Shown here piece after piece: positions 1-64,000 of a stretch of 64,000 nucleotides of DNA; within the stretch, counting starts at the first letter, position 1; each line of letters opens with the position of its first letter. The stretch spans positions 20,882 through 84,881 of the forward strand of contig JBBDML010000015.1 in the NCBI GenBank assembly GCA_040878345.1. The letters are read 5' to 3'. The translations under genes were made by a program, and so were the position numbers. The notes beneath the pieces are model-generated. The model was given only the letters and a program-made list of their open reading frames with translations. It did not search any database and had not been told where the DNA came from. Origin of the DNA: Acidimicrobiia bacterium. Its GTDB lineage: Bacteria; Actinomycetota; Acidimicrobiia; Spongiisociales; ZC4RG35.

Positions 1-67
1 TCCCGGCGCCACGTCTGGGCGGCGGAGCCGTTTCCCTTTGTCGAGATTCCGGGGGACGGAGGCGGGC

Positions 68-721
68 TCAGCCGATCAGACGGGCGGCGGTGGTGAAGAC
101 CCGGGGGTCGGGGTAATCGGCGCAGTAGTTGTAGACATAGGCAACCCGGATCATCCCGTCGGGTGCCACCACGTACTCGGCCGATTGCATCCAGGGATCG
201 TCGACCAACGGGCGGCCCTGGCTCCGACGATCCTCCTGAAAGCGGCGACCGGTGTCCTCACCGAGGTCACAGAACTCCTCCGGTGCGTCGTAGAGCGACT
301 GTTCCAGCGACCAGTGACCCAATCCGAACGCCTTGTGGGCCCGGTACCCCGGGTCGGCGAGGATGGGCGCCGGGATCTGATTGCGCTCCTGGTAGGCGCC
401 CACCCGATCGGGGTCTCCCGGCGCTACGATCACCGCCCCAAGCCCGGAGTCGAGGTACCCCTGGTACTCGTCCTGGAGACGCTGGGCACGCTCCATACCG
501 CAGCCGCAGCCGAGATGACGCCAGAGCAGGACGAGAGCAGGCCGTTCCTGCCACCAAGTCTCCAGGGCTATTGGCGCTCCCCCGACGTCCAGGACCTCGA
601 CACTCGGGGCCATGTCGCCTCGCCGCAATGGGCGTCCCTCGATCGTTGGCCCGGCCAGCCAGCCCTGCATCCAGCGGTTCTCGGCCGAGAGGGTGAGGGC
701 AAGCATGTCTCTGTCGGTCAT
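68..721 (-). CDS. Thioredoxin-fold redoxin (AhpC/TSA-like family) protein
   Basis: 217-aa ORF with a thioredoxin-like layout and a Cys-containing motif WRHLGCGCGM. Family assignment comes from general resemblance only. Confidence 0.45.
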   Translation of the reverse strand: MTDRDMLALTLSAENRWMQGWLAGPTIEGRPLRRGDMAPSVEVLDVGGAPIALETWWQERPALVLLWRHLGCGCGMERAQRLQDEYQGYLDSGLGAVIVAPGDPDRVGAYQERNQIPAPILADPGYRAHKAFGLGHWSLEQSLYDAPEEFCDLGEDTGRRFQEDRRSQGRPLVDDPWMQSAEYVVAPDGMIRVAYVYNYCADYPDPRVFTTAARLIG

Positions 722-762
722 GGGTCCTTCGGGTCGATAGGCGCCGACTCTACCGGCTGGGC

Positions 763-1869
763 TCAGCCGCTCCGGTTGTAGACATGGACCCCGTCCTCAC
801 CGATGTTCATGATCCATGTCATCGAGGTGCCGGGACGGACCCCGAGCCGTCCCCCGGTCCCCGGGTCGGATGGGCTGAACGGTTCTGAAACCGGTTCCAG
901 CCGACTAACGGCGCCGCTGGGGCTTATCGAGAGGTATCCCCCTATGCCAAGGGTCTCGTTCCCCTCCGGCGCCCCGGTGAAGAAGAAGAACAACGTCCCG
1001 TCGACCCCGGTCTCAACCTCTATCGAGCTGAAGGCCCCGACCTCAGGGTCCCCCGAGAACCGTAGGAGGAGGGTGCGGGTTATCCCCGAGTCGGGCATCT
1101 CGACCAGCACTTCGTGCTCGCTCTGGTCGAGGGTCACCCGGTAGCGGCTCCCGTCGCGGGCGATCAGCCACTCCAAGGGCTCGACGGTGCCGGTTTCGGG
1201 GTCCAGCCTTTGGGGGGTGCTGTCCTCGAAGGAGAGCCCATAGAGATGGGTCCCGTCGGTGTTGACCCAGGAGACGATGCCGCCCACGCCGATCTGGGAC
1301 AGCTCCCCATCGATGAGCCGGAGGATAGAGGTGGTCTCGTCACCGCGGAACCCGAACCCCGTGACCCAGCCGTTGTCCAATGCGATCGGCATCTGATACT
1401 GGAAGTAGATACCGCCGATCAGCAGGTCCTCCGGCATCGGTGCCTGGTCGAGATAGGCGCCGTCGGCGTCGAAGTGGGCGAGTCTGAGATTGGCGGCATC
1501 GAAGAACCACCACGTCCCGTCGGCGAGCTGGGTGCCGTACTCCGGTCCCCACATCACACTTCCTTCGCCACCTATCGAGGTGCTGAGATGCTGAGCGTCC
1601 TCTCCGTATGAGAAGAAAACCTCGGTCCACTCCGGGCCCATCTCGGTGTAGGGGGCGAGGAGGACCTCGACTGTGGCGTCGGCGGGCTGGGCCCCGCTGG
1701 TGGTGGCGACCACCGCCGACGTCGACGTGGTCGGGGCGCTGGGCGCAGTGGTGGGCGCAGCGGTGGTGGAGGAGGTGGCCAGGGAGGTGGTGGTTGCCGT
1801 CTCAGGCGAGCATGCGATGAGGATGACGACCAGGACGAGTGCTGGTGCCGATCTTCGAGGCATCAGCAC
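763..1869 (-). CDS. Hypothetical secreted lipoprotein (Ser/Thr-rich linker, beta-rich C-terminal domain)
   Basis: N-terminus MLMPRRSAPALVLVVILIACS is a signal peptide with a lipobox-like LIAC. A long T/S/A-rich low-complexity linker follows, then a globular domain. Confidence 0.5.
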   Translation of the reverse strand: MLMPRRSAPALVLVVILIACSPETATTTSLATSSTTAAPTTAPSAPTTSTSAVVATTSGAQPADATVEVLLAPYTEMGPEWTEVFFSYGEDAQHLSTSIGGEGSVMWGPEYGTQLADGTWWFFDAANLRLAHFDADGAYLDQAPMPEDLLIGGIYFQYQMPIALDNGWVTGFGFRGDETTSILRLIDGELSQIGVGGIVSWVNTDGTHLYGLSFEDSTPQRLDPETGTVEPLEWLIARDGSRYRVTLDQSEHEVLVEMPDSGITRTLLLRFSGDPEVGAFSSIEVETGVDGTLFFFFTGAPEGNETLGIGGYLSISPSGAVSRLEPVSEPFSPSDPGTGGRLGVRPGTSMTWIMNIGEDGVHVYNRSG

Positions 1870-1937
1870 AGTTTACGGTCGGCGCAGCGTCCGAAGTCCA
1901 GCAGGGAGCGGGTGGAGACAAACCTCTCCTGGTCTGC

Positions 1938-2231
1938 CTAACCCATACCTCCGAGCGCTGACCTGAACTCGTCTTCGGTGAGGGCAGCCAGGGTGGTGGT
2001 GCTCACATTCCCCTGGGCCCCCAGGGCGAGGAGCGCCTTTGCCGCAGTCATGTTGTCCGGTGCCTCGATGACGACGATGAGGTCCCACTGTCCCATGGTC
2101 AGATAAAAGTCCTTGATCTTCACTCCCATCGCGCCGAGTTGCTCCCGCGCCGCGTCGAGCCGTGCCGGGCTGTCCTTGATCCCACGCATCCCCTGGGCGG
2201 TGTAGTTACCGAGGGTTATGAATGTCGCCAT
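1938..2231 (-). CDS. GYD-domain protein
   Basis: 97 aa; MATFITLGNYTAQGMRGIKDSPARLDAA... matches the GYD-family pattern (LxxYTxQG). Confidence 0.55.
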   Translation of the reverse strand: MATFITLGNYTAQGMRGIKDSPARLDAAREQLGAMGVKIKDFYLTMGQWDLIVVIEAPDNMTAAKALLALGAQGNVSTTTLAALTEDEFRSALGGMG

Positions 2232-2296
2232 CGTGTCCTCCTTGATGGGTTGGGCGGCCCCAGAACCTACTCCCGTTCCCTGGGGGATGACCCCCG

Positions 2297-2563
2297 TCAG
2301 TCACGCGGGTAGCGGGTGACTCCTTCGGCGTGCTTGGTGGTGAACAGCTCCAGGACTTCTCCCGGTTCGGCGTGACGCCCGATTTGATGCTTGGAGAAAA
2401 GGGTCTCCCCGTCGACGGTCACGTCGAACACACCCTTGGCACCGGTGGTGAAGGTCAGGGACTCGATGATGTGCTGGTAGTTGACCAGCAGGTCACTGGC
2501 CGTGCCCACGGCACGGGCCGAATAGTCTCAAGGGACGCAGTAGGTGATGTCGATCACGTGCAT
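2297..2563 (-). CDS. SelW/Rdx-family selenoprotein (CxxU redox motif), in-frame UGA = Sec at codon 12
   Basis: The ORF track lists only 2297..2509 because of an in-frame TGA at 2528-2530. Reading the minus strand upstream of that TGA gives, in the same frame, ATG(2563) H V I D I T Y C V P UGA D Y S A R A V G T A S D L L V N Y Q H I I E S L... A GGAGGA Shine-Dalgarno sits 6 nt before the ATG. The motif ITYCVPU matches the Rdx/SelW hallmark (e.g. YCGAUGY). A hairpin (2498..2519) begins 8 nt after the UGA. Confidence 0.6.
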
Positions 2564-2664
2564 TGGATCCTCCGTTACCTGGTCCGGAGAGGATAGGGCA
2601 CCAATCGCCACCCCAGTCACCAGGGCACCTCTGTCGTTCGACCAGTTGGTGGAGGCGGTGACGA

Positions 2665-3420
2665 TCAGCCGGAGTCATGCAAGGAATCCGCCAGCTCCAG
2701 AGCGTCTTCGAGGGACTGGGTGGTCTCGATCCGATGGGTGACCCCACCCTCCTCCCAAGCCAGGACGTTGCCGGCGAGACGCGCCATGTCCTCGTGGAAC
2801 ATGCCCTCCGCATCGACATACACCAGGTAGTGAGGTCCGCCCTCCAGCCAGAACCCCGGGTTACCCCGCACCCTGATGTCCTGCACGATGACGTCGTGAT
2901 CGACGCTCTTCATGAACACCTCGGCGCCGGTGACCTCGAATTGGCTGTAGAGGATGCCCACATCGGTGTCCCCTGCGGCCGGGAGCTCCCGGTCCGATCG
3001 CCATACCATGTGAATCGCCCCACCGGCCGGTATCGCCGATCGGTACACGGCGTCGGGGGCGCCGAGCCTCGGGTCGTCGGGAGACAGCAATTGGAAGGAG
3101 ACGGTGTCGCCTGCATCGTCGAGCCCGACCATCTCACCCAGATCGAGATTGGCCCCGGCTGGAGAATCTGGCTCGGCCCAACTCACCCTGATCCCAGCCA
3201 CCTCGAGGATGTCGGCGACCGCCTGTCGGCCCCATGGTGTGGCGATCACCGTGGCCACGACGAGGAGGACCAGGGCCGCCATCTGGGCCCACCGTGGAAG
3301 GACGACCCGTGCCCACCGGACTGGTGTTGCGAGACGGCCCCTTACTGCCTTCCGCAGATCGGCTCGAGGCCAGTCGATCTGAGAGGCCACCGACGTGATG
3401 AGGCGCTCCAGGTCAGACAT
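2665..3420 (-). CDS. Anti-sigma factor-like membrane protein (downstream of ECF sigma)
   Basis: 251 aa. Cytoplasmic N-terminus, one TM segment (AALVLLVVATVIATPW), then an extracytoplasmic domain. Overlaps the sigma gene stop by 8 nt on the same strand. Confidence 0.5.
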   Translation of the reverse strand: MSDLERLITSVASQIDWPRADLRKAVRGRLATPVRWARVVLPRWAQMAALVLLVVATVIATPWGRQAVADILEVAGIRVSWAEPDSPAGANLDLGEMVGLDDAGDTVSFQLLSPDDPRLGAPDAVYRSAIPAGGAIHMVWRSDRELPAAGDTDVGILYSQFEVTGAEVFMKSVDHDVIVQDIRVRGNPGFWLEGGPHYLVYVDAEGMFHEDMARLAGNVLAWEEGGVTHRIETTQSLEDALELADSLHDSG

Positions 3421-3988
3421 CTGCCGCCTCCATGAGGTTCCGCAGTCTCCACAGCGCTCGTGAGGTCCTCGACTTCACGGTGCCGGTGGCGATCGCAAGG
3501 ACCGCGGCGGTCTCGGCCTCGGTGAGCCCCAACAGGTATCGAAGTGAGACCACCAGGCGGTATCGGTCGGGTAGCCCATCCACCGCTACCAGGACGGTCC
3601 GGGCCCTCTCCTCATCGATCACAACCGTCTCGGGGGATTGGGCCGCCTCCCCCGAAACGGGCTCCGCAGCCACACGAAGTGCCAGACGGCGTCGTCTCCC
3701 CCCGCTGCGTCGACGGTTGGCGGCTTCGTTGCGCACGATCGTCAGCAACCAGGGGCGAAAAGGGGACCCTTCACGAAAACGGTCGAGAGCCCGGAATGCC
3801 TTGACGAAGGCATCCTGGGCGACCTCTTCGGCCTCGCCATGATCCCTCACCAGGAGGTAGGCGAGTCGAATGGCAGTGCTCTGGTGTATCCGCACGAGTT
3901 CCTCAAATGCACCCAGATCACCTGACCTGGCGTCGGAAACGAGTTGTGTCTCGTCCAGTGGACGGCCCTCCACCGCAGTATCAGCCAT
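3413..3988 (-). CDS. ECF-type RNA polymerase sigma-70 factor
   Basis: Region 2 (FEELVRIHQSTAIRLAYLLVRDHGEAEEVAQDAFVKAFRAL) and region 4 (LRYLLGLTEAETAAVLAIATGTVKSRTSRAL) signatures. The start was chosen at the internal Met (MADTAVEG); the ORF track begins at 4024. Confidence 0.75.
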   Translation of the reverse strand: MADTAVEGRPLDETQLVSDARSGDLGAFEELVRIHQSTAIRLAYLLVRDHGEAEEVAQDAFVKAFRALDRFREGSPFRPWLLTIVRNEAANRRRSGGRRRRLALRVAAEPVSGEAAQSPETVVIDEERARTVLVAVDGLPDRYRLVVSLRYLLGLTEAETAAVLAIATGTVKSRTSRALWRLRNLMEAADV

Positions 3989-4128
3989 CCATACACCGCA
4001 AGGGCGATCGAGGTTCCGTCGCAATTGGAGGGAACCCGGGCGGTGAGTGCGGTGTATTGCAGTGTGATCGGGGCCAAGCCCGAGGGCGATGGCGCCTCGC
4101 TCGGAGAGATTCCGTTGATAGGAGAGAC

Positions 4129-4641
4129 ATGAGGAAGGTATTCACCATTCTGGCCGTGGCCGGTTTCGTTGCGGCGATGATGCCCAGTGCCCTCGCTGGG
4201 GGCATGGCGATAACCGCCTTCGACTCGCTGCCGGACGAGTTCGAGGCCGGCCGGACCTACACCTTGAGCTACACGATCCTCCAACACGGCGTGACCCCGG
4301 TCGACAACGCCAACTCGATGCTTGCCTTCACCAGCGTCGATAGCGGTCAGACCATCACCTTCCAAGCAACCGCCACCGGGGACCCGGGTCGTTACACGGT
4401 CGACGTGACGGTGCCCGCCGAGGGAGCCTGGGAGATGCAGGTCACCCAGGGGCCTTTCGAGGCACACGACTTCGGTGTCATCGAGATCTCACCAGCTGCT
4501 GACAATCCGGTGGCGGGCCTGTCGTGGGCCAATGTCCTCATGGTGGTCCTGCCCCTGGCCGCGGTGGCCGCCGCCTGGTACACGGTGCGGGAGCTGAGGC
4601 GGGTTCGCCAGGTTGGCGAGGTACCCACCGAGATCGGCTGA
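4129..4641 (+). CDS. Hypothetical exported protein with C-terminal membrane anchor
   Basis: ATG at 4129 gives MRKVFTILAVAGFVAAMMPSALAGG, a signal peptide. A C-terminal TM segment (LMVVLPLAAVAAAWY) follows. The first 74 codons of ORF 3907..4641 look noncoding. Confidence 0.45.
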   Translation: MRKVFTILAVAGFVAAMMPSALAGGMAITAFDSLPDEFEAGRTYTLSYTILQHGVTPVDNANSMLAFTSVDSGQTITFQATATGDPGRYTVDVTVPAEGAWEMQVTQGPFEAHDFGVIEISPAADNPVAGLSWANVLMVVLPLAAVAAAWYTVRELRRVRQVGEVPTEIG

Positions 4642-4645
4642 GTCG

Positions 4646-5023
4646 ATGAGAGTGGTCATCGAGGCGGTCTTGACGGTCGCCCTCACCCTCGCCTCGGTGG
4701 CACTCTTCCTCACCTCGAGAGATGGGGAGAGTCCGGTCGAGCCCCCGACAGGGCAGATGGTCTTCCTCTCCAGCGGATGCAACGGCTGTCACACCCTGAA
4801 TCAGACGCCGGGCAATGTCCAGATCGGCCCTGACCTGACTCATGTCGACGCCCTCGCAGGTTCTCGGGTCGACGGATTGAGTGCGGAGGAGTACATCCGC
4901 CAGTCATTGAGGGAGCCCCAAGCCTTCGTGGTCCTCGGGTATGGCCCCCAGATGCCGACCCTGGCACTCAGCGACGAGGAAGTCGACGCGCTGGTCGAGT
5001 TGCTCCTGGAGTCCCCGCCGTGA
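4646..5023 (+). CDS. Membrane-anchored class I cytochrome c
   Basis: CNGCH heme-binding motif (CxxCH). N-terminal TM helix. Internal Met at 4646 follows the upstream stop by 5 nt. Confidence 0.6.
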   Translation: MRVVIEAVLTVALTLASVALFLTSRDGESPVEPPTGQMVFLSSGCNGCHTLNQTPGNVQIGPDLTHVDALAGSRVDGLSAEEYIRQSLREPQAFVVLGYGPQMPTLALSDEEVDALVELLLESPP

Positions 5024-5252
5024 GGGCGGGGAATCCTTCCAGGACGTGGTGGTTATGGTCCGCTGACCATCGGTTGGGCTTGGCTCGATGGAGAGCGAGT
5101 AAGGACCTGATTCTCCCAGGCCACCGCCAACGGGTCGTCGTCGATCACCGCACACAGATCGTCGTCTACATCTGCTCCGAACTGTGACTCCGGCCGGGCT
5201 GGGCACCTGGCCTACGGGTAAGTGACCAAGGCGAGCCGAGAATGAATCGCGC

Positions 5253-5663
5253 TCAGCCGAAGGTGAGCCAGCCGGCCAGGGAGGCCCCGAACACGGTGAT
5301 GGGCAGGAAAGTGAATCGCTCCCACCTGGTTCCCTGGAACAGGTTGTAGATGGCGGCGATGGAGAGGAAGGCGGTAACCACCCAGCCCGTCGACCTGGAC
5401 CAGGCCGCGGGGACCGGGGAGACATCGACCGTCCCGCCGAAAGCGGCCACCACCCAGGCGGAGAGGAGCAGAAGGATGGCATATCCCAAGCTGCGCCTCC
5501 GGTACGAGGGGTGGAGCCGTCGCGGGTATCGGCCCGACCACACCAGTTCGCCCATCCGCAGACCGCCCGCCATGAGCAGGTGGACCAGCGCCATCCAGAG
5601 GAAAAGTCCGGCGGCGAGAAGGGAGAGCCACTCGGCGTCCACTTCCATCAGGATACCGCTCAC
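5253..5663 (-). CDS. Hypothetical multi-pass membrane protein
   Basis: 136 aa with 4 predicted hydrophobic helices; no recognisable motif. Confidence 0.35.
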   Translation of the reverse strand: MSGILMEVDAEWLSLLAAGLFLWMALVHLLMAGGLRMGELVWSGRYPRRLHPSYRRRSLGYAILLLLSAWVVAAFGGTVDVSPVPAAWSRSTGWVVTAFLSIAAIYNLFQGTRWERFTFLPITVFGASLAGWLTFG

Positions 5664-5773
5664 TCAACGAAGGCGTCGTAGCGCGACACGATGCACTAGG
5701 TCGGCCGGGGGTTCTCCTCTTGGTCCGCTTCATGATCCCAACGGTGAGTCGATTCCCCGCGTCGGGTGTCATC

Positions 5774-5817
5774 GGTGGGTCCCGTGGGAATCGAACCCAC
5801 AACCTTCGGGTTAAAAG
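5774..5817 (-). repeat. Partial tRNA-Lys copy (3' half: anticodon loop to 3' end); 44-bp direct repeat of 7841..7884
   Basis: Exact 44/44 match to the 3' portion of the intact tRNA-Lys at 7843..7915. Identity stops inside the anticodon loop. There is no matching 5' half, so this is not a tRNA gene. Confidence 0.8.
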
Positions 5818-6290
5818 TGTGCCGAACGTTGTTTCCTTCCGTGTCCACGGGTCGCGTTCTGCGAGGCAGTGTCGGCATTTTGGTATCGATATAGCACCCA
5901 TTCGCCTCCTCCGGTGCGGTTCTGTTTCCTCTACGGCGTTTGCAGATCGGTTTGCACATCATGAGCCAAGCTCCCGCAGGCGTTGGAGTTCACATCGACT
6001 GCCGCGCCTCGACCGGAGTCACGTCAGACGCAGACAAAATGAACCAGTCCCATTCTGCGGTCAGCAAAGCGGGGTGACCTCTCAGCGGTCTGGTCATCAC
6101 CGGGATGGGGCTGTTCTGGCGTGAGATCCTGGGGCTCATCGGCAGCCTGTTCCGCAAGTACGCGGACGAGGCAGCACAACTCAGCGCCAGCATGGTCTGC
6201 GCCGGATCGCGTAATGTCTCCGAGCTGGAAAGGAGGGGATCCGACCCGTGGTCGGCCCCCTCGGCGCGCGACGCTAAGGATCGGTTACCG

Positions 6291-7715
6291 ATGTCCCACA
6301 TGATGGTGAATTCCGAGGCGCAGCCGGTGCTCCTCCTGCTAGTCGACATCAGTGGCTACACCCGCTTCATGGTGTCGCATGAGAGGGAGCTGCGACACAG
6401 CCAGATGATCATTGGCGAGCTGCTGGAGAGCCTGATACGCCAAGTGGATGTCCCGCTGCGCATCTCCAATATCGAAGGCGACGCCCTGTTGCTCTATGCG
6501 GTGAAGAGCGGCGAGGAGGAGGTGTGGCGTCGCCGCAGCGGGAACCTGGTGGAGCGGCTGATTGTCATGTTCCGGGTCTTTGCCGAGCGTCTGTTGGAGA
6601 TCGGCGCGTACAGCGTGTGCAAGTGCGGCGCTTGCGCCACGGTAGGCAACCTCGAGCTGAAGGTCATAGCCCACTCCGGGGAAGCCCTTCTCACTCAGGT
6701 GGGGGAGTACCCGAGCTTGTCGGGGCCTGACGTCATCACCGTCCACCGCCTCGCCAAGAATTCGGTGCCGGAGGACGAGTACATCTTGATGACGGAGGCC
6801 GCCTATCTCGACCTCCAGCTTCCTGAGGGCGCAACCGTGCGGGAGAGTGTTGAGACTTACGACACCGGGACGTTCAAGACCTACATCCACCTCCCTGAGT
6901 ACGATGTCGACTACGACGAGGAAGCCATTAGGGCACATTTCTCCGACGACAACGCCGCGGTGATGATCCTGCGCGATGAGATCGCCCGCGAGTACACCGA
7001 CGTGGCGACCGTCCCAGACCGGGGCTACCACTTCAATACCGGCCGGGCAGCCCTGGCGATCAACGGCTATGAGGAGCAGTGGCTGGAGGGGATCCCAGAG
7101 TCGGCCATCGCCTCGTTCTCCGGAATGGGGAATCCGTTCTCGATGGGTATGCCGGTCGAAGGGGAGTATGTGGTGGACGTCGGATCCGGAGCCGGCCTGG
7201 ACGCCATGATCGCGGCCCGGGCGGTGGGGCGGGCCGGTTATGTAATTGGAGTGGACATGACCGAGGCGATGCTGGAGAAGGCCAACGCCGGAAAAGCCGA
7301 GTTCGGTCTCGACCAGGTGGAGTTCCGTCACGGCTACGTCGAGTCACTCCCAATACCGGATGGTTGGGCCGATCTGGTGATATCCAACGGAGTCATCAAC
7401 CTCTCCCCCCAGAAGGACAGGGCCTTCAAGGAGATCTCTCGGGGACTGCGACCGGGGGGTCGGCTCCAGATCGCCGACATCACTGTGGAGAAGGAGATCC
7501 CCGAGGGGGCCAGGCGCGACATCGACTTGTGGACGAACTGAATAGCCGGGGCGCTGCTGGAAGCAGCGCTCGAGGCCACGGTCGTGGCCGCCGGATTTGA
7601 GGGATTCGAGATCACTTCGAAAGAGGACGTGTTCAAAGGTGCCCCCCGGCCCAGCAAGGAGGTGGCCTATTTCGGCACACAAGGCATCAACTTCCGCGCC
7701 TACAAGCCCGGATAG
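6291..7715 (+). CDS. Putative selenoprotein: unknown N-terminal domain fused to ArsM-like SAM-dependent methyltransferase; in-frame UGA (7539..7541) read as Sec
   Basis: The ORF track stops at TGA 7539-7541 (...ADITVEKEIPEGARRDIDLWTN*). The same frame continues for 57 more codons (IAGALLEAALEATVVAAGFEGFEITSKEDVFKGAPRPSKEVAYFGTQGINFRAYKPG) to TAG 7713-7715. The motif LWTN-U-IAGAL aligns with ArsM LW(A/T)GCIAGAL, so the UGA sits at the conserved As(III)-binding Cys. The upstream MTase core GEYVVDVGSGAGLDA...VISNGVINLSPQKDRAFKEISRGLRPGGRLQIADI matches ArsM (VVSNCVINLSPDK). A hairpin GCGCUGCUGGAAGCAGCGC at 7551..7569 begins 9 nt after the UGA. The start was chosen at ATG 6291 (MSHMMVNSEAQPVLLLLVDISGYTRF), which has an AAGGA 11 nt upstream. 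The ORF could begin as early as 6105. Confidence 0.55.
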
Positions 7716-7842
7716 CGGGGAAGTGTGTTTGCGGCGTGGGCGGCACTCACGGGAGTTAATTCTCAGACGGATAAGCGCGGACAAGAGCAACGATGACGAA
7801 GACGCCCACCACAAGGTCGAGCCACATTTGACTTTCCTGAGG

Positions 7843-7915
7843 TGGGTCCCGTGGGAATCGAACCCACAACCTTCGGGTTAAAAGCCCGCTGCTCTACCAA
7901 TTGAGCTAGAGACCC
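7843..7915 (-). tRNA. tRNA-Lys (anticodon UUU)
   Basis: Minus-strand sequence GGGTCTCTAGCTCAATTGGTAGAGCAGCGGGCTTTTAACCCGAAGGTTGTGGGTTCGATTCCCACGGGACCCA folds as a cloverleaf. The acceptor stem is GGGTCTC/GGGACCC, with a D-arm and a T-arm GTGGG-TTCGATT-CCCAC. The anticodon loop is CTTTTAA. A genomic CC follows the discriminator base. Confidence 0.85.
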
Positions 7916-7991
7916 GGGAGATGCGCGGCCGGTTCTCGGTCACGCGCCTGCCAAGGATACAGGGCGCCGGAAACGCAGAGGACCTCGAGCA

Positions 7992-8954
7992 TTACCCAAC
8001 GTGTCGAGGCGGGAGGCCCATTCGTTCGCTGAGGGCCTCCTGGCGATGGCGGACGATGCGGTCGGCGATGCTCTCGGCCGCGTGTTTGAGCCACATGGCG
8101 GTGTGCGACCCGTCCGAGTAGTCCGCTTCTCCAAATGCATCGACCCGGCTTTGCTCCAAGAGCCGGTTGGCCTGCTCGAACTCTCGCTCCGAACCGGGGC
8201 GATACACCGCATAGGTGCGCCCGCCGTTCTCATCGACGATCGAGAACACCGGGACATCAGAGGGGCCGTCGGCGATATAGATCATGTTCTGGAACGGGAT
8301 CCTCCGGTCCTCCCGGGCGATCTTGGCGTTGACGTCGATGGTGGGGTTCTTGTTGGTCCCCTTGTTGATCTCGAAGAGGGCCCGGGTCTTCGAGGTGTTG
8401 TCGATGGTGTAGATCAGCTGCTGGATCTCGCCTTCGGGCGAGAAGAGGCGGTCCTGTCGGTCGGCGTAGCCGGGTGGGGCCACCAACTCGGTGAACTCAC
8501 AGGCCCAGACATCCTCGATCTGGGGAGCGATGGCCGACCCCAGGATCATCTGGCGGAGCCCGGTGGACACCACATAGTGCTCGACCCGGATCTGGTGCTC
8601 GGCGAAACGGGGCACCGCCTCGACCGACTTCCTCACCAACTCCAAGAAGTCGGGCATCCCGGTGTAGAACTCGATCTCGGCGCCCAACTGACGGAGCAGG
8701 GCATTGCCCAGCCCTGGCATCCGACCCGCCTTCACATAGGTGAGGATGTGGTTGAGATACAGGTGATCGCGCTGGATGAGAGACGAGCCGTGACTGCGGT
8801 AGAAGCCTTGAAGCCCTTCGACCTCGGCCCAGAACCCGGCCTCGTCGATGTCATAGTGGCGGAACAGGGGCGCCTGCATGTTCCCCGGGATCAGGGTCTT
8901 GTCGAAGTCCCAGATCATGGCGATCACGTTTTGGGGGAAAAGCTGGCGGGCCAT
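7992..8954 (-). CDS. HAD-superfamily hydrolase/phosphatase
   Basis: DFDKTL (HAD motif I) near the N-terminus and YIADGPSDVP (motif IV). Only the C-terminal 321 codons of the 632-aa ORF look like protein; the rest is antisense to the next gene. Confidence 0.55.
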   Translation of the reverse strand: MARQLFPQNVIAMIWDFDKTLIPGNMQAPLFRHYDIDEAGFWAEVEGLQGFYRSHGSSLIQRDHLYLNHILTYVKAGRMPGLGNALLRQLGAEIEFYTGMPDFLELVRKSVEAVPRFAEHQIRVEHYVVSTGLRQMILGSAIAPQIEDVWACEFTELVAPPGYADRQDRLFSPEGEIQQLIYTIDNTSKTRALFEINKGTNKNPTIDVNAKIAREDRRIPFQNMIYIADGPSDVPVFSIVDENGGRTYAVYRPGSEREFEQANRLLEQSRVDAFGEADYSDGSHTAMWLKHAAESIADRIVRHRQEALSERMGLPPRHVG

Positions 8955-8993
8955 GTTCGATCTGAGGCTATCCGCCAATCCCGTGACGACAAC

Positions 8994-9863
8994 ATGCGTT
9001 GGTACGGTTCGACGATGTTCGATCCCTATCTGGGCTGCCGGGTGGTCAACTGCGGGGAGTGCAATGTGACTGTGACCGATCATGGGACCACCGAAGGGTT
9101 TCCCGTGCTCCTGGTGCATGGTTTTCCCGACTCGGCCCGGCTCTGGCGTCATCAGATCCCGGTCCTGGCAGATGCCGGGTATCGGGTGATCGCCCCCGAT
9201 CTCAGGGGTTATGGCCGCTCGGACAAGCCCCAGGGCGTCGAGGCCTACCAGATGTCGAAACTCGCCTCCGACCTGGTAGCCGTGCTCGACGAGGCCGGTG
9301 TCGAACGGGCCCATCTGGTGGGCCACGACTGGGGCGCCGCCCTCGGCTGGTACTTCGCCGCCACTCATCCAGACCGTCTCAAGACCCTCACTGCCTTGTC
9401 CGCGGGGCACGCAGGTGGCTTCGCCGCAGCCGGCGTGGCACAACGGGAGAAGAGCTGGTACATGCTGTACTTCCTGATCGAGGGTCTCGCCGAATCGAGA
9501 CTCCCCGCCGACGATTGGTATTGGTTCCGCTCCTGGATCGGGCGTCATCCCGAGGTCGAGACCTGGATTGCAGACCTGAGCAGGCCCGGGGCCCTCACCG
9601 CAGCCCTGAATGTCTACCGGGCCAACATCAACCCCGAGACCTGGATCACACCACCCCGGGCTCTCCCCAAGGTCGAGGTTCCCACCATGGGAGTCTGGTC
9701 GGCCCGCGACCTTGCCCTGACCGAGACCCAGATGACCGCTTCCGGGGAGTTCGTGTCGGGGGAGTGGAGATACGAGAGGATCGAGGGGGCTTCCCACTGG
9801 ATCCCGCTCGACACTCCCAATGAGCTCAACCGGCTCCTCCTCGATTGGTTGGGGACGCACTGA
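8994..9863 (+). CDS. Alpha/beta-fold hydrolase (epoxide hydrolase/haloalkane dehalogenase-like)
   Basis: VLLVHGFPDSARLWRHQIPVLADAGYRVIAPDLRGYGRSD and nucleophile elbow HLVGHDWGAA. The start is ATG 8994 or 9015; the ORF upstream of that is antisense noise. Confidence 0.7.
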   Translation: MRWYGSTMFDPYLGCRVVNCGECNVTVTDHGTTEGFPVLLVHGFPDSARLWRHQIPVLADAGYRVIAPDLRGYGRSDKPQGVEAYQMSKLASDLVAVLDEAGVERAHLVGHDWGAALGWYFAATHPDRLKTLTALSAGHAGGFAAAGVAQREKSWYMLYFLIEGLAESRLPADDWYWFRSWIGRHPEVETWIADLSRPGALTAALNVYRANINPETWITPPRALPKVEVPTMGVWSARDLALTETQMTASGEFVSGEWRYERIEGASHWIPLDTPNELNRLLLDWLGTH

Positions 9864-9867
9864 TCCG

Positions 9868-11673
9868 GTGAGCGGCATCCGCTTCGGCATCTCCGACCTG
9901 CCGCCCGAAGGGTCAGACCCGGCGCTGTTCCTCGACGGGTTGGTGGAACAGGGTCATCGCGCCCTGGAACTGCCCTTCACCAAGGACTTCCCCTGGAAGG
10001 AGAAGCAATGCCAGGCGTTCGGGGTACTGGCCGCGGAGAGGGACATACGTCTCTCGGTGCATGCCCCCTACTTCGCCGGGCTGACCCTTCCCGAAGAGGA
10101 TCGGGGCAAGCAGTCCCTGGCCGCAATCGAGCACACCATGAAGCTGGGAAGGTGGCTGGGAGCACCGGTGATCGTTGCCCACTTCGGCTCCAATTACGAC
10201 GAGGACCCCGAGGTCCTGATGGATCGGATCAGGAAACGTCTCGACGCGGTGGCACCCAAGGTGGAGACGATCGGGGTGGGGTTGGGGCTGGAGACCGCCG
10301 GGAACCGAAGCTCCTTCGGGAGCCTGGGTGACATCGCCCAGCTCGTCTCGGAGTACAGCTTCGTCCGGCCGGTTGTCGACTGGGCTCACATCCACGCCAT
10401 GACCGGAGGCGGGCTCACCTCCAAGGCGGCCTTCCTCTCGGTCCTGGCCTTCATCAGAGACAGCTTCCCGGGGTGGATGATCTCGCCCCTCCAGGTGCAG
10501 TTCTCCGACAATCAGTTCGGCAGTGCTGGGGAGATTCGCCACGTGGCCTATGGGGAGGGGACTCTCAGGGTGGGGCCACTGGTCGATGCGGTCCTCGAGT
10601 CGGGGATGTCGATGGTCCTGATCTCCGAGGCACGCGACGCAGCTAGCCATGAGCTGATCTGGGAGGAGGCGAGAGCCCATCTCGAGGATCGGAGGGAGGG
10701 CGAGGGCCGGCTGGTCGCCCGGGCCCAGATCGACTTCCCAACGCCGGTGAGGGTGCGCAAGGATGGTGACAGGTTCGTCCCCGCCGACGTCGACAGGCCG
10801 ATCACCTTCACCAACATCGACAAGGTGTTCTTCCCCGAGGAGGGCTACACCAAGGGTGACCTGATCCAGTATTACGGCTCGGTGGCGCCGGCCCTGCTGC
10901 CCCATATCACCGATCGGCCCCTCTCGATGTCCCGCTATCCCGACGGGATCACCGGGCCATCGTTCTACGAGAAGAGGGCGCCGGGTCATCAGCCCGACTG
11001 GATGCGGACCACCCCGGTCCCATCCGACAGCCAAGGCGGGGAGCTCGACTTCCTCCTCGCCGACTCGAAGGAGGCTGTGATGTGGTTTGCCAACATGGGC
11101 TGCATCGAGTTTCACCCTTTCCACTCGAAGGCCGCCGCACTCGACAACCCGACCTACGCGATCTTCGATTTCGACCCTTCGGAGGGCTCGACCTGGGATC
11201 AGGTGGTTGCCGGCTCCAAGCTGCTCCGGGTGGCCCTTGGCCAGCTGGGGCTCAGCGGGTATCCCAAGTTGAGCGGTTCGCGGGGGCTCCACGTCTACGT
11301 GCCCCTGGAGCCGGTGCACGACTTCGGCCGGGTCCGCCGCTTCGTCGGGGAGGTCGGCGAGTACATGGCGGCGGCCAACCCCGAGGACATCACCATGGAG
11401 TGGGACAAGCCGAAGCGGAAGGGCAAGGTGTTCATCGATCACAACCGGAACGCATTCGGGCAAACCGTTGCCTCCGCCTACTCGGTGCGTCCCCGTCCCG
11501 GGGCGCCGGTGTCGGCCCCCCTCTCCTGGGACGAGGTCGACACGGTGGTCAACGGTGACCTCACCATCGTCACCATCTGGGAGCGATTGGTCAGGTACGG
11601 CGATCTGTTCGCCCCGGTGCTCGCCGGCGGTCAGACCTTGGACGCCGCCGAGTCGGCCTTGGGGATCGCCTGA
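9868..11673 (+). CDS. Fusion protein: endonuclease-IV-like (AP endonuclease family 2, xylose-isomerase-like TIM barrel) N-domain + LigD-type NHEJ polymerase (PolDom/PrimPol) C-domain
   Basis: The N-terminal half resembles Nfo-family metal-site segments: IRFGIS..., HAPYFAGL, LETAGNRSSFGSLGDIAQLV, VDWAHIHAMTGG, HVAYGEGTLRVGPLVDAVLESGMSMVLISEA. The C-terminal half matches mycobacterial LigD PolDom blocks: ITFTNIDKVFFPEEGYTKGDLIQYY, SRYPDGITGPSFYEKRAPGHQPDW, YAIFDFDPSEG, YPKLSGSRGLHVYVPLEP, KRKGKVFIDHNRNAFGQTVASAYSVRPRPGAPVSAPLSWDEV. The start was chosen at the in-frame GTG 9868, just after the upstream stop. The ORF track starts at ATG 9820, which overlaps the hydrolase. Confidence 0.6.
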   Translation: MSGIRFGISDLPPEGSDPALFLDGLVEQGHRALELPFTKDFPWKEKQCQAFGVLAAERDIRLSVHAPYFAGLTLPEEDRGKQSLAAIEHTMKLGRWLGAPVIVAHFGSNYDEDPEVLMDRIRKRLDAVAPKVETIGVGLGLETAGNRSSFGSLGDIAQLVSEYSFVRPVVDWAHIHAMTGGGLTSKAAFLSVLAFIRDSFPGWMISPLQVQFSDNQFGSAGEIRHVAYGEGTLRVGPLVDAVLESGMSMVLISEARDAASHELIWEEARAHLEDRREGEGRLVARAQIDFPTPVRVRKDGDRFVPADVDRPITFTNIDKVFFPEEGYTKGDLIQYYGSVAPALLPHITDRPLSMSRYPDGITGPSFYEKRAPGHQPDWMRTTPVPSDSQGGELDFLLADSKEAVMWFANMGCIEFHPFHSKAAALDNPTYAIFDFDPSEGSTWDQVVAGSKLLRVALGQLGLSGYPKLSGSRGLHVYVPLEPVHDFGRVRRFVGEVGEYMAAANPEDITMEWDKPKRKGKVFIDHNRNAFGQTVASAYSVRPRPGAPVSAPLSWDEVDTVVNGDLTIVTIWERLVRYGDLFAPVLAGGQTLDAAESALGIA

Positions 11674-11691
11674 AGGCGTCTCCCCGGATCG

Positions 11692-11800
11692 TTCTGTGCG
11701 GATCTGTGACGGAGGGGTTCGCGCGAATCCGCACAGAACGGTCCCGCGATTCATTCTGTGCGGATCTGTGACGGAGGGGTTCGCGCGAATCCGCACAGAA
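11692..11800. repeat. Two tandem copies (period 62 bp) of a 47-nt perfect hairpin: TTCTGTGCGGAT-N23-ATCCGCACAGAA
   Basis: Units at 11692..11738 and 11754..11800 are identical over 50 nt, including the 23-nt loop CTGTGACGGAGGGGTTCGCGCGA. They lie between the Nfo-PolDom gene stop and the HisA-like gene start. Confidence 0.8.
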
Positions 11801-11859
11801 CGGGTCTGGGAGGGCCTTCTCCGGGATCGGGCGCTCGGCGTGTTCATTAGTGTTCCGGG

Positions 11860-12936
11860 ATGGACCTCTATGCCCGTGTCAACATCCTGGGAGGGCTCTC
11901 GGTCCGCCTGCCCCACGGCCAGCTCGATGAGGCCATCGCCCTGGACAACGATCCTGTGGGCCGAGCCCACAACTGGGCCCAACAGGGTGTCGACTACCTC
12001 CACGTCGTCGACCTCGACGCCGCCGCCTACGGCGATTACCGGAATCGTGACCTCATCGGCCGTCTCATCGAGGTGGCCGGGGTCCCGGTCCAGGTGGCTG
12101 GTGGGGTCCGCTCCGAGGCCGAGGCGGAACGACTGGTGGGCTTGGGGGCCTGGCGGATCGTGATGGGCACTGCCGCCATCGAGAACCAGATCATGGTGTG
12201 GGAGACGTGCCGTGACTACCCGGACAAGATCGTGGTGTCCCTCGACGTGAGAAAGAACGAGGAGGTGGCCACTCGGGGCTGGACCCAGAACAGCGGGAGG
12301 TTCCTCGAGGAGGTCCTCATCGAGATGTCGTCGGCGGGCGCGGTCGCCTTCCTCGTCTCCGAAGCGGGGAGGGACGCCCTCAACGAGGCGCCGAACTACG
12401 CGATCCTCGCCGAGGCCCTGGCCACGGTGGAGGAGCCGGTGATCGCAGCCGGAGGAGTCAGGGATGTCGAAGACCTGCGTCAACTGATCCAGCTCGAGGC
12501 CTCAGGTCGCCGGCTGGATGGGGTGATCGTCGGCAGGGAGGTGACTGCCGGCCGCTTCACCATCGCCGAGGCCAAGGAGATCCTGGCGGGTCGGGGCCCG
12601 ATGCGAGCCCCGGGCGGGATCAGCTCCACCAGGACTTCGGTGGGTGTCAGCTCCCTGGCCGCATCGGTCGACTTCTATGGAGACACTCTTGGCTTTCAGC
12701 GGGTCCGCACCCCATCTCAAGGGGTTGTGGCGGCCGTGGTCCAGGCCGCGCCCGGGCAGGAGATCGAACTGGTGGAAGGTGGCAGCGGCCGCCCCGAGAC
12801 CCTGGTGTTCCATGTCGACGATCTCCAACGATGGAAAGACCACTTGGCCAAGATGGGGGTTGCAGCCACCGCCACCGCCGGTGGGCTGGAGATCGTCGAC
12901 CCCGATGGGCTCCGAATCAGGCTCGAGCCGAGCTGA
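11860..12936 (+). CDS. HisA/PriA-like (beta/alpha)8 isomerase domain fused to C-terminal VOC (glyoxalase/bleomycin-resistance) domain
   Basis: The N-terminus MDLYARVNILGGLSVRLPHGQLDEAIALDNDPVGRAHNWAQQGVDYLHVVDLDAA resembles the HisA start (ILPAIDL..G..VRL). A second phosphate-binding half (VIAAGGVRDVEDLRQL) follows. The C-terminal 100 aa (VDFYGDTLGFQRV...LVFHVDDL) is VOC-like. Confidence 0.5.
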   Translation: MDLYARVNILGGLSVRLPHGQLDEAIALDNDPVGRAHNWAQQGVDYLHVVDLDAAAYGDYRNRDLIGRLIEVAGVPVQVAGGVRSEAEAERLVGLGAWRIVMGTAAIENQIMVWETCRDYPDKIVVSLDVRKNEEVATRGWTQNSGRFLEEVLIEMSSAGAVAFLVSEAGRDALNEAPNYAILAEALATVEEPVIAAGGVRDVEDLRQLIQLEASGRRLDGVIVGREVTAGRFTIAEAKEILAGRGPMRAPGGISSTRTSVGVSSLAASVDFYGDTLGFQRVRTPSQGVVAAVVQAAPGQEIELVEGGSGRPETLVFHVDDLQRWKDHLAKMGVAATATAGGLEIVDPDGLRIRLEPS

Positions 12937-13116
12937 GCCGGCCTAGTGACCACTAGTGGCCCGTCGCCCAAATAGCTACGCGGTCTCGCCGGCCCTCGAC
13001 GCCACTGGACTGCGTCCTCGTCCTCAACGCACCCACAGGTGCGCCTTCGTCCTGCGTCCTTGCCAGCGACCCCGAATGGCTCGGCGACACCGCGGCATCA
13101 ATTGAGCGACAGACCA

Positions 13117-14673
13117 CTAGCGGACCAAGGTCCGCGACTGTTCCCTGAGGTACTGGCGGAGATACCAGGGCCCACCGCCACCGGTGCCCGACGTGCCCGA
13201 CGACTTCCACCCCCCGAAGGCCTGTATGTCGGGCCAGGCTCCGGTGGTGGCGCCGGCGGCCCGGTTGACGTAGGTGACACCCGCTTCGATCCCCTGGAAC
13301 CACCGATCGATCTCGTCATGGTCGCCGGAGAACAGCCCGGCGGTCAACCCGTAGACGGTGTCGTTGGAGCGTCTAAGACCCTCCTCGAGATCTGAGACCT
13401 GACCTACGGCCACCACCGGGAGGAACAGCTCCTCGGTCCAGACCCAGGAGTCATACGGTGCGGTGATCACGGTGGGCTCGACGTAGTTGCCCCGGGCCAT
13501 GTCCCCCTCCTCGATCACGTCACCCCCGGCGAGGACCTGTCCGCCACTGTCGATGGTCTCACTGATCGCCTTCTTGAACCGGGCCACCGCCCCACGGTCG
13601 ATCACCGGCCCCATGAACACCCCAGGCCGGGTGGGATCGCCGACTTTCAGAGCCTCGGCCTTCTCCACCAGCCTGGCGACGAACTCGTCGTAGACCGGGG
13701 TCTCGACGAAGACCCGGGCCGTGGCTGAGCACTTCTGGCCGCTGAGGCCGAATGCTCCCCTCATCACCCCTTCTGCTGCGATGTCGAGATCGGCGCTCCT
13801 GGTGATCATCACCGGGTTCTTGCCCCCCATCTCGGCCACCACCGGCTTGGGGCGCTTCTCGTTGGCGGTGCGATAGAGCTGCATGCCAACCTCGTAGGAC
13901 CCGGTGAAGGTGATCCCGTCGACGCCCTCATGGTGGGTCAGATGATCCCCGACCTCGCTTCCCCGTCCCGTGATCACGTGGAGTGCGCCTTTGGGGATGC
14001 CTGCCTCGGCCATCACCCGATAGAACTCGAGGGCCATGAGGGCGCCGGTATTGGATGGCTTGATCACCACGGTGTTGCCGGTGAGCAGTGCCCCGATCGA
14101 GGGCCCGGCGGCCAGGGCCATCGGGAAGTTGAAGGGCGAGACCACCACCCACACCCCCCACGGGCGGAGGACCGAGACATTGTGCTCCCTGCCCTGGGGC
14201 TTAAGTGGGGTGACGAACCCGTCATGCTCGGTCATCTGGCGGGAGTAGTACCGGAAGAACTCCACCGTCTCGGCGATGTCGCCCAGTGCCTCCAACCGGT
14301 TCTTGCCCACCTCGAAGGACAGCACGGCGGCGATGTCATAGATCTGGTCGTCCATGATGTCGGCGGCCTCGAGCATCAGGTCCCGGCGGCGCTCCCACCC
14401 CCATGCCTCCCACTCCGGGAAGAAGGCCCTGGCGGCCGCGATGGCATCGTCCACGTCCTGGTTGGTGGCCTGGCTGTATCGAGCGACGACGATCTCGGAG
14501 TCGATCGGGGACCGCTCCTCGTAGATCGGCCGGTCGGTCCGATGCTCACCATCGACGATCACGCCGTGGGTCTGGCCAAGTCGCGACCCTGCCTTCACCA
14601 CCGCCGTCTCGTAGGCGGCGTTCAACTCGTCGTTGTCGGCTGACATCGTGGCGTAGGTGATCTGAAGCGGCAT
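13117..14673 (-). CDS. pruA: Aldehyde dehydrogenase, likely L-glutamate gamma-semialdehyde (1-pyrroline-5-carboxylate) dehydrogenase
   Basis: ALDH motifs VAEMGGKNP and catalytic GQKCSA. Length about 518 aa, typical of actinobacterial P5CDH. Confidence 0.65.
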   Translation of the reverse strand: MPLQITYATMSADNDELNAAYETAVVKAGSRLGQTHGVIVDGEHRTDRPIYEERSPIDSEIVVARYSQATNQDVDDAIAAARAFFPEWEAWGWERRRDLMLEAADIMDDQIYDIAAVLSFEVGKNRLEALGDIAETVEFFRYYSRQMTEHDGFVTPLKPQGREHNVSVLRPWGVWVVVSPFNFPMALAAGPSIGALLTGNTVVIKPSNTGALMALEFYRVMAEAGIPKGALHVITGRGSEVGDHLTHHEGVDGITFTGSYEVGMQLYRTANEKRPKPVVAEMGGKNPVMITRSADLDIAAEGVMRGAFGLSGQKCSATARVFVETPVYDEFVARLVEKAEALKVGDPTRPGVFMGPVIDRGAVARFKKAISETIDSGGQVLAGGDVIEEGDMARGNYVEPTVITAPYDSWVWTEELFLPVVAVGQVSDLEEGLRRSNDTVYGLTAGLFSGDHDEIDRWFQGIEAGVTYVNRAAGATTGAWPDIQAFGGWKSSGTSGTGGGGPWYLRQYLREQSRTLVR

Positions 14674-14811
14674 TGGCGGCGTCCTCTCGATGATGTCCTT
14701 AGGCCGTGACGATACCCGGTGGAGCGCAGGGCCCCGATGGCGCCGGCAGACCGCATGCGCCCGATTGGGCCTGGCGGCCTATTGGAGCCAATGGGTCGTT
14801 AGACCGGTGCC

Positions 14812-16533
14812 GTGACCGGCAGTTCCGGCCGATGTAAAGGCGTGGCAACCCGTACTTCCGAGTCGGTCCTCGGTGCCAGCTCCGACCTCTCCCAGCTCCA
14901 TCGTCGGGTGGTGCGGGTCGGGGCGGCTTCTGCGTGGTTCGCCGCATCGCTCCTGTTGGTGGCCGGGGTGCTCAGCGATAATCAAGACCTCTTCGTCGAG
15001 GCGATCGCGCCTGCCCTCGCCGCCGGCCTGATGACCGCCCAGATCGTTCTCAAGACCGAGAGCGGGGGGGTGGCCCTCTTCGGATCGGCCATCGTGGTGA
15101 TGGTGATGCACATCGTCGTCGGCAATCCGAACACACTTCTCCCCGCCGCTCTGGCCCTGGTGGTGATCTGTGCGATAGCCATCCTCCTCATCGATTCGCA
15201 CCATATGCAGACGATCTCGGTGCTGGCGGTGATGCTCGTCCTCGCACCGCAGCTCTGGGAAGTCTCCTTCACGGAAGCCTTGATCCTCGGTGTGGTGATG
15301 AGCCTCTCCTTCGTGATGACCTCGATCATCTTTCTCAGCATCCGCAGCGCCGCCACCACACTCAATGCCCGTTTCCAGACCCTCTTCGAGGACTCGCCCA
15401 CGGCGGTCATGGAGGAGGACTGGTCGGAGGCTCTCGCCTACCTGCGATCCGAGTACACCGGTCGGCCCGATCGGATCCGGCCTTTCCTGATGGCCTACCC
15501 GGCGGTGGTGCGCCGTGCGGTCAATCGGTCCCGGATACTCAGGGTCAACCAGGCGGCGGTCGACCTGCTCGAGGCGGAGAGCGCCACCGACATCCAGGGC
15601 AACCGGGACGGCTCCAAGCTGACCGACGAGAACATCGGGGCTTTCGCCAATGCCCTGGCTGCCCTCTACGAGGGCATGACCACTTTCGAGCAGGACGTCC
15701 CGGTGATGACCCTGAAAGGGCGTAGGATCTGGCTCCAGGCCAGAGGTGTCGACACCTCGACTGGGGACCCGGCGACCACGATCTTGGTCGGCCTGGCCGA
15801 TGTCACCCACATCAAAGCTCGCCAGGAGGCGATGGCTGAGTTGGTGAGGGCCAAGGACGAGTTCATCGCCAAGGTGAGCCACGAGCTGCGGACCCCCCTG
15901 ACCGCCGTCCTGGGGCTCGCCACTGAGATGACCGCCATGGAGCCCATGGGCGACGAAGAGCGCTCCGAGCTGCTTCAGCTGGTGGCGGGCCAGGCTCAGG
16001 AGATGTCGTACATAGTCGAGGACCTGCTGGTGGCCTCGAGGACTGAGATGGGGACGGTTTCGATCGACTCGAGGGTGGTTGACCTCGAGGTCGAGCTGCA
16101 GTCGGTCATCGACGGCCTGGGCCTGGATATCGCCGAGATACCCGAAACCATCCAGGAGGCGATGGCGGACCCTGGGCGGGTTCGTCAGGTTCTGAGGAAT
16201 CTGCTCACCAATGCAACCCGGTACGGGGGGCCGCGCATACGAGTCATGGCCGGAGCCCTGTTCGATGCGGTATGGCTCGAAGTGCGGGACAACGGGGATG
16301 GTGTGCCACGCGAACTGGTCAGCAGGATCTTCGAGCCGTATGGGACCGCCCACACCGGTGTGAACGGCTCGGTGGGCTTAGGGCTTTCGGTTTCACGCCA
16401 GCTAGCCGAGCTGATGAAAGGCTCGCTGACCTACAGGCGAGATGGCACAGAGAGCGTGTTCCGTCTCGAGCTCCCTCTCGTCGTCAAGTCCAGCCAGGCC
16501 CTCCCGCTTCACAGATCGCAGCCGGTTAGCTAG
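14812..16533 (+). CDS. Sensor histidine kinase (multi-TM sensor, PAS-like, HisKA, HATPase_c)
   Basis: H-box FIAKVSHELRTPLTAVLG. N and G boxes (RNLLTNATRYG, DNGDGVP..., GLGLSVSRQLAE). About 6 N-terminal TM helices. No response regulator is adjacent. Confidence 0.7.
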   Translation: MTGSSGRCKGVATRTSESVLGASSDLSQLHRRVVRVGAASAWFAASLLLVAGVLSDNQDLFVEAIAPALAAGLMTAQIVLKTESGGVALFGSAIVVMVMHIVVGNPNTLLPAALALVVICAIAILLIDSHHMQTISVLAVMLVLAPQLWEVSFTEALILGVVMSLSFVMTSIIFLSIRSAATTLNARFQTLFEDSPTAVMEEDWSEALAYLRSEYTGRPDRIRPFLMAYPAVVRRAVNRSRILRVNQAAVDLLEAESATDIQGNRDGSKLTDENIGAFANALAALYEGMTTFEQDVPVMTLKGRRIWLQARGVDTSTGDPATTILVGLADVTHIKARQEAMAELVRAKDEFIAKVSHELRTPLTAVLGLATEMTAMEPMGDEERSELLQLVAGQAQEMSYIVEDLLVASRTEMGTVSIDSRVVDLEVELQSVIDGLGLDIAEIPETIQEAMADPGRVRQVLRNLLTNATRYGGPRIRVMAGALFDAVWLEVRDNGDGVPRELVSRIFEPYGTAHTGVNGSVGLGLSVSRQLAELMKGSLTYRRDGTESVFRLELPLVVKSSQALPLHRSQPVS

Positions 16534-16545
16534 CTTCAGGGGCGC

Positions 16546-17211
16546 ATGCCCGATCAGTCGCTCTCCCTGGCCTATTGGCCGTTGATGTTGCTGTCCGCCT
16601 ACGTGCTGGGCTCCATCCCATTCGCCCAGGTGGTGGCCAAAGCCAAGAAGGTCGACTTGCGTCGAGTCGGGACCGGGAACGTCGGTGCCGGCAACCTCAC
16701 CCAGGAGATCGGAAGAGGATGGGGCGCCGTCGCGGGCCTCCTCGACGGCTTCAAGGGTGTGATCCCGGTGCTCATCGCCCGCAAAGCCGGTCTCGGCGCC
16801 GGCTCCGCCGGGATGGTGGGCCTGGCCGCCGTGATCGGCCACAACTGGTCGATCTGGTTGCGGGGGCGGTCGGGAAGAGGTCTGGCCACCTCTGCGGGTG
16901 TGATGCTTGCACTCGACCCGGTGCTGCTGGTGTGGACCTCCGGATGGGCGGTCGCCGGCTGGAAGATCGGTGGCGGTCTCGCCGGCTTCCTGGGCTGGGG
17001 GCTGCTCCCCATCGTCTCGATCTCCCTGGGACGCCCGCCTACGGAAAGCGTCTTCCTGCTGCTCCTGGCAGTCGTGCTGATCGGTCGCCGCATGCAGGGC
17101 AACCACGACAGCTCCAAGGATCCTGCGGCGGTGTGGCGTCGGGCGGTGTACGACAACGATCTCGGCGTCCATGACTTCCCCGACACGATTGAACACCCGC
17201 TGACACCGTGA
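16546..17211 (+). CDS. plsY: Glycerol-3-phosphate acyltransferase PlsY
   Basis: SGNxGATN-type motif (GTGNVGAGN), conserved HNWS, and multi-TM topology. Confidence 0.65.
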   Translation: MPDQSLSLAYWPLMLLSAYVLGSIPFAQVVAKAKKVDLRRVGTGNVGAGNLTQEIGRGWGAVAGLLDGFKGVIPVLIARKAGLGAGSAGMVGLAAVIGHNWSIWLRGRSGRGLATSAGVMLALDPVLLVWTSGWAVAGWKIGGGLAGFLGWGLLPIVSISLGRPPTESVFLLLLAVVLIGRRMQGNHDSSKDPAAVWRRAVYDNDLGVHDFPDTIEHPLTP

Positions 17212-18143
17212 GCCCAAGACGGGTGATTCTCATCGCGGTGATCGCCGCGGTGATCTATGCCGGGGTCGCCATCTGGGTCCTGAACAACTTCGAGGTCCCG
17301 CCGATCAACCGCGCCGCCTGGACCTTCATCTTCCTGGCTGCCGTATCGCAGATCTCGGCGAAATGGTTCTTCGGGCTCCTGTTCCGTGAGTCGGTCCAGG
17401 AGGTGTCGGGCAACCTCCGGCCATGGTCGGCGTTCAAGGCGGCCCTGGTCGGCGCGGGGGTGGCCCGTCTCATCCCGGCCGGTGGGGCGATCACCCCGGT
17501 TGCCATGGCATGGACCGTGCGCGAAGAGACCGCGGTCGCCGCCGGGCCGGCCCTTCGGACCGTCCTTCTCAACTACGCCGGGTTGTTGATGATGGCCGGT
17601 GGCGGGCTGCTGCTCGCCCGCCCTCGGGAGTCGGCCCAAATCGCCTCTGTGAGCCTGGTGGTGTTGGCCCCATTCGTGTTGTTCGTCGGTCTGCTTCTCA
17701 TGTTCGGGTCGGGTCAGCTCCAGACGCTCAACAAATACCTGCCACGGTTCATCAGGACCCGGTTGGAAAGCTCGGTCGCCAACCACGCCCCGAAGCTGGA
17801 GTCGCAGGCCTACATCTGGGCCCGGCTCACGCTCGAGGCCGGTGCACTCTGGCTGGTGCTCGAAGCCTTCGGGATAGGGGTCAGCGGGTTCCAAGTGATG
17901 GCAGCCTTCGCCGTCGCCTCCCTGGCCGGGGGTCTCCCGGGGACTCCTGGAGGTCTGGGGATCACCGAGGTCGGTCTGGCTCTGATCCTTGCCGCCTATG
18001 GGATCCCGGCCGCGATCACCGCAGTGCCCATCCTCGTCTTTCGGATCATCTCCTACTGGTTGCCGGCCGCCCTCAGCTTCCTCGCCGGCGGGACCACCTT
18101 CCTCCGCTCGGACGAGGCCCAGGCGGCGGACGTCTCCGGCTGA
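17208..18143 (+). CDS. UPF0104/MprF-type flippase-like membrane protein
   Basis: 311 aa, about 8 TM segments, Gly-rich conserved C-terminal segment (GGLPGTPGGLGITEVGL). Overlaps plsY by 4 nt. Confidence 0.5.
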   Translation: MSPRRVILIAVIAAVIYAGVAIWVLNNFEVPPINRAAWTFIFLAAVSQISAKWFFGLLFRESVQEVSGNLRPWSAFKAALVGAGVARLIPAGGAITPVAMAWTVREETAVAAGPALRTVLLNYAGLLMMAGGGLLLARPRESAQIASVSLVVLAPFVLFVGLLLMFGSGQLQTLNKYLPRFIRTRLESSVANHAPKLESQAYIWARLTLEAGALWLVLEAFGIGVSGFQVMAAFAVASLAGGLPGTPGGLGITEVGLALILAAYGIPAAITAVPILVFRIISYWLPAALSFLAGGTTFLRSDEAQAADVSG

Positions 18144-18163
18144 GGAGGTAGCCTCGGTCACCG

Positions 18164-18610
18164 ATGGCCGACAAGGTGGATTTCAATCTGAGGAACCAGG
18201 ACGGTGACCCTGTCACCGATGCTGATTTCGCCGGGAAGAAATACGTGATGTTCTTCTACCCCAGGGCGATGACCCCGGGGTGCACCACCGAGTCATGCGA
18301 CTTCAGGGACAGCTATCAGGAGTTCGCCGCCGCCGGCTACGAGGTGGTCGGGGTCAGCCCCGATCCGCCGTCGCGGAACCGAAGGTTCAAGGAGAAGGAG
18401 GGGCTCAACTTCGATCTCCTCTCCGATGAGGACCATGAGCTGGCAGATACCCTCGGCGCCTGGGGGGAGAAGACCCTCTATGGGAAGCTGAGCCAGGGGC
18501 TGCTCCGATCGACATTCGTCGTCGATGAGCGGGGACGGGTAGTCAAGGCCTATCGCAACGTCAGGGCCACCGGTCACGTCGCCCGGGTCAAAGCCGACCT
18601 GCTCGGCTGA
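18164..18610 (+). CDS. bcp: Peroxiredoxin Bcp (thiol peroxidase)
   Basis: FYPRAMTPGCTTESCDF matches the Bcp active site (FYP.D.TPGCT.E.C). Confidence 0.75.
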   Translation: MADKVDFNLRNQDGDPVTDADFAGKKYVMFFYPRAMTPGCTTESCDFRDSYQEFAAAGYEVVGVSPDPPSRNRRFKEKEGLNFDLLSDEDHELADTLGAWGEKTLYGKLSQGLLRSTFVVDERGRVVKAYRNVRATGHVARVKADLLG

Positions 18611-18661
18611 CGGTTCCTCTGCCCGATTGCCTGCATGCGATCTGGGGTGCACACGCTGCGC

Positions 18662-19546
18662 TCAGGGTGCCCCGAGCCGTCGTCCCGAGAGGTTCTCCAG
18701 GGCCTTGACCAGGGCATGGTTGCCTTCCCCGCCCAGCCCGCGTTCCTGGAGGGAGCGATACAGCTGGAACACCAGCGCCACTCCCGGCATCGGGACTCCG
18801 AGATGGTCGGCTGCCTGGAGCACCAGGCGGAGGTCCTTCTGCTGGAGGTCGATGGTGAATCCCGGCGACCAGTCACCGTCGATCATCTGCGGGCCGCGGT
18901 TGGACAGCATCCATGACCCGGCGGAGCCGTTCTCGACCGCGCTCAGGGTGCGTCGGAGGTCGAGACCGGCGGCGTCGGCAAGCATCAGGGCCTCCGACAC
19001 CGCAAGCTGGTTGATGACGACCAAGACCTGGTTGACGGCCTTGGCCATCTGACCCGAGCCGGGCGCCTCACCGACATGGACGATCGAGCGTGAATAGGCC
19101 TCCATGAACGGTGTGGCCCGCTCAACGGCGGCGGTGGGCCCGCCGGCCATCACCGCCAGGGTGCCTCTGGTCGCACCCTCCGAGCCCCCGGACACCGGTG
19201 CGTCGACCCAATCGATGCCTTGGACGGCTGCCCGCTCGGCGAACTCGGCGGTGGCGGTGGGGGAGATGGTGGAGTGGTCGACGATCGACCCACCGGCGGC
19301 GATACCGTGGATGACGCCCCGCTCCCCGAAGACCACCACCTCGACGTCAGGGGTATCGGAGACGCAGACGAAGACGATGTCACTCTGTTTCCCGACCTCG
19401 GCAGGGGTCAGTGCCAGGGCGGCGTCGAGGCCCTCGGCCTTGGCCGGTGTCCGGTTCCAAACCGTTAGCCGGTGCCCGGTTGCCACCAGGTTGGCGGCCA
19501 TGCCCCGGCCCATGGTCCCGAGGCCGATGAATCCCACTCTCGTCAT
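18662..19546 (-). CDS. NAD(P)-dependent beta-hydroxyacid dehydrogenase (3-hydroxyisobutyrate dehydrogenase / GarR family)
   Basis: MTRVGFIGLGTMGRGMAANL Rossmann start. Family blocks DAPVSGG and GSGQMAKAVNQ. Only the C-terminal 294 codons of the 534-aa ORF. Confidence 0.7.
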   Translation of the reverse strand: MTRVGFIGLGTMGRGMAANLVATGHRLTVWNRTPAKAEGLDAALALTPAEVGKQSDIVFVCVSDTPDVEVVVFGERGVIHGIAAGGSIVDHSTISPTATAEFAERAAVQGIDWVDAPVSGGSEGATRGTLAVMAGGPTAAVERATPFMEAYSRSIVHVGEAPGSGQMAKAVNQVLVVINQLAVSEALMLADAAGLDLRRTLSAVENGSAGSWMLSNRGPQMIDGDWSPGFTIDLQQKDLRLVLQAADHLGVPMPGVALVFQLYRSLQERGLGGEGNHALVKALENLSGRRLGAP

Positions 19547-19582
19547 GACCGCCCAGGTTATCGACCTGCTAAACCCTCGACC

Positions 19583-20803
19583 ATGGCACATGATCGTCTC
19601 GTGGAAGTCCTCGCCGGTGAGGTCGAGGACCTGCGGGCAGCGGGGACCGCCAAGGGCGAGGAGAAAGTGATCACCGACGTGGTCCCACCCCATGGCGGCA
19701 TGGGTCGCCGTTATCGGCTGGAGGGGTCGGACGGCGACTTCCTCAAGATGAACTCCAACAGCTATCTGGGCCTGTCCCATCACCCCGCAGTGATCGAGGC
19801 CGGGGAGCGGGCCACGGCCCGTTTCGGCGCCGGGCCGGGTGCGGTGCGGTTCATCTCGGGGACCTATCGCGCCCATCAGGACCTGGAGACCCGGCTCGCC
19901 GACTTCCACACCAGGGCGGCATCGGTGGTGTACTCCTCGGCATATGCCGCGGTGTTGTCGACCTTGGTCTCGCTGACCACAGCCGCGACTGCGGTGCTCA
20001 GCGACGAGCTCAACCACAACTGCATCATCAACGGTCTTCGGATGACCCGACCGGCGAGTCGTGACGTCTACCCCCATCTCGATCTCGACACCCTCGACTC
20101 CAAGCTGTCGGGCCTCGCCGGACAGGTCGAGCGAGTGCTGGTGGTGACCGACGGGGTGTTCTCGATGCGGGGTGACTTCGCCGATCTCTCCGCTCTCGGC
20201 GAGGTCGCCATGCGTCACGACCAGGAGTTCTCCGAGAACGTGGTGGTGGTGGTCGACGACTCCCACGGGGTTGGCGCCTTCGGGCCGGGCGGAAGGGGCA
20301 CTGAAGCCCTCACCGCCGGCGCCGCCGATGTGTTGATCGGGACCCTGGGAAAGGCGTTCGGTGTCAACGGCGGGTATGTCGCCGTGTCGCGTCTGCTGGC
20401 CACCTACCTGAGGGAGCGGGGGCCGATGTACGTCTACTCCAACCCGATCACCCCTGGGGAGGCATCTGCGGCCGACACCGCAGTGGGGATCGTCGACTCA
20501 CAGGAGGGGGAGGAGCTGTTGGGCCACTTGGCGGAGATGACCGAGTGGTTCGAGGCCGGGCTGACCAGGATGGGGTTCGAGACCATCCCCGGCCCTCACC
20601 CCGTAGTGCCGCTGATGATCCGGGACACCGATCGGACTGCGGCCATCGTCGCCCATCTCTTCAATCACGGTGTGCTGGCGACCGGTCTCAACTTCCCCGT
20701 GGTGCCGAGAGGGGACGAAGAGATCAGGTTCCAGGTGAATGCGGACCACACCGAGGCCGACATCGACCATGTGTTGGAGACCCTCAGGGTCTTCGCCGGC
20801 TAA
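19583..20803 (+). CDS. kbl: 2-amino-3-ketobutyrate CoA ligase (glycine C-acetyltransferase) / AONS-family PLP enzyme
   Basis: MNSNSYLGL, DDSHGVGAFGPGGRG and GTLGKAFG (PLP-Lys) motifs. The start was chosen at the internal Met (MAHDRLVEVLAGE). Confidence 0.7.
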   Translation: MAHDRLVEVLAGEVEDLRAAGTAKGEEKVITDVVPPHGGMGRRYRLEGSDGDFLKMNSNSYLGLSHHPAVIEAGERATARFGAGPGAVRFISGTYRAHQDLETRLADFHTRAASVVYSSAYAAVLSTLVSLTTAATAVLSDELNHNCIINGLRMTRPASRDVYPHLDLDTLDSKLSGLAGQVERVLVVTDGVFSMRGDFADLSALGEVAMRHDQEFSENVVVVVDDSHGVGAFGPGGRGTEALTAGAADVLIGTLGKAFGVNGGYVAVSRLLATYLRERGPMYVYSNPITPGEASAADTAVGIVDSQEGEELLGHLAEMTEWFEAGLTRMGFETIPGPHPVVPLMIRDTDRTAAIVAHLFNHGVLATGLNFPVVPRGDEEIRFQVNADHTEADIDHVLETLRVFAG

Positions 20804-21369
20804 CAGTCCTCGCCGATGGATGCCAGGTCTGACTGGTTCTCGATCATGATCACCCAGTGGGCATCACCCCCAGGCCCTGAGGTCATGACCTGCACCTGAT
20901 ACGTCCCGGCAGGCCCCAGCGTGTCGAGGACCACGTCGGGCACCACCCCATACTCGGTAGTGGAGAAGCCGCATGCCCCGTCGGTGGGTGCCATCTCGAC
21001 GGTGACACTCCAATCCATGCTGAAGGCCAGTTGGACCGGCTGTTCGGCAGTGGAGATGAAGGAAGGCTCTTCTCCGGCGATCAGGATCCCATCGGCGCAC
21101 ACCGCGACACCGTCGCCCTCGAAGCAATAACTGATTGGGCTGAGGGCCGTCTTGCCGTTGACGTCGACCACCACCATCTCGATCAGGGGAAGGTTGGCCT
21201 CGCCGCCATCGTCTTTAGGCAGTGGTGGCGGCGCCGGCACTGGCGGGACACCACCGCCATCGATGACCTCACGAGGGCCGACCGCCACGCCTTGGAAGCC
21301 GAGCCCGAAGAGCAGGGCAATGGCGGCCACCAACATGACGATCACATACCCGGCGGCGTACTTGGCCAT
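20800..21369 (-). CDS. Hypothetical membrane-anchored protein (Pro-rich linker)
   Basis: N-terminal TM helix and a PPVPAPPPLP linker. Overlaps the end of the carboxylase alpha gene. Confidence 0.35.
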   Translation of the reverse strand: MAKYAAGYVIVMLVAAIALLFGLGFQGVAVGPREVIDGGGVPPVPAPPPLPKDDGGEANLPLIEMVVVDVNGKTALSPISYCFEGDGVAVCADGILIAGEEPSFISTAEQPVQLAFSMDWSVTVEMAPTDGACGFSTTEYGVVPDVVLDTLGPAGTYQVQVMTSGPGGDAHWVIMIENQSDLASIGEDC

Positions 21370-23309
21370 TGACCCTCCTCGATCATCACTAGGACGGCGC
21401 CGGCCTCGACTTGGTTCCCGGCCTGATAGCGGACCTCGGTCACCCGCCCGGCGTGCGGGGCCCGCAGGGTGTGCTCCATCTTCATGGCCTCCATCACCAC
21501 CATGACCTGGCCCTCGGTGACGAGATCGTCGACGCCGACCGCCACCCGGAGCACCTTTCCCGGCATCGGCGCATGCAGCGACCCCGTGTCCTCCTCCACT
21601 TCCGGCGACGGGAACCGATCGATCTCGACAAGTCGCCCTGGCCCGGCCATGGAGTCGACGTATCGCAACCCTCCGTGTCTGGAGACGGTGAGGACCAGCT
21701 CTTCGCCGTCGGCGGTCACGGTCACCGAGTCGGGGGTGATACCGACAACGGTGGGGCCCAACCCCTCGACCTGGGTGCCGTCGGCACCCATCCGATACCG
21801 GATCTCGTGACGCCCATACTCACCCTGGTACACACGCTGCTGGGCCTGGCTGGCCGAGTTGCGCCAACCGGGGGGGATCGAGGCAAGCACCGACGCCACC
21901 GAAAGGGCCTGGGCCTGGTCGGACAGAGCGGCGGCCACCGCCGCCAACCACTCATCATCGGGGCCGAGTAGGGGGCGGGCAAGCTCGGCGACATGGTGAC
22001 GGTCGAGGAACCCGGTGTACGTCTCACCGGCGATGAACTCGGGGTGCTCGAGCACCCGGACCAGGAGGGCCCGGTTGGTGGTGGGGCCGTGAATCCTCGC
22101 CTGACGCAACGAGGTGGCCAGCAGTGAGGCAGCGGCTTCCCGGGTTGGTGCGTGAGCGATCACCTTGGCGATCATCGGGTCGTAATGGATCGAGATCGAC
22201 GAACCGGACTCGACACCGGAGTCGAGCCGAAGACCGGGCGCCGGGTCGAACTCGAACCGGTCGATTCTCCCGGTGACAGGGAGGAAATCGTTGATCGGGT
22301 CCTCGGCATAGAGCCTGGCTTCGATGGCATGGCCCGAGTGTCGATCCGGGGCCCGGACAAACCCTCCGTCGGCCACCTCGATCTGGAGTCGGACCAGGTC
22401 GAGCCCGGTGACCATCTCCGTGACCGGATGCTCGACCTGGAGGCGGGTGTTCATCTCGAGGAAGTAGAAGCGGTCGGCTTCCAAGAGGAACTCGACAGTC
22501 CCTGCCCCCACATACTCGACGGCCCGGGCCGCCACCACTGCGGCCTCACTGATGAGACGCCGGGTGGCGGCGTCGACTCCAGGGCTCGGCGACTCCTCGA
22601 TGATCTTCTGGTGGCGTCTCTGGATCGAGCACTCACGCTCGGGAAGTGACACCAGATTCCCGTGCTGGTCGCCGAACACCTGGACCTCGACGTGTCGCGG
22701 CCCATCGAGGTACTTCTCGAGGAACACGGTGTCGTCGTCGAAGGCGCCGGCTGCTTCCCGGGCCCCGGCGGCAATGGCCTCCTCCAGATCGTCGGGATGA
22801 GTGACGACCCGCATTCCCTTGCCACCGCCACCGGCGGACGCCTTGACCAGAACCGGGAAACCCAGAGACAGGGCGGCATGGGACACATCGGACCGCCCGG
22901 ATACCTCGACAGTGGGGAGGATGGCGACACCCAGACGCTCCATGAGCCGTTTGGAAGCCAGCTTCGATCCCATCACCTCGATCGCCTCAGGGCTGGGGCC
23001 GATCCAGATGATGCCGCCGTGCACTACGGCCCTGGCGAAATCGGCATTCTCGGACAGGAACCCATAGCCCGGGTGGATGGCGTCGGCGCCGGTGGTCTTG
23101 GCCGCGGCCAGCACGGCGTCGGCGTCGAGGTAGGACTCGATTGGTGTCGAGCCGGGCAGCTCCACCGACTCGTCGGCTTCCCGGGCGTGGGGCTCACCCC
23201 GGTCGGCCGGTGAGTAGATGGCAACGGTGGCGATCCCCATCTCCCTACAGGTCCGCAGCACCCGACGGGCGATCTCGCCACGGTTGGCGACGAGGATCTT
23301 GGAGATCAT
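21342..23309 (-). CDS. Biotin-dependent acyl-CoA carboxylase alpha subunit (biotin carboxylase + BCCP)
   Basis: MISKILVANRGEIARRV start, ATP-grasp blocks, and a C-terminal biotinyl motif EAMKMEH. Confidence 0.8.
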   Translation of the reverse strand: MISKILVANRGEIARRVLRTCREMGIATVAIYSPADRGEPHAREADESVELPGSTPIESYLDADAVLAAAKTTGADAIHPGYGFLSENADFARAVVHGGIIWIGPSPEAIEVMGSKLASKRLMERLGVAILPTVEVSGRSDVSHAALSLGFPVLVKASAGGGGKGMRVVTHPDDLEEAIAAGAREAAGAFDDDTVFLEKYLDGPRHVEVQVFGDQHGNLVSLPERECSIQRRHQKIIEESPSPGVDAATRRLISEAAVVAARAVEYVGAGTVEFLLEADRFYFLEMNTRLQVEHPVTEMVTGLDLVRLQIEVADGGFVRAPDRHSGHAIEARLYAEDPINDFLPVTGRIDRFEFDPAPGLRLDSGVESGSSISIHYDPMIAKVIAHAPTREAAASLLATSLRQARIHGPTTNRALLVRVLEHPEFIAGETYTGFLDRHHVAELARPLLGPDDEWLAAVAAALSDQAQALSVASVLASIPPGWRNSASQAQQRVYQGEYGRHEIRYRMGADGTQVEGLGPTVVGITPDSVTVTADGEELVLTVSRHGGLRYVDSMAGPGRLVEIDRFPSPEVEEDTGSLHAPMPGKVLRVAVGVDDLVTEGQVMVVMEAMKMEHTLRAPHAGRVTEVRYQAGNQVEAGAVLVMIEEGQWPSTPPGM

Positions 23310-23369
23310 GGATCGCGGAGGGTAACGATCCGTTCCAGATAGCCGCCAGGCCCGGATACGCTTTCAACC

Positions 23370-24017
23370 GTGGACGCAGAGACCAAGTCTCAACCGTCGT
23401 CGCGTCTCCTCCTGGCCCTACTCATCTTCCTCGGCCTCTCCGCCGCGGTGTGGTGGGGGATCCAGCAGGTGGTCTCGGCCATCCCATCGCCAAGCGATCT
23501 GGTGAAGGCAATCGAGCCGGAGCCCTACGAGGAGATCGGCCCTGTGGTGGTCACCGCCATACGTGACCTGGCGGCGCTGACGACTGTGGAGACAGTTCAA
23601 TACACCATCGTGGAGAAGGGCACCGACCGCGGTTGGCTGGCGTGGGCCCGGGGTGACAACCTGACGCTGTTCGCCGTTGCCAGGATCGGCGCCGGGGTCG
23701 ACCTGAGCAAGATCTCGGTCAGGGACATCCAGGTCGACGAGACCGGGGTGGTCGAGGTGAGTCTCCCGGCGGCGGAGATCCAATACGTGGCTCCCGACAA
23801 CGACGCCACCCAGATCCTCGACCGAGACACCGGTGTGTTCACCAAGGGTGACCCTCAGCTCGAGTCAGAGGCCCGAAGAGTGGCCGACGAGGTGTTGGTC
23901 CAGGGCGCCCTTGATGGCGGCATCCTGGCCGAGGCCGAGGACAATGCCCGAGCAGTGCTCACCAACTTTCTGATGAGCCTTGGTTATCGCGACGTGATCG
24001 TCGAGTTCGAGACCTGA
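23370..24017 (+). CDS. DUF4230-like membrane-anchored protein
   Basis: N-terminal TM helix followed by a repeated-beta segment domain. The family call is tentative. Confidence 0.4.
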   Translation: MDAETKSQPSSRLLLALLIFLGLSAAVWWGIQQVVSAIPSPSDLVKAIEPEPYEEIGPVVVTAIRDLAALTTVETVQYTIVEKGTDRGWLAWARGDNLTLFAVARIGAGVDLSKISVRDIQVDETGVVEVSLPAAEIQYVAPDNDATQILDRDTGVFTKGDPQLESEARRVADEVLVQGALDGGILAEAEDNARAVLTNFLMSLGYRDVIVEFET

Positions 24018-24091
24018 ACCGATCACCGGCTCCGGCGCTCAAGACCAGGCGTCTCGAGCTGAGACCGCTAGAGGTCACCGATGCCGCCGAG

Positions 24092-24523
24092 ATGCTCACC
24101 GTCCTATCCGACCCGAGTCTCTACGACTTCACCGGTGGCATCCCCCCGACCAGGGCCGGGCTCGAAGCCCGATACCGGGCCCAGGTGGCCGGGCCCCCTG
24201 ACGGTGACCAGCAGTGGCACAACTGGATCATCCGTCTCGCCGACACCCATGCCGCGGTGGGCTTCGTCCAGGCCACCGTCACGGATCAGACCGCCGACAT
24301 CGCCTGGGTGGTGGGAGTGAAGTGGCAGGGCCGTGGCATTGCCACCGAGTCGGCCTCGGCGATGTGCCATTGGCTGGCGGGGGTCGGAGTGAAGCGGCTG
24401 GTCGCCCACATCCATCCCGACAACCGGGCATCGGCGCGAGTGGCGGCATCGCTGGGACTGCGGATCAGCGGTGAGGTTGATGACGACGGCGAGATGATTT
24501 GGGACAAACGGGTCGAAGCGTGA
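24092..24523 (+). CDS. GNAT-family N-acetyltransferase
   Basis: WQGRGIATES acetyl-CoA-binding motif. The upstream in-frame sequence RLELRPLEVTDAAE looks like part of the protein, so the start may be non-canonical or the gene N-truncated. Confidence 0.5.
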   Translation: MLTVLSDPSLYDFTGGIPPTRAGLEARYRAQVAGPPDGDQQWHNWIIRLADTHAAVGFVQATVTDQTADIAWVVGVKWQGRGIATESASAMCHWLAGVGVKRLVAHIHPDNRASARVAASLGLRISGEVDDDGEMIWDKRVEA

Positions 24524-24563
24524 GTAGATCAGGTCGTTGTACGACGTCACCTACTCACGCTCA
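24515..24563. repeat. REP-like intergenic hairpin, family member A (GCGTGAGTAG...CTACTCACGC)
   Basis: Imperfect long hairpin between the convergent GNAT and carboxyltransferase genes. It shares the GAGCGTGAGTAGAT/ATCTACTCACGCTC arms with copies B-E. Confidence 0.6.
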
Positions 24564-24571
24564 GGTCTCGG

Positions 24572-26173
24572 TCACATCCTGAAGACGCCGAACCGATCGG
24601 TGCCCACCACCGGGGCGGAGTGGATGGCGGAGAGGGCGATGCCGAGGACGGTCCTGGTGTCCCGTGGGTCGATCAAACCATCGTCCCGGACCCTGCCGGT
24701 CGAGTAGTAGGCCTGCTCGGTGTGCTCCATCATGGTTGTCAGCTCGGCGTTGCGAGCCGCGTCGGCTTCCTCGTCGAACCGCTCACCACGGGACGCGGCC
24801 GACTGACGAGCCACGATCGACATCACCCCGGCGAGCTGTCGGGCGCCCATCACCGCCACCTTGTGATTGGGGTATCCAAAGACGAACCGGGGGTCGTATG
24901 CCCGGCCCGACATGCCGTAATTGCCCGCACCGTACGAGACCCCGGCCATCAGCGAGATATGGGGCACCTCGGAGTTGGCAACGGCATTGATCATCTTGGC
25001 GCCGTCCTTGATGATCCCCCGCTGCTCGTACTCCTTGCCGACCATGTAGCCCGTGGTGTTGTGGATGAAGATGATCGGGGTGTCGTAGCGGTTGCACAGC
25101 TGGATGAACTCGGTGGTCTTCTGGGCCTCCTCAGAGAAGATGACACCCTGTTGGTTGGCGATGATGCCGACCGGGAAACCATGGATCGAGCCCCACCCGT
25201 TGAGGATCGAGGTCCCATACACCGCCTTGTACTCCTCGCACCGTGATCCGTCGACCACCCTGGCCAGGATCTCGCGCATGTCGAAAGGGACTCTCAGGTC
25301 AGCGGGTATCACCCCGAGGATCTCATCGATGTCGTGAACCGGCTCGTCGGGGCTTCTGGTGGCCCCATAGCCCTGCTTCCGCCAATTGACGTGGGCGATG
25401 ATCTCACGCCCGATCCTGATGGCGTCGTGCTCGGTGTCGGCGAAGTAGTCGGAGAGCCCCGAGACCCGGGAGTGCATCTCGGCCCCGCCCAGCTCTTCGT
25501 CGGTCGACTCCTCGCCGGTGGCCATCTTGACCAGGGGCGGCCCGCCCAGGAAGACCTTGGCCTGCTCCTTGACCATCACCGCGTAGTCGCACATCGCCGG
25601 GAAGTAGGCCCCGCCCGCGGTGGAGCTGCCGAAGACGAGGGAGACGGTGGGGATGCCGGCCTTGGAGAGACGGGTCAGATTCCGGAACCACTTTCCGCCG
25701 ACGACGAACACCTCGGCCTGGTCGGGGAGGTCGGCGCCACCCGACTCGACCAGGTTGATCAGGGGGAGCCGGTTCTCCATGGCGATGTCCATGATCCGCA
25801 GCGACTTGGCCAGGGTGTAGCGGTTGAAGACACCCGCCTGGCTGGTGGGGTCGTTGGCGAGGATGGCGCATTCGACACCGCTGACCACACCTATCCCGGT
25901 GACCACGTTGGCACCTATCGGCTTGTCGGTCCCCCAGGCGGCGAGGGTGGAGAGCTCGAGAAAAGGGGTGTCCCGATCGACCAGGAGCTCGATGCGCTCG
26001 CGGGCGAGCAGCTTGCCCCGGTCACGATGGCGCTGCACATAGGTAGGGCCGCCACCCTGGCGAGCCTGCTCCTGGAGGGCTTCGAACTCGGCGAGTCTCT
26101 CGAGCATCGCCGCCCGGTTGGCCTGGTATTCCTCGGAGCGGGTGTCGAGCCGGGTGCGAATGGCCTGCATCAC
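24572..26173 (-). CDS. Acyl-CoA carboxylase carboxyltransferase (beta) subunit, methylcrotonyl-/propionyl-CoA carboxylase type
   Basis: 533 aa with characteristic carboxyltransferase N- and C-domain blocks (GGARIQEGV-type region VVSGVECAILANDPT; GGAYFPAM). Confidence 0.8.
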   Translation of the reverse strand: MMQAIRTRLDTRSEEYQANRAAMLERLAEFEALQEQARQGGGPTYVQRHRDRGKLLARERIELLVDRDTPFLELSTLAAWGTDKPIGANVVTGIGVVSGVECAILANDPTSQAGVFNRYTLAKSLRIMDIAMENRLPLINLVESGGADLPDQAEVFVVGGKWFRNLTRLSKAGIPTVSLVFGSSTAGGAYFPAMCDYAVMVKEQAKVFLGGPPLVKMATGEESTDEELGGAEMHSRVSGLSDYFADTEHDAIRIGREIIAHVNWRKQGYGATRSPDEPVHDIDEILGVIPADLRVPFDMREILARVVDGSRCEEYKAVYGTSILNGWGSIHGFPVGIIANQQGVIFSEEAQKTTEFIQLCNRYDTPIIFIHNTTGYMVGKEYEQRGIIKDGAKMINAVANSEVPHISLMAGVSYGAGNYGMSGRAYDPRFVFGYPNHKVAVMGARQLAGVMSIVARQSAASRGERFDEEADAARNAELTTMMEHTEQAYYSTGRVRDDGLIDPRDTRTVLGIALSAIHSAPVVGTDRFGVFRM

Positions 26174-26196
26174 CGCGGAGGCTAGTTAGGCCCCGA

Positions 26197-26502
26197 TTAG
26201 CCGTTGTAGACGGCCGAGTCCTGATAGGGCTCGATCATGATGCACTCGCCGGGGCACTCCTCGGCGGACTCGATGACGTCCTCGATCAGGGTGTCCGGGA
26301 CTCGGGCAAGGCCCCGCGCCCCTTCCGGGGCCTGGGTGCCATTGAAGAGGACAGTGCGCCCGAAGTGCTTCGACTCCTCTTTCACCACCCAGAGACCGTC
26401 GTCGCGCCCGACGAACACATCGGGGGTGATCTCCTCGCAGATGCCGTCTCCGGTGCACAGATCCTGATCGATCCAAACCATCAGCTTGGTGGCTTCGGCC
26501 AT
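26197..26502 (-). CDS. Ferredoxin (single [3Fe-4S]/[4Fe-4S] cluster, actinobacterial Fdx type)
   Basis: CTGDGIC ... CPGEC cysteine spacing. Confidence 0.6.
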   Translation of the reverse strand: MAEATKLMVWIDQDLCTGDGICEEITPDVFVGRDDGLWVVKEESKHFGRTVLFNGTQAPEGARGLARVPDTLIEDVIESAEECPGECIMIEPYQDSAVYNG

Positions 26503-26555
26503 AACCCCAACATAGTCGGTCCCGGAGTTATCCCGACTTCTGTAACAATCGTGGC

Positions 26556-27005
26556 ATGGAGGAAGTGCTCGAACGACTGAAGTCGATGGCCGGCTCGGAA
26601 GTAGGGGTCAGTGAATGGATGCTGATCACCCAGGAGCGGGTCAACGCCTTCGCAGACGCGACCGGTGACCACCAATACATCCATGTCGACCCGGATCTGG
26701 CCAGTCAGACCCTGTTCGGAGGCACCATCGCTCACGGCTTCCTGACGCTCTCTTTGATCATCCCACTGGTGGCCTCGATTCCGCTCGATGTTGGGGCACC
26801 TGTGATGGGGGTCAACTATGGGCTCGACAGGGTTCGGTTTCCGGCGCCGGTGCCGGTCGGGTCGAAGATCAGGGCGCGGCTCACCATCGACTCTGTGGAC
26901 GAGGTCATGGGGGGGCTGCAGCTCAACCGGACCGTCACCGTCGAAGTGGATGGGAATGACAAGCCGGCGATGGTGGCCCAGACCATCGTTCGGCTCTACT
27001 ACTGA
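26556..27005 (+). CDS. MaoC-like (R)-specific enoyl-CoA hydratase/dehydratase
   Basis: Hot-dog fold motif GDHQYIHVDPDLASQTLFGGTIAHG. Confidence 0.7.
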   Translation: MEEVLERLKSMAGSEVGVSEWMLITQERVNAFADATGDHQYIHVDPDLASQTLFGGTIAHGFLTLSLIIPLVASIPLDVGAPVMGVNYGLDRVRFPAPVPVGSKIRARLTIDSVDEVMGGLQLNRTVTVEVDGNDKPAMVAQTIVRLYY

Positions 27006-27038
27006 GACGTGCGTATAAGGCTTCGGCCTGCTTCAGGC

Positions 27039-27800
27039 TCAGTGGTTGGTGTACACGTGGAAGTCGGCGACGGTCCGGTAGCCGATTCGCTCGTACGTCT
27101 TGTAGCCCATCGGCTCAGCTTGCAATGAGGAGATCCTCGCTCCTTGCTCGAAACCGTGGATGGTCAGAGCGGTGGTGACCGCCCGGCCGTAACCCCTCCG
27201 ACGGAACGACGAGTGAGTGCCGACATGGAGCACCTCGATCACATCCCCGCTCCGGTAGTACATCCCTGCGGCAGCCGGCCAATCATCCTCGTAAGCCACC
27301 GTGGCAACGGAGTCGGGGTTGGAGAGCGACTCGACCGTTGGGTAGCAAAGTGCCCAGGTCTCACGCGCTTCGCCCAGGGTCTCGAACGCCTCGCCCACCA
27401 CGGCGATGAAGGCATCCCTCGACTCTTCCGAGACGACCCGGCCGATCCTGGCCCCGATCGGCAACTCGACCCGGTTCGGCGCCGAGTCGATGACCATCTC
27501 CGGTGAGATCTCACCGGGCCCGAGGGTCTCAATCAGGTCGTCGTCAAGACCGGTCATTGCAACGAGCGAGTAGGCGTGGCCCAGTCTCCCGAAGTAGCTC
27601 GACGCCCGCTCCACGATCCGATCGGTTGGGACACCAGGAGTGGTGCGCACCGCACCATTCCAAGGGAAAGCACTCGGGGAGGGGGTTGCGTACATGAGGA
27701 TCCCGTCTTGCTCCTCGACGGTTCCTCCGCAATATCGAACCATCGTCTTCATCGACCCGGCAAAGGCTCGATGGACGACGCCCAACAACTCCGACGACAT
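27039..27800 (-). CDS. GNAT-like acetyltransferase family protein
   Basis: C-terminal HVGTHSSFRRRGYGRAVT, an acetyl-CoA-binding motif. The N-terminal half is unassigned. Confidence 0.45.
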   Translation of the reverse strand: MSSELLGVVHRAFAGSMKTMVRYCGGTVEEQDGILMYATPSPSAFPWNGAVRTTPGVPTDRIVERASSYFGRLGHAYSLVAMTGLDDDLIETLGPGEISPEMVIDSAPNRVELPIGARIGRVVSEESRDAFIAVVGEAFETLGEARETWALCYPTVESLSNPDSVATVAYEDDWPAAAGMYYRSGDVIEVLHVGTHSSFRRRGYGRAVTTALTIHGFEQGARISSLQAEPMGYKTYERIGYRTVADFHVYTNH

Positions 27801-27813
27801 CGTCCCAAGCTAC

Positions 27814-27925
27814 TCAGCTGAGCGAGCGTCCTCCTCCAACGACGATCACCTCGCCGGTGACGTAGGAGGACAGCGGGGTGAGGAGGAACCAGGCCACATC
27901 GGCGATTTCGCCAGGCGTGCTGAAT
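27814..27925 (-). pseudogene. Duplicated 3' fragment (last ~35 codons) of the SDR gene at 29440..30141
   Basis: About 80 nt (27841..27920) match 29463..29547. The encoded C-terminus MGTPGEIADVAWFLLTPLSSYVTGEVIVVGGGRSLS matches the SDR C-terminus and ends at a stop. It is bounded upstream by a REP hairpin. Confidence 0.5.
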
Positions 27926-27926
27926 C

Positions 27927-27973
27927 GAGCGTGAGTAGATGGGGTCGTTTTTCGACTCCATCTACTCACGCTC
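27927..27973. repeat. REP-like hairpin, copy B (GAGCGTGAGTAGATGG-N15-CCATCTACTCACGCTC)
   Basis: 47 nt with a 16-bp perfect stem. The inner stem is GTCG/CGAC with a TTTTT loop. Confidence 0.7.
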
Positions 27974-27996
27974 AGTGCACGAGATAGGTTTGGGGG

Positions 27997-29391
27997 ATGG
28001 AAAGCAGTACCCACCGTTCCCTGAAGCGGGTCGCCGACGTGGTCACCGAATACCGGACCAGCCTGGCGACCGCCCGGGTGACGTCGGCCATGACCCGGGA
28101 CCAGGTGAGATCCCAACTCGATCAGGAGTTGCCGCAGGTCGGGGAGAGCACGGACGTGGTGCTCGACAAGCTGGTGGCCGGAGCTACACCAGGTCTTATG
28201 GCCTCCGCCGGCCCCCGATATTTCGGGTTTGTCATTGGTGGTGCGCTAGACGCCGCATTGGTGGCGGATTTGGTTGCCGCGGGATGGGACCAGAACGCAT
28301 TCAATGAGGTGACCTCCCCGGCCAGCATCGCCTTCGAGGACCTCGCCGGCACCTGGCTCAAGGATCTGCTCGGGATCCCCTCCACCGCCTCGGTCGGGTT
28401 CGTCACCGGCGCCCAGGGTGCCAACACGGTCGGCCTGGCTGCGGGGAGATGGAAGGTGCTCCACGATCGCGGCTGGGACGTAGGGATCGACGGGCTGTTC
28501 GGTGCCCCCCGGGTCCGGGTGGTGGTTGGAGAGGAGCGGCACGCCACCATCGACCGGTCCCTTCGCCTCCTCGGGTTGGGGGAGCGGTCGGTGGTAGTGG
28601 TCCCGGTCACTTCCGACGGGGCGATGGACGCTGAGGCGTTGCGGGCAACCCTCGCCTCGGACCCCGATGCGCCGACAATCGTCTCCGCCCAGGCAGGGAA
28701 CGTGAACACTGGGGCTTTCGACGATCTGCCCTCCATCGGGACCGCGGTGAGAGAGCTTGGGGGGTGGCTCCATGTCGACGGAGCCTTCGGCCTCTGGGCC
28801 GGGGCATCACCGGCGACCCGGCATCTCGTCGATGGGATCGAGCTGGCCCACTCCTGGGGTTGCGACGGCCACAAGTGGCTCAACGTCCCCTACGACTCGG
28901 GTTACGCCTTCTGCTCGGACCCCGATGTCCATGCCACCTCGATGGCCTACACCGCGGCCTATCTGACCGGTCAGGAAGCGGGGAGGCAGTTCGGTGGCGG
29001 GGACTTCGTTGCCGAGTCGTCCCGGAGAGCGAGGGGATTCGCCACCTGGGCGGCCCTCCGATCGCTCGGGCGCGAGGGTGTCTCCGGCCTGATCGACAGG
29101 TGCTGTTCGCTGGCCCGGCGATTAGCCGAAGGCATCGACGAGATACCGGGAGCCGAGGTGGTGAACGAGGTGGTGCTCAATCAGGTCCTGGTCAGGGTGG
29201 GGGGCGACGCCCTCACGCGTGCGGTGGAGCGCCTGATCCAGGAGGAAGGTGTCTGCTGGCTGGGGTCGACGGTGTGGCGCGGCGAACAGTTGCTCAGGGT
29301 CTCGGTCTCGAACTGGGCCACCACGGAGGAAGACATCGATCTCAGCGTGGGGTCGATGGCAAGGGCATTGGAGAGGGCCACGGCAAGCTGA
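27997..29391 (+). CDS. PLP-dependent group II amino-acid decarboxylase
   Basis: PLP-lysine block SWGCDGHKWLNVPYDSGYAF. Length and layout are typical of the family. Confidence 0.7.
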   Translation: MESSTHRSLKRVADVVTEYRTSLATARVTSAMTRDQVRSQLDQELPQVGESTDVVLDKLVAGATPGLMASAGPRYFGFVIGGALDAALVADLVAAGWDQNAFNEVTSPASIAFEDLAGTWLKDLLGIPSTASVGFVTGAQGANTVGLAAGRWKVLHDRGWDVGIDGLFGAPRVRVVVGEERHATIDRSLRLLGLGERSVVVVPVTSDGAMDAEALRATLASDPDAPTIVSAQAGNVNTGAFDDLPSIGTAVRELGGWLHVDGAFGLWAGASPATRHLVDGIELAHSWGCDGHKWLNVPYDSGYAFCSDPDVHATSMAYTAAYLTGQEAGRQFGGGDFVAESSRRARGFATWAALRSLGREGVSGLIDRCCSLARRLAEGIDEIPGAEVVNEVVLNQVLVRVGGDALTRAVERLIQEEGVCWLGSTVWRGEQLLRVSVSNWATTEEDIDLSVGSMARALERATAS

Positions 29392-29394
29392 ACC

Positions 29395-29441
29395 GAGCGT
29401 GAGTAGATGGGGTGGTTATTCGACGCCATCTACTCACGCTC
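29395..29441. repeat. REP-like hairpin, copy C
   Basis: Same 16-bp arms as copy B; the loop differs by a few nucleotides. It sits exactly between the convergent decarboxylase and SDR stops. Confidence 0.7.
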
Positions 29442-30141
29442 AGGAAAGGGACCTGCCCCCGCCGACCACGATCACCTCACCGGTGATGTAGGAAGACAGC
29501 GGGGTGAGAAGGAACCAGGCCACATCGGCGATTTCGCCAGGCGTGCCCATTCGATCCAGAGGTATGGCGGAGACCATTTTGGTGAGGACGTCTTCGGGGA
29601 TGGCCATGGCCATCTCTGTCCCGATCAGACCTGGGGCGATGGCGTTCACCCGAAGATGGGGCGCCAACGACAAGGCCATTGACCGGGTGAGCCCGACAAC
29701 TCCGCCTTTCGACATCGAGTAGTTGAACTGGCCGAAGTTGCCCAGATACGCCCTGGACGCGATGTTGACTATCGACCCGCCGTCCGACATGAGTGGGGCC
29801 AACTCTTTGCTGAGGCGATAGGAGACTCCCAGATTCACGTCAAGGACGCTCTTGAAGTCCTTGACGGACATGTTCACCAGACGCGAGTCCCGAGTGATCC
29901 CGGCATTGTTGACAAGGCCGATCAGCTCGGACCCGGTCCCCACGACCGCCTCGACCAGAGAGGCCAGCCCTGCTTCGGTGGTGAGGTCGGTCTCGACCTG
30001 GACCACATTGCCTTCGATCGAGGCGAGCTCCGGGGAGATGTCTGCTGCGACGACCGTGAAAGGGCCGCCGGTGGTCAGCCGTTCGGTGATGGCGCGCCCG
30101 ATACCGCGTGCTGCCCCGGTCACGACGATGGTTCCCTTCAC
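29440..30141 (-). CDS. Short-chain dehydrogenase/reductase (3-oxoacyl reductase-like)
   Basis: TGAARGIGRAI Rossmann motif, NNAG, and catalytic S...Y..K region. The start was chosen at GTG 30141, which overlaps the upstream stop as GTGA. The ORF track starts at 30297. Confidence 0.7.
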   Translation of the reverse strand: MKGTIVVTGAARGIGRAITERLTTGGPFTVVAADISPELASIEGNVVQVETDLTTEAGLASLVEAVVGTGSELIGLVNNAGITRDSRLVNMSVKDFKSVLDVNLGVSYRLSKELAPLMSDGGSIVNIASRAYLGNFGQFNYSMSKGGVVGLTRSMALSLAPHLRVNAIAPGLIGTEMAMAIPEDVLTKMVSAIPLDRMGTPGEIADVAWFLLTPLSSYITGEVIVVGGGRSLS

Positions 30142-30512
30142 GGCAGGGCCTTGCCGATATGGCCCGATCCGACTCGGATCAGCTCCCCGGTGACACCGCC
30201 CGAGTCGAGCATCCTCTCGGCCCATGTGGCGGCCAGGTCCCGCTGCCCCTCCTCCCCGTCCCAGGCGATGACATTGACGGTCCACCCTTTGGCCCACCCC
30301 TCGAGGGCTGCGGTCCTGGCAGCTGACAGGAGCCCGGTGGCGACCATCGCATCCCCGACCCCGCCACGACCGAGCAGGTCGTTGGTGTTGACCACGTAGA
30401 CGAAGGACTCACCCCTTTGGGCTGCGGCCCGGCTCATCTCGAAACCGCGCTCCAGCTCGGCGCGGACCTCGGGCCAGTCGTCGGAGACCCGGTCGGCCCA
30501 ATGGATGTTCAT
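30138..30512 (-). CDS. Hypothetical protein (operon member between CoA-transferase and SDR)
   Basis: 124 aa. Its start overlaps the CoA-transferase stop (ATGA) and its stop overlaps the SDR start (GTGA). No motif recognised. Confidence 0.35.
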   Translation of the reverse strand: MNIHWADRVSDDWPEVRAELERGFEMSRAAAQRGESFVYVVNTNDLLGRGGVGDAMVATGLLSAARTAALEGWAKGWTVNVIAWDGEEGQRDLAATWAERMLDSGGVTGELIRVGSGHIGKALP

Positions 30513-31690
30513 GACGACACCGCCCTTCCCTCAGCCACCATCTTCTGGATGCTGGCGAGGTCGACCCCCATCTCACGGAGGACGGCGATTGTGTGTTGAC
30601 CGAGGGTTGGAGGCAGTTCATCTGATCGGGCAGCCCGATCGTCCACCCGAATCGGGGATCCGGTCGTCCGGACATGGCCGGCGATGGGATGCTCGAACTC
30701 GACCAACATCGCATGATGACGGGCCTGGGGGTCATCGAACGCCTCGGCCAGGCTGAGGACCCGCCCAACAGGGAGCCCGGCCTGGCCCAACAGCGTGATC
30801 CAGTGCTCGGCGTCCCTGGTGCGGAACACCTTGTCCAATTTCCTGATCAGTGACGGGCGGTTGGCGGTCCGGTCCTCGTTGGTCGGGTAGTCCTCGACCA
30901 GGTCGGGCCGCTCCAGTGCGTCGGCGAGCAGCTCGAAGTGACGGTCGGAGACGATGGCAAGGGTGAAGGGCCCCTCCGACGCCGAGAACACCTGGTTGGG
31001 GGTGAGGAAGGGGCTGGCGGTCCCGGTTCGGTCAGGTTGGGCGTGGCCGGTGAACCCGAGGGCGTTCCAACCCGACTGGACCGCCATCAAACCGTCCCGC
31101 AAAGAGACGTCGATCCGGCGCCAACGCCGGGGATGCTCGGCGAGGGCGGCGCTGATCGCAAGGGCGGCGTTGGTGCCCGCCACATAGTCCCCAATGGTGG
31201 TGGCGGTCTTGCGAGGCCCGTCATTGGGCTCACCGGTGATCGAGATCATCCCCGACTCGCCCTGGAAGATGAGGTCCACCCCAGTCCGCTGCGCATAGGG
31301 GCCATTGGCACCGAAGGCGTTGATCGAGGCGTAGACCAGGGTCGGGTTCAGCTCACGGCAGCGGGTCTCACCCAGCCCGAGTCGCTCCATGGCGCCGTGT
31401 CGGAGGTTGTTGACCAACACGTCTGCCTTGCGGACCAGGTTGTCGAGGACCCGTTTCGACAGCCAGTCATCGGTGTCGACTGCCACCGACTCCTTGCCAC
31501 GGTTGACCACCATGAAGAACACCGACTCATCGTTCTGAAAGGGGCCGAACCTCCGTGCCAGGTCACCGTCCACCGGTTCGACCTTGATCACCCGGGCACC
31601 GAGATCGGCGAGGAGCATCCCGGCATATGGGCCGGCGATCAGGTTCCCCAGCTCGACCACGAGGGTCCCGCGCAGGGGCCCGTCAGACAC
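30509..31690 (-). CDS. Family III CoA-transferase (CaiB/BaiF type)
   Basis: GPLRGTLVVELGNLIAGPYAGMLLADLGARVIKVEP N-terminal signature. Confidence 0.75.
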   Translation of the reverse strand: MSDGPLRGTLVVELGNLIAGPYAGMLLADLGARVIKVEPVDGDLARRFGPFQNDESVFFMVVNRGKESVAVDTDDWLSKRVLDNLVRKADVLVNNLRHGAMERLGLGETRCRELNPTLVYASINAFGANGPYAQRTGVDLIFQGESGMISITGEPNDGPRKTATTIGDYVAGTNAALAISAALAEHPRRWRRIDVSLRDGLMAVQSGWNALGFTGHAQPDRTGTASPFLTPNQVFSASEGPFTLAIVSDRHFELLADALERPDLVEDYPTNEDRTANRPSLIRKLDKVFRTRDAEHWITLLGQAGLPVGRVLSLAEAFDDPQARHHAMLVEFEHPIAGHVRTTGSPIRVDDRAARSDELPPTLGQHTIAVLREMGVDLASIQKMVAEGRAVSS

Positions 31691-32891
31691 TCTCGATGAC
31701 CGTGGAGATCCCTTGGCCCACCCCGATGCACATGGTGGCCAGCCCGTATCGGCCCCCGCGCCGGCGGAGCTCGTGGCTCAATGTGACCAGGAGCCGGGCG
31801 CCCGAGGCTCCCAGAGGATGGCCGAGGGCGATGGCGCCCCCGTTGACGTTGACCCGCTCCTCGTCCAACTCGAGGAGTCTGATACCCGCCACGGCCTGAG
31901 AGGCGAAGGCCTCGTTGAGCTCGATCAGGTCGAGCTGTCCGGTGTCGATCCCGGCTCGGCCCAGGGCCTTCTCCGAGGCGGGCACCGGCCCGATGCCCAT
32001 GATGTCGGGGTGGACCCCGGCGGCCCCGGTGGAGACGATCCTCGCCATTGGCATCAGACCATGACGGTCCAGCCCTTCCTTGGTGGCGAGGAGGAGCCCT
32101 GCCGCCCCATCGTTCATCGGCGAGGAGTTCCCCGCCGTGACCGATCCGCCCTCCTTGAACACCGGCGGCAGCTTTGCCAGCTTCTCCACAGAGGTATCCG
32201 CTCGCGGCCCCTCGTCGTCGTGAATCAGACGGGTCTCCCGTCCTCTGGCGTCGGTCGGGGCATCGATGGGCTCGATCTCGGAGTCGAATCGCCCGGCCGC
32301 CGCTGCGGCGATGGCCTTCTGATGGGAGGCCAGGGCGAAGCGGTCCTGGTCGTCCCGGGTGACGTCGTACTTGTCGGCCACCACCTCCGCCGTCATCCCC
32401 AGGCTGATCGGCGGGTAGAGCCTCTCCATCCTGGGGTTGACCAATCTCCAGCCGAGCACGGTGTCCACCGATTCGGGGGCGCCGGTGGGAAAGGCTCTCT
32501 CGGCCTTCATGGTGACGTAGGGAGCCCGGGTCATCGATTCCGATCCCCCGGCGATCATCACATCGCCCCAGCCATCCTTCAAGGCGTGGGTGGCCGACAC
32601 CACCGCCTGCATCCCCGACCCGCATAGGCGGTTCACGGTGGCTCCCGGGACCTCGATGGGGAGCCCGGCGAGGAGGCTCGCCATCCGGGCCAGGTTGCGG
32701 TTGTCTTCGCCGGCCTGGTTGGCCGCCCCCCATTGCACGTCTTCGATGGCCATCGGGTCCAGGTCGGGATGACGCGCCAGCAGACGGCCGACGACGTGAG
32801 CCGCCAGGTCGTCGGGTCTCACAAAGGCGAGTTGTCCCCCGATCTTGCCCATCGGGGTTCGGCAACCGTCGACGATGAAGACCTCGGCCAT
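31683..32891 (-). CDS. Acetyl-CoA C-acetyltransferase / 3-ketoacyl-CoA thiolase
   Basis: VNRLCGSGMQAV (active-site Cys) and C-terminal GHPLGASGARL, CIGVGQG. The start was chosen at the internal Met MAEVFIVDG. Confidence 0.8.
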   Translation of the reverse strand: MAEVFIVDGCRTPMGKIGGQLAFVRPDDLAAHVVGRLLARHPDLDPMAIEDVQWGAANQAGEDNRNLARMASLLAGLPIEVPGATVNRLCGSGMQAVVSATHALKDGWGDVMIAGGSESMTRAPYVTMKAERAFPTGAPESVDTVLGWRLVNPRMERLYPPISLGMTAEVVADKYDVTRDDQDRFALASHQKAIAAAAAGRFDSEIEPIDAPTDARGRETRLIHDDEGPRADTSVEKLAKLPPVFKEGGSVTAGNSSPMNDGAAGLLLATKEGLDRHGLMPMARIVSTGAAGVHPDIMGIGPVPASEKALGRAGIDTGQLDLIELNEAFASQAVAGIRLLELDEERVNVNGGAIALGHPLGASGARLLVTLSHELRRRGGRYGLATMCIGVGQGISTVIESV

Positions 32892-32954
32892 GCCGCAATG
32901 ATGGTCGAAGTCCGTTGGCGATGAGAGCCACGACGGCAACTACGGTTCCAGGCG

Positions 32955-33515
32955 ATGACACCACCCGACTTCCTTCCCTTCACCGAGTCGGAGGAGGCCA
33001 ACCGTCTTCTGGCCCAGGACGGCTTGGCGCTCCTCATCGGGATGCTCCTCGACCAGCAGTTCCCCATGGAGCGTGCCTTCTACGGGCCCTATCTGCTCCA
33101 GCAGCGTCTCGGGGAGAGCCTCGATGCTGCCCGCATCGCGGAATGGGACCCGGCGCATCTGGAGGAGGTGTTCAGAGGACCGCCGGCGATACACCGATAC
33201 CCCGCCTCGATGGCCGGAAGGACCCAGGAGCTCTGCCGGGCATTGACCGACGAGTACGGGGGTGCCGCCGAGGCCCTCTGGGAGACCGCAGAGAGCGGTG
33301 ACGACCTTCTCCGGCGGCTCCAGGCGCTCCCCGGCTTCGGCGTGGCCAAGTCACGCATCTTCGTCGGTGTCCTGGGCAGGCGCCTGGGTGTTCGCCCTCC
33401 CGGTTGGGAGGAGAGGGCCGCCGACTGGCCCAGCATCGCCGATGTGGGCAGTTTCGACGACGTCGCCGCCCTTCGTGAGAGGAAGAGGGAGATGAGAGCG
33501 GCCAGAAAAGGCTGA
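32955..33515 (+). CDS. HhH-GPD-type base-excision repair family protein
   Basis: 186 aa helical protein with an HhH-like LPGFGVAKSRIFV segment. Weak assignment. Confidence 0.4.
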   Translation: MTPPDFLPFTESEEANRLLAQDGLALLIGMLLDQQFPMERAFYGPYLLQQRLGESLDAARIAEWDPAHLEEVFRGPPAIHRYPASMAGRTQELCRALTDEYGGAAEALWETAESGDDLLRRLQALPGFGVAKSRIFVGVLGRRLGVRPPGWEERAADWPSIADVGSFDDVAALRERKREMRAARKG

Positions 33516-33575
33516 AGTCCCCTCAACTAAAAGTCGATCCCTGCCGATACCCAGAATCGCGGGGAGGAACTGAAG

Positions 33576-34412
33576 GTGGAAGGACAAATGCATCTCTCGG
33601 GCCAGCTCACCGACTGGAGCATCCACGACTTGCTCCAGATCATGCAGGTCACCAAGAAGACGGGCTCGCTGGACATCGAGGGAGAACGCCGGGGTCGCAT
33701 CCACTTTCGCAACGGGGGAGTCACCGGTGCCGAGCTGACCGGGACCAAGGGCACCTATGTGGGCAACGACCGCGGTGCCGTCGCCGACATCCTCTACGTC
33801 CTTTCCACCTTGTCCGCCGGGTCGTTCTCAGTAGGCCCCGCCGACGGCCCCGAGACCGGCGGCTGGGGAGTGGAGGACGTGCTCAACGACGTCGAGGCGC
33901 TGAAGCTCCTCGAGGGCGAGGTGATCGACGCCGGTCTGTTCGAGGCCGCCGGGGTCAGGCTCACCGGCAATGTGAGCGAGGCCGTCACCATCGATCCCTA
34001 TGACTGGGCTGTCCTGGTCTCACTGGTCCAGCCGTTCACCTTCGGCTATCTCGAGGCCAAGATGGGTCGTGGCGGTGCGGTCAGGGTGTTCCACACCCTG
34101 CATCGCCTCGGGATCGCCGAGCCGATCCTGAGCCGGGACGACGAGTCGGAATGGCTCGATCGTGTCGCCGACGGCATCGCGTCGGAGAGCCCCGAGCCCA
34201 CCTGGCTGGAGCAAAAGGCCATCGAGTCGGAGCCCGCCAGGGTGACCGAGCCCGACCCCGAACCGCTTGGCCAGGTCGAGGACGAGCCCAAGCCGACACC
34301 GGTGGCGGCACATGAGCCGGTGCGTGGGGTCTCCGCCCCGGCATCGACGACGCTCACCGACGGCGTCTATGACGAGATCCGTCGTCTCCGCAGCAAAGTC
34401 GCCGAACGCTGA
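33576..34412 (+). CDS. DUF4388-like domain protein
   Basis: N-terminal segment LSGQLTDWSIHDLLQIMQVTKKTGSLDIE resembles the DUF4388/PATAN-type fold signature. The remainder is acidic low-complexity sequence. Confidence 0.4.
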   Translation: MEGQMHLSGQLTDWSIHDLLQIMQVTKKTGSLDIEGERRGRIHFRNGGVTGAELTGTKGTYVGNDRGAVADILYVLSTLSAGSFSVGPADGPETGGWGVEDVLNDVEALKLLEGEVIDAGLFEAAGVRLTGNVSEAVTIDPYDWAVLVSLVQPFTFGYLEAKMGRGGAVRVFHTLHRLGIAEPILSRDDESEWLDRVADGIASESPEPTWLEQKAIESEPARVTEPDPEPLGQVEDEPKPTPVAAHEPVRGVSAPASTTLTDGVYDEIRRLRSKVAER

Positions 34413-34431
34413 TCGGTAACGTCGCCGGGCG

Positions 34432-35070
34432 ATGCCCGAGCGCAGCCCCTGGAGATCCGACCGCCCATTGTTCATAGGGATCGCCGGCGGCTCCGGCTCC
34501 GGAAAGACCACCATCGCCGCCGCGGTCGTCGAAATGCTGGATGGCAAGGTGTCTCTGGTCCAGCACGACGCCTACTACCGCCATCAGCCCGATCTCTCGT
34601 TCCAGGAGCGGACCAGGGTCAACTACGACCACCCTTCCTCGCTCGAGACCGAGCTCTTGGTCGAGCACCTGCAGACCCTGAGATCCGGGGTGGGGATCGA
34701 TCGCCCGGTCTATGACTTCGCCCTGCACCTCAGATCGGGGGAGACGGTGTGGGTGGAGCCGGCGCAGGTGGTGATCATCGAGGGGATCCTGGTCCTCGCC
34801 GAGCCCGGGCTCAGGTCGGAGCTCGAGCTCAAGATCTTTGTCGACACCGATCCCGACCTGCGACTCGCCCGACGTCTGCAACGCGACATCGAGAAGCGGG
34901 GCAGGACCGTGGATTCGGTGATCGCCCAGTACTTCGCCACCGTGCGCCCCATGCACATCGAGTTCGTTCAGCCTTCGATGCGCCATGCCGATCTCATCAT
35001 CCCGGAGGGTTTCAACCCGGCGGCGGTGGCCACCGTCGTCGAGCTGATCCGGTCCCGGCTCCAGTCATAG
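34432..35070 (+). CDS. udk: Uridine kinase
   Basis: P-loop IGIAGGSGSGKTT plus HDAYY and DFALH, typical Udk blocks. Confidence 0.75.
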   Translation: MPERSPWRSDRPLFIGIAGGSGSGKTTIAAAVVEMLDGKVSLVQHDAYYRHQPDLSFQERTRVNYDHPSSLETELLVEHLQTLRSGVGIDRPVYDFALHLRSGETVWVEPAQVVIIEGILVLAEPGLRSELELKIFVDTDPDLRLARRLQRDIEKRGRTVDSVIAQYFATVRPMHIEFVQPSMRHADLIIPEGFNPAAVATVVELIRSRLQS

Positions 35071-35079
35071 AATCCTGTC

Positions 35080-35919
35080 ATGTCTGATCGCGTTTCTGTT
35101 GGCATCATCGGCGTGGGCGCCATGGGAGAAGCCCTGGCTTCGGGGCTCCTCGCTGCCGGTTGGGCACCATCGGAGATCGCCCTCTGCGTGCGCCGCCCCG
35201 AGCGAGGAGACGACCTGGCCAACCGCACCGGGTGCCCGGTCACCCTCGATGCGGTGGAGGCGATCAGGGGAAGGGACCTGGTGGTGGTGGCGGTCAAGCC
35301 CCGTGACGTTGGTGTGATCGTCGAGACCCTTGCCGGGCATCTCGAACCTGGTCAGACAGTCCTAACCCTAGCCGCGGGGGTCACCACGGCCACCTACGAG
35401 CAAGGCCTCGGGGTCGTGCCCGTGGTGAGGGCGATGCCCAACACCCCGGCCCTGGTGCGTCAGGGTGTCACCGGGATCGCGGCCGGGCGTCACGCCGGCG
35501 AGGAGCATCTCGCGGTGGCCCGTCAGGTCCTCGACGCAGTGGGCTCGGTCCGGGTGATGGAAGAGTCACTCCTCGATGCGGTGACCGCGGTGTCAGGCAC
35601 CGGACCGGCGTACGTGTTCCTGATGGCCGAGGCGCTGACCGAGGCGGCGATGAGGGAGGGGCTTCCCAGGGACATTGCCGAGAGCTTCGTCAACCAGACG
35701 ATCCGGGGAGCCGGCCACCTCCTCACCGACACCTCGAAGAGCCCGGCACAACTCCGCTACGAGGTCACCTCCCCGGGCGGCACCACCGCGGCCGCCATGC
35801 ACATCCTCGAGGAGAGGGGGTTTCGGGCATTGGTGGAGGATGCGGTGCGTGCCGCCGCGGTGCGGGCGGCCGAGCTTGGTGAGAGCCAGAAGCCGGAACC
35901 GGGCGGGGTGGATACCTGA
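35080..35919 (+). CDS. proC: Pyrroline-5-carboxylate reductase
   Basis: VGIIGVGAMGEAL NAD site and the conserved C-terminal block SPGGTTAAAMHILEE. Confidence 0.75.
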   Translation: MSDRVSVGIIGVGAMGEALASGLLAAGWAPSEIALCVRRPERGDDLANRTGCPVTLDAVEAIRGRDLVVVAVKPRDVGVIVETLAGHLEPGQTVLTLAAGVTTATYEQGLGVVPVVRAMPNTPALVRQGVTGIAAGRHAGEEHLAVARQVLDAVGSVRVMEESLLDAVTAVSGTGPAYVFLMAEALTEAAMREGLPRDIAESFVNQTIRGAGHLLTDTSKSPAQLRYEVTSPGGTTAAAMHILEERGFRALVEDAVRAAAVRAAELGESQKPEPGGVDT

Positions 35920-35972
35920 GTCTGTTCTCACGTCTGACGGCGGCGGTCACCCAGGCGGCCCCTATCGAGAAG

Positions 35973-36827
35973 ATGGTCACCTCCACTCGGCCGGGGCGGG
36001 CGCTTGCCGGCAGGTTCGTCGCCGGCGACACCCTCGATGACGCCGTTGAGGCCGCCCATCGCCTCAACCGGGAGGGTCTCCTGGTCTCCCTCGACCTGCT
36101 CGGCGAGGAGGTGGGCGATCGAGACTCGGCGGTCCGCGCCACCGCAGAGTACCTAGCGTCGATCGACCGGATTTGGTCCGAGGGCCTCGATGCCAACATC
36201 TCGGTGAAGCCGACCCAACTCGGACTGGCCATCGACGTCGGGCTGGCAGCCGAGAACATCGAGAGGCTGGCTGGCGCCGCCGCCCGGCTGGGCACGACCG
36301 TGACCATCGACATGGAGGACTCCAGGTACACCGCCTCGACCGTCGACCTCTACGAGGAGGCCCAGGCACGCCATCGGAACCTGGGGATCGCCATCCAGGC
36401 CTATATGCGACGGACCCCCGAGGATCTCGCCCGTCTCATCCCCCTCGGGGGGCACATCCGGCTGTGCAAGGGCGCCTATGTCGAGCCGGAAGAGGTGGCT
36501 CTGACCTCGAAGGGGGAGGTCGATGAGGCCTTCGCCGATCAGCTGAGGACCCTGATGGCGTCCTCCGGGGCAAAGCCGGCGATCGCCACTCACGACCCGG
36601 ATCTGGTCGACCTGACCCGGGCCCTGGCCAGTGAGCGGACCACACCCTTCGAGTTCCAGATGCTCTATGGAGTCCGCCCCGAACTGCAGAGGTCGTTGAT
36701 CGCCGAGGGATTCCCATTGCGGGTGTACCTGCCCTTCGGCTCGGAGTGGTATCCGTACTTGACCCGCCGCCTGGCGGAGCGCCCGGCCAACGCCTGGTTC
36801 TTCGCCAGGTCGATGTTCACCCGTTGA
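35973..36827 (+). CDS. Proline dehydrogenase
   Basis: PRODH TIM-barrel blocks (RFVAGDTLDDAV, ISVKPTQLG, QAYMRRT, LCKGAY, QMLYGVRPEL). The in-frame upstream peptide LFSRLTAAVTQAAPIEK suggests a non-ATG start near 35922. Confidence 0.7.
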   Translation: MVTSTRPGRALAGRFVAGDTLDDAVEAAHRLNREGLLVSLDLLGEEVGDRDSAVRATAEYLASIDRIWSEGLDANISVKPTQLGLAIDVGLAAENIERLAGAAARLGTTVTIDMEDSRYTASTVDLYEEAQARHRNLGIAIQAYMRRTPEDLARLIPLGGHIRLCKGAYVEPEEVALTSKGEVDEAFADQLRTLMASSGAKPAIATHDPDLVDLTRALASERTTPFEFQMLYGVRPELQRSLIAEGFPLRVYLPFGSEWYPYLTRRLAERPANAWFFARSMFTR

Positions 36828-36872
36828 CCGTGAGCAGATGAGGTAGCCAGGCCACGTCATTCACTCACGCTT
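36828..36872. repeat. REP-like hairpin, degenerate copy D
   Basis: CGTGAGCAGATGA...TCATTCACTCACGC. Immediately after the proline dehydrogenase stop. Confidence 0.45.
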
Positions 36873-36898
36873 GACCGGTTGAGTCGTAACTTGAGCCA

Positions 36899-37255
36899 AT
36901 GGCCATCACCCCTGAGCTGACGGAGAAGCTGGCATCGATGCGGACCATCGACCTGACCACTTATGGGAGGAAGACCGGACGGCCACGTCGGATCGAGATC
37001 TGGTGGTTCCACGTCGACGGTCGGTTCATCATCTCCGGCACACCAGGACGACGAGACTGGCTGGCGAACATAAGGGCCAATCCGAATGTGATCGTGCATG
37101 CCGGCGGGCACGATCTCGATGGGGTTGCGGCCGAGATCGTCGACCCAAGCTTCCGGCGGCACGTCTTCAAGTCGCCCCACACCCGTTGGTACTCCACCCA
37201 GGCCCAGTTGGAGCGGCTGGTCGAGACCGCCCCGATGATCGAGATCGCCCTCTGA
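36899..37255 (+). CDS. Deazaflavin(F420)-dependent nitroreductase / PNPOx-like split-barrel family protein
   Basis: 118 aa; TYGRKTGRPRRIEIWWFHVDGRFIISGT is typical of the DUF385/Ddn-like family. Confidence 0.45.
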   Translation: MAITPELTEKLASMRTIDLTTYGRKTGRPRRIEIWWFHVDGRFIISGTPGRRDWLANIRANPNVIVHAGGHDLDGVAAEIVDPSFRRHVFKSPHTRWYSTQAQLERLVETAPMIEIAL

Positions 37256-37273
37256 CGGTACGGCCAGGCCTTC

Positions 37274-37321
37274 GAGCGTGAGCAGTTGGCGTAGTTGTGC
37301 GACGTCAATTACTCACGCTTC
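37274..37321. repeat. REP-like hairpin, degenerate copy E
   Basis: GAGCGTGAGCAGTTG...CAATTACTCACGCT. Immediately after the stop of the F420-type reductase gene. Confidence 0.45.
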
Positions 37322-37378
37322 GTCGATCAAATACAGGAAACGGACCGGACGACCTGGCCCTCCTACACTCGCCGGGCC

Positions 37379-39565
37379 ATGGCGTTGACCGAGGAGCGGC
37401 AAGAGACGCCGCCACAGACTGTCAGGCCAAACGCCTCCCGGGTCCTGGAGGGGTTGGGCGCCCTGCTGGCGGCGGGGACCATCCTCCTCGGCATCGCCGG
37501 GACCCTCCCTGAGCATGTGGTGTTCGACGTCGGGCGTGAGGTGTTCGGGAACATCCCCACCGCCATGGTCGTGGTGTTCTACGTCACCGTGGCCGTCTTC
37601 ATCTGGTTGATGTTCCATCTCCTGGCACGGCGGGCATCGATCTGGCAACTGGGCCGCCCCGACCGGAGGGTTGGCCAATGGGCAGAGCGGACCCGTCGCC
37701 TGATGGATGGCTTGCGGATGAAGACCTTGATGCGTGATCCGAAGTACGGAGTCATGCACTCGATGATCTACTACGGGTTCCTGGTCCTCTTCCTGGGCAC
37801 GGTGACCCTCGAGATCGACCACCTCATGCCGGCCGGTCTCAAGTTCCTGCAGGGCCCGGTGTATCTCGGCTACTCGGCGATCCTCGACCTGGCCTCGCTG
37901 GTCTACCTCGGAGGGTTGGCGCTGGCCGGGTTCGGCCGGTACGTCATCCCGACTTGGCGAATCCGATCGAAGACCAAGCCGGAGGACGCCCTGATCCTGG
38001 CCACCTTGGCGGCGATCGGGGTCACCGGCCTCCTCACCGAGGCGGCCCGGATCTCCCTTGCGGGCAGGCCCGACCACGAGGTCTGGTCCTTTGTCGGTTA
38101 CCCCCTCTCCCTGCTGTTCGATGCGGGCACGGCAGCCACATGGCACCGGGGGTTGTGGGTGGTGCATGTCGGAGCCTTCTTGGTCTTCCTGGTGGCCCTG
38201 CCGGTCACCAAGCTGCGTCACATGCTGACCTCGCCGGCCAATCTCTACCTGTCGCCGAGGGACAGGCCCAAGGGCGCCATGCGCGAGATGCCCAACCTCC
38301 TCGAAGCCGAGGACATCGAGACCATCGGGGCCATGATCGCCACCGATCTCACCTGGAAGCAGATCTTCGACACCGACGCCTGCACCATCTGCGGGCGATG
38401 CACCTCGGTTTGCCCGGCCAACATCACCGGCAAGCCCCTCGACCCCAGGGAGATGGTGATCAAGTCCGGTGAGGTGGCGGCCTCGATCGTCGGGCTGGGC
38501 GGCCCGGTCTCATCCAACGCATTGCTGGAAGGCGCCGGCACCCTGTTCGAGAGGATCGGCTCGGACGAGGTGTTCGCCTGCACGACCTGCCGGGCGTGTG
38601 ACGAGATCTGCCCGGTGGGGATCGAGATCGTGGATCGGATCCTCGACATGCGTCGTTATCTCACCCTCATGGAATCCGACTTCCCCAGCGAGCTGGGCAA
38701 GGCTTTCATCGCCATGGAGAACCAGTCGAACCCATGGGGGATGAGCCCCCAGTCCAGGGCGGCGTGGACCGAGGAGCTCGACTTCGAGATCCCGACGTTG
38801 GGCGGCGACGGGAAGACCAGCGCCGAGTATCTCTGGTTCGTGGGCTGTGCCGGGTCATATGACGATCGAAACACCGCGGTCTCCGTTGCCCTCGCCCGGC
38901 TCCTCCACCGGGCAGGGATCGACTTCGCCATCCTCGGGATGAGAGAGGTGTGCACCGGCGACCCGGCCAGACGGTCCGGCAACGAGCTCGTCTTCCAGCA
39001 GCTGGCTTTGCAGAACATCGCCACCTTCGAGGAGATGGGGGTGAAGAAGGTGATCACCCAATGCGCCCACTGCTTCAACACCATCGCCAACGAGTACCCC
39101 CAGCTCGGCGGCAACTACGAAGTGGTGCACCACAGCCAGCTCCTCGCTGAGCTGCTCAACCAGGGGCGGATCGACCAGCCGATCCGGGACGATGGTCAGC
39201 CCAAGAAGATCGCCTATCACGACGCCTGCTATCTGGGGAGGCACAACGACGTCTACCTCGCACCGCGTCAGGTGGTGGGGGCCACCGGTGCCGACCTGAT
39301 CGAGATGCCGCGACACGGGACGAGGGCATTGTGCTGCGGGGCGGGTGGGGCTCGCTTCTGGATGGAGGAGAAGATCGGCAAGAAGGTGAACATCGAGCGT
39401 GCCGAGGAGGCCCTGGCCACCGAGGCCGACGAGATCGCGGTCGCCTGCCCCTTCTGCTTAGTGATGCTCGATGACGGGGTCAAGGAGTTGGGGCGGGACG
39501 ACGTGAGGGTCCGCGACATCGCCATGATCCTCGCCGATGGGCTCCCCCCCGGCGAGGGCGCTTGA
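37379..39565 (+). CDS. Membrane-bound Fe-S oxidoreductase: NarI-like multi-TM N-domain fused to HdrD-like domain (2x 4Fe-4S ferredoxin motifs + two CCG Cys-rich motifs)
   Basis: 5-6 TM helices. CTICGRCTSVCP and CTTCRACDEICP ferredoxin motifs. CCG domains (CAHCFNTIANEY; LCCGAGGARFWMEE). The start was chosen at ATG 37379. Confidence 0.65.
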   Translation: MALTEERQETPPQTVRPNASRVLEGLGALLAAGTILLGIAGTLPEHVVFDVGREVFGNIPTAMVVVFYVTVAVFIWLMFHLLARRASIWQLGRPDRRVGQWAERTRRLMDGLRMKTLMRDPKYGVMHSMIYYGFLVLFLGTVTLEIDHLMPAGLKFLQGPVYLGYSAILDLASLVYLGGLALAGFGRYVIPTWRIRSKTKPEDALILATLAAIGVTGLLTEAARISLAGRPDHEVWSFVGYPLSLLFDAGTAATWHRGLWVVHVGAFLVFLVALPVTKLRHMLTSPANLYLSPRDRPKGAMREMPNLLEAEDIETIGAMIATDLTWKQIFDTDACTICGRCTSVCPANITGKPLDPREMVIKSGEVAASIVGLGGPVSSNALLEGAGTLFERIGSDEVFACTTCRACDEICPVGIEIVDRILDMRRYLTLMESDFPSELGKAFIAMENQSNPWGMSPQSRAAWTEELDFEIPTLGGDGKTSAEYLWFVGCAGSYDDRNTAVSVALARLLHRAGIDFAILGMREVCTGDPARRSGNELVFQQLALQNIATFEEMGVKKVITQCAHCFNTIANEYPQLGGNYEVVHHSQLLAELLNQGRIDQPIRDDGQPKKIAYHDACYLGRHNDVYLAPRQVVGATGADLIEMPRHGTRALCCGAGGARFWMEEKIGKKVNIERAEEALATEADEIAVACPFCLVMLDDGVKELGRDDVRVRDIAMILADGLPPGEGA

Positions 39566-40104
39566 AGCGACGGCTCGGGCTCGTCGCACTGGCCGCCTTG
39601 CTCGTCACGAGCTGTGTGGCCCTCCCTGAAGGGCCTTCTCCCACCGACCCTCCGGCGGTGGAGTCGACCACCAGCGCGCCACTCAACACCGTGACCACCA
39701 TCAGCCCGGAGGAGGGTGCCGGTCGTTTCCGGGACTGCCTCGGGGACGAGGGCATCGACATCGAGCCCATCCCCTTCGACGCCCAGGGCCGGCCGCGGCT
39801 CGACCTGGTATTGCGGGATGTCGATTTCACCCTTCCCGGCAACGCCGCCGTCCTCGACAGCTGTTCGCTTCATCTCATCACCGGCGCCCTCGACCTCACA
39901 GGCTCCCCGTTGATCGACAAGGTCCTCTCCCAGCTCGCCGAATTTGGCCAGTGCATGAGGGACCGGGGGGTGCCGGGTTTCCCCCAGACCGTCAGGGGCT
40001 TCAACGGGGTGGGGTCCCCCTTCCCGGTCGATGAGATCCCCTACGATGATCCGGACCTGGCCACGGCGGCCGAGGTCTGCCGCCAGAGGTTGGCCGGAGG
40101 CTGA
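39562..40104 (+). CDS. Hypothetical lipoprotein
   Basis: MKRRLGLVALAALLVTSC is a signal peptide with a lipobox; 4 further Cys. Confidence 0.45.
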   Translation: MKRRLGLVALAALLVTSCVALPEGPSPTDPPAVESTTSAPLNTVTTISPEEGAGRFRDCLGDEGIDIEPIPFDAQGRPRLDLVLRDVDFTLPGNAAVLDSCSLHLITGALDLTGSPLIDKVLSQLAEFGQCMRDRGVPGFPQTVRGFNGVGSPFPVDEIPYDDPDLATAAEVCRQRLAGG

Positions 40105-40164
40105 TGGCCTGCTACCTGGCAAACCGCCTCCTCTGAGCCGACCCGCCACACGTACCATGACGCC

Positions 40165-40449
40165 ATGGCCACCATGCCCGCCCCCGTCATCGTCCCGGGG
40201 ACCGACGAGGAGATCGAGATCGATCGTCCCTGGCAGGTGGTGGTGTGGAACGACCCGGTCAACACCATGTCATATGTGGTCTATGTGCTCCGCAAGCTGT
40301 TCGGCTACGACGAGACCAAGGCGACCCGGCTCATGCTCCAGGTCCATTACGAGGGTCGGGCAATAGTCTCCGACGGTCCCAGGGAGCAGGCCGAGATCGA
40401 CTGTTTCCGTCTCCATGGCCACGGGCTATGGGCGACCATCGAGCGATGA
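40165..40449 (+). CDS. clpS: ATP-dependent Clp protease adaptor ClpS
   Basis: [46 protein letters not shown] matches the ClpS core. Confidence 0.8.
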
Positions 40450-40901
40450 GTCACTTCAAGACCACGCGGAAGGGGATCGTGGCCAGCTTCAGCCCCGATG
40501 AGCAGACGTTCCTCGGCGACGTGCTTCCCCTGCTCGCCGGGATCGGCGCCGTAGGAGTCGACCCCGCAGCGACCAGGCTCAATGTCCCGGTGTACCTCGA
40601 CGACCCGGATTCGAATGAGGAGTGGTGGCGGCTGATGGGCCCGGAGCTGGGCGAGGGCCGCAAGGCCGACCGTCATCTCTTCTCCAAGGTGGTGGCGTCG
40701 AAGGCGCCTGTGACCCTGAGCGACGACGAGGCCGACTCCATTCTCAGGGTGCTCAACGAGGCCCGACTGGCCTTGGGGGCCCGCATCGGGATCGAGGTCG
40801 AGGAGGACCATGACCGGGTGTCCGTTGAGGGTCGCCAGGCCCTCGACTTCCTCGGGTGGATCCAAGAGGAGCTGACGGTGGAGCTGACCCGGGTGCTGTG
40901 A
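40446..40901 (+). CDS. DUF2017-type protein (conserved ClpS neighbour in actinobacteria)
   Basis: The start [10 protein letters not shown] overlaps the clpS stop (ATGA). Acidic helical protein. Confidence 0.5.
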
Positions 40902-40944
40902 CATCCGCCCACTCCGAGGTGTAGCGTCGGGTGGCCCACCAGGA

Positions 40945-42078
40945 TTGGCCGGAGTCACGGAGCGTGAGGTGATCGCCGACCCGATAGCGGATCTGAGAAG
41001 CACCACCGGTTCACTGATCTCGGTTTATGCCCAGCGCCCCGGCCCTGGCGGGTTCAGCGCACTCCTCGCCGACCTGCTCCGGCCCATCCGGGACAGGGCC
41101 GATCACATGGACCGGAACGTCGCCAAGGCGGTCAGGTTCGATGCCGACCGCATCCATCGGCTCGGTGACCGTTTCGAGATGGGCTCGGCCCCCGGGTACG
41201 CGGTCTTCGCCTCGGAGAGCGACGGCATATTCGTGATCGAGCAGCTCGCCCATGAGGTAGCCAGCGTGGCGATGATCGGGCCCAGGCCCTACATGCGCCC
41301 GTTGCGCGCTGCCCCGAGGGGTCTGAGGTCCGGGGTTCTAGTCGCCGACCACAGCCTGGCCCGGGCTTTCATCGCTTCCGGTGGTGTCATCGCCGAGATC
41401 GGCGAGCCGCTCCGGGCCGATGTCGGCAAGCCCAACTATGGGGGTTTCGCCGGCTACGACGAGCACGTGGTGCGCTCACGGGCCGGCGAGGCCTCTGCCC
41501 GGATCTGGAAGATGGCCGGCCGGTTCCTCCTCGACGCCCACCAGGCCCGGCACCTCGACTACGTCGCCCTTGGTGGCCAGGGCGAGACCATCGACGAGCT
41601 GGCCCGCTCCCTCCATCCCTACCTGGCCAGGCTCCCCAGGGTCGACTTCCCGGCCAACCCGGGAGGGGTCAGTCTTCAGGCGATCCGGGCCGAGCTGACC
41701 GCATACGACGAGGAGATCCGTCGCAGCCGTCAGGGCGACCTGGCCGGAAGGTTGTGTGACGTGGCGAGGAGCGGGGGCAACGCGGTTCTCGGTCTGGGTG
41801 CCACTCTGGACGCGGCCAACACCCAGGCCATAGACACCCTGGTGGTGGCGGGCGACTTCGCAAGGAGTGGCTCGATGTGCCAGGTCTGCTCACGTCTCAC
41901 CCGTGCCGGCGGCCCATGCCAGGTGTGCGGGTCGCCGATGTTCGAGATCGACGACGTGGTGGCGGCGACGATGGAGGTGACCATCAACTCGGGCGGCAAC
42001 GTCCACCAGATCGAGGTCGCCTCCCCCCTCGACATCGATGGGATCGGGGCCCTGACCCGCTTCCCGGTGGCTCTCTAG
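40945..42078 (+). CDS. eRF1-domain (bacterial archaeo-eukaryotic release factor-like, Rv2629-type) protein with C-terminal zinc ribbon
   Basis: Overall layout resembles the Rv2629/baeRF family. C-terminal CQVCS...CQVCGS zinc-ribbon. From memory only, not checked. Confidence 0.4.
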   Translation: MAGVTEREVIADPIADLRSTTGSLISVYAQRPGPGGFSALLADLLRPIRDRADHMDRNVAKAVRFDADRIHRLGDRFEMGSAPGYAVFASESDGIFVIEQLAHEVASVAMIGPRPYMRPLRAAPRGLRSGVLVADHSLARAFIASGGVIAEIGEPLRADVGKPNYGGFAGYDEHVVRSRAGEASARIWKMAGRFLLDAHQARHLDYVALGGQGETIDELARSLHPYLARLPRVDFPANPGGVSLQAIRAELTAYDEEIRRSRQGDLAGRLCDVARSGGNAVLGLGATLDAANTQAIDTLVVAGDFARSGSMCQVCSRLTRAGGPCQVCGSPMFEIDDVVAATMEVTINSGGNVHQIEVASPLDIDGIGALTRFPVAL

Positions 42079-42097
42079 CGCCCACTAGATTCGTCAG

Positions 42098-42694
42098 GTG
42101 ACCACCGCCGCAGTGATCCTCGCCGCTGGAAGCTCCACGAGACTCGGTAGACCCAAACAGCTCGAGCCCTGGGGTGACACCAACCTGTTGGGCCACGTGG
42201 TGGCTCGAACTCGTGAGTTCCCAGTCGACGAGATCTGGGTGGTGCTGGGCCACGACTCGGAGAGGATCCTCGAGGAGACCGATCTCGGCGATGCCGGTGT
42301 CATCGAGAACCCGGAGTGGGAGGAAGGCATCGCCTCGTCGCTCCGCGTCGGCCTCGACGCCCTCACTCGGCTGTCCCGGTGCGAGAGGGCGCTGATCGTC
42401 ATCGGCGACCAACCGGAGGCTTCTCCCGAGGTGGTGGCCGAGCTCATCGAGTCCCATCTCCGCTCGGGGAGACCGGTCAGCATCCCGAAGTACCGCTACA
42501 GCCTGGGCAACCCGGTGGTGGTCGACCGCTCACACTGGTCGCGTCTGATGTCGCTGGAGGGTGACGAGGGAGCCATGCGCCTGTGGCTGACCCATCCCGA
42601 CTGGGTCAACGAGGTCTGGGTGTCCGATGCCCCACCCCGTGACGTCGACACCGAGCGTGACGTCGACGAGCTCAGACCACGTCATTCGGCCTGA
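42098..42694 (+). CDS. MobA/MocA-like nucleotidyltransferase (molybdenum cofactor cytidylyl/guanylyltransferase family)
   Basis: AAVILAAGSSTRLGRPKQL N-terminal NTP-transferase signature. Confidence 0.6.
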   Translation: MTTAAVILAAGSSTRLGRPKQLEPWGDTNLLGHVVARTREFPVDEIWVVLGHDSERILEETDLGDAGVIENPEWEEGIASSLRVGLDALTRLSRCERALIVIGDQPEASPEVVAELIESHLRSGRPVSIPKYRYSLGNPVVVDRSHWSRLMSLEGDEGAMRLWLTHPDWVNEVWVSDAPPRDVDTERDVDELRPRHSA

Positions 42695-42705
42695 TCCCTG
42701 CCCGG

Positions 42706-43155
42706 ATGCATTTGTCTAGAGTCACAGGCCCGGAGTCAGCGGAGAAAGGTCAGATGTCTCGCATCGATCAGGTCGCCGGAATCGATCAGAGGAAGGCGAC
42801 CAAGTTGCGCAAGGCCGGAGTCCGGACCAGCAAGGCATTGATCGAATCGGCCTCGACACGGCGAGGGCGCACCGAGCTGGCCAGGTCGAGCGGGGTCACT
42901 CCCAAAGACCTTCAGGTCTGGGTGCACCACGCCGACCTGCTCAGGGTGAGAGGGGTTGGCGCCGAATACGCCGAGCTCCTAGTGGCGGCGGGCGTCGACA
43001 CCCTGCGAGACCTGCGCCGGCGAAATCCCACGGCCCTGGTGGCCAAGATCATCGGGCTCAACGGGTCGAGCCGGGTGGTCAGCCGACTCCCCACCGAGTC
43101 GATGGTGGAGGCTTGGATCACGGCCGCCGGCGAGTTGGAGCCGTCGATCAACTAG
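42706..43155 (+). CDS. DUF4332-like HhH-containing protein
   Basis: Helix-hairpin-helix-like LLRVRGVGAEYAELLVAAGVDTLRDL. The start may be the internal Met at 42754. Confidence 0.4.
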   Translation: MHLSRVTGPESAEKGQMSRIDQVAGIDQRKATKLRKAGVRTSKALIESASTRRGRTELARSSGVTPKDLQVWVHHADLLRVRGVGAEYAELLVAAGVDTLRDLRRRNPTALVAKIIGLNGSSRVVSRLPTESMVEAWITAAGELEPSIN

Positions 43156-43180
43156 AGGTCGCCTCGATTGGCCCGGCTCC

Positions 43181-43205
43181 GTACCAGGTACTTGGTACCT
43201 GGTAC
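43181..43205. terminator. Perfect palindrome GTACCAGGTAC-TTG-GTACCTGGTAC between convergent genes
   Basis: 11-bp arms seen directly. Located between stops at 43155 (+) and 43242 (-). Confidence 0.35.
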
Positions 43206-43241
43206 TGGGTGCCTGCCACGTTGTGTGAGGAGAAGGTGAGC

Positions 43242-43766
43242 TCAGGAAGCCTTGGCGGCGTTGGCCGTCGGGGTCTTCGCCGTGCTCGCCTTCGCAGCCG
43301 TGGCCGACTTGGTCGTCTTGGCGGCAGAAGCCTTGGCAGCCGGCTTCTTGGCGACCGGTTTCTTGGCAGCCGTGGTGGCCTTGGCGGCCGGCTTCTTGGC
43401 GGCGGGGGTGGAGGCCGGTGTCACCGGGGCCTTCTCGGAGGCCTTCTCGGGCCGGAATGAGGTCCTCCAGGTGGCGAGCATGTCCTCGAGCTGATCCCGC
43501 AGCTTGGTCACCTGCACCTTGGCCTGGTCGAGGTCGACCTTCGAGGAGATCTCCTCGACGACCTTGCCCTCACTGATCTTGTTGACCACCTTCTCGCCTT
43601 CGGCGGCCCAGGCCTTGATGGCCTTCTCGGCCGCTTTGCCGTAGTTGGCGGTCTCCTTGTCGAGCTTGCCCTTGAGGGTGCTCATCTGGTCACCCACCTT
43701 GCGGACGGCCACCACGGGGGCACCGACAGCGGCGTACATGACGCTCTTTGCTTGCATTTCAATCAC
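43242..43766 (-). CDS. HbhA-like (heparin-binding hemagglutinin family) protein with Lys/Ala/Pro-rich C-terminal tail
   Basis: Helical coiled-coil N-region and a C-terminal repeat tail AAKKPAAKATTAAKKPVAKKPAAKASAAKTTK, as in mycobacterial HbhA and histone-like tails. Confidence 0.5.
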   Translation of the reverse strand: MIEMQAKSVMYAAVGAPVVAVRKVGDQMSTLKGKLDKETANYGKAAEKAIKAWAAEGEKVVNKISEGKVVEEISSKVDLDQAKVQVTKLRDQLEDMLATWRTSFRPEKASEKAPVTPASTPAAKKPAAKATTAAKKPVAKKPAAKASAAKTTKSATAAKASTAKTPTANAAKAS

Positions 43767-44128
43767 TCCTGTTGTTGGTCCGCCATCGACCCGTTTGACC
43801 GGACCAATGCGCGGTACATGTCGAGAAGCACTTTCTTCTGGTCGGCCCCGAGCCGGTCATCGGCCCCGATCGCCTCGAACACCGTCGCCGGGGGCAACTC
43901 CTCGTCTATCAGGCCGGCCTTGCTGTAGAGCGAGTTGGCCGATATCTCGAGGGCCCGAGACAGGCTCTTCAGGATCTCGGCGGACGGCCTCCGTATCCCC
44001 CGCTCGATCTGGCTGAGGTACGGATTGGAGATCTCCGCCTTCTCGGCCAGCCGGCGAAGCGACAAGTTGGCCCGTTCCCGCTGTTGGCGGATGAACTCGC
44101 CCAGGTCGCTGTGCTTGCTCTCGTTCAC
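43763..44128 (-). CDS. XRE-family helix-turn-helix transcriptional regulator
   Basis: LSLRRLAEKAEISNPYLSQIERG is a canonical XRE HTH. The stop overlaps the start of the HbhA-like gene by 4 nt. Confidence 0.65.
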   Translation of the reverse strand: MNESKHSDLGEFIRQQRERANLSLRRLAEKAEISNPYLSQIERGIRRPSAEILKSLSRALEISANSLYSKAGLIDEELPPATVFEAIGADDRLGADQKKVLLDMYRALVRSNGSMADQQQE

Positions 44129-44175
44129 TTGATGGAAGCATAGAGCAAGCTGCTAACTATTGCAAGCAGACGGGG

Positions 44176-44898
44176 TCAGGCCAGGCTGGTCCCGATCACC
44201 CCGCCCACCCACCAGGCGGCCAGACCACCCAGCCCGGCGATGACCAGGTTCTCCAACCCAGACTTGATCCGATTGCTCCGGGTCACGGTCGCCTTTACCC
44301 AACCCACCACGAACAGCCCGATCAGGGTGAGGACGGTGGCGGTGATCGCCGCGGTCCCGAGGTCGTCGATGAAGGCGAAGGGGGCCACCGAGGGAATCGA
44401 CCCGAGGAGGAAGAGAAGACCGGAGGCGCTCATTGCTCGATATGGGGACCTCCGCTCCGAGTCGACGAAGCCGAACTCGAGGGCGGCCATGGCGTTGAGG
44501 ATGGCCTGGTCATTGTGGTTGAAGGCGGCCATCACGCCTTCGAGGTCGGTCTCCCTGACCCCCATGTCGGTGAAGAAGCCTTCGAGCTGCTCGAGCTCCT
44601 GGGCGCGGAACCGGTCGATGTGGGTGATCTCCAGCGCCAGCTCGGCCGCCAGGACCTCATCCTGTGACTTGGTGGCCAGGTACTCCCCGGCGGCCATCGA
44701 CACCGCACCGGCCAAAGCGCCAGCGATCCCGGTCAGCAGCACCTGACCCGGGTCGAGACCCCCACCGACCACCCCCACGACCAGCAGGAACATCGATACC
44801 AGGCCGTCGTTGACCCCGAGGATGATGTCCCTCCAGTACTGGCGGGACTCGCCGATATGAGGCTCGTAGCCTTCGAGTTCGATTGGGCTGGTGGCCAC
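44176..44898 (-). CDS. VIT1/CCC1-family iron/manganese transporter
   Basis: WRDIILGVNDGLVS N-terminal signature; 5 TM. Confidence 0.65.
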   Translation of the reverse strand: MATSPIELEGYEPHIGESRQYWRDIILGVNDGLVSMFLLVVGVVGGGLDPGQVLLTGIAGALAGAVSMAAGEYLATKSQDEVLAAELALEITHIDRFRAQELEQLEGFFTDMGVRETDLEGVMAAFNHNDQAILNAMAALEFGFVDSERRSPYRAMSASGLLFLLGSIPSVAPFAFIDDLGTAAITATVLTLIGLFVVGWVKATVTRSNRIKSGLENLVIAGLGGLAAWWVGGVIGTSLA

Positions 44899-44978
44899 CC
44901 GGCAATGGTAACGGCCTGCCGATACTGGCCCGACGGCTACCGTTGACCCTCTCCAGGAGCTCTCCCTTGATCATCGTC

Positions 44979-45980
44979 ATGCATGCCGACGCCACCAGCG
45001 AAGAGGTGGCAGGAATAGTCGAGAAACTGAAGTCCCTAGGTGCCGATGTCCAGGTGACCACCGAAGGGGGACGAGCCGTGGTCAACGGGACCACCGAGTC
45101 GAGATTGCAGGACGAGGCGCCATGGGAAGCACTCCCGGGTGTGGAGCGGGTGGTGCCCGTGGTGCGGGGTGGCCGCCGGGTCGGGCGTCTGTTCAGGCCC
45201 GAACCGACAGTTGTCCAGGTCGGAGAGGTCTCGATCGGCGCCGGTGCGCTCACCGTCATCGCCGGGCCATGCGCCGTCGAGAGCCGGGAACAGTTGTTGC
45301 GGACCGCCGAGGCGGTCAAGGCCTCGGGGGCATCGATCCTGCGGGGGGATGCCTTCAAGCCGAGGACCTCCCCCTATACCTTCCAGGGGCTGGGAAAGGC
45401 CGGGCTCGAGCTTCTGGCGGAGGCCAGGGAGATCACGGGTCTTCCATTCGTGGCCGAGGTCCTCGACCCCAGGGACGTCGAGCTGGTCTCGAGCTACGCC
45501 GACATGGTCCGCATCGGGACCAGGAACATGTCGAATCACTCCCTGCTCAGGGAGGTGGGGAGACAACCAAAGCCGGTCCAGCTCAAACGGGGGATGGCGG
45601 CAACCGTCGATGAGTGGATCGATGCCGCCGAGCACGTCCTGACAGAGGGCAATGGCCGGATCGTCCTGGTCGAGCGAGGGGTGAGGGGAATCGACAACTC
45701 GGCGAGGAACACCCTCGACCTCACCGCGGTCCCGGTGGCCAAGAACCGCACCCATCTCCCGGTGATGGTCGATCCATCACACGCCTGCGGTCGCAGCGAC
45801 CTGGTTGCCCCCTTGGCCCGGGCGGCCATCGCCGCCGGGGCAGATGGGGTGATGATCGACGTCCACCCCTCACCGAGCGAGGCCTTGGTGGACGGTGATC
45901 AGGCGCTCCGCCTCGAGGAGTTCGACGTGCTGATGGGTGAGCTTCGGGCGGTCGCCGTGGCCGTTGGCCTCTCCGTCTGA
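44979..45980 (+). CDS. aroF: 3-deoxy-7-phosphoheptulonate (DAHP) synthase, class I-beta with N-terminal regulatory domain
   Basis: AGPCAVES, KPRTSPYTFQGLG and GADGVMIDVHP motifs. The start was chosen at ATG 44979. Confidence 0.8.
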   Translation: MHADATSEEVAGIVEKLKSLGADVQVTTEGGRAVVNGTTESRLQDEAPWEALPGVERVVPVVRGGRRVGRLFRPEPTVVQVGEVSIGAGALTVIAGPCAVESREQLLRTAEAVKASGASILRGDAFKPRTSPYTFQGLGKAGLELLAEAREITGLPFVAEVLDPRDVELVSSYADMVRIGTRNMSNHSLLREVGRQPKPVQLKRGMAATVDEWIDAAEHVLTEGNGRIVLVERGVRGIDNSARNTLDLTAVPVAKNRTHLPVMVDPSHACGRSDLVAPLARAAIAAGADGVMIDVHPSPSEALVDGDQALRLEEFDVLMGELRAVAVAVGLSV

Positions 45981-46000
45981 TCAGATCGAGTCACAGACCG

Positions 46001-48736
46001 CTAGGGGAAGAAGAGGGCTTCGAAGGCCCGTCTCGCCTTGCGGGTGTGGCGCCGGTACTCCTCGTGTAGCTCGCTGTGCCGGTCGAAGCCCAGCGAGGCC
46101 GCAAGTCGCGCCAACTGATCGGTGTTGGTGGGGAACCAGTCGGTGGCCTGGCCCCGCTGGAGATGGAGTCGGAGCCGGGCCCGGGTGAGGAACAGATAGG
46201 CATCGTGGAGCGCCTTGAAGTCATCGCTCCCCAGGACCTCGGTCTGCTCCATCATCCTCAGGGCAGGAAGGGTCCCCGTCACCCGGAGCTCGGGGAAAGC
46301 GCTCCCATGCTGGAGCTGGAGGAGTTGGGTGAGGAATTCGACGTCCGACAGCCCGCCGGGGCCCAGCTTGAGGTGATAGGCGGGGTCCTCACCGGTGGGA
46401 ATCCGCTCGGCCTCCACTCGGGCCTTGATCGAGCGTATCTCCCGGGCGATCACGGGATCGAGCCGGTCTCGCCACACCACCGGCTCGATCAGGTCGGTAA
46501 ACCCGGCCAGCACACCGGGGTCGCCCACGGCCGGTCTTGCCTTCACCAGCGCCAACAGCTCCCAGGGCTGGGCCCACTCCTGGTAGTAGCGGCGAAAGCT
46601 GTCCATGGAGCGGGCAAGGGGCCCTCTCCGCCCCTCGGGTCTCAACTCGGAGTCCAGCAGATACCCGTCACCGTGACGACCCGGCTCGGAGACCACCCGC
46701 TCCAGGTCGGTCGCCAGCCTGGAGACCCCTCCACGTTCTGCATCGTCGGCATAGACGTACATCAGGTCGACGTCGGACCCGTAGGAGAGCTCTCTCCCGC
46801 CCCACTTGCCCATGGCGATGACCCCCAGCCCGTGCCCGGCGTCGGGGCGGAGGGCGTGGAGCCCCCCGGCGATGGTGGCGTCGGCGCTGTCGGAGAGGGC
46901 CCCCAGCGTCATCTCGATCGAGGCGTCTCCCAGCACGTCACGGGCGGCGATTCGCAGCTTGCGGCGTCTGACGAACCTGCGGATGGTCCCGATCTTGGCG
47001 TCGGGATCGGGTCGCGAGTCGAGGAGCCCGACGAGCCGGTCGGTGGCCCCGGTCGCGTCGCTTATGTCCCAGATCAGGTCTTCGTCGGCGAGACGGGGGA
47101 TGAACTCGGGGATACGGTCGATGAGGTCTCCGAGCAGACGACCGGTGCCAAGCAGCAGGCAGAGACGCTCCCCGGCCACCGGGTTGCCCTGGAGCAGGGT
47201 GACCAGGGCGCCGTGATCGGTGGTGTTGGCTAGCAGGAGGCGCATCTGTCCGAGACCCAGGTCAGGGTCGGGGGACTGGGACAGCCAGTCCAGTATCAGG
47301 GGGAGGACCTGCTGCATCACCCGGGAGCGACGGCTCAGGCCACTGGTCATGTCCTCGAAGGCCCTGGTCGCGGCGGGGACGTCCTTGAACCCGAGGGCGG
47401 CGAGTCGAAGCCCGGCGTCTTCTGGCTCGAGCCGGGCATGCTCCAGCCCGGCCAGGGAGTCGAGGATGGGTCGGAAATAGAGACGCTCGTGGAGGTCGCG
47501 GACCTCGCGTCGGACCTCGGCGAGTCGGCTGTCGAGCTCGGCGGCGGGGTTCCCTGTCAGCCCCAGGCTGCGCCCGATCCGTTCCCTGTCGCCGAGCCCC
47601 TCCGGGGTGGTGTGGGTCTGGGTGAGGTCCCAGAGCTGGAGCCGGTGCTCCAGGTTGCGGAGGAACCGGTAGTCATCGGCGAGACGCTCGGCTTCGGTCT
47701 GCTCGATGTATCCATGGGTGCCGAGGCCGGAGATGGCGTCGAGGGTCCCGGTGACCCGTAGGTCAGGGTCGAAGCGCCCATGAACCAGTTGGAGGATCTG
47801 GACGGCGAACTCGATGTCCCTGATCCCACCGGGTGACCTCTTGATGTCACGGGCCGGGGCCTCTTCCTCGGCGCGTCCCTTGAGCAGCCTGATGCTGCGA
47901 AGTGACTCGACGTCGAGGCCCACCTCCCAGACCACGTGGTCGGCCATCTCCCGAAACCGACGCCCCAGGGCGAGGTCGCCGGCGACGGGGCGGGCCTTGA
48001 GAAGCGCTTGGAGCTCCCAGGCCTCTCCCCAACGCTGGTAATAGGCCCGATAGCTGTCGAGGCTCCGACTCAGGGGCCCGATGGTCCCCTCGGGTCTGAG
48101 GTCGACGTCGACGTTGAGGGCGGTCCCCTCGAAGGTAGGTGAGGAGAGGTCTGTCATCAACCGGCTGGCCAGGGCGATGGCGGTGTTCCGGGCCCCGGTC
48201 TCTTTCCCCTCCTCCGATTCGTGGACGAAGACCAGGTCGATGTCCGAGTAGTAGTTGATCTCCCGGGCTCCCCACTTGCCCATGGCGATCACCGCGAAGG
48301 CGAGGTCGGGGGCTGCAGGGTGTCTGGCCGAGATCGCCTGACGAGAGCCTTCCAGTGTGTCGACGACCATGGAGTCGATCGCCTCCGAGAGGCGAGTAGT
48401 GGCCTCACCAACGTCGATCACCCCGAGCAGCTCGTCACCGGCGATCGACACCAGCATCGATCGGATTCGTAGCGGGACCGAGCCCCAGTTGGCCGGGTCC
48501 TCAGTCAGCAACTCGGGATGAGTGGCGAGTGACGCGCTCAGCGCCCGACTGGCACCGGTGATGACGGCGACTCTGTGCAGCATCTCGGTGTCGGCCACGA
48601 TCGACGGGTCGGCATCGATGATGGGAAGGATGCGGGTAAAAGCGCCTTCGGGGTCGGCCACCCCAGAGGTGGCGGCGCGGACCAGGTCCATGGTTGCCTC
48701 ATCGAGCGCTGATCGAGGCTGGACGCTGTCGGTCAC
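46001..48736 (-). CDS. glnE: Bifunctional glutamine synthetase adenylyltransferase/adenylyl-removing enzyme
   Basis: 911 aa with two nucleotidyltransferase repeats (GKWGAREINYYSDIDLVFV; GKWGGRELSYGSDVDLMYV). Confidence 0.85.
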   Translation of the reverse strand: MTDSVQPRSALDEATMDLVRAATSGVADPEGAFTRILPIIDADPSIVADTEMLHRVAVITGASRALSASLATHPELLTEDPANWGSVPLRIRSMLVSIAGDELLGVIDVGEATTRLSEAIDSMVVDTLEGSRQAISARHPAAPDLAFAVIAMGKWGAREINYYSDIDLVFVHESEEGKETGARNTAIALASRLMTDLSSPTFEGTALNVDVDLRPEGTIGPLSRSLDSYRAYYQRWGEAWELQALLKARPVAGDLALGRRFREMADHVVWEVGLDVESLRSIRLLKGRAEEEAPARDIKRSPGGIRDIEFAVQILQLVHGRFDPDLRVTGTLDAISGLGTHGYIEQTEAERLADDYRFLRNLEHRLQLWDLTQTHTTPEGLGDRERIGRSLGLTGNPAAELDSRLAEVRREVRDLHERLYFRPILDSLAGLEHARLEPEDAGLRLAALGFKDVPAATRAFEDMTSGLSRRSRVMQQVLPLILDWLSQSPDPDLGLGQMRLLLANTTDHGALVTLLQGNPVAGERLCLLLGTGRLLGDLIDRIPEFIPRLADEDLIWDISDATGATDRLVGLLDSRPDPDAKIGTIRRFVRRRKLRIAARDVLGDASIEMTLGALSDSADATIAGGLHALRPDAGHGLGVIAMGKWGGRELSYGSDVDLMYVYADDAERGGVSRLATDLERVVSEPGRHGDGYLLDSELRPEGRRGPLARSMDSFRRYYQEWAQPWELLALVKARPAVGDPGVLAGFTDLIEPVVWRDRLDPVIAREIRSIKARVEAERIPTGEDPAYHLKLGPGGLSDVEFLTQLLQLQHGSAFPELRVTGTLPALRMMEQTEVLGSDDFKALHDAYLFLTRARLRLHLQRGQATDWFPTNTDQLARLAASLGFDRHSELHEEYRRHTRKARRAFEALFFP

Positions 48737-48789
48737 CCCGCCAGGCTATGACGCCTGGCCAGGAACCGACCACCGCGTAACCTCTGGGT

Positions 48790-50451
48790 ATGACGCTTCG
48801 AGTCGCCGGGGCCCAGCTCAATCTGAGAGTGGGGGACATCAGAGGTAACGAGCAGCTGATCGCCGCCGCCATAAGGAGGGCGGAAGCAGAGGACGCCGAC
48901 ATCCTCCTCACCCCGGAGCTGGCCCTCACCGGGTATCCACCGGAAGACCTGGTACACCGCGAGGATTTCGTCCGGGCCAACAAGGCCGCCCTGGGGAGGC
49001 TGGCCGGGCTCACCGGCGAGACCACGGTGGTGGTGGGGTTCGTCGACGAGGCCGCTGGTGGCCATGCCGCCGCCAACGACGCCTTCACCCGTGAGGTGGC
49101 CAACGCCGCGGCGGTGCTCCGCGATGGGAGCGTGCTCGGGGTCTATCACAAGGTGCTGCTCCCCAACTACGGGGTGTTCGACGAGGACCGCAACTTCGCC
49201 CCTGGCTCCGACCCGGCCAGGGTGTGGGAGCTCGCCGGCCACACGGTCGGGGTCTCCGTCTGTGAGGACATCTGGATCCCCGACGGGCCGCCGGCGGCCC
49301 AGGCCGCGGCCGGGGCGGAGATCCTGCTCAACATCAACGCCTCCCCCTATCACCGGGGCAAGGCCGCCGAGCGGGAGCAGATGCTCGCGGAGCGAGCCAT
49401 CGCCTCGAGAGCCTCTTTGGTCTATCTCAACCTGGTCGGTGGCCAGGACGAGTTGGTTTTCGATGGCGCCTCACTGGTGATGGATTCGAAGGGGAACCTC
49501 CTCCACCGGTCTCCGCAGTTCGAGGAGGACTTCTTCGTCGTGGAGGTCCCGTCACACCAAGCCGAGCCGACCGAGCCGGCGAGGCCGACACCGCTTCTCG
49601 ACCCCACCGAGGAGGTCTATCGGGCGCTGACGATGGGTCTCGGCGATTACGTCCGCAAGAACGGGTTCGCCGGAGTGGTGGTAGGTCTGTCCGGGGGGGT
49701 CGACTCCGCACTCACCGCAGCCGTCGCCACCGACGCCCTGGGCGCCGAGGCGGTGTGGGGGGTGGCGATGCCGTCGCGATTCTCGTCGCCCCACTCCATC
49801 ACCGATGCTCGGGAGCTGGCCTCCAACCTGGGGATCAGGTTCGATCTGCTCCCCATCGACGATGTTTTCAGTTCCTTCCTGGACGAGTTGGCCCCGGTCC
49901 TCGAAGGATCGGAGTTCGGGGTCACCGAGGAGAATCTCCAGGCCAGGATCAGAGGCGTCACCCTGATGGCCCTTTCCAACAAGTTTGGCAATCTGGTGGT
50001 GGCCACCGGCAACAAGTCGGAGATAGCCGTCGGGTACGCCACCCTGTACGGGGACATGGTCGGCGGCTACGCCGTCCTCAAGGACGTGTTCAAGACGCTG
50101 GTCTATGACCTGGCGAGATGGCGGAACAAGGACGCTGAGGTGATCCCCCAGAGCTCGATCGACAAGGCTCCGTCGGCTGAGCTGCGCCCCGACCAGAAGG
50201 ACTCCGACAGCCTGCCCCCTTATGAGCTGCTCGATGCCATCCTCGAGCGGTACGTGGAGAGGGACATGGGAGTCGAGGAGATCGTGGCCGACGGCTACGA
50301 CCACAAACTGGTCGAGAAGGTGACAAGGATGGTGGACCGCAGCGAGTACAAGAGGCGTCAGGCCGCCCCAGGGGTCAAGATCACCACCAAGGCGTTTGGC
50401 AAGGATCGCCGCCTCCCCATCACCAACGGCTACCGACCCGGTGGGTCATGA
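48790..50451 (+). CDS. nadE: Glutamine-dependent NAD+ synthetase (CN-hydrolase + NAD synthetase domains)
   Basis: N-terminal nitrilase-like domain and C-terminal SGGVDSAL PP-loop. Confidence 0.85.
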   Translation: MTLRVAGAQLNLRVGDIRGNEQLIAAAIRRAEAEDADILLTPELALTGYPPEDLVHREDFVRANKAALGRLAGLTGETTVVVGFVDEAAGGHAAANDAFTREVANAAAVLRDGSVLGVYHKVLLPNYGVFDEDRNFAPGSDPARVWELAGHTVGVSVCEDIWIPDGPPAAQAAAGAEILLNINASPYHRGKAAEREQMLAERAIASRASLVYLNLVGGQDELVFDGASLVMDSKGNLLHRSPQFEEDFFVVEVPSHQAEPTEPARPTPLLDPTEEVYRALTMGLGDYVRKNGFAGVVVGLSGGVDSALTAAVATDALGAEAVWGVAMPSRFSSPHSITDARELASNLGIRFDLLPIDDVFSSFLDELAPVLEGSEFGVTEENLQARIRGVTLMALSNKFGNLVVATGNKSEIAVGYATLYGDMVGGYAVLKDVFKTLVYDLARWRNKDAEVIPQSSIDKAPSAELRPDQKDSDSLPPYELLDAILERYVERDMGVEEIVADGYDHKLVEKVTRMVDRSEYKRRQAAPGVKITTKAFGKDRRLPITNGYRPGGS

Positions 50452-51284
50452 CCATCTCGAAGGTCCTGATCAACGGGGAGCCTTCGGACGGCAAGGTGCC
50501 GGTGACCGACTCCTCGGTGCTCCGGGGGGACGGTTGCTTCGAGGTGATCAGGTCATACCAGGGCGTGCCATTCCGTCTCGAGGATCATCTCGACCGATTG
50601 GAGCGCAGTGCGGGCGACCTCGACATCGAGCTACCCCCGTTCGACGACCTGGCGAGATGGGTCACGGACACCGCAACGTCGGTGGGGGACGGCGCAGTCA
50701 GGGTGGTGGTCACCAGGGGGTCGAGTGTCCCCGGCGTCGAAGGCGAGTCCCTAGTGATCGTGTTCAGCCACCCATGGAAGAGTGTCGATGGGCCGGCTCG
50801 CCTGCTTCCGGTGACGGCTCCATGGCATGCCGCCGGGGTCGACTGGGACCTGGCCGGGGCCAAGGTGATCTCCTACGCCCCCAACATGGCTGCGTCGAGA
50901 AGCGCCCATCGGCGAGGCTTCGATGACGCCCTGCTCATCACCACCGACGGGATCATCCTGGAGGGGCCCACCTTCTCGGTGGGTTGGGTGGTCGACGGTG
51001 TGATCGAGACCCCGGGGCTCGATCTCGGCATCCTCGACTCGATAACCAGACGGGTGGTATTCGAGATGGCCACCGACCTCAGCATCCCCTGGATCGAGAC
51101 CAAGTCCTCGCTCTCACGACTCGAGGACGCCGAAGAGGTGTTCGCCTTCTCCACCATCAGGGAGGTCCAGCCGGTCATCGCGGTCGGCGACCTCGAAGCG
51201 CCCGCCCGGTCCGCTGGCGAGCCGTCTTCACCAGGCCTTCGGCGATCTGGTGGGGAGAGCCGGGAACCGATCCGGCTCTCGTGA
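50448..51284 (+). CDS. Class IV aminotransferase (BCAT/ADC-lyase/D-aa aminotransferase family)
   Basis: Fold-type IV blocks (RGDGCFEVIRSY; VVTRGSS; EVFAFSTIREVQPV). The C-terminus is atypical and may contain a frameshift. Confidence 0.55.
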   Translation: MTISKVLINGEPSDGKVPVTDSSVLRGDGCFEVIRSYQGVPFRLEDHLDRLERSAGDLDIELPPFDDLARWVTDTATSVGDGAVRVVVTRGSSVPGVEGESLVIVFSHPWKSVDGPARLLPVTAPWHAAGVDWDLAGAKVISYAPNMAASRSAHRRGFDDALLITTDGIILEGPTFSVGWVVDGVIETPGLDLGILDSITRRVVFEMATDLSIPWIETKSSLSRLEDAEEVFAFSTIREVQPVIAVGDLEAPARSAGEPSSPGLRRSGGESREPIRLS

Positions 51285-51296
51285 CGTTGGCTGGGC

Positions 51297-51800
51297 ATGA
51301 CCAGCCGAAGAGTCGTCCTGTTGGGGCTCGTCCTGGCCACCGCGGTGGTCGCCTGTGACCGCGTTGAGACGGTGCTCTCGACACCCACCAGTCTGGTCGT
51401 CGGTGGCACCTCCACCACCGCCGCCCCGGGTACCACCACGGTGGCTGATGACACCAGCACCACCCTCAGGGGACAGAGCGTCTCCGAGTTCGAGACCGTG
51501 GCCCGCCTGTCTACCGCCAACGGCGAGGTTCTCCACATCGTGATCCCCGCCGGGGGCTATACCGACGTCGACCTGGAGAACTTCATTCGGGAGCTGAAGG
51601 ACGCCGACCCCGAGCTGTGGGGTGTCGAGGTCTTCGACGACCCCACCGCCCCGGAGGCCTTCTCGGTCGAGGAGGCTTCGCGGACCCAGGAGCAGAGCGA
51701 TCTGCTGGATCGTCATCACCTGGTCAGCCTGGTGAATGGGGACACCCTCCGATTCCAGGGCCCGTTCAAGTCGTTTGGCGAGTCGATCCTCGGTTCCTAG
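51297..51800 (+). CDS. Hypothetical lipoprotein
   Basis: MTSRRVVLLGLVLATAVVAC is a signal peptide with a lipobox; T/S-rich linker. Confidence 0.4.
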   Translation: MTSRRVVLLGLVLATAVVACDRVETVLSTPTSLVVGGTSTTAAPGTTTVADDTSTTLRGQSVSEFETVARLSTANGEVLHIVIPAGGYTDVDLENFIRELKDADPELWGVEVFDDPTAPEAFSVEEASRTQEQSDLLDRHHLVSLVNGDTLRFQGPFKSFGESILGS

Positions 51801-52651
51801 CCCAGGAGCCCGGTCTCCCCGACCCGGTTGGCGACGACGATGGCGAACAAGGCGATGAGGGCGGCGATCACCACCAGCATGCCGATCACGACGAGCATGA
51901 TGATCTTCCCGACGCTCCGCGCGGATCGGGCAACAGACTCGGGGAAGGCGCTGGGATCGGTACGGGTGGCCCCAGTCCATCTGGCGCCGTCCCACCATGC
52001 CTGATGGCTGGATCGGCCCGCCGGGTCGTAGTACCACCCCGGCGTGGTGGGCATAACACCGACACCGGAGACCACCACCGGAAGCTCGGGGCCAGGCATC
52101 TCCGGCACGGTGAGCAGGTCGAGCAGCATCGAGGCCTTGACCGCGGCCACGAACCCGAGCAAGAGCGTCAGCACCGAGAGCCCGAACAGGTACCACTCGC
52201 CGCCCGGGACGAGCAGGAGCAATGCTGAGACGGCGAAGACGATGAGCCAGCCCCACCATTGGTCGACCACGGAGAGGTTGCGATCGGCATCCTCGGGGTG
52301 GGCCTTTTCCACCACCTCCGCATAGACCCGACGTGGCATCCAGAACCAGGCGACCGGCACCAGCCACCACAGCCAGACCCCCTCGGGCCGGTGGTCCCAA
52401 TCGGCCCCGGCCACTCGATTCCGCAACGCCACCACGCTGGATGACAGCACGATCCAGGTCACAACCAGCAACAGGCCGATGGCCACGTCTCCGACCAGGG
52501 TCAAGGCCATGCCGAACTGGGCAGGAGAGTCCGAACGCGGGAAGAACTCCCCGGAGAAGTCGTAACCGTCGATGGCCATGATCAAGAACCCACCGGCGCG
52601 CCCCATGAGGGCGACGACCACCACCCAGATCAGGGCTTTGGCGGCCCTCAA
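51797..52651 (-). CDS. Hypothetical membrane protein (DUF2510-like GWYxDP motif)
   Basis: GWYYDPAGRSSHQAWWDGARWT segment and 5-6 TM helices. Confidence 0.4.
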   Translation of the reverse strand: MRAAKALIWVVVVALMGRAGGFLIMAIDGYDFSGEFFPRSDSPAQFGMALTLVGDVAIGLLLVVTWIVLSSSVVALRNRVAGADWDHRPEGVWLWWLVPVAWFWMPRRVYAEVVEKAHPEDADRNLSVVDQWWGWLIVFAVSALLLLVPGGEWYLFGLSVLTLLLGFVAAVKASMLLDLLTVPEMPGPELPVVVSGVGVMPTTPGWYYDPAGRSSHQAWWDGARWTGATRTDPSAFPESVARSARSVGKIIMLVVIGMLVVIAALIALFAIVVANRVGETGLLG

Positions 52652-52672
52652 GTCAGTCCTTCCAGGGTGCGA

Positions 52673-54076
52673 TCACAGCAACAGCACCGCCACCACCAGG
52701 AACCCTCCGAAGCCGACCATATCGGTCACAAGGGTGAGAAAGATCGAGGATGCCAGGGCCGGGTCCTTTCCGAATCGACGCAGCAGGAGGGGGATCCCGG
52801 AGCCGCAGACCGAGCCGATCACGAGGTTGAGCATGGTGGCTATCGCCACCACTCCGGCCACCACTGCCGGTTCGGACGAGGTGTCGAAGATGCGCAGGGC
52901 CAATAGGAGATAGGTCAGCGCGCTGGCCGCTCCGGCCAGCACCAACCCGTTGAGCGCACCGACACCGGCCTGTCTCGCCAGGATCCCGCCCACCTGGGCC
53001 CCGGGGACATCGTCGGAGGCGAGCGACCTGATCATCACCGCCAGGCTCTGGTTCCCCCCGTTCCCACCGAGGAGGGCGATGAGTGGCATCAGGGCCGCCA
53101 GCACCGGCTCCCGGCTGATGAGCCCGGTTTGGGTCTCGATGACGAATGTGGTGATGAGGGCGAGGACGAGGTTGAGCAAGAGCCATGGCGCCCTCATCCG
53201 AAAGGACTCACTGATCGCGGTATACACCGTCTCGCCGACGCCGGCCCCGACTGCGGCGGCGAAGTCTTCGCTGGCCTCGTCCTGGATGGCCTCGATCACG
53301 GCGTCGGTGGTCACCATGCCCAGCAGCAGGCCGGACTCGTCGGTGACCGGCACTCCGAAGAAGTGGTAGCGCTGGCACAGCTCGGCGACTTCCTCCCGGT
53401 CGGCGAAGGCATCCACCGACACCGGGTCGGCGACCATGACCTCGGCAAGGGGCGAACCTGGGCGGCGGAACACCAGGTCACGGAAGGAGATGACCCCGGC
53501 GAGCCGATCGTGGTCGTCGACCACGTACACATAGGAGAGGTCCTCGTACTCATCGTGGAGCTGACGGATGCGCTCGATCGCCTCCCCGGTAGTCAGGCCA
53601 AGGGGGAGCTTGGCGATGTCGGTGGTCATCAGACCTCCGGCGCTGTCGGGCGGGTAGGCCATGAGACCCCGCACCTCGATCTCGGCCTCGTCGGTCATCG
53701 CAGCCAGGAGGTCCTCCTGGACCTCCTCATCGAGCTCGGCCAACAGGTCGGCAGCGGCGTCGCCGGTCATCTCGCTGAGTGCGGCGGCGAGGTTTGAGAT
53801 CGGGATGTCCTCGACCAGCTCTGCAGCCAGCTCGGGTGCTATCTCCTCCAGGACCTCGGCGGCCTCGGGTGCGGCGAGCCCGGCGAGCAGCCCGGCGGCA
53901 TCTTCCTCATCGAGCTGCTCGAGCACGTCGGCTGCGTCACCGGGGGTGGCCCCGGCCAGCGCCTCCCACTCCTCACGGTTGGCCTCGAGATAGTCGGCAA
54001 CATCCTCGGGCTCGCGGCGGGCGAGGTCGAGCAGCGTGCTTGCGAGTTGGCGCGGGCTTCTGAGTCGAAGTCTCAA
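52673..54076 (-). CDS. mgtE: Magnesium transporter MgtE (MgtE-N, tandem CBS, TM domain)
   Basis: CBS pair region and the C-terminal MgtE TM signature (TDMVGFGGFL). Confidence 0.8.
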   Translation of the reverse strand: MRLRLRSPRQLASTLLDLARREPEDVADYLEANREEWEALAGATPGDAADVLEQLDEEDAAGLLAGLAAPEAAEVLEEIAPELAAELVEDIPISNLAAALSEMTGDAAADLLAELDEEVQEDLLAAMTDEAEIEVRGLMAYPPDSAGGLMTTDIAKLPLGLTTGEAIERIRQLHDEYEDLSYVYVVDDHDRLAGVISFRDLVFRRPGSPLAEVMVADPVSVDAFADREEVAELCQRYHFFGVPVTDESGLLLGMVTTDAVIEAIQDEASEDFAAAVGAGVGETVYTAISESFRMRAPWLLLNLVLALITTFVIETQTGLISREPVLAALMPLIALLGGNGGNQSLAVMIRSLASDDVPGAQVGGILARQAGVGALNGLVLAGAASALTYLLLALRIFDTSSEPAVVAGVVAIATMLNLVIGSVCGSGIPLLLRRFGKDPALASSIFLTLVTDMVGFGGFLVVAVLLL

Positions 54077-54175
54077 ATCGGCCCCCGGTGGACGGTTCGG
54101 CGGCCGTCAGGCTACTGCTGTGCTCGCTGTCCTCGCTGTACCGGCTCGCTTCGCTCCCGGTACTGGGTACAGCCC

Positions 54176-54652
54176 CTATCCCTCGAACGGGCGCACCGAG
54201 GTGATCTTCAGACTGAAGACCCCGGCTGGCGCCTGATAGGAGACCTCTTCGCCGACCGAGGCGCCGAGGAGCGCCGATCCCACCGGGCTCGATGGGGAGG
54301 CGAGGATCATCCCTGGCACCTTGTTCTCGGCAGGAGCGAGGAAGTAGTCGATCTCGTCACCGTCGGAGTCGACCACCGTGACCACGCACCCGACCTCGAC
54401 GACTGTGGTCGATGACACCACCCTCACCTCGGAGGTCTGGATCACGTGCTCCAGCCTGCGGATCCGGGCCTCCATCATGCCCTGTGCGTTCTTGGCGGCG
54501 TCGTAATCGGCGTTCTCCCGGAGATCACCGTGGGACCGCGCCTCGGCGATCCGCTCCTCCAGCTCCAGACGGCCATGGGTTTTGAGCCGCTCCAGCTCGT
54601 CGACCAGTTTCTCCAGGGCGGCCGGGGTCAGGAAGCTTCGCTCGTCCGTCAT
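54176..54652 (-). CDS. greA: Transcription elongation factor GreA
   Basis: GDLRENADYDAAK and C-terminal FKBP-like domain. Confidence 0.8.
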   Translation of the reverse strand: MTDERSFLTPAALEKLVDELERLKTHGRLELEERIAEARSHGDLRENADYDAAKNAQGMMEARIRRLEHVIQTSEVRVVSSTTVVEVGCVVTVVDSDGDEIDYFLAPAENKVPGMILASPSSPVGSALLGASVGEEVSYQAPAGVFSLKITSVRPFEG

Positions 54653-54696
54653 CTCCGGGGCGAGGTTATTCAGTCGATCCGTCTAACACGCTGTGG

Positions 54697-55743
54697 TTGA
54701 ATCCGCCGGTGTTCATCCCCCTCCACACCCGGCGCTTGCTGCTGCGCCCGTTCACCCTCGATGACGTACCTGCGTTCCTGGAGCGCCGCAACGATCCCGA
54801 GGTGGCTCGGTACCAGGACTGGGAGCTGCCCTACCCGCAGGACCGGGCGGCGGATGTGGTGGCAAGAGTCATCGACCTGGGCCAGCCGACCGACGGCGAG
54901 TGGTGGATGGCTGTGGTGTGCGACCGGGCCAACGGGGAGGTCTTTGGCGACGTGGGCTGTGACATGAGCTGGAGTGGGAGGACCGCCGAGCTCGGGTACA
55001 CCTTCGCCAGGGAGCACTGGGGGAATGGCTATGCGGTCGAGGCGGTGGAGGCGCTGGTCCGCTATCTCTTCGAGGAACTGGGAGTCACCCGGGTCTGTGG
55101 GTCGCTCCACCCCGACAACCCGGCCTCGGCAATGGTGCTGGAGCGGGCAGGCCTCCTCTTCGAGGGGCACACCAGGTCGTCGTACTGGGTGGGATGCGAG
55201 GTCTCCGACGACTGGATCTACGGGATGACCCGATCGGACTGGGATACATGGCGTGACCGGCCCCGCCATCCGCCCGGGGAGGTCCATCTGGTGGAGATCG
55301 GCCAGGCAAATGTGTGGGACGTCCACGAGCTGAGGACCCACAAGACCCAGGAGGAGTTCGTGGCCACCATGGCCCAGTCCTACACCGACGCCCTGTTCCC
55401 CGAGATGGTCGACGGGGCCCCGCTCGTCCCATGGATGCGGGCGGTGGTCACTGACGGGGAGATGGTCGGCTTCGTGATGCTGGCCCTTCGCACCGAGCAC
55501 CACCCCGAGCCCTACCTGTGGCGTCTCCTCATCGATCGTCGGCATCAGCGGCGGGGGATCGGGGCCCGGGTGCTGGATCTGGTCGCCGAGGAGTGCCGCC
55601 GGAGCGGAAGTGACACCCTCCTGACGAGTTGGGCTGAGGGGAAGGGGTCCCCGCGCCAGTTCTACCTGAGAAACGGTTTCGAGCCCACCGGCCGGATCGT
55701 CGACGAGGAGACGGAGGGGCGCAGGCGCCTCACCCCGGCCTGA
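54697..55743 (+). CDS. Tandem GNAT N-acetyltransferase
   Basis: Two GNAT units (REHWGNGYAVEA; RRHQRRGIGARVL). Confidence 0.6.
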   Translation: MNPPVFIPLHTRRLLLRPFTLDDVPAFLERRNDPEVARYQDWELPYPQDRAADVVARVIDLGQPTDGEWWMAVVCDRANGEVFGDVGCDMSWSGRTAELGYTFAREHWGNGYAVEAVEALVRYLFEELGVTRVCGSLHPDNPASAMVLERAGLLFEGHTRSSYWVGCEVSDDWIYGMTRSDWDTWRDRPRHPPGEVHLVEIGQANVWDVHELRTHKTQEEFVATMAQSYTDALFPEMVDGAPLVPWMRAVVTDGEMVGFVMLALRTEHHPEPYLWRLLIDRRHQRRGIGARVLDLVAEECRRSGSDTLLTSWAEGKGSPRQFYLRNGFEPTGRIVDEETEGRRRLTPA

Positions 55744-55777
55744 CTTGTTGGATCCAGCCAGTCTTTAACCTGCAGGG

Positions 55778-56800
55778 GTGTCCGAAGTCACCCTCACCCA
55801 GTTCAGCCATGGTGCCGGCTGCGGCTGCAAGCTGGGCCCCGCCGAGCTCAACGAGGTGCTGGGCCCGATAAAAGGGCATCCGGCGACCATCCACCCGGAC
55901 CTCCTTGTGGGGTTGGGGACCAGCGACGATGCCGGTGTCTACTCATTGGGCGATGGCCGGGCCCTGGTCCAGACAGTCGATATCTTCACCCCAGTGGTCA
56001 ACTCACCACACGATTGGGGCCGGATCGCCGCAGCCAACGCCCTCTCCGACATCTACGCCATGGGGGCCACCCCATTGACCGCCCTCCAGTACCTGGCATG
56101 GCCCCGTGACCTGCTCCCCTTTGGGACCGCAACCGAGGTGGTGTCCGGAGGGCTTGGCGTGATGCAGAGCGCCGGGTGCACGGTGGTGGGGGGTCATTCC
56201 ATCGACTCGCCGGAGCCCACCTACGGGTTCGCCGTCACGGGGATCTCTGAGACCGGGAAGATCCTCACCAACGCCGGTGCCCGGCCCGGAGACGCCCTGG
56301 TCCTGACCAAGCCGCTGGGGACCGGGATCATCACCACCGCCATCAAGCGCGGGAAGTGCCCGCCGGAGGTCGAGCGGGCGGCGATCGAGACCATGACCAC
56401 CCTCAATGCCGTGGCGGCTTCCCATCTCCATGAGCACGCGGCGTCGGCGGTCACCGACGTCACCGGGTTCGGTTTGCTGGGGCATCTCCACGAGATGTGC
56501 GTCGCTTCGGGAGTGGGTGCGGAGATCGATCTGGCCTCGGTCCCGATGCTGAAGGGGGCCATCGAGCTCCTGGCTCTAGGGATGTGGGCCGGTGGGTCAC
56601 AGAGGAACCTCGAATCGACCCTTCCCCACGTCGACAGCAGCCACGAGTTGGGGTCTCTCCAGCCACTCTTCGACGCCCAGACCTCTGGGGGCCTGCTGGT
56701 GGCCCTCCCGGCGGAGTCGGCCGCTGGATATGCCGCATCGGTGGCTGGGGCGGTGATGATCGGGAGGCTCACTGCCGACCACAGGATGAGGGTGGTGTGA
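55778..56800 (+). CDS. selD: Selenide, water dikinase (selenophosphate synthetase), Cys-type
   Basis: The N-terminus LTQFSHGAGCGCKLGP matches SelD LTQYSHGAGCGCKI. AIR-synthase-related domains are present throughout. The catalytic position is Cys, not Sec. Confidence 0.85.
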   Translation: MSEVTLTQFSHGAGCGCKLGPAELNEVLGPIKGHPATIHPDLLVGLGTSDDAGVYSLGDGRALVQTVDIFTPVVNSPHDWGRIAAANALSDIYAMGATPLTALQYLAWPRDLLPFGTATEVVSGGLGVMQSAGCTVVGGHSIDSPEPTYGFAVTGISETGKILTNAGARPGDALVLTKPLGTGIITTAIKRGKCPPEVERAAIETMTTLNAVAASHLHEHAASAVTDVTGFGLLGHLHEMCVASGVGAEIDLASVPMLKGAIELLALGMWAGGSQRNLESTLPHVDSSHELGSLQPLFDAQTSGGLLVALPAESAAGYAASVAGAVMIGRLTADHRMRVV

Positions 56801-57226
56801 GTGGGACCCGAAGAGCGGCTGGAGGCCATTGCCGGCGCCTTGTCAATCCCGACGGCGAGACGGCACATCTTCCTGTGCGCAGACCAGACCAACCCGAAAT
56901 GCGCCCCTCGCGAGAAGACCCACGAGTTGTGGGCCCACTTGAAGAGTCGTCTCAAGCTGCTCGAGGTGACCACCGCGCCGCCGGCGTGGCAGGGAGACAT
57001 GTCGGTGAACCCCGACCCGGTCGCAGTGGGGGATGGCACCGTGCTCCGGTCAAAGGTGGACTGTCTCCGCATCTGCGAGCAGGGCTGCATCGCGGTCGTC
57101 TACCCCGAAGGCACCTGGTATGCGGGACTCGACCGCGAGAAGCTGGACCGGATCATCGATGAGCATCTGATCGGCGGGGTGCCGGTTGGCGAACTGGTCT
57201 TTGCCCGGGGAGACTTGTCGCCATGA
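56801..57226 (+). CDS. Thioredoxin-like [2Fe-2S] ferredoxin-family protein
   Basis: Cys pattern C26, C34, CLRIC, C95. The GTG start directly abuts the selD stop (GTGA). Confidence 0.45.
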   Translation: MGPEERLEAIAGALSIPTARRHIFLCADQTNPKCAPREKTHELWAHLKSRLKLLEVTTAPPAWQGDMSVNPDPVAVGDGTVLRSKVDCLRICEQGCIAVVYPEGTWYAGLDREKLDRIIDEHLIGGVPVGELVFARGDLSP

Positions 57227-58122
57227 AATGGTTGAGACGCCTCGTCGGTGGTCTCGTCCTTTGGCGGCTCTTCGCCCCGCCTCTCCACCCCGCGTTCCGG
57301 CCACCGCAGGAGCATCCCTGGCGCCTCGGGGGGCGGACCGTGTTCGTCGCCGACCAGGAGTTCCTGGTCAGGGAGACCGGACCGGTCGACGGCCGGCCCC
57401 TGGTCCTGATCCACGGTCTCGGGGGCTCCTCGTTGAGCGAGTGGTACCAGATCGCCCCCGAACTGGCGGCGGAGCGGCGGGTGATCATGATCGACCACCG
57501 GAGCCACGGTCTATCCCCCGCTGCCAGCAGCCGTTACGAGGTGGAGGACGTCGCCGATGACATCGCCGGGATACTCGACGAGTTGGGTCTCGGTGTGGTC
57601 GACGTGGCCGGATTCTCGATGGGGGGCACCATCGCCCAGGCCCTGGCCCACCGGCACCCCGCCCGGGTGCGCCGACTTGCCCTGATCGCCACCTTCGCCG
57701 TTTACCCGGTGGAGCGTCGGGTCGCCTCACTGGTGGGGGCGGTGGTCACCCGGGCATGGGAACGGCTCACCGGGCTGGGCACTCCTGAAGTTCGCACCGC
57801 CTATCTCCTGGCCACCGGCGCCGTGGAGCGCAAGCACGCCCGCTGGCTCTGGGAGGAGACCCATCGCCGCAACCCCGACGCCGGGGCCCAGGCCACCTTG
57901 GCCCTCCTCCGCTTCGACTCGAGACCCTGGGTGGGCCGGCTCGAGGCAGAGACCCTGGTGGTCATCCCCGGGCGGGACCAGCTGATCCCCCCGTCATGGC
58001 AGTACGGCATGGCCGGGTTGATCCCGAGGGTCAAGGTGGCGGAGCTTCCGTGGGCCCACCACGAGGTGGTGTGGACCCACCCCGAGCGCCTGACCGACGA
58101 GCTGACCGCCTTCCTGGCCTGA
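57223..58122 (+). CDS. Alpha/beta-fold hydrolase
   Basis: LVLIHGLGGS and GFSMGG nucleophile elbow. Overlaps the upstream stop (ATGA). Confidence 0.65.
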   Translation: MKWLRRLVGGLVLWRLFAPPLHPAFRPPQEHPWRLGGRTVFVADQEFLVRETGPVDGRPLVLIHGLGGSSLSEWYQIAPELAAERRVIMIDHRSHGLSPAASSRYEVEDVADDIAGILDELGLGVVDVAGFSMGGTIAQALAHRHPARVRRLALIATFAVYPVERRVASLVGAVVTRAWERLTGLGTPEVRTAYLLATGAVERKHARWLWEETHRRNPDAGAQATLALLRFDSRPWVGRLEAETLVVIPGRDQLIPPSWQYGMAGLIPRVKVAELPWAHHEVVWTHPERLTDELTAFLA

Positions 58123-58133
58123 GCGATAAGGGC

Positions 58134-58940
58134 ATGGAGACCAGGGAGCTGGGCAACGGTGGCCCTTCAGTGCCGGTGGTCGGGCTCGGGACCTGGCGGA
58201 CCCTCGACGTACGGGGCCGACGGGCCGAGGCCCGGGCCCATCAGGTGGTTGAGACCGCCCTGAACAACGGGTCGACTCTCATCGACTCCTCGCCGATGTA
58301 TGGGGAGAGCGAGCGCGTCGTCGCCGGAGGCCTAGGTGATCGACGGAGCGAGGCTTTCGTAGCCACCAAGGTCTGGAGCTCCGATCCAGCCCGGGCCCGG
58401 GCCCAGACCGAATACGCCCTCTCCCTCTACGGCCACATCGACCTGTATCAAGTCCACAACCTGGTGGCCACGGACCAGATCCTCGACCTGCTGGAAGGTC
58501 TCCGTGAGATGGGCAAGGTGAGATGGATCGGGGCCACCCACCACAGCCCGTCGGCCTTTGCCGAGCTGGCCGGGGTGATGCGAGGTGGGAGGGTCTCGGC
58601 GGTACAGGTGCCCTACAACCCACGGCAGCGGGATGTGGAGCAGATGATCCTCCCTCTGGCCGCCGAGCTCGGGCTCGGAGTGGTGGTGATGAGACCGTTT
58701 GGGGAAGGCGCATTGGTCCGGCGCCGGCCCTTACCGGGGGAGCTCGGCCCATTGAGGTCATTTGGCGTGGAGACCTGGCCCCAAGCACTTCTCAAATGGG
58801 TGCTCAGCGACCCGAGATGCACCGTGGCCATACCGGCAACATCGCGACCGGAGCGGGTTACCGAGAATGCCGCCGCCGGCTCGCCACCCTGGTTCGGGGC
58901 CGATGAGCGGGCCCTCGTCTCGCGGCTCGCCGGCGCCTAG
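58134..58940 (+). CDS. Aldo/keto reductase
   Basis: LGLGTW..., IDSSPMYGESE and VQVPYNP blocks. The start was chosen at the internal Met METRELG. Confidence 0.7.
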   Translation: METRELGNGGPSVPVVGLGTWRTLDVRGRRAEARAHQVVETALNNGSTLIDSSPMYGESERVVAGGLGDRRSEAFVATKVWSSDPARARAQTEYALSLYGHIDLYQVHNLVATDQILDLLEGLREMGKVRWIGATHHSPSAFAELAGVMRGGRVSAVQVPYNPRQRDVEQMILPLAAELGLGVVVMRPFGEGALVRRRPLPGELGPLRSFGVETWPQALLKWVLSDPRCTVAIPATSRPERVTENAAAGSPPWFGADERALVSRLAGA

Positions 58941-58963
58941 CGACAGCCCACTAGCTTGTCGCC

Positions 58964-60259
58964 ATGGTGACGGCCCATGCCATCGGCGGCCGCGCCGACC
59001 TCTCGGTGCCCCTCGAGTACTTCGTGGTGGGTGCGGTGCTGGTGCTCCTCATCTCCTTCGGCGCCCTGGCGGTGCTCTGGCCCGAGCCGCGGCTCCAGGG
59101 TGGTCCCGACTACTCCGGCTCCAGTGGTCCGAGGGCGCGCCCCTGGCCACTGGGGGTCATCGGGGTGCTCGGTCTGATCCTGGTGATCGGTCAGCTGTGG
59201 GTGCCGTTAATGGGGCTGGAGCCCGATCCCACCCGTCCCACCATCGCACCGGTCCTGGTCTGGGTCGGGCTCTGGTTGTTCGTCCCGTTCATGTCGGTGT
59301 TCCTCGGCAACTGGTACGCCGATCTCAACCCCTGGCGGGCCCTGGCCCGGGTCTACCGCCTGGGGGGTGTCGAACGGCCCCACCTCCTCGACCGGTGGGG
59401 TCTGTGGCCGGCATCGGTGGGCCTGCTCGGGCTGACCTGGTTCGAGCTGATCAGCGCCTCCCCCGGATCACCGGCCACATTGGGACTGGTGGCCCTGGCC
59501 TACACCTTGTTCCTGCTCGGGGCGATTGCCTTTGCCGGGAAGGAGACCGCTCTGATCACCTTCGACCTGTTCACCACCCAGAACCGCCTGTTCTCCGCCA
59601 TCTCCCCGCTGGGTCGCACCGACCGGGGGCGTCTGGTGTGGAGAGGGTGGCTGAGGGCCCTGACCGTCATCCCCGAATGGCGTGGTCTATGGGTCTTCGT
59701 GGTCGTAATGATCGGCACGGTCACCTACGACGGCGCGTCTGGTGCGGCATGGTTCGGAGATGTGACCGCCAGTTTGGGGAGAACCCAGACGGGAGAGACG
59801 TTGCTCCTGGTCCTCGCCGTGGTGGTGGTTGGGATCGCCTATCTCGGCGCCTGCTCGGTGGCGGCGAGGCTCAGCGACACCGGCACCAGTGTCGCCAGGG
59901 TCGCCCAGCGCTTCGCCCACACCCTGGTGCCCATCGCCCTCGCCTATGCCTTTGCCCACTACTTCACCCTTGTCCTCTTCGAGGGACAGCAGTTGATATC
60001 CGCCATCTCGGACCCACTTGGGCTCGGCTGGGACCTGTTCGGGACCGCGGGTCGTCGGACCGTGTTCTTCCTCACCTCCACCACCACGGTCTGGTACATC
60101 CAGGTGGCGTCTATCGTCGGTGGTCATGTCCTCGGTGTCGTCTTGGCCCATGACCGGGCGCTCGCCGATTTTGGTCCTGGCGCCATCCGCTCCCAGTACG
60201 CCATGCTGAGCCTGATGGCCGCCCTGACATCGCTGGGTCTATGGGTCCTGGCCGGATGA
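58964..60259 (+). CDS. Hypothetical polytopic membrane protein (upstream of ctaB)
   Basis: About 10 TM helices; no motif recognised. Confidence 0.4.
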   Translation: MVTAHAIGGRADLSVPLEYFVVGAVLVLLISFGALAVLWPEPRLQGGPDYSGSSGPRARPWPLGVIGVLGLILVIGQLWVPLMGLEPDPTRPTIAPVLVWVGLWLFVPFMSVFLGNWYADLNPWRALARVYRLGGVERPHLLDRWGLWPASVGLLGLTWFELISASPGSPATLGLVALAYTLFLLGAIAFAGKETALITFDLFTTQNRLFSAISPLGRTDRGRLVWRGWLRALTVIPEWRGLWVFVVVMIGTVTYDGASGAAWFGDVTASLGRTQTGETLLLVLAVVVVGIAYLGACSVAARLSDTGTSVARVAQRFAHTLVPIALAYAFAHYFTLVLFEGQQLISAISDPLGLGWDLFGTAGRRTVFFLTSTTTVWYIQVASIVGGHVLGVVLAHDRALADFGPGAIRSQYAMLSLMAALTSLGLWVLAG

Positions 60260-61164
60260 ATGACCAGATGTCGACCGAGCATCACCCGGTGATCGAGGCC
60301 CCTGCGGCCGCCAGGGGGCGGCTGGCGGCGTATGTCGCCTTGACAAAGCCGCGGATCATAGAACTCCTGCTGATAACGACCATCCCATCGATGGCTCTCG
60401 CCGCCGGCGCCTGGCCGGGGACCTGGCTGGTGGTGGCCACCTTGATCGGCGGGACCCTGTCGGCGGCAGGCGCCAACACGTTGAACAGCTACCTGGACCG
60501 TGACATCGACCAGGTGATGGGTCGCACCAGGCACCGCCCCCTCGCCCGGCACGAGGTCCCACCCCAAAAGGCCCTGTTCCTCGGTGTGGCCCTGGGCCTG
60601 GCCGGCCTGGTTTGGCTCGGTCTCACCACCAACTGGCTGGCGGCATCGATCTCCACCGCCGCCCTGCTCTTCTACGTCTTCGTCTACACCGTGGCCCTCA
60701 AGCGCCGGTCAGCCCAGAACATCGTCATTGGGGGGGCGGCGGGGGCGGCGCCTGCCCTGGTGGGATGGGCCGCGGTGACCGGGACGCTCGGTGTCCCGGC
60801 ATGGGCCCTCTTCCTCATCGTCTTCTATTGGACCCCACCCCACTTCTGGGCGCTGGCCCTGCGTTATCGGGATGACTACGCCAGGGCCGGGGTCCCCATG
60901 CTCCCGGTGGTCGCCGGAACCTTGGCCACCACCAGGAGGATGCTCCTCTACACCGTGCTGGTGGTCGGGGTCTCCCTGGTCCTGGTTCCCCTGGGAGGGA
61001 TGTCGTGGGTCTATCTGGTGGCTGCCACCGTCCTCGGCGCCTGGTTCCTCTGGGACACGTGGAGGGTTCATCGGGCCCCGGAGCGGGCGATGAAGCTGTT
61101 CACCACGTCCAATACCTACCTGGCGGCGCTGTTTGCCTCGGTGATGCTGGATGTCATGGTATGA
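60241..61164 (+). CDS. ctaB: Protoheme IX farnesyltransferase (heme O synthase)
   Basis: UbiA-family motifs (NxxxDxxID: NSYLDRDIDQVMGRTRHRP); 8-9 TM. Confidence 0.8.
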   Translation: MGPGRMNDQMSTEHHPVIEAPAAARGRLAAYVALTKPRIIELLLITTIPSMALAAGAWPGTWLVVATLIGGTLSAAGANTLNSYLDRDIDQVMGRTRHRPLARHEVPPQKALFLGVALGLAGLVWLGLTTNWLAASISTAALLFYVFVYTVALKRRSAQNIVIGGAAGAAPALVGWAAVTGTLGVPAWALFLIVFYWTPPHFWALALRYRDDYARAGVPMLPVVAGTLATTRRMLLYTVLVVGVSLVLVPLGGMSWVYLVAATVLGAWFLWDTWRVHRAPERAMKLFTTSNTYLAALFASVMLDVMV

Positions 61165-61979
61165 GACGTCTGGTGGTCCCCATCCTGCTGGTCCTCGCCG
61201 CCTGCGGGGGCTCTTCCTCGGTGAGCCCGATGATCGCCTCCAGCCCGGGAGGCATCGGGATCGGGGCCCAACGGGTCCTCATCGCCCTGGTCGACACCGC
61301 CACCAGCGAGCTGGTGGCGTCACCCGACCTGGAGGTGGTCGCCACCTTGAGAGACAGGATCGGGTCTCCGCTGGGCGAGTACCCCGGCGAGCTGGTGTGG
61401 ATCATCCCCGACGTGCGGGGGCTGTACGCCTTCGATTTCGAGATCCCCGGGGCGGGCACCTTCCAGGTGACCCTGGACGCCGGTGAGTACGGGGACCTGG
61501 GCCCGATCGGGCTGGTGACGGTGGAGGATCCGGCGGCTGTCGGCGTTGGCGACCTGGCACCCCTGTCAGAGACCCGGACAACTCCCGACTTCCCGATCGG
61601 GGACATCACCTCTGATCCTGATCCCGATCACCGCTTCTACGAGATGTCGGTGGCGGAGGCGGTGTCGTCGGGCCCTACGGTGATCGTGTTCGGAACCCCG
61701 GCTTGGTGCCAGTCGCAGGCTTGCGGCCCCATGCTCGAGCAGGTCAAGGCGATGTCCTCTGAGTTCCCCGATCTCAATTACGTGCATGTCGAGATCTACG
61801 AGAACATCCACGTCAGCAGTTTCGACGAGCTGGTCCTGGTCCCTGCCGTCGAGGAATGGCGGCTGCTGGCGGAGCCTTGGGTGTATGTCACCGACGGCGG
61901 CGGCCGGGTCAGCGGATCCTTCGAAGGTGCGGTGTCTGACGACGAGTTGAGGACCGCATTCAGGCAAGCGTCACCTTGA
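61161..61979 (+). CDS. Thioredoxin-fold lipoprotein (possible cytochrome oxidase biogenesis/thiol-disulfide protein)
   Basis: MRRLVVPILLVLAACGG is a signal peptide with a lipobox. C-terminal Trx-like segment VIVFGTPAWCQSQACGP. The start overlaps the ctaB stop (ATGA). Confidence 0.45.
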   Translation: MRRLVVPILLVLAACGGSSSVSPMIASSPGGIGIGAQRVLIALVDTATSELVASPDLEVVATLRDRIGSPLGEYPGELVWIIPDVRGLYAFDFEIPGAGTFQVTLDAGEYGDLGPIGLVTVEDPAAVGVGDLAPLSETRTTPDFPIGDITSDPDPDHRFYEMSVAEAVSSGPTVIVFGTPAWCQSQACGPMLEQVKAMSSEFPDLNYVHVEIYENIHVSSFDELVLVPAVEEWRLLAEPWVYVTDGGGRVSGSFEGAVSDDELRTAFRQASP

Positions 61980-62037
61980 AACCGCCTCAGACCCGAAGTT
62001 GGTCGGTGGTTCCCGTTCTCCGTATGATGCCGATCCG

Positions 62038-63102
62038 ATGGCCCAGCTCCGTCACCGTCTGACGCGTCTCACCGCCCTGGTCGCCACCACCCTGACTCTG
62101 GCGGCATGCGCATTCATCGAGCCGGAGAGCGCCCCTCTCACCACATTCGAGCCCGCCGGGCCCATTGCCGAGCGAATCGACGAGCTGTTCTGGATGGTGT
62201 TCTGGATCGCCACCGGGATCTTCGCCCTGGTCATTGGGGGCCTGGTCGTGATCCTGTTCTTCTTCCGCGACCGGGGCAAGGAGGGGGCCAAGGAGCCCAA
62301 GCAGCTCCACGGGAGCCCCAAGCTGGAGGTGCTGTGGACAGTCATCCCGGCTTTGATCCTGGCTGTCATCGCGGTGCCCACGGTCTCCTCGGTGTTCGAG
62401 TTGACCGGCTGTGACGACGACTCGATGCGTGTCGAGGTCATCGGGCATCAGTGGTGGTTCGAGTTCCACTATCCCGAGCAGGGACTCGACACCGCCAACG
62501 TGATGGTGATCCCTGCGGGGACCGAGGTCTGCGCCGAGATGACCTCCGTCGACGTACTGCACAGCTTCTGGGTCCCTGCCCTTCATGGCAAGCGATACCT
62601 GGTCCCGGGCCAGACCACGCTGCTCAGGCTCGAGGCCTCGGAGCCGGGTGAGTTCTGGGGCCATTGCGGCGAGTTCTGTGGGCTCTCCCACTCCTTGATG
62701 CGGACCAGGGTGCAGGCGGTGAGCCAGGCCGACTTCGACACCTGGGTCGCCGCCCAGCTCGAGCCGACGGCCCTCCCAGAGGAAGGCACCCCCGAGTTCG
62801 ATGGCTATCAGGTGTTCCTCAACAAGGGGTGCACCCAGTGCCACACCGTCCGGTTCGACGACGAGGAGTCTTCGAACATCGTGGCTCCCGACGCCTTCAA
62901 CGGCCCGGAGCTGACCCATTTCGCCTCACGGAACGTGTTTGCCGGGGCCACCCTCCCCGAGGAGGACGAGACCCGTGAGCAGGCGCTGAGACGCTGGCTG
63001 GCCGATCCCCCCTATGTCAAGCCGGGCAGTTACATGCCCAACCTCGCCCTCACCGCCCAGGAGATCGATTCCCTCATAGCCTTCCTGGAGAGCAACCAGT
63101 GA
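62038..63102 (+). CDS. ctaC: Cytochrome c oxidase subunit II with C-terminal cytochrome c domain (caa3-type)
   Basis: CuA site HSFWVPALHGK...HCGEFCGLSHSLM plus CTQCH heme c motif; 2 N-terminal TM. Confidence 0.8.
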   Translation: MAQLRHRLTRLTALVATTLTLAACAFIEPESAPLTTFEPAGPIAERIDELFWMVFWIATGIFALVIGGLVVILFFFRDRGKEGAKEPKQLHGSPKLEVLWTVIPALILAVIAVPTVSSVFELTGCDDDSMRVEVIGHQWWFEFHYPEQGLDTANVMVIPAGTEVCAEMTSVDVLHSFWVPALHGKRYLVPGQTTLLRLEASEPGEFWGHCGEFCGLSHSLMRTRVQAVSQADFDTWVAAQLEPTALPEEGTPEFDGYQVFLNKGCTQCHTVRFDDEESSNIVAPDAFNGPELTHFASRNVFAGATLPEEDETREQALRRWLADPPYVKPGSYMPNLALTAQEIDSLIAFLESNQ

Positions 63103-64000
63103 CCGCCACCGCCGAGCGCCCCCAGACCACCATCTTTCGACGGCCCCGGTCGACGACCGGGCTGTGGTCGTGGCTGACCACGGTCGACCACAAGCGGATC
63201 GGCATCATGTACGGGTACGCCGCCTTCACCTTCTTCATCCTCGGCGGCGTCGAGGCCCTGCTCCTCAGGATCCAGCTGACTCAGGCCAACTCGGAGTTCC
63301 TCACTGCCGGGGCCTACAACGCCCTGTTCACCATGCATGGCACCACGATGATCTTCCTGTTCGTGATGCCGGTGTCATCGGCTTTCATGAACTATCTCCT
63401 CCCCCTGCTGATCGGAGCCCGGGACGTGGCCTTCCCCCGGCTCAACGCCCTCTCGTGGTGGATCTTCGTCTTCGGCGGGATCTTCCTCTACAGCACCTTC
63501 TTCTTCGGCACCTCGCTCCCACCGGTCGGCGCCGACGGTGTCTCGGGCAACCTGGCCGCCGGCGGCGGCCCCGGCAGCTTCAATTTCCTCGCCTCCTCAC
63601 CAGACGGAGGCTGGTTCTCGTATCAACCGAATGCCGGCCCGCTCTACTCGCCGGGCACCGCGATGGACTACTGGGCTTTGGGGCTGCAGATGCTGGGCCT
63701 GGCCTCCCTGGTGTCGGCGATCAACTTCATCGTCACTGTGTTCAACATGCGAGCCCTCGGGATGCGACTCCTCCGCATGCCGGTCTTCGCCTGGATGACC
63801 ACAGTGGTGGCCTTCCTCCTGCTGTTCTCGCTGCCGATCATCGCGGTGGCCCTGTTCATGGTGGCCTTCGATCGGCAGTTCGGGACGGTGTTCTTCGCCC
63901 CGACTGGCGGCGGCGACCCCATCCTGTGGCAACACCTGTTCTGGCTGTTCGGCCATCCCGAGGTGTACATCCTGGTTCTCCCGGCGATGGGCATCGTCTC
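63099..64000 (+). CDS. ctaD: Cytochrome c oxidase subunit I (5' partial; continues past window end)
   Basis: GTG 63099 overlaps the ctaC stop. The translation ...GIMYGYAAFTFFILGG...LFTMHGTTMIFLFVMP...WQHLFWLFGHPEVYILVLPAMGIV is canonical COX1. Confidence 0.85.
   Translation, partial: MTATAERPQTTIFRRPRSTTGLWSWLTTVDHKRIGIMYGYAAFTFFILGGVEALLLRIQLTQANSEFLTAGAYNALFTMHGTTMIFLFVMPVSSAFMNYLLPLLIGARDVAFPRLNALSWWIFVFGGIFLYSTFFFGTSLPPVGADGVSGNLAAGGGPGSFNFLASSPDGGWFSYQPNAGPLYSPGTAMDYWALGLQMLGLASLVSAINFIVTVFNMRALGMRLLRMPVFAWMTTVVAFLLLFSLPIIAVALFMVAFDRQFGTVFFAPTGGGDPILWQHLFWLFGHPEVYILVLPAMGIV

What the first reader, a model, noticed from the sequence alone, without database searches (positions are those of the whole stretch)
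11692..11800. Tandem pair of identical 47-nt perfect hairpins (12-bp stem, 23-nt loop) between the NHEJ fusion gene and the HisA-VOC fusion gene
TTCTGTGCGGAT-CTGTGACGGAGGGGTTCGCGCGA-ATCCGCACAGAA occurs twice, 62 bp apart and identical including the loop. The second copy lies ~57 nt upstream of the next start codon. Two exact copies of a long palindrome right in a 5' leader are unlikely to be neutral. Possible readings are tandem operator sites for a dimeric regulator, a structured RNA leader, or a miniature mobile repeat. The copy number here is too low, and the inter-unit gap of about 12-15 bp too short, for a CRISPR array.
Basis: seen in the sequence. Interest (0 to 1): 0.55.

Follow-up and report, generated by a model that had tools for sequence, protein, structure and literature searches.

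The report
Dispersed palindromic repeat tied to nuclease gene
The two identical hairpins are stray copies of a 47-base palindromic repeat scattered through the genomes of one bacterial class (Acidimicrobiia), and elsewhere two copies of this repeat almost always bracket a previously uncharacterised DNA-cutting enzyme gene, a partnership that appears to be undescribed.

Summary
Two identical 47-nt palindromes lie at 11692-11738 and 11754-11800. They are not a locus-specific operator or an RNA leader.

- **Dispersed.** The same 12-bp arms with a 23-nt centre occur 43 times in 11 Acidimicrobiia species genomes. Most copies are intergenic and close to gene 3' ends.
- **An insertion here.** Close relatives with the same gene order have only 42-47 nt at this site and no hairpin.
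- **Family anatomy.** The consensus is ccgTTCTGKG-N5-N23-N5-CMCAGAAcgg. The arms and most of the centre stay complementary through compensatory changes.
- **Link to a gene.** A ~300-aa gene is bracketed by two such palindromes in 19 of 21 loci where both flanks are on the contig. Its product is a full AbiEi-like DNA-binding module fused to a Vsr/DUF559-type nuclease.
- **Alternative states of one site.** At one orthologous site, relatives show an empty site, a solo palindrome, a decayed solo, or the full palindrome-gene-palindrome module.

This resembles REP/RAYT systems but uses a different enzyme class. I found no description of it in Rfam or in the searchable literature. That the nuclease binds, cuts or spreads the repeats is inferred, not shown. 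The window encodes no such nuclease. It does hold a second 47-nt palindrome family.

The parts
11689..11741 (.). Palindromic repeat copy 1. The core is 11692-11738 (12-bp arms, 23-nt centre). The flanks tcg/cgg extend the stem, and further pairing reaches 11686-11744.
   Evidence: Covariance-model hit of 57.4 bits, E = 2.6e-16.
11742..11750 (.). Short linker between the two 53-nt units. The gap between the 47-nt cores is 15 nt (11739-11753).
   Evidence: Tandem Repeats Finder period 62.
11751..11803 (.). Palindromic repeat copy 2. The core is 11754-11800 and is identical to copy 1.
   Evidence: Covariance-model hit of 55.5 bits, E = 1.1e-15.
11848..11853 (+). Context: a TAGTGT -10-like box 6 nt upstream of the ATG of the HisA-VOC gene. 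It is conserved in relatives that lack the hairpins. It implies that the hairpins lie upstream of the promoter and not in a leader.
   Evidence: Alignment A2. The promoter assignment is an inference.
9820..11673 (+). Context: the upstream gene (AP_endonuc_2 + LigD Prim-Pol fusion). The hairpins start 18 nt after its stop codon, the typical position for this repeat family.
11860..12936 (+). Context: the downstream gene (His_biosynth + Glyoxalase/VOC fusion).

Best explanation
The two hairpins are adjacent solo copies of a dispersed 47-bp palindromic DNA repeat family of Acidimicrobiia. The family consensus is ccgTTCTGKG-N5-N23-N5-CMCAGAAcgg, which can also be read as two 23-bp inverted half-sites around one central base. 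In the window's lineage the pair was inserted into a normally 42-47-nt spacer, just after the stop codon of the LigD-type gene and upstream of the promoter of the HisA-VOC gene. The family's 'master' arrangement is a ~1.05-kb module: palindrome, 30-60 nt, a ~300-aa gene, palindrome. The gene encodes a complete AbiEi-like DNA-binding module fused to a Vsr/DUF559-type PD-(D/E)xK nuclease with intact catalytic residues. Shown here: the repeat is dispersed, its palindromic structure is conserved, it is systematically linked to this gene, and solo and module states alternate at one orthologous site. Inferred by analogy: the AbiEi-like domain binds the two half-sites of the palindrome, as AbiEi and Rv2827c bind pairs of 23-bp inverted repeats. 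This would autoregulate the gene at its upstream copy and direct the nuclease to the solo copies. Nuclease-initiated repair or recombination between palindromes would then create, homogenise, delete or re-seed copies. On this view solos are footprints or landing pads of the module. In the window itself the copies are probably passive. They may incidentally act as a stable 3' hairpin on the LigD-fusion transcript.
For: **Dispersal.** An exact-arm search found 43 copies in 11 Acidimicrobiia species genomes: 15 in MAG Ww567 and 9-10 in KatS3mg011. Centres are similar within a genome and differ between genomes.

**Position.** Of 39 copies, 25 lie within 30 nt of a gene 3' end. Sixteen are between convergent genes, 16 between co-directional genes and 4 between divergent genes.

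**Structure.** On 71 copies, 83% of cells pair, against at most 52% in the slid controls. Nineteen of 24 pairs change on both sides. Arm pairs 11/43, 12/42 and 14/40 are fully compensatory.

**An insertion in the window.** Relatives at 91%, 88% and 83% identity for the HisA-VOC protein have 47, 42 and 42 nt at this spot. DNA was retrieved for the 91% and 83% relatives and it holds no hairpin.

**Gene link.**
- Within the hairpin-centred loci, every homolog of the gene abuts a hairpin.
- A reverse search starting from the protein gave 17 metagenome loci and 4 long-contig loci.
- Nineteen of 21 genes with both flanks on the contig are bracketed by two hairpins. The four genes cut by a contig end have a hairpin on the side that is present.
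- Arm variants differ between lineages (AAGAT, AGGGT, AACGT, GGGCGGGG and others) but are always self-complementary.
- In one protein clade the ORF ends inside the downstream arm.

**Protein.** All 14 proteins tested match DUF559, 13 match the MTES_1575 Vsr-type restriction-endonuclease domain, and 8 match AbiEi_4. PADLOC AbiEi models match residues 5-175 at E = 5e-32. The AlphaFold2 model has pLDDT 93.7. By Foldseek, the N-terminal half matches AbiEi 6y8q. The C-terminal part matches the I-Bth0305I homing endonuclease 3r3p, the DUF559 protein 3hrl and Vsr 1cw0. D236, E247 and H254 are invariant in 42 sequences.

**Alternative states of one site.** Between an ABC permease gene and AzlD, relatives show an empty site with 2 nt (L076-78), a solo hairpin (L075), a decayed solo (L071-74) and the full module (L067/68).

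**Neighbourhoods.** The module sits in at least six unrelated gene neighbourhoods. In two species it shares a locus at a divergence comparable with its neighbours.

**Binding precedent.** AbiEi binds pairs of 23-bp inverted repeats (PMC7319586).
Against: - No binding, cleavage or mobility has been demonstrated. The mechanism rests on analogy.
- The window encodes no AbiEi-DUF559 homolog. Whether this genome has the cognate gene is unknown.
- Arm sequence does not follow the protein tree strictly. The CGGAT arms occur with four protein clades that are only 40-50% identical. Specific co-evolution of arm and protein is therefore not shown.
- Compensatory change in inverted half-sites is also expected for duplex DNA bound by two identical monomers. 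Hairpin or cruciform extrusion is therefore not proven.
- No solo copy was seen within 10 kb on either side of four modules.
- A second palindrome family in the window brackets ordinary metabolic genes. Bracketing alone is weak evidence where repeats are dense.
Confidence: 0.7

Rival explanations
1. The family is primarily a sequence-conserved, bidirectional transcription terminator or mRNA 3'-end hairpin, like the mycobacterial TRIT motif. On this view the nuclease gene is merely insulated by terminators on both sides.
For: Most copies lie within 30 nt of stop codons and many lie between convergent genes. The RNA hairpins are very stable. TRIT is a precedent: 147 palindromic, sequence-conserved copies at gene ends in M. 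tuberculosis (PMC3152330).
Against: - No U-tract follows the stem, and the terminator scan finds nothing at the hairpins.
- There is no sense/antisense asymmetry of wobble pairs (27 G-T against 17 A-C) and no consistent preference for the more stable strand.
- Some copies sit in divergent promoter regions and 30-60 nt upstream of the nuclease gene.
- Close relatives terminate the same gene without the hairpin.
- This reading does not explain the near-obligate bracketing of one gene family across lineages and arm variants.
- It is not exclusive of the main explanation. REPs also affect mRNA ends.
Confidence: 0.15
2. The pair is a locus-specific regulatory element: tandem operators or a structured leader controlling the HisA-VOC gene.
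For: The pair lies upstream of the gene. Two exact palindromes could bind a dimeric regulator.
Against: The element is dispersed at 43 unrelated sites in 11 species. Orthologous loci with the same gene order lack it. A conserved -10-like box 6 nt before the ATG places the likely transcription start downstream of the hairpins. No Rfam family matches.
Confidence: 0.03
3. The element is a classical REP/REPIN mobilised by a RAYT (Y1 HUH transposase), or a MITE mobilised by an ordinary IS transposase. On this view the DUF559 gene is a bystander.
For: The repeats are short, intergenic and palindromic, with several copies per genome and similar copies within a genome.
Against: - There is no GTAG/CGTC tag at the outer end, which reads TTCTG.
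- There are no target-site duplications at solo or module borders.
- No recurrent transposase-like gene appears in about 330 kb around 43 copies.
- The gene that is bracketed is the AbiEi-DUF559 fusion, in 19 of 21 cases.
- RAYT genes elsewhere in these genomes could not be excluded, because whole genomes were not available.
Confidence: 0.05

Closest known systems
REP/REPIN-RAYT systems (repetitive extragenic palindromes and their REP-associated tyrosine transposases)
   Same: Short palindromes are dispersed in intergenic DNA, often at gene 3' ends. Copies are similar within a genome. A usually single-copy enzyme gene is bracketed by two copies. At one locus the system has persisted vertically across species.
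   Different: The enzyme is an AbiEi-like DNA binder fused to a Vsr/DUF559 PD-(D/E)xK nuclease, not a Y1 HUH transposase. There is no GTAG/CGTC tag. The unit has a fixed 47-bp length with a conserved outer stem and a variable inner stem. Copy numbers are modest, tens rather than hundreds.
AbiEi / Rv2827c operators (type IV toxin-antitoxin antitoxins that bind pairs of 23-bp inverted repeats in their own promoter; PMC7319586)
   Same: The N-terminal ~175-200 residues match AbiEi in sequence and fold. The palindrome is 23+1+23 bp and sits 30-60 nt upstream of the gene's start.
   Different: No AbiEii (DUF1814) toxin gene is present. The partner is a fused nuclease. The same site recurs downstream of the gene and at many solo positions. 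Binding has not been tested.
Vsr-like (EDxHD) homing endonucleases, such as I-Bth0305I and the free-standing Vsr-like genes in 'fractured genes' (PMC3239194, PMC2677866)
   Same: The C-terminal domain has the same fold (3r3p, TM-score 0.69 on the target). It is a small selfish-looking single-gene module found in varied neighbourhoods.
   Different: The module is not in an intron or intein, is not phage-borne and is bracketed by palindromes. No homing site or cleavage is known.
TRIT (Tuberculosis Rho-independent terminator motif, Mycobacterium; PMC3152330)
   Same: It is a sequence-conserved palindromic motif of a high-GC Actinomycetota lineage, positioned tightly at gene ends and bidirectional. 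Its authors suspected a binding factor.
   Different: TRIT is reported only in Mycobacterium and centred about 8 nt inside the coding sequence. No associated gene is described. Sequence relatedness was not tested here.
MITEs and integron attC sites
   Same: Like MITEs, it has inverted termini and small non-coding copies. Like attC, it has conserved outer boxes, a variable but self-complementary centre, and cassette-like gene-plus-hairpin units.
   Different: It has no target-site duplication, no parental IS, no integrase, no attC R/L box consensus and no cassette arrays.

Membership tests
REP/REPIN-RAYT | Short imperfect palindromes in many intergenic copies per genome | tested here: met
   There are 15 perfect-arm copies in MAG Ww567 and 9-10 in KatS3mg011. 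The 39 classifiable copies lie between predicted genes.
REP/REPIN-RAYT | Conserved GTAG or CGTC tetranucleotide at one end of the palindrome | tested here: not met
   The outer end is (ccg)TTCTGKG in all 71 aligned copies. GTAG occurs only sporadically inside the variable centre.
REP/REPIN-RAYT | The cognate gene bracketed by the repeats is a Y1 HUH transposase (RAYT) | tested here: not met
   The bracketed gene matches AbiEi_4 + DUF559/MTES_1575. No recurrent transposase-like family lies near the copies.
MITE | Terminal inverted repeats with flanking target-site duplication and a related autonomous IS | tested here: not met
   The flanks are inverted (ccg/cgg), not direct. Comparing the empty and filled states of one site shows no duplication.
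Canonical intrinsic terminator | GC-rich hairpin followed directly by a U-tract | tested here: not met
   The terminator scan finds no site at 11692-11803. The stems are followed by CGG.
AbiEi-type operator | [quoted passage not shown] | tested here: met
   This is met for the gene modules: a 23+1+23-bp palindrome lies 30-60 nt upstream of the start in 19 of 21 loci. It is not met for the window copies, because no AbiEi-family gene is in the window.
AbiEi-type operator | Sequence-specific binding by the AbiEi-like protein | not testable with these tools
   This needs EMSA or footprinting.
AbiE type IV toxin-antitoxin system | Adjacent AbiEii (DUF1814 nucleotidyltransferase) toxin gene | tested here: not met
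   The modules are single-gene. The neighbours are unrelated housekeeping genes.
CRISPR array | Many regularly spaced direct repeats separated by unique spacers of similar length | tested here: not met
   There are two units with a 15-nt gap, and elsewhere the copies are single or in arrays of at most 4.
Any Rfam RNA family | Match to a curated covariance model | tested here: not met
   There is no hit at gathering score. At a lax E-value, only chance-level microRNA and sRNA hits appear.
TRIT (Mycobacterium) | Sequence and structure match to the TRIT motif, positioned about 8 nt inside the stop codon | not tested
   No TRIT model or sequence was available. The position differs: here most copies start 2-30 nt after the stop.

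The most novel reading that the evidence does not exclude
Acidimicrobiia carry a previously unrecognised kind of repeat-enzyme partnership. A 47-bp palindrome family would be bound, cut and thereby propagated, homogenised or excised by an AbiEi-fused Vsr-like nuclease whose own gene is bracketed by the palindrome. That would make it a functional analogue of REP-RAYT built from a toxin-antitoxin DNA binder and a mismatch-repair/homing-type nuclease. Solo palindromes, including the pair in this window, would then be footprints or landing pads of the module. The mycobacterial TRIT motif might be a related case.
Probability: 0.4. Interest if true: 0.8.

Novelty: new variant of a known kind. Interest (0 to 1): 0.62.

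Why it matters
Only one enzyme class, the RAYT tyrosine transposases, is established as the partner of bacterial extragenic palindromes. A second, unrelated partner would have three consequences.

- Repeat-enzyme symbioses would be shown to have arisen more than once.
- A very large 'function unknown' family would gain a concrete DNA substrate. There are at least 948 close relatives (E <= 1e-20), mostly annotated as hypothetical, DUF559 or AbiEi-domain proteins.
- A fixed-geometry DNA target and a small nuclease would be available to test in vitro.

Practically, these palindromes break short-read assemblies: many family members sit on contigs of about 1.0-1.3 kb. They also create strong hairpins at gene ends that may affect transcript 3' ends in an abundant but poorly cultured environmental class.

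Tried and rejected
- **Rfam.** Searches at gathering score and at a lax E-value found nothing relevant.
- **Literature.** Searches for the 12-mers hit only human primers. Searches for DUF559, MTES_1575, AbiEi_4, REP/RAYT in Actinobacteria, Acidimicrobiia palindromes and Vsr-like homing endonucleases found no description of this association.
- **Strand-specific RNA element.** The window copies fold better on the + strand. Across the family there is no consistent strand preference and no wobble asymmetry. Rejected.
- **Target-site duplications.** None were found.
- **Recurrent transposase near copies.** None were found.
- **Hairpin in viral contigs.** No hits.
- **Protein on plasmids.** No hits.
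- **NCBIfam name for the protein.** None.
- **A Ww567 hairpin at the 'same' LigD position as in the window.** Rejected. That Prim-Pol gene is only 38% identical, so it is a paralog.
- **Strict arm-protein co-phylogeny.** Not supported.
- **AlphaFold-database fold search.** The library was unavailable.
- **Exact-arm hits in a Chlamydiae MAG and a Desulfovibrionaceae MAG (L004, L032).** They have AT-rich context, 22- and 21-nt centres and no nuclease gene. I treated them as probable chance hairpins, because roughly one such coincidence is expected among all long hairpins in 596 Gb.

Full report
**1. Observation**

The sequence is as described. TTCTGTGCGGAT + 23 nt + ATCCGCACAGAA occurs at 11692-11738 and again, identically, at 11754-11800. 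The following CGG is shared too, and the wider 60-nt stretches are 93% identical. Neither the arms nor the centre occur elsewhere in the window. A covariance model built later from 71 family members finds only these two copies (E about 1e-16; the next hit has E = 0.12).

The '23-nt loop' continues the stem. Folded as + strand RNA, the region reaches -103.7 kcal/mol (z = -5.4), against -81.5 for the - strand. Pfam confirms the flanking genes as described.

**2. Not a unique element**

A scan of one genome per species (596 Gb) for the two arms separated by 15-30 nt returned 42 loci. These hold 43 copies in 11 Acidimicrobiia/Actinomycetota MAGs, including 15 in Ww567 and 9-10 in KatS3mg011. Two more hits lie in AT-rich contigs of unrelated phyla, and I regard them as probable chance hairpins.

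Across species the 12-bp arms are identical and the centre is almost always 23 nt. The centre sequence differs between genomes, is similar within a genome, and occurs in either orientation.

Copies sit between predicted genes. Of 39 copies, 25 lie within 30 nt of a gene 3' end. Sixteen are between convergent genes, 16 between co-directional genes and only 4 between divergent genes. Tandem arrays recur: four copies in L016, and pairs in L044 and L045.

**3. The pair is an insertion in the window's lineage**

Orthologs of the HisA-VOC fusion at 91%, 88% and 83% identity keep the same upstream LigD-type gene. They have only 47, 42 and 42 nt between the two genes. DNA was retrieved for the 91% and 83% relatives and it holds no hairpin. 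The window has 186 nt there.

All aligned sequences keep a TAGTGT/TAGGGT box 6 nt before the ATG. I infer a leaderless transcript, which is common in Actinomycetota. On that inference the hairpins lie upstream of the promoter and in the 3' region of the LigD-fusion transcript.

**4. Structure**

I aligned 71 non-identical copies, including arm variants found later. A continuous 24-pair helix (3 flank pairs, 12 arm pairs, 9 inner pairs) is paired in 83% of cells, against 30-52% when the partner columns are slid. Nineteen of 24 pairs show changes on both sides, and arm pairs 11/43, 12/42 and 14/40 never break.

The invariant core is TTCTGKG...CMCAGAA, usually flanked by ccg/cgg. Relative to gene sense there is no excess of G-T over A-C mismatches (27 against 17). 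Solo copies show no consistent preference for the more stable strand. What is conserved is therefore a DNA-level palindrome.

One caveat applies. Symmetric change of two half-sites is also what duplex DNA bound by two identical monomers would show. Hairpin or cruciform extrusion is plausible but not proven.

**5. The associated gene**

In L002 two copies bracket a 302-aa ORF that matches AbiEi_4 and DUF559/MTES_1575. Homologs occur in only three other hairpin loci, from three other species, and each abuts a hairpin. Allowing one mismatch reveals the second flanking copy in L011 and L031.

I then ran the reverse test, starting from the protein.
- Seventeen metagenome loci at 40-95% identity came back.
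- Four further family members were chosen only because their contigs were long.
- Nineteen of 21 genes with both flanks on the contig have a 47-nt palindrome (12+23+12) 30-60 nt before the start and another at or overlapping the stop.
- The near-identical L048 and L049 keep only the downstream copy.
- The four genes cut by a contig end have a copy on the side that is present.

Arm sequences differ between lineages but stay self-complementary. Examples are TTCTGTGAAGAT, TTCTGTGAGGGT, TTCTGTGAACGT, TTCTGGGCGGGG, TTCTGGGCGCAT and TCCTGCGCGTCT. In one clade the ORF ends inside the downstream arm (TTC CGT Gnn nnT TAG).

Most family members in the protein database sit on contigs of about 1.0-1.3 kb, as expected if assemblies break at the flanking repeats.

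**6. The protein**

PADLOC AbiEi models cover residues 5-175 (E = 5e-32). An AlphaFold2 model (pLDDT 93.7) matches AbiEi (6y8q) over the N-terminal ~200 residues. Over the last ~100 residues it matches the catalytic domain of the Vsr-like homing endonuclease I-Bth0305I (3r3p), the DUF559 protein 3hrl, and Vsr.

D236, E247 and H254 are invariant in 42 sequences, so the nuclease is probably active.

AbiEi and Rv2827c are known to bind, as monomers, pairs of 23-bp inverted repeats in their own promoters (PMC7319586). The 47-mer is exactly 23+1+23.

**7. Solo copies and modules are states of the same site**

Between an ABC permease gene and a convergent AzlD gene, four groups of relatives give a series. 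The percentages are permease identity to the protein of the module-bearing locus L067.

| Loci | Permease identity | State of the site |
|---|---|---|
| L076-78 | 85% | empty, 2 nt between the genes |
| L075 | 89% | one intact solo palindrome |
| L071-74 | 94% | a decayed solo |
| L067/68 | query locus | the full module |

No target-site duplication is visible at these junctions. Modules lie in at least six unrelated neighbourhoods. L011 and L012 share a locus, and there the nuclease (51% identity) has diverged about as much as its neighbours (59-65%), which indicates long vertical persistence.

The CGGAT arm type occurs with four protein clades only 40-50% identical to each other. Arm type is therefore not a simple read-out of protein lineage.

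**8. Interpretation**

Shown: a dispersed, structurally constrained palindrome family that is physically coupled to an AbiEi-Vsr-type nuclease gene.

Inferred: the AbiEi-like module binds the half-sites. At the upstream copy this would autoregulate the gene, and at solo copies it would deliver the nuclease. Nuclease-initiated repair or palindrome-by-palindrome recombination would then generate, homogenise, delete or re-seed copies.

Because each palindrome is both a direct and an inverted repeat of every other, recombination between flanking copies could excise the gene and leave a solo. It could also flip centres, which fits the mixed centre orientations observed.

The window's tandem pair is either a local duplication or two adjacent insertions. 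I could not tell which. The window has no AbiEi-DUF559 homolog.

**9. Comparison and novelty**

The logic is that of REP-RAYT, but two defining REP/RAYT features fail: the GTAG/CGTC tag and the Y1 transposase. The criteria for MITEs, attC sites, canonical terminators, CRISPR arrays and all Rfam families also fail. The mycobacterial TRIT motif is the nearest described phenomenon in the phylum. No gene association is reported for it.

I found no description of this association in Rfam, NCBIfam or the searchable literature. Subscription-only literature could not be checked.

**10. Verdict**

For this locus the finding is ordinary: two stray repeat copies with no locus-specific role. The family they belong to is the interesting result.

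Noticed in passing
window 24516-24562, 27927-27973, 29395-29441, 36826-36872, 37274-37320: A second 47-nt palindrome family ('type B') has the same 12+23+12 geometry but different arms, GAGCGTGAGTAG/CTACTCACGCTC. It has at least 5 copies in the window and none in the 78 fetched loci. Pairs of copies bracket a PLP-dependent decarboxylase gene (27997-29391) and a small F420H2-quinone-reductase-like ORF (36899-37255). Whether it has its own AbiEi-DUF559 partner could not be tested.
   Followed up: partly
window 27830-27920 vs 29456-29546: A ~91-nt direct repeat (91% identical) copies the 3' end of the SDR gene 29440-30297(-). It lies on the far side of the decarboxylase gene, giving the order fragment, hairpin B, decarboxylase, hairpin B, SDR gene. 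This looks like an insertion of the decarboxylase cassette that duplicated the gene end. In relative L020 the orthologous SDR gene is followed by a type-A palindrome and then directly by the MaoC-like gene.
   Followed up: partly
L004 3744-3789 (Chlamydiae MAG) and L032 264-308 (Desulfovibrionaceae MAG): Identical 12-bp arms occur in AT-rich contigs of unrelated phyla, with 22- and 21-nt centres and no nuclease gene nearby. In L004 the hairpin is part of a longer GC-rich palindromic island. These are probably chance hits, but two is slightly more than I expected.
   Followed up: partly
L011 4586-4632, L053 3874-3920, L054 2025-2071, L059 3886-3932, L067 10903-10949, L068 7655-7701: In one protein clade the downstream palindrome has C instead of T at arm position 4 (TTCCGTG). 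This creates a C-A mismatch and is read as the last codons of the nuclease ORF (F-R-x-x-stop). It may be a coding constraint or a deliberate asymmetry between the two flanking copies.
   Followed up: partly
L020 2815-2861 and 6360-6406: Two arm variants (TTCTGTGAGTGT and TTCTGTGCGGAT) coexist in one genome, MFD02840.bin.2.66. This suggests several subfamilies per genome, as with multiple REP/RAYT pairs.
   Followed up: no
window 11848-11862: A TAGTGT box lies 6 nt upstream of the ATG of the HisA-VOC fusion gene and is conserved in relatives. It suggests a leaderless mRNA.
   Followed up: partly
window 7843-7915 (-): The only Rfam match at gathering score in the window is a tRNA gene (72.6 bits).
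   Followed up: no
L060 (Logan contig of 1206 nt carrying the exact HisA-VOC gene): This short-read contig ends 84 nt upstream of the gene, inside hairpin copy 2. That is consistent with assemblies breaking at this repeat.
   Followed up: no
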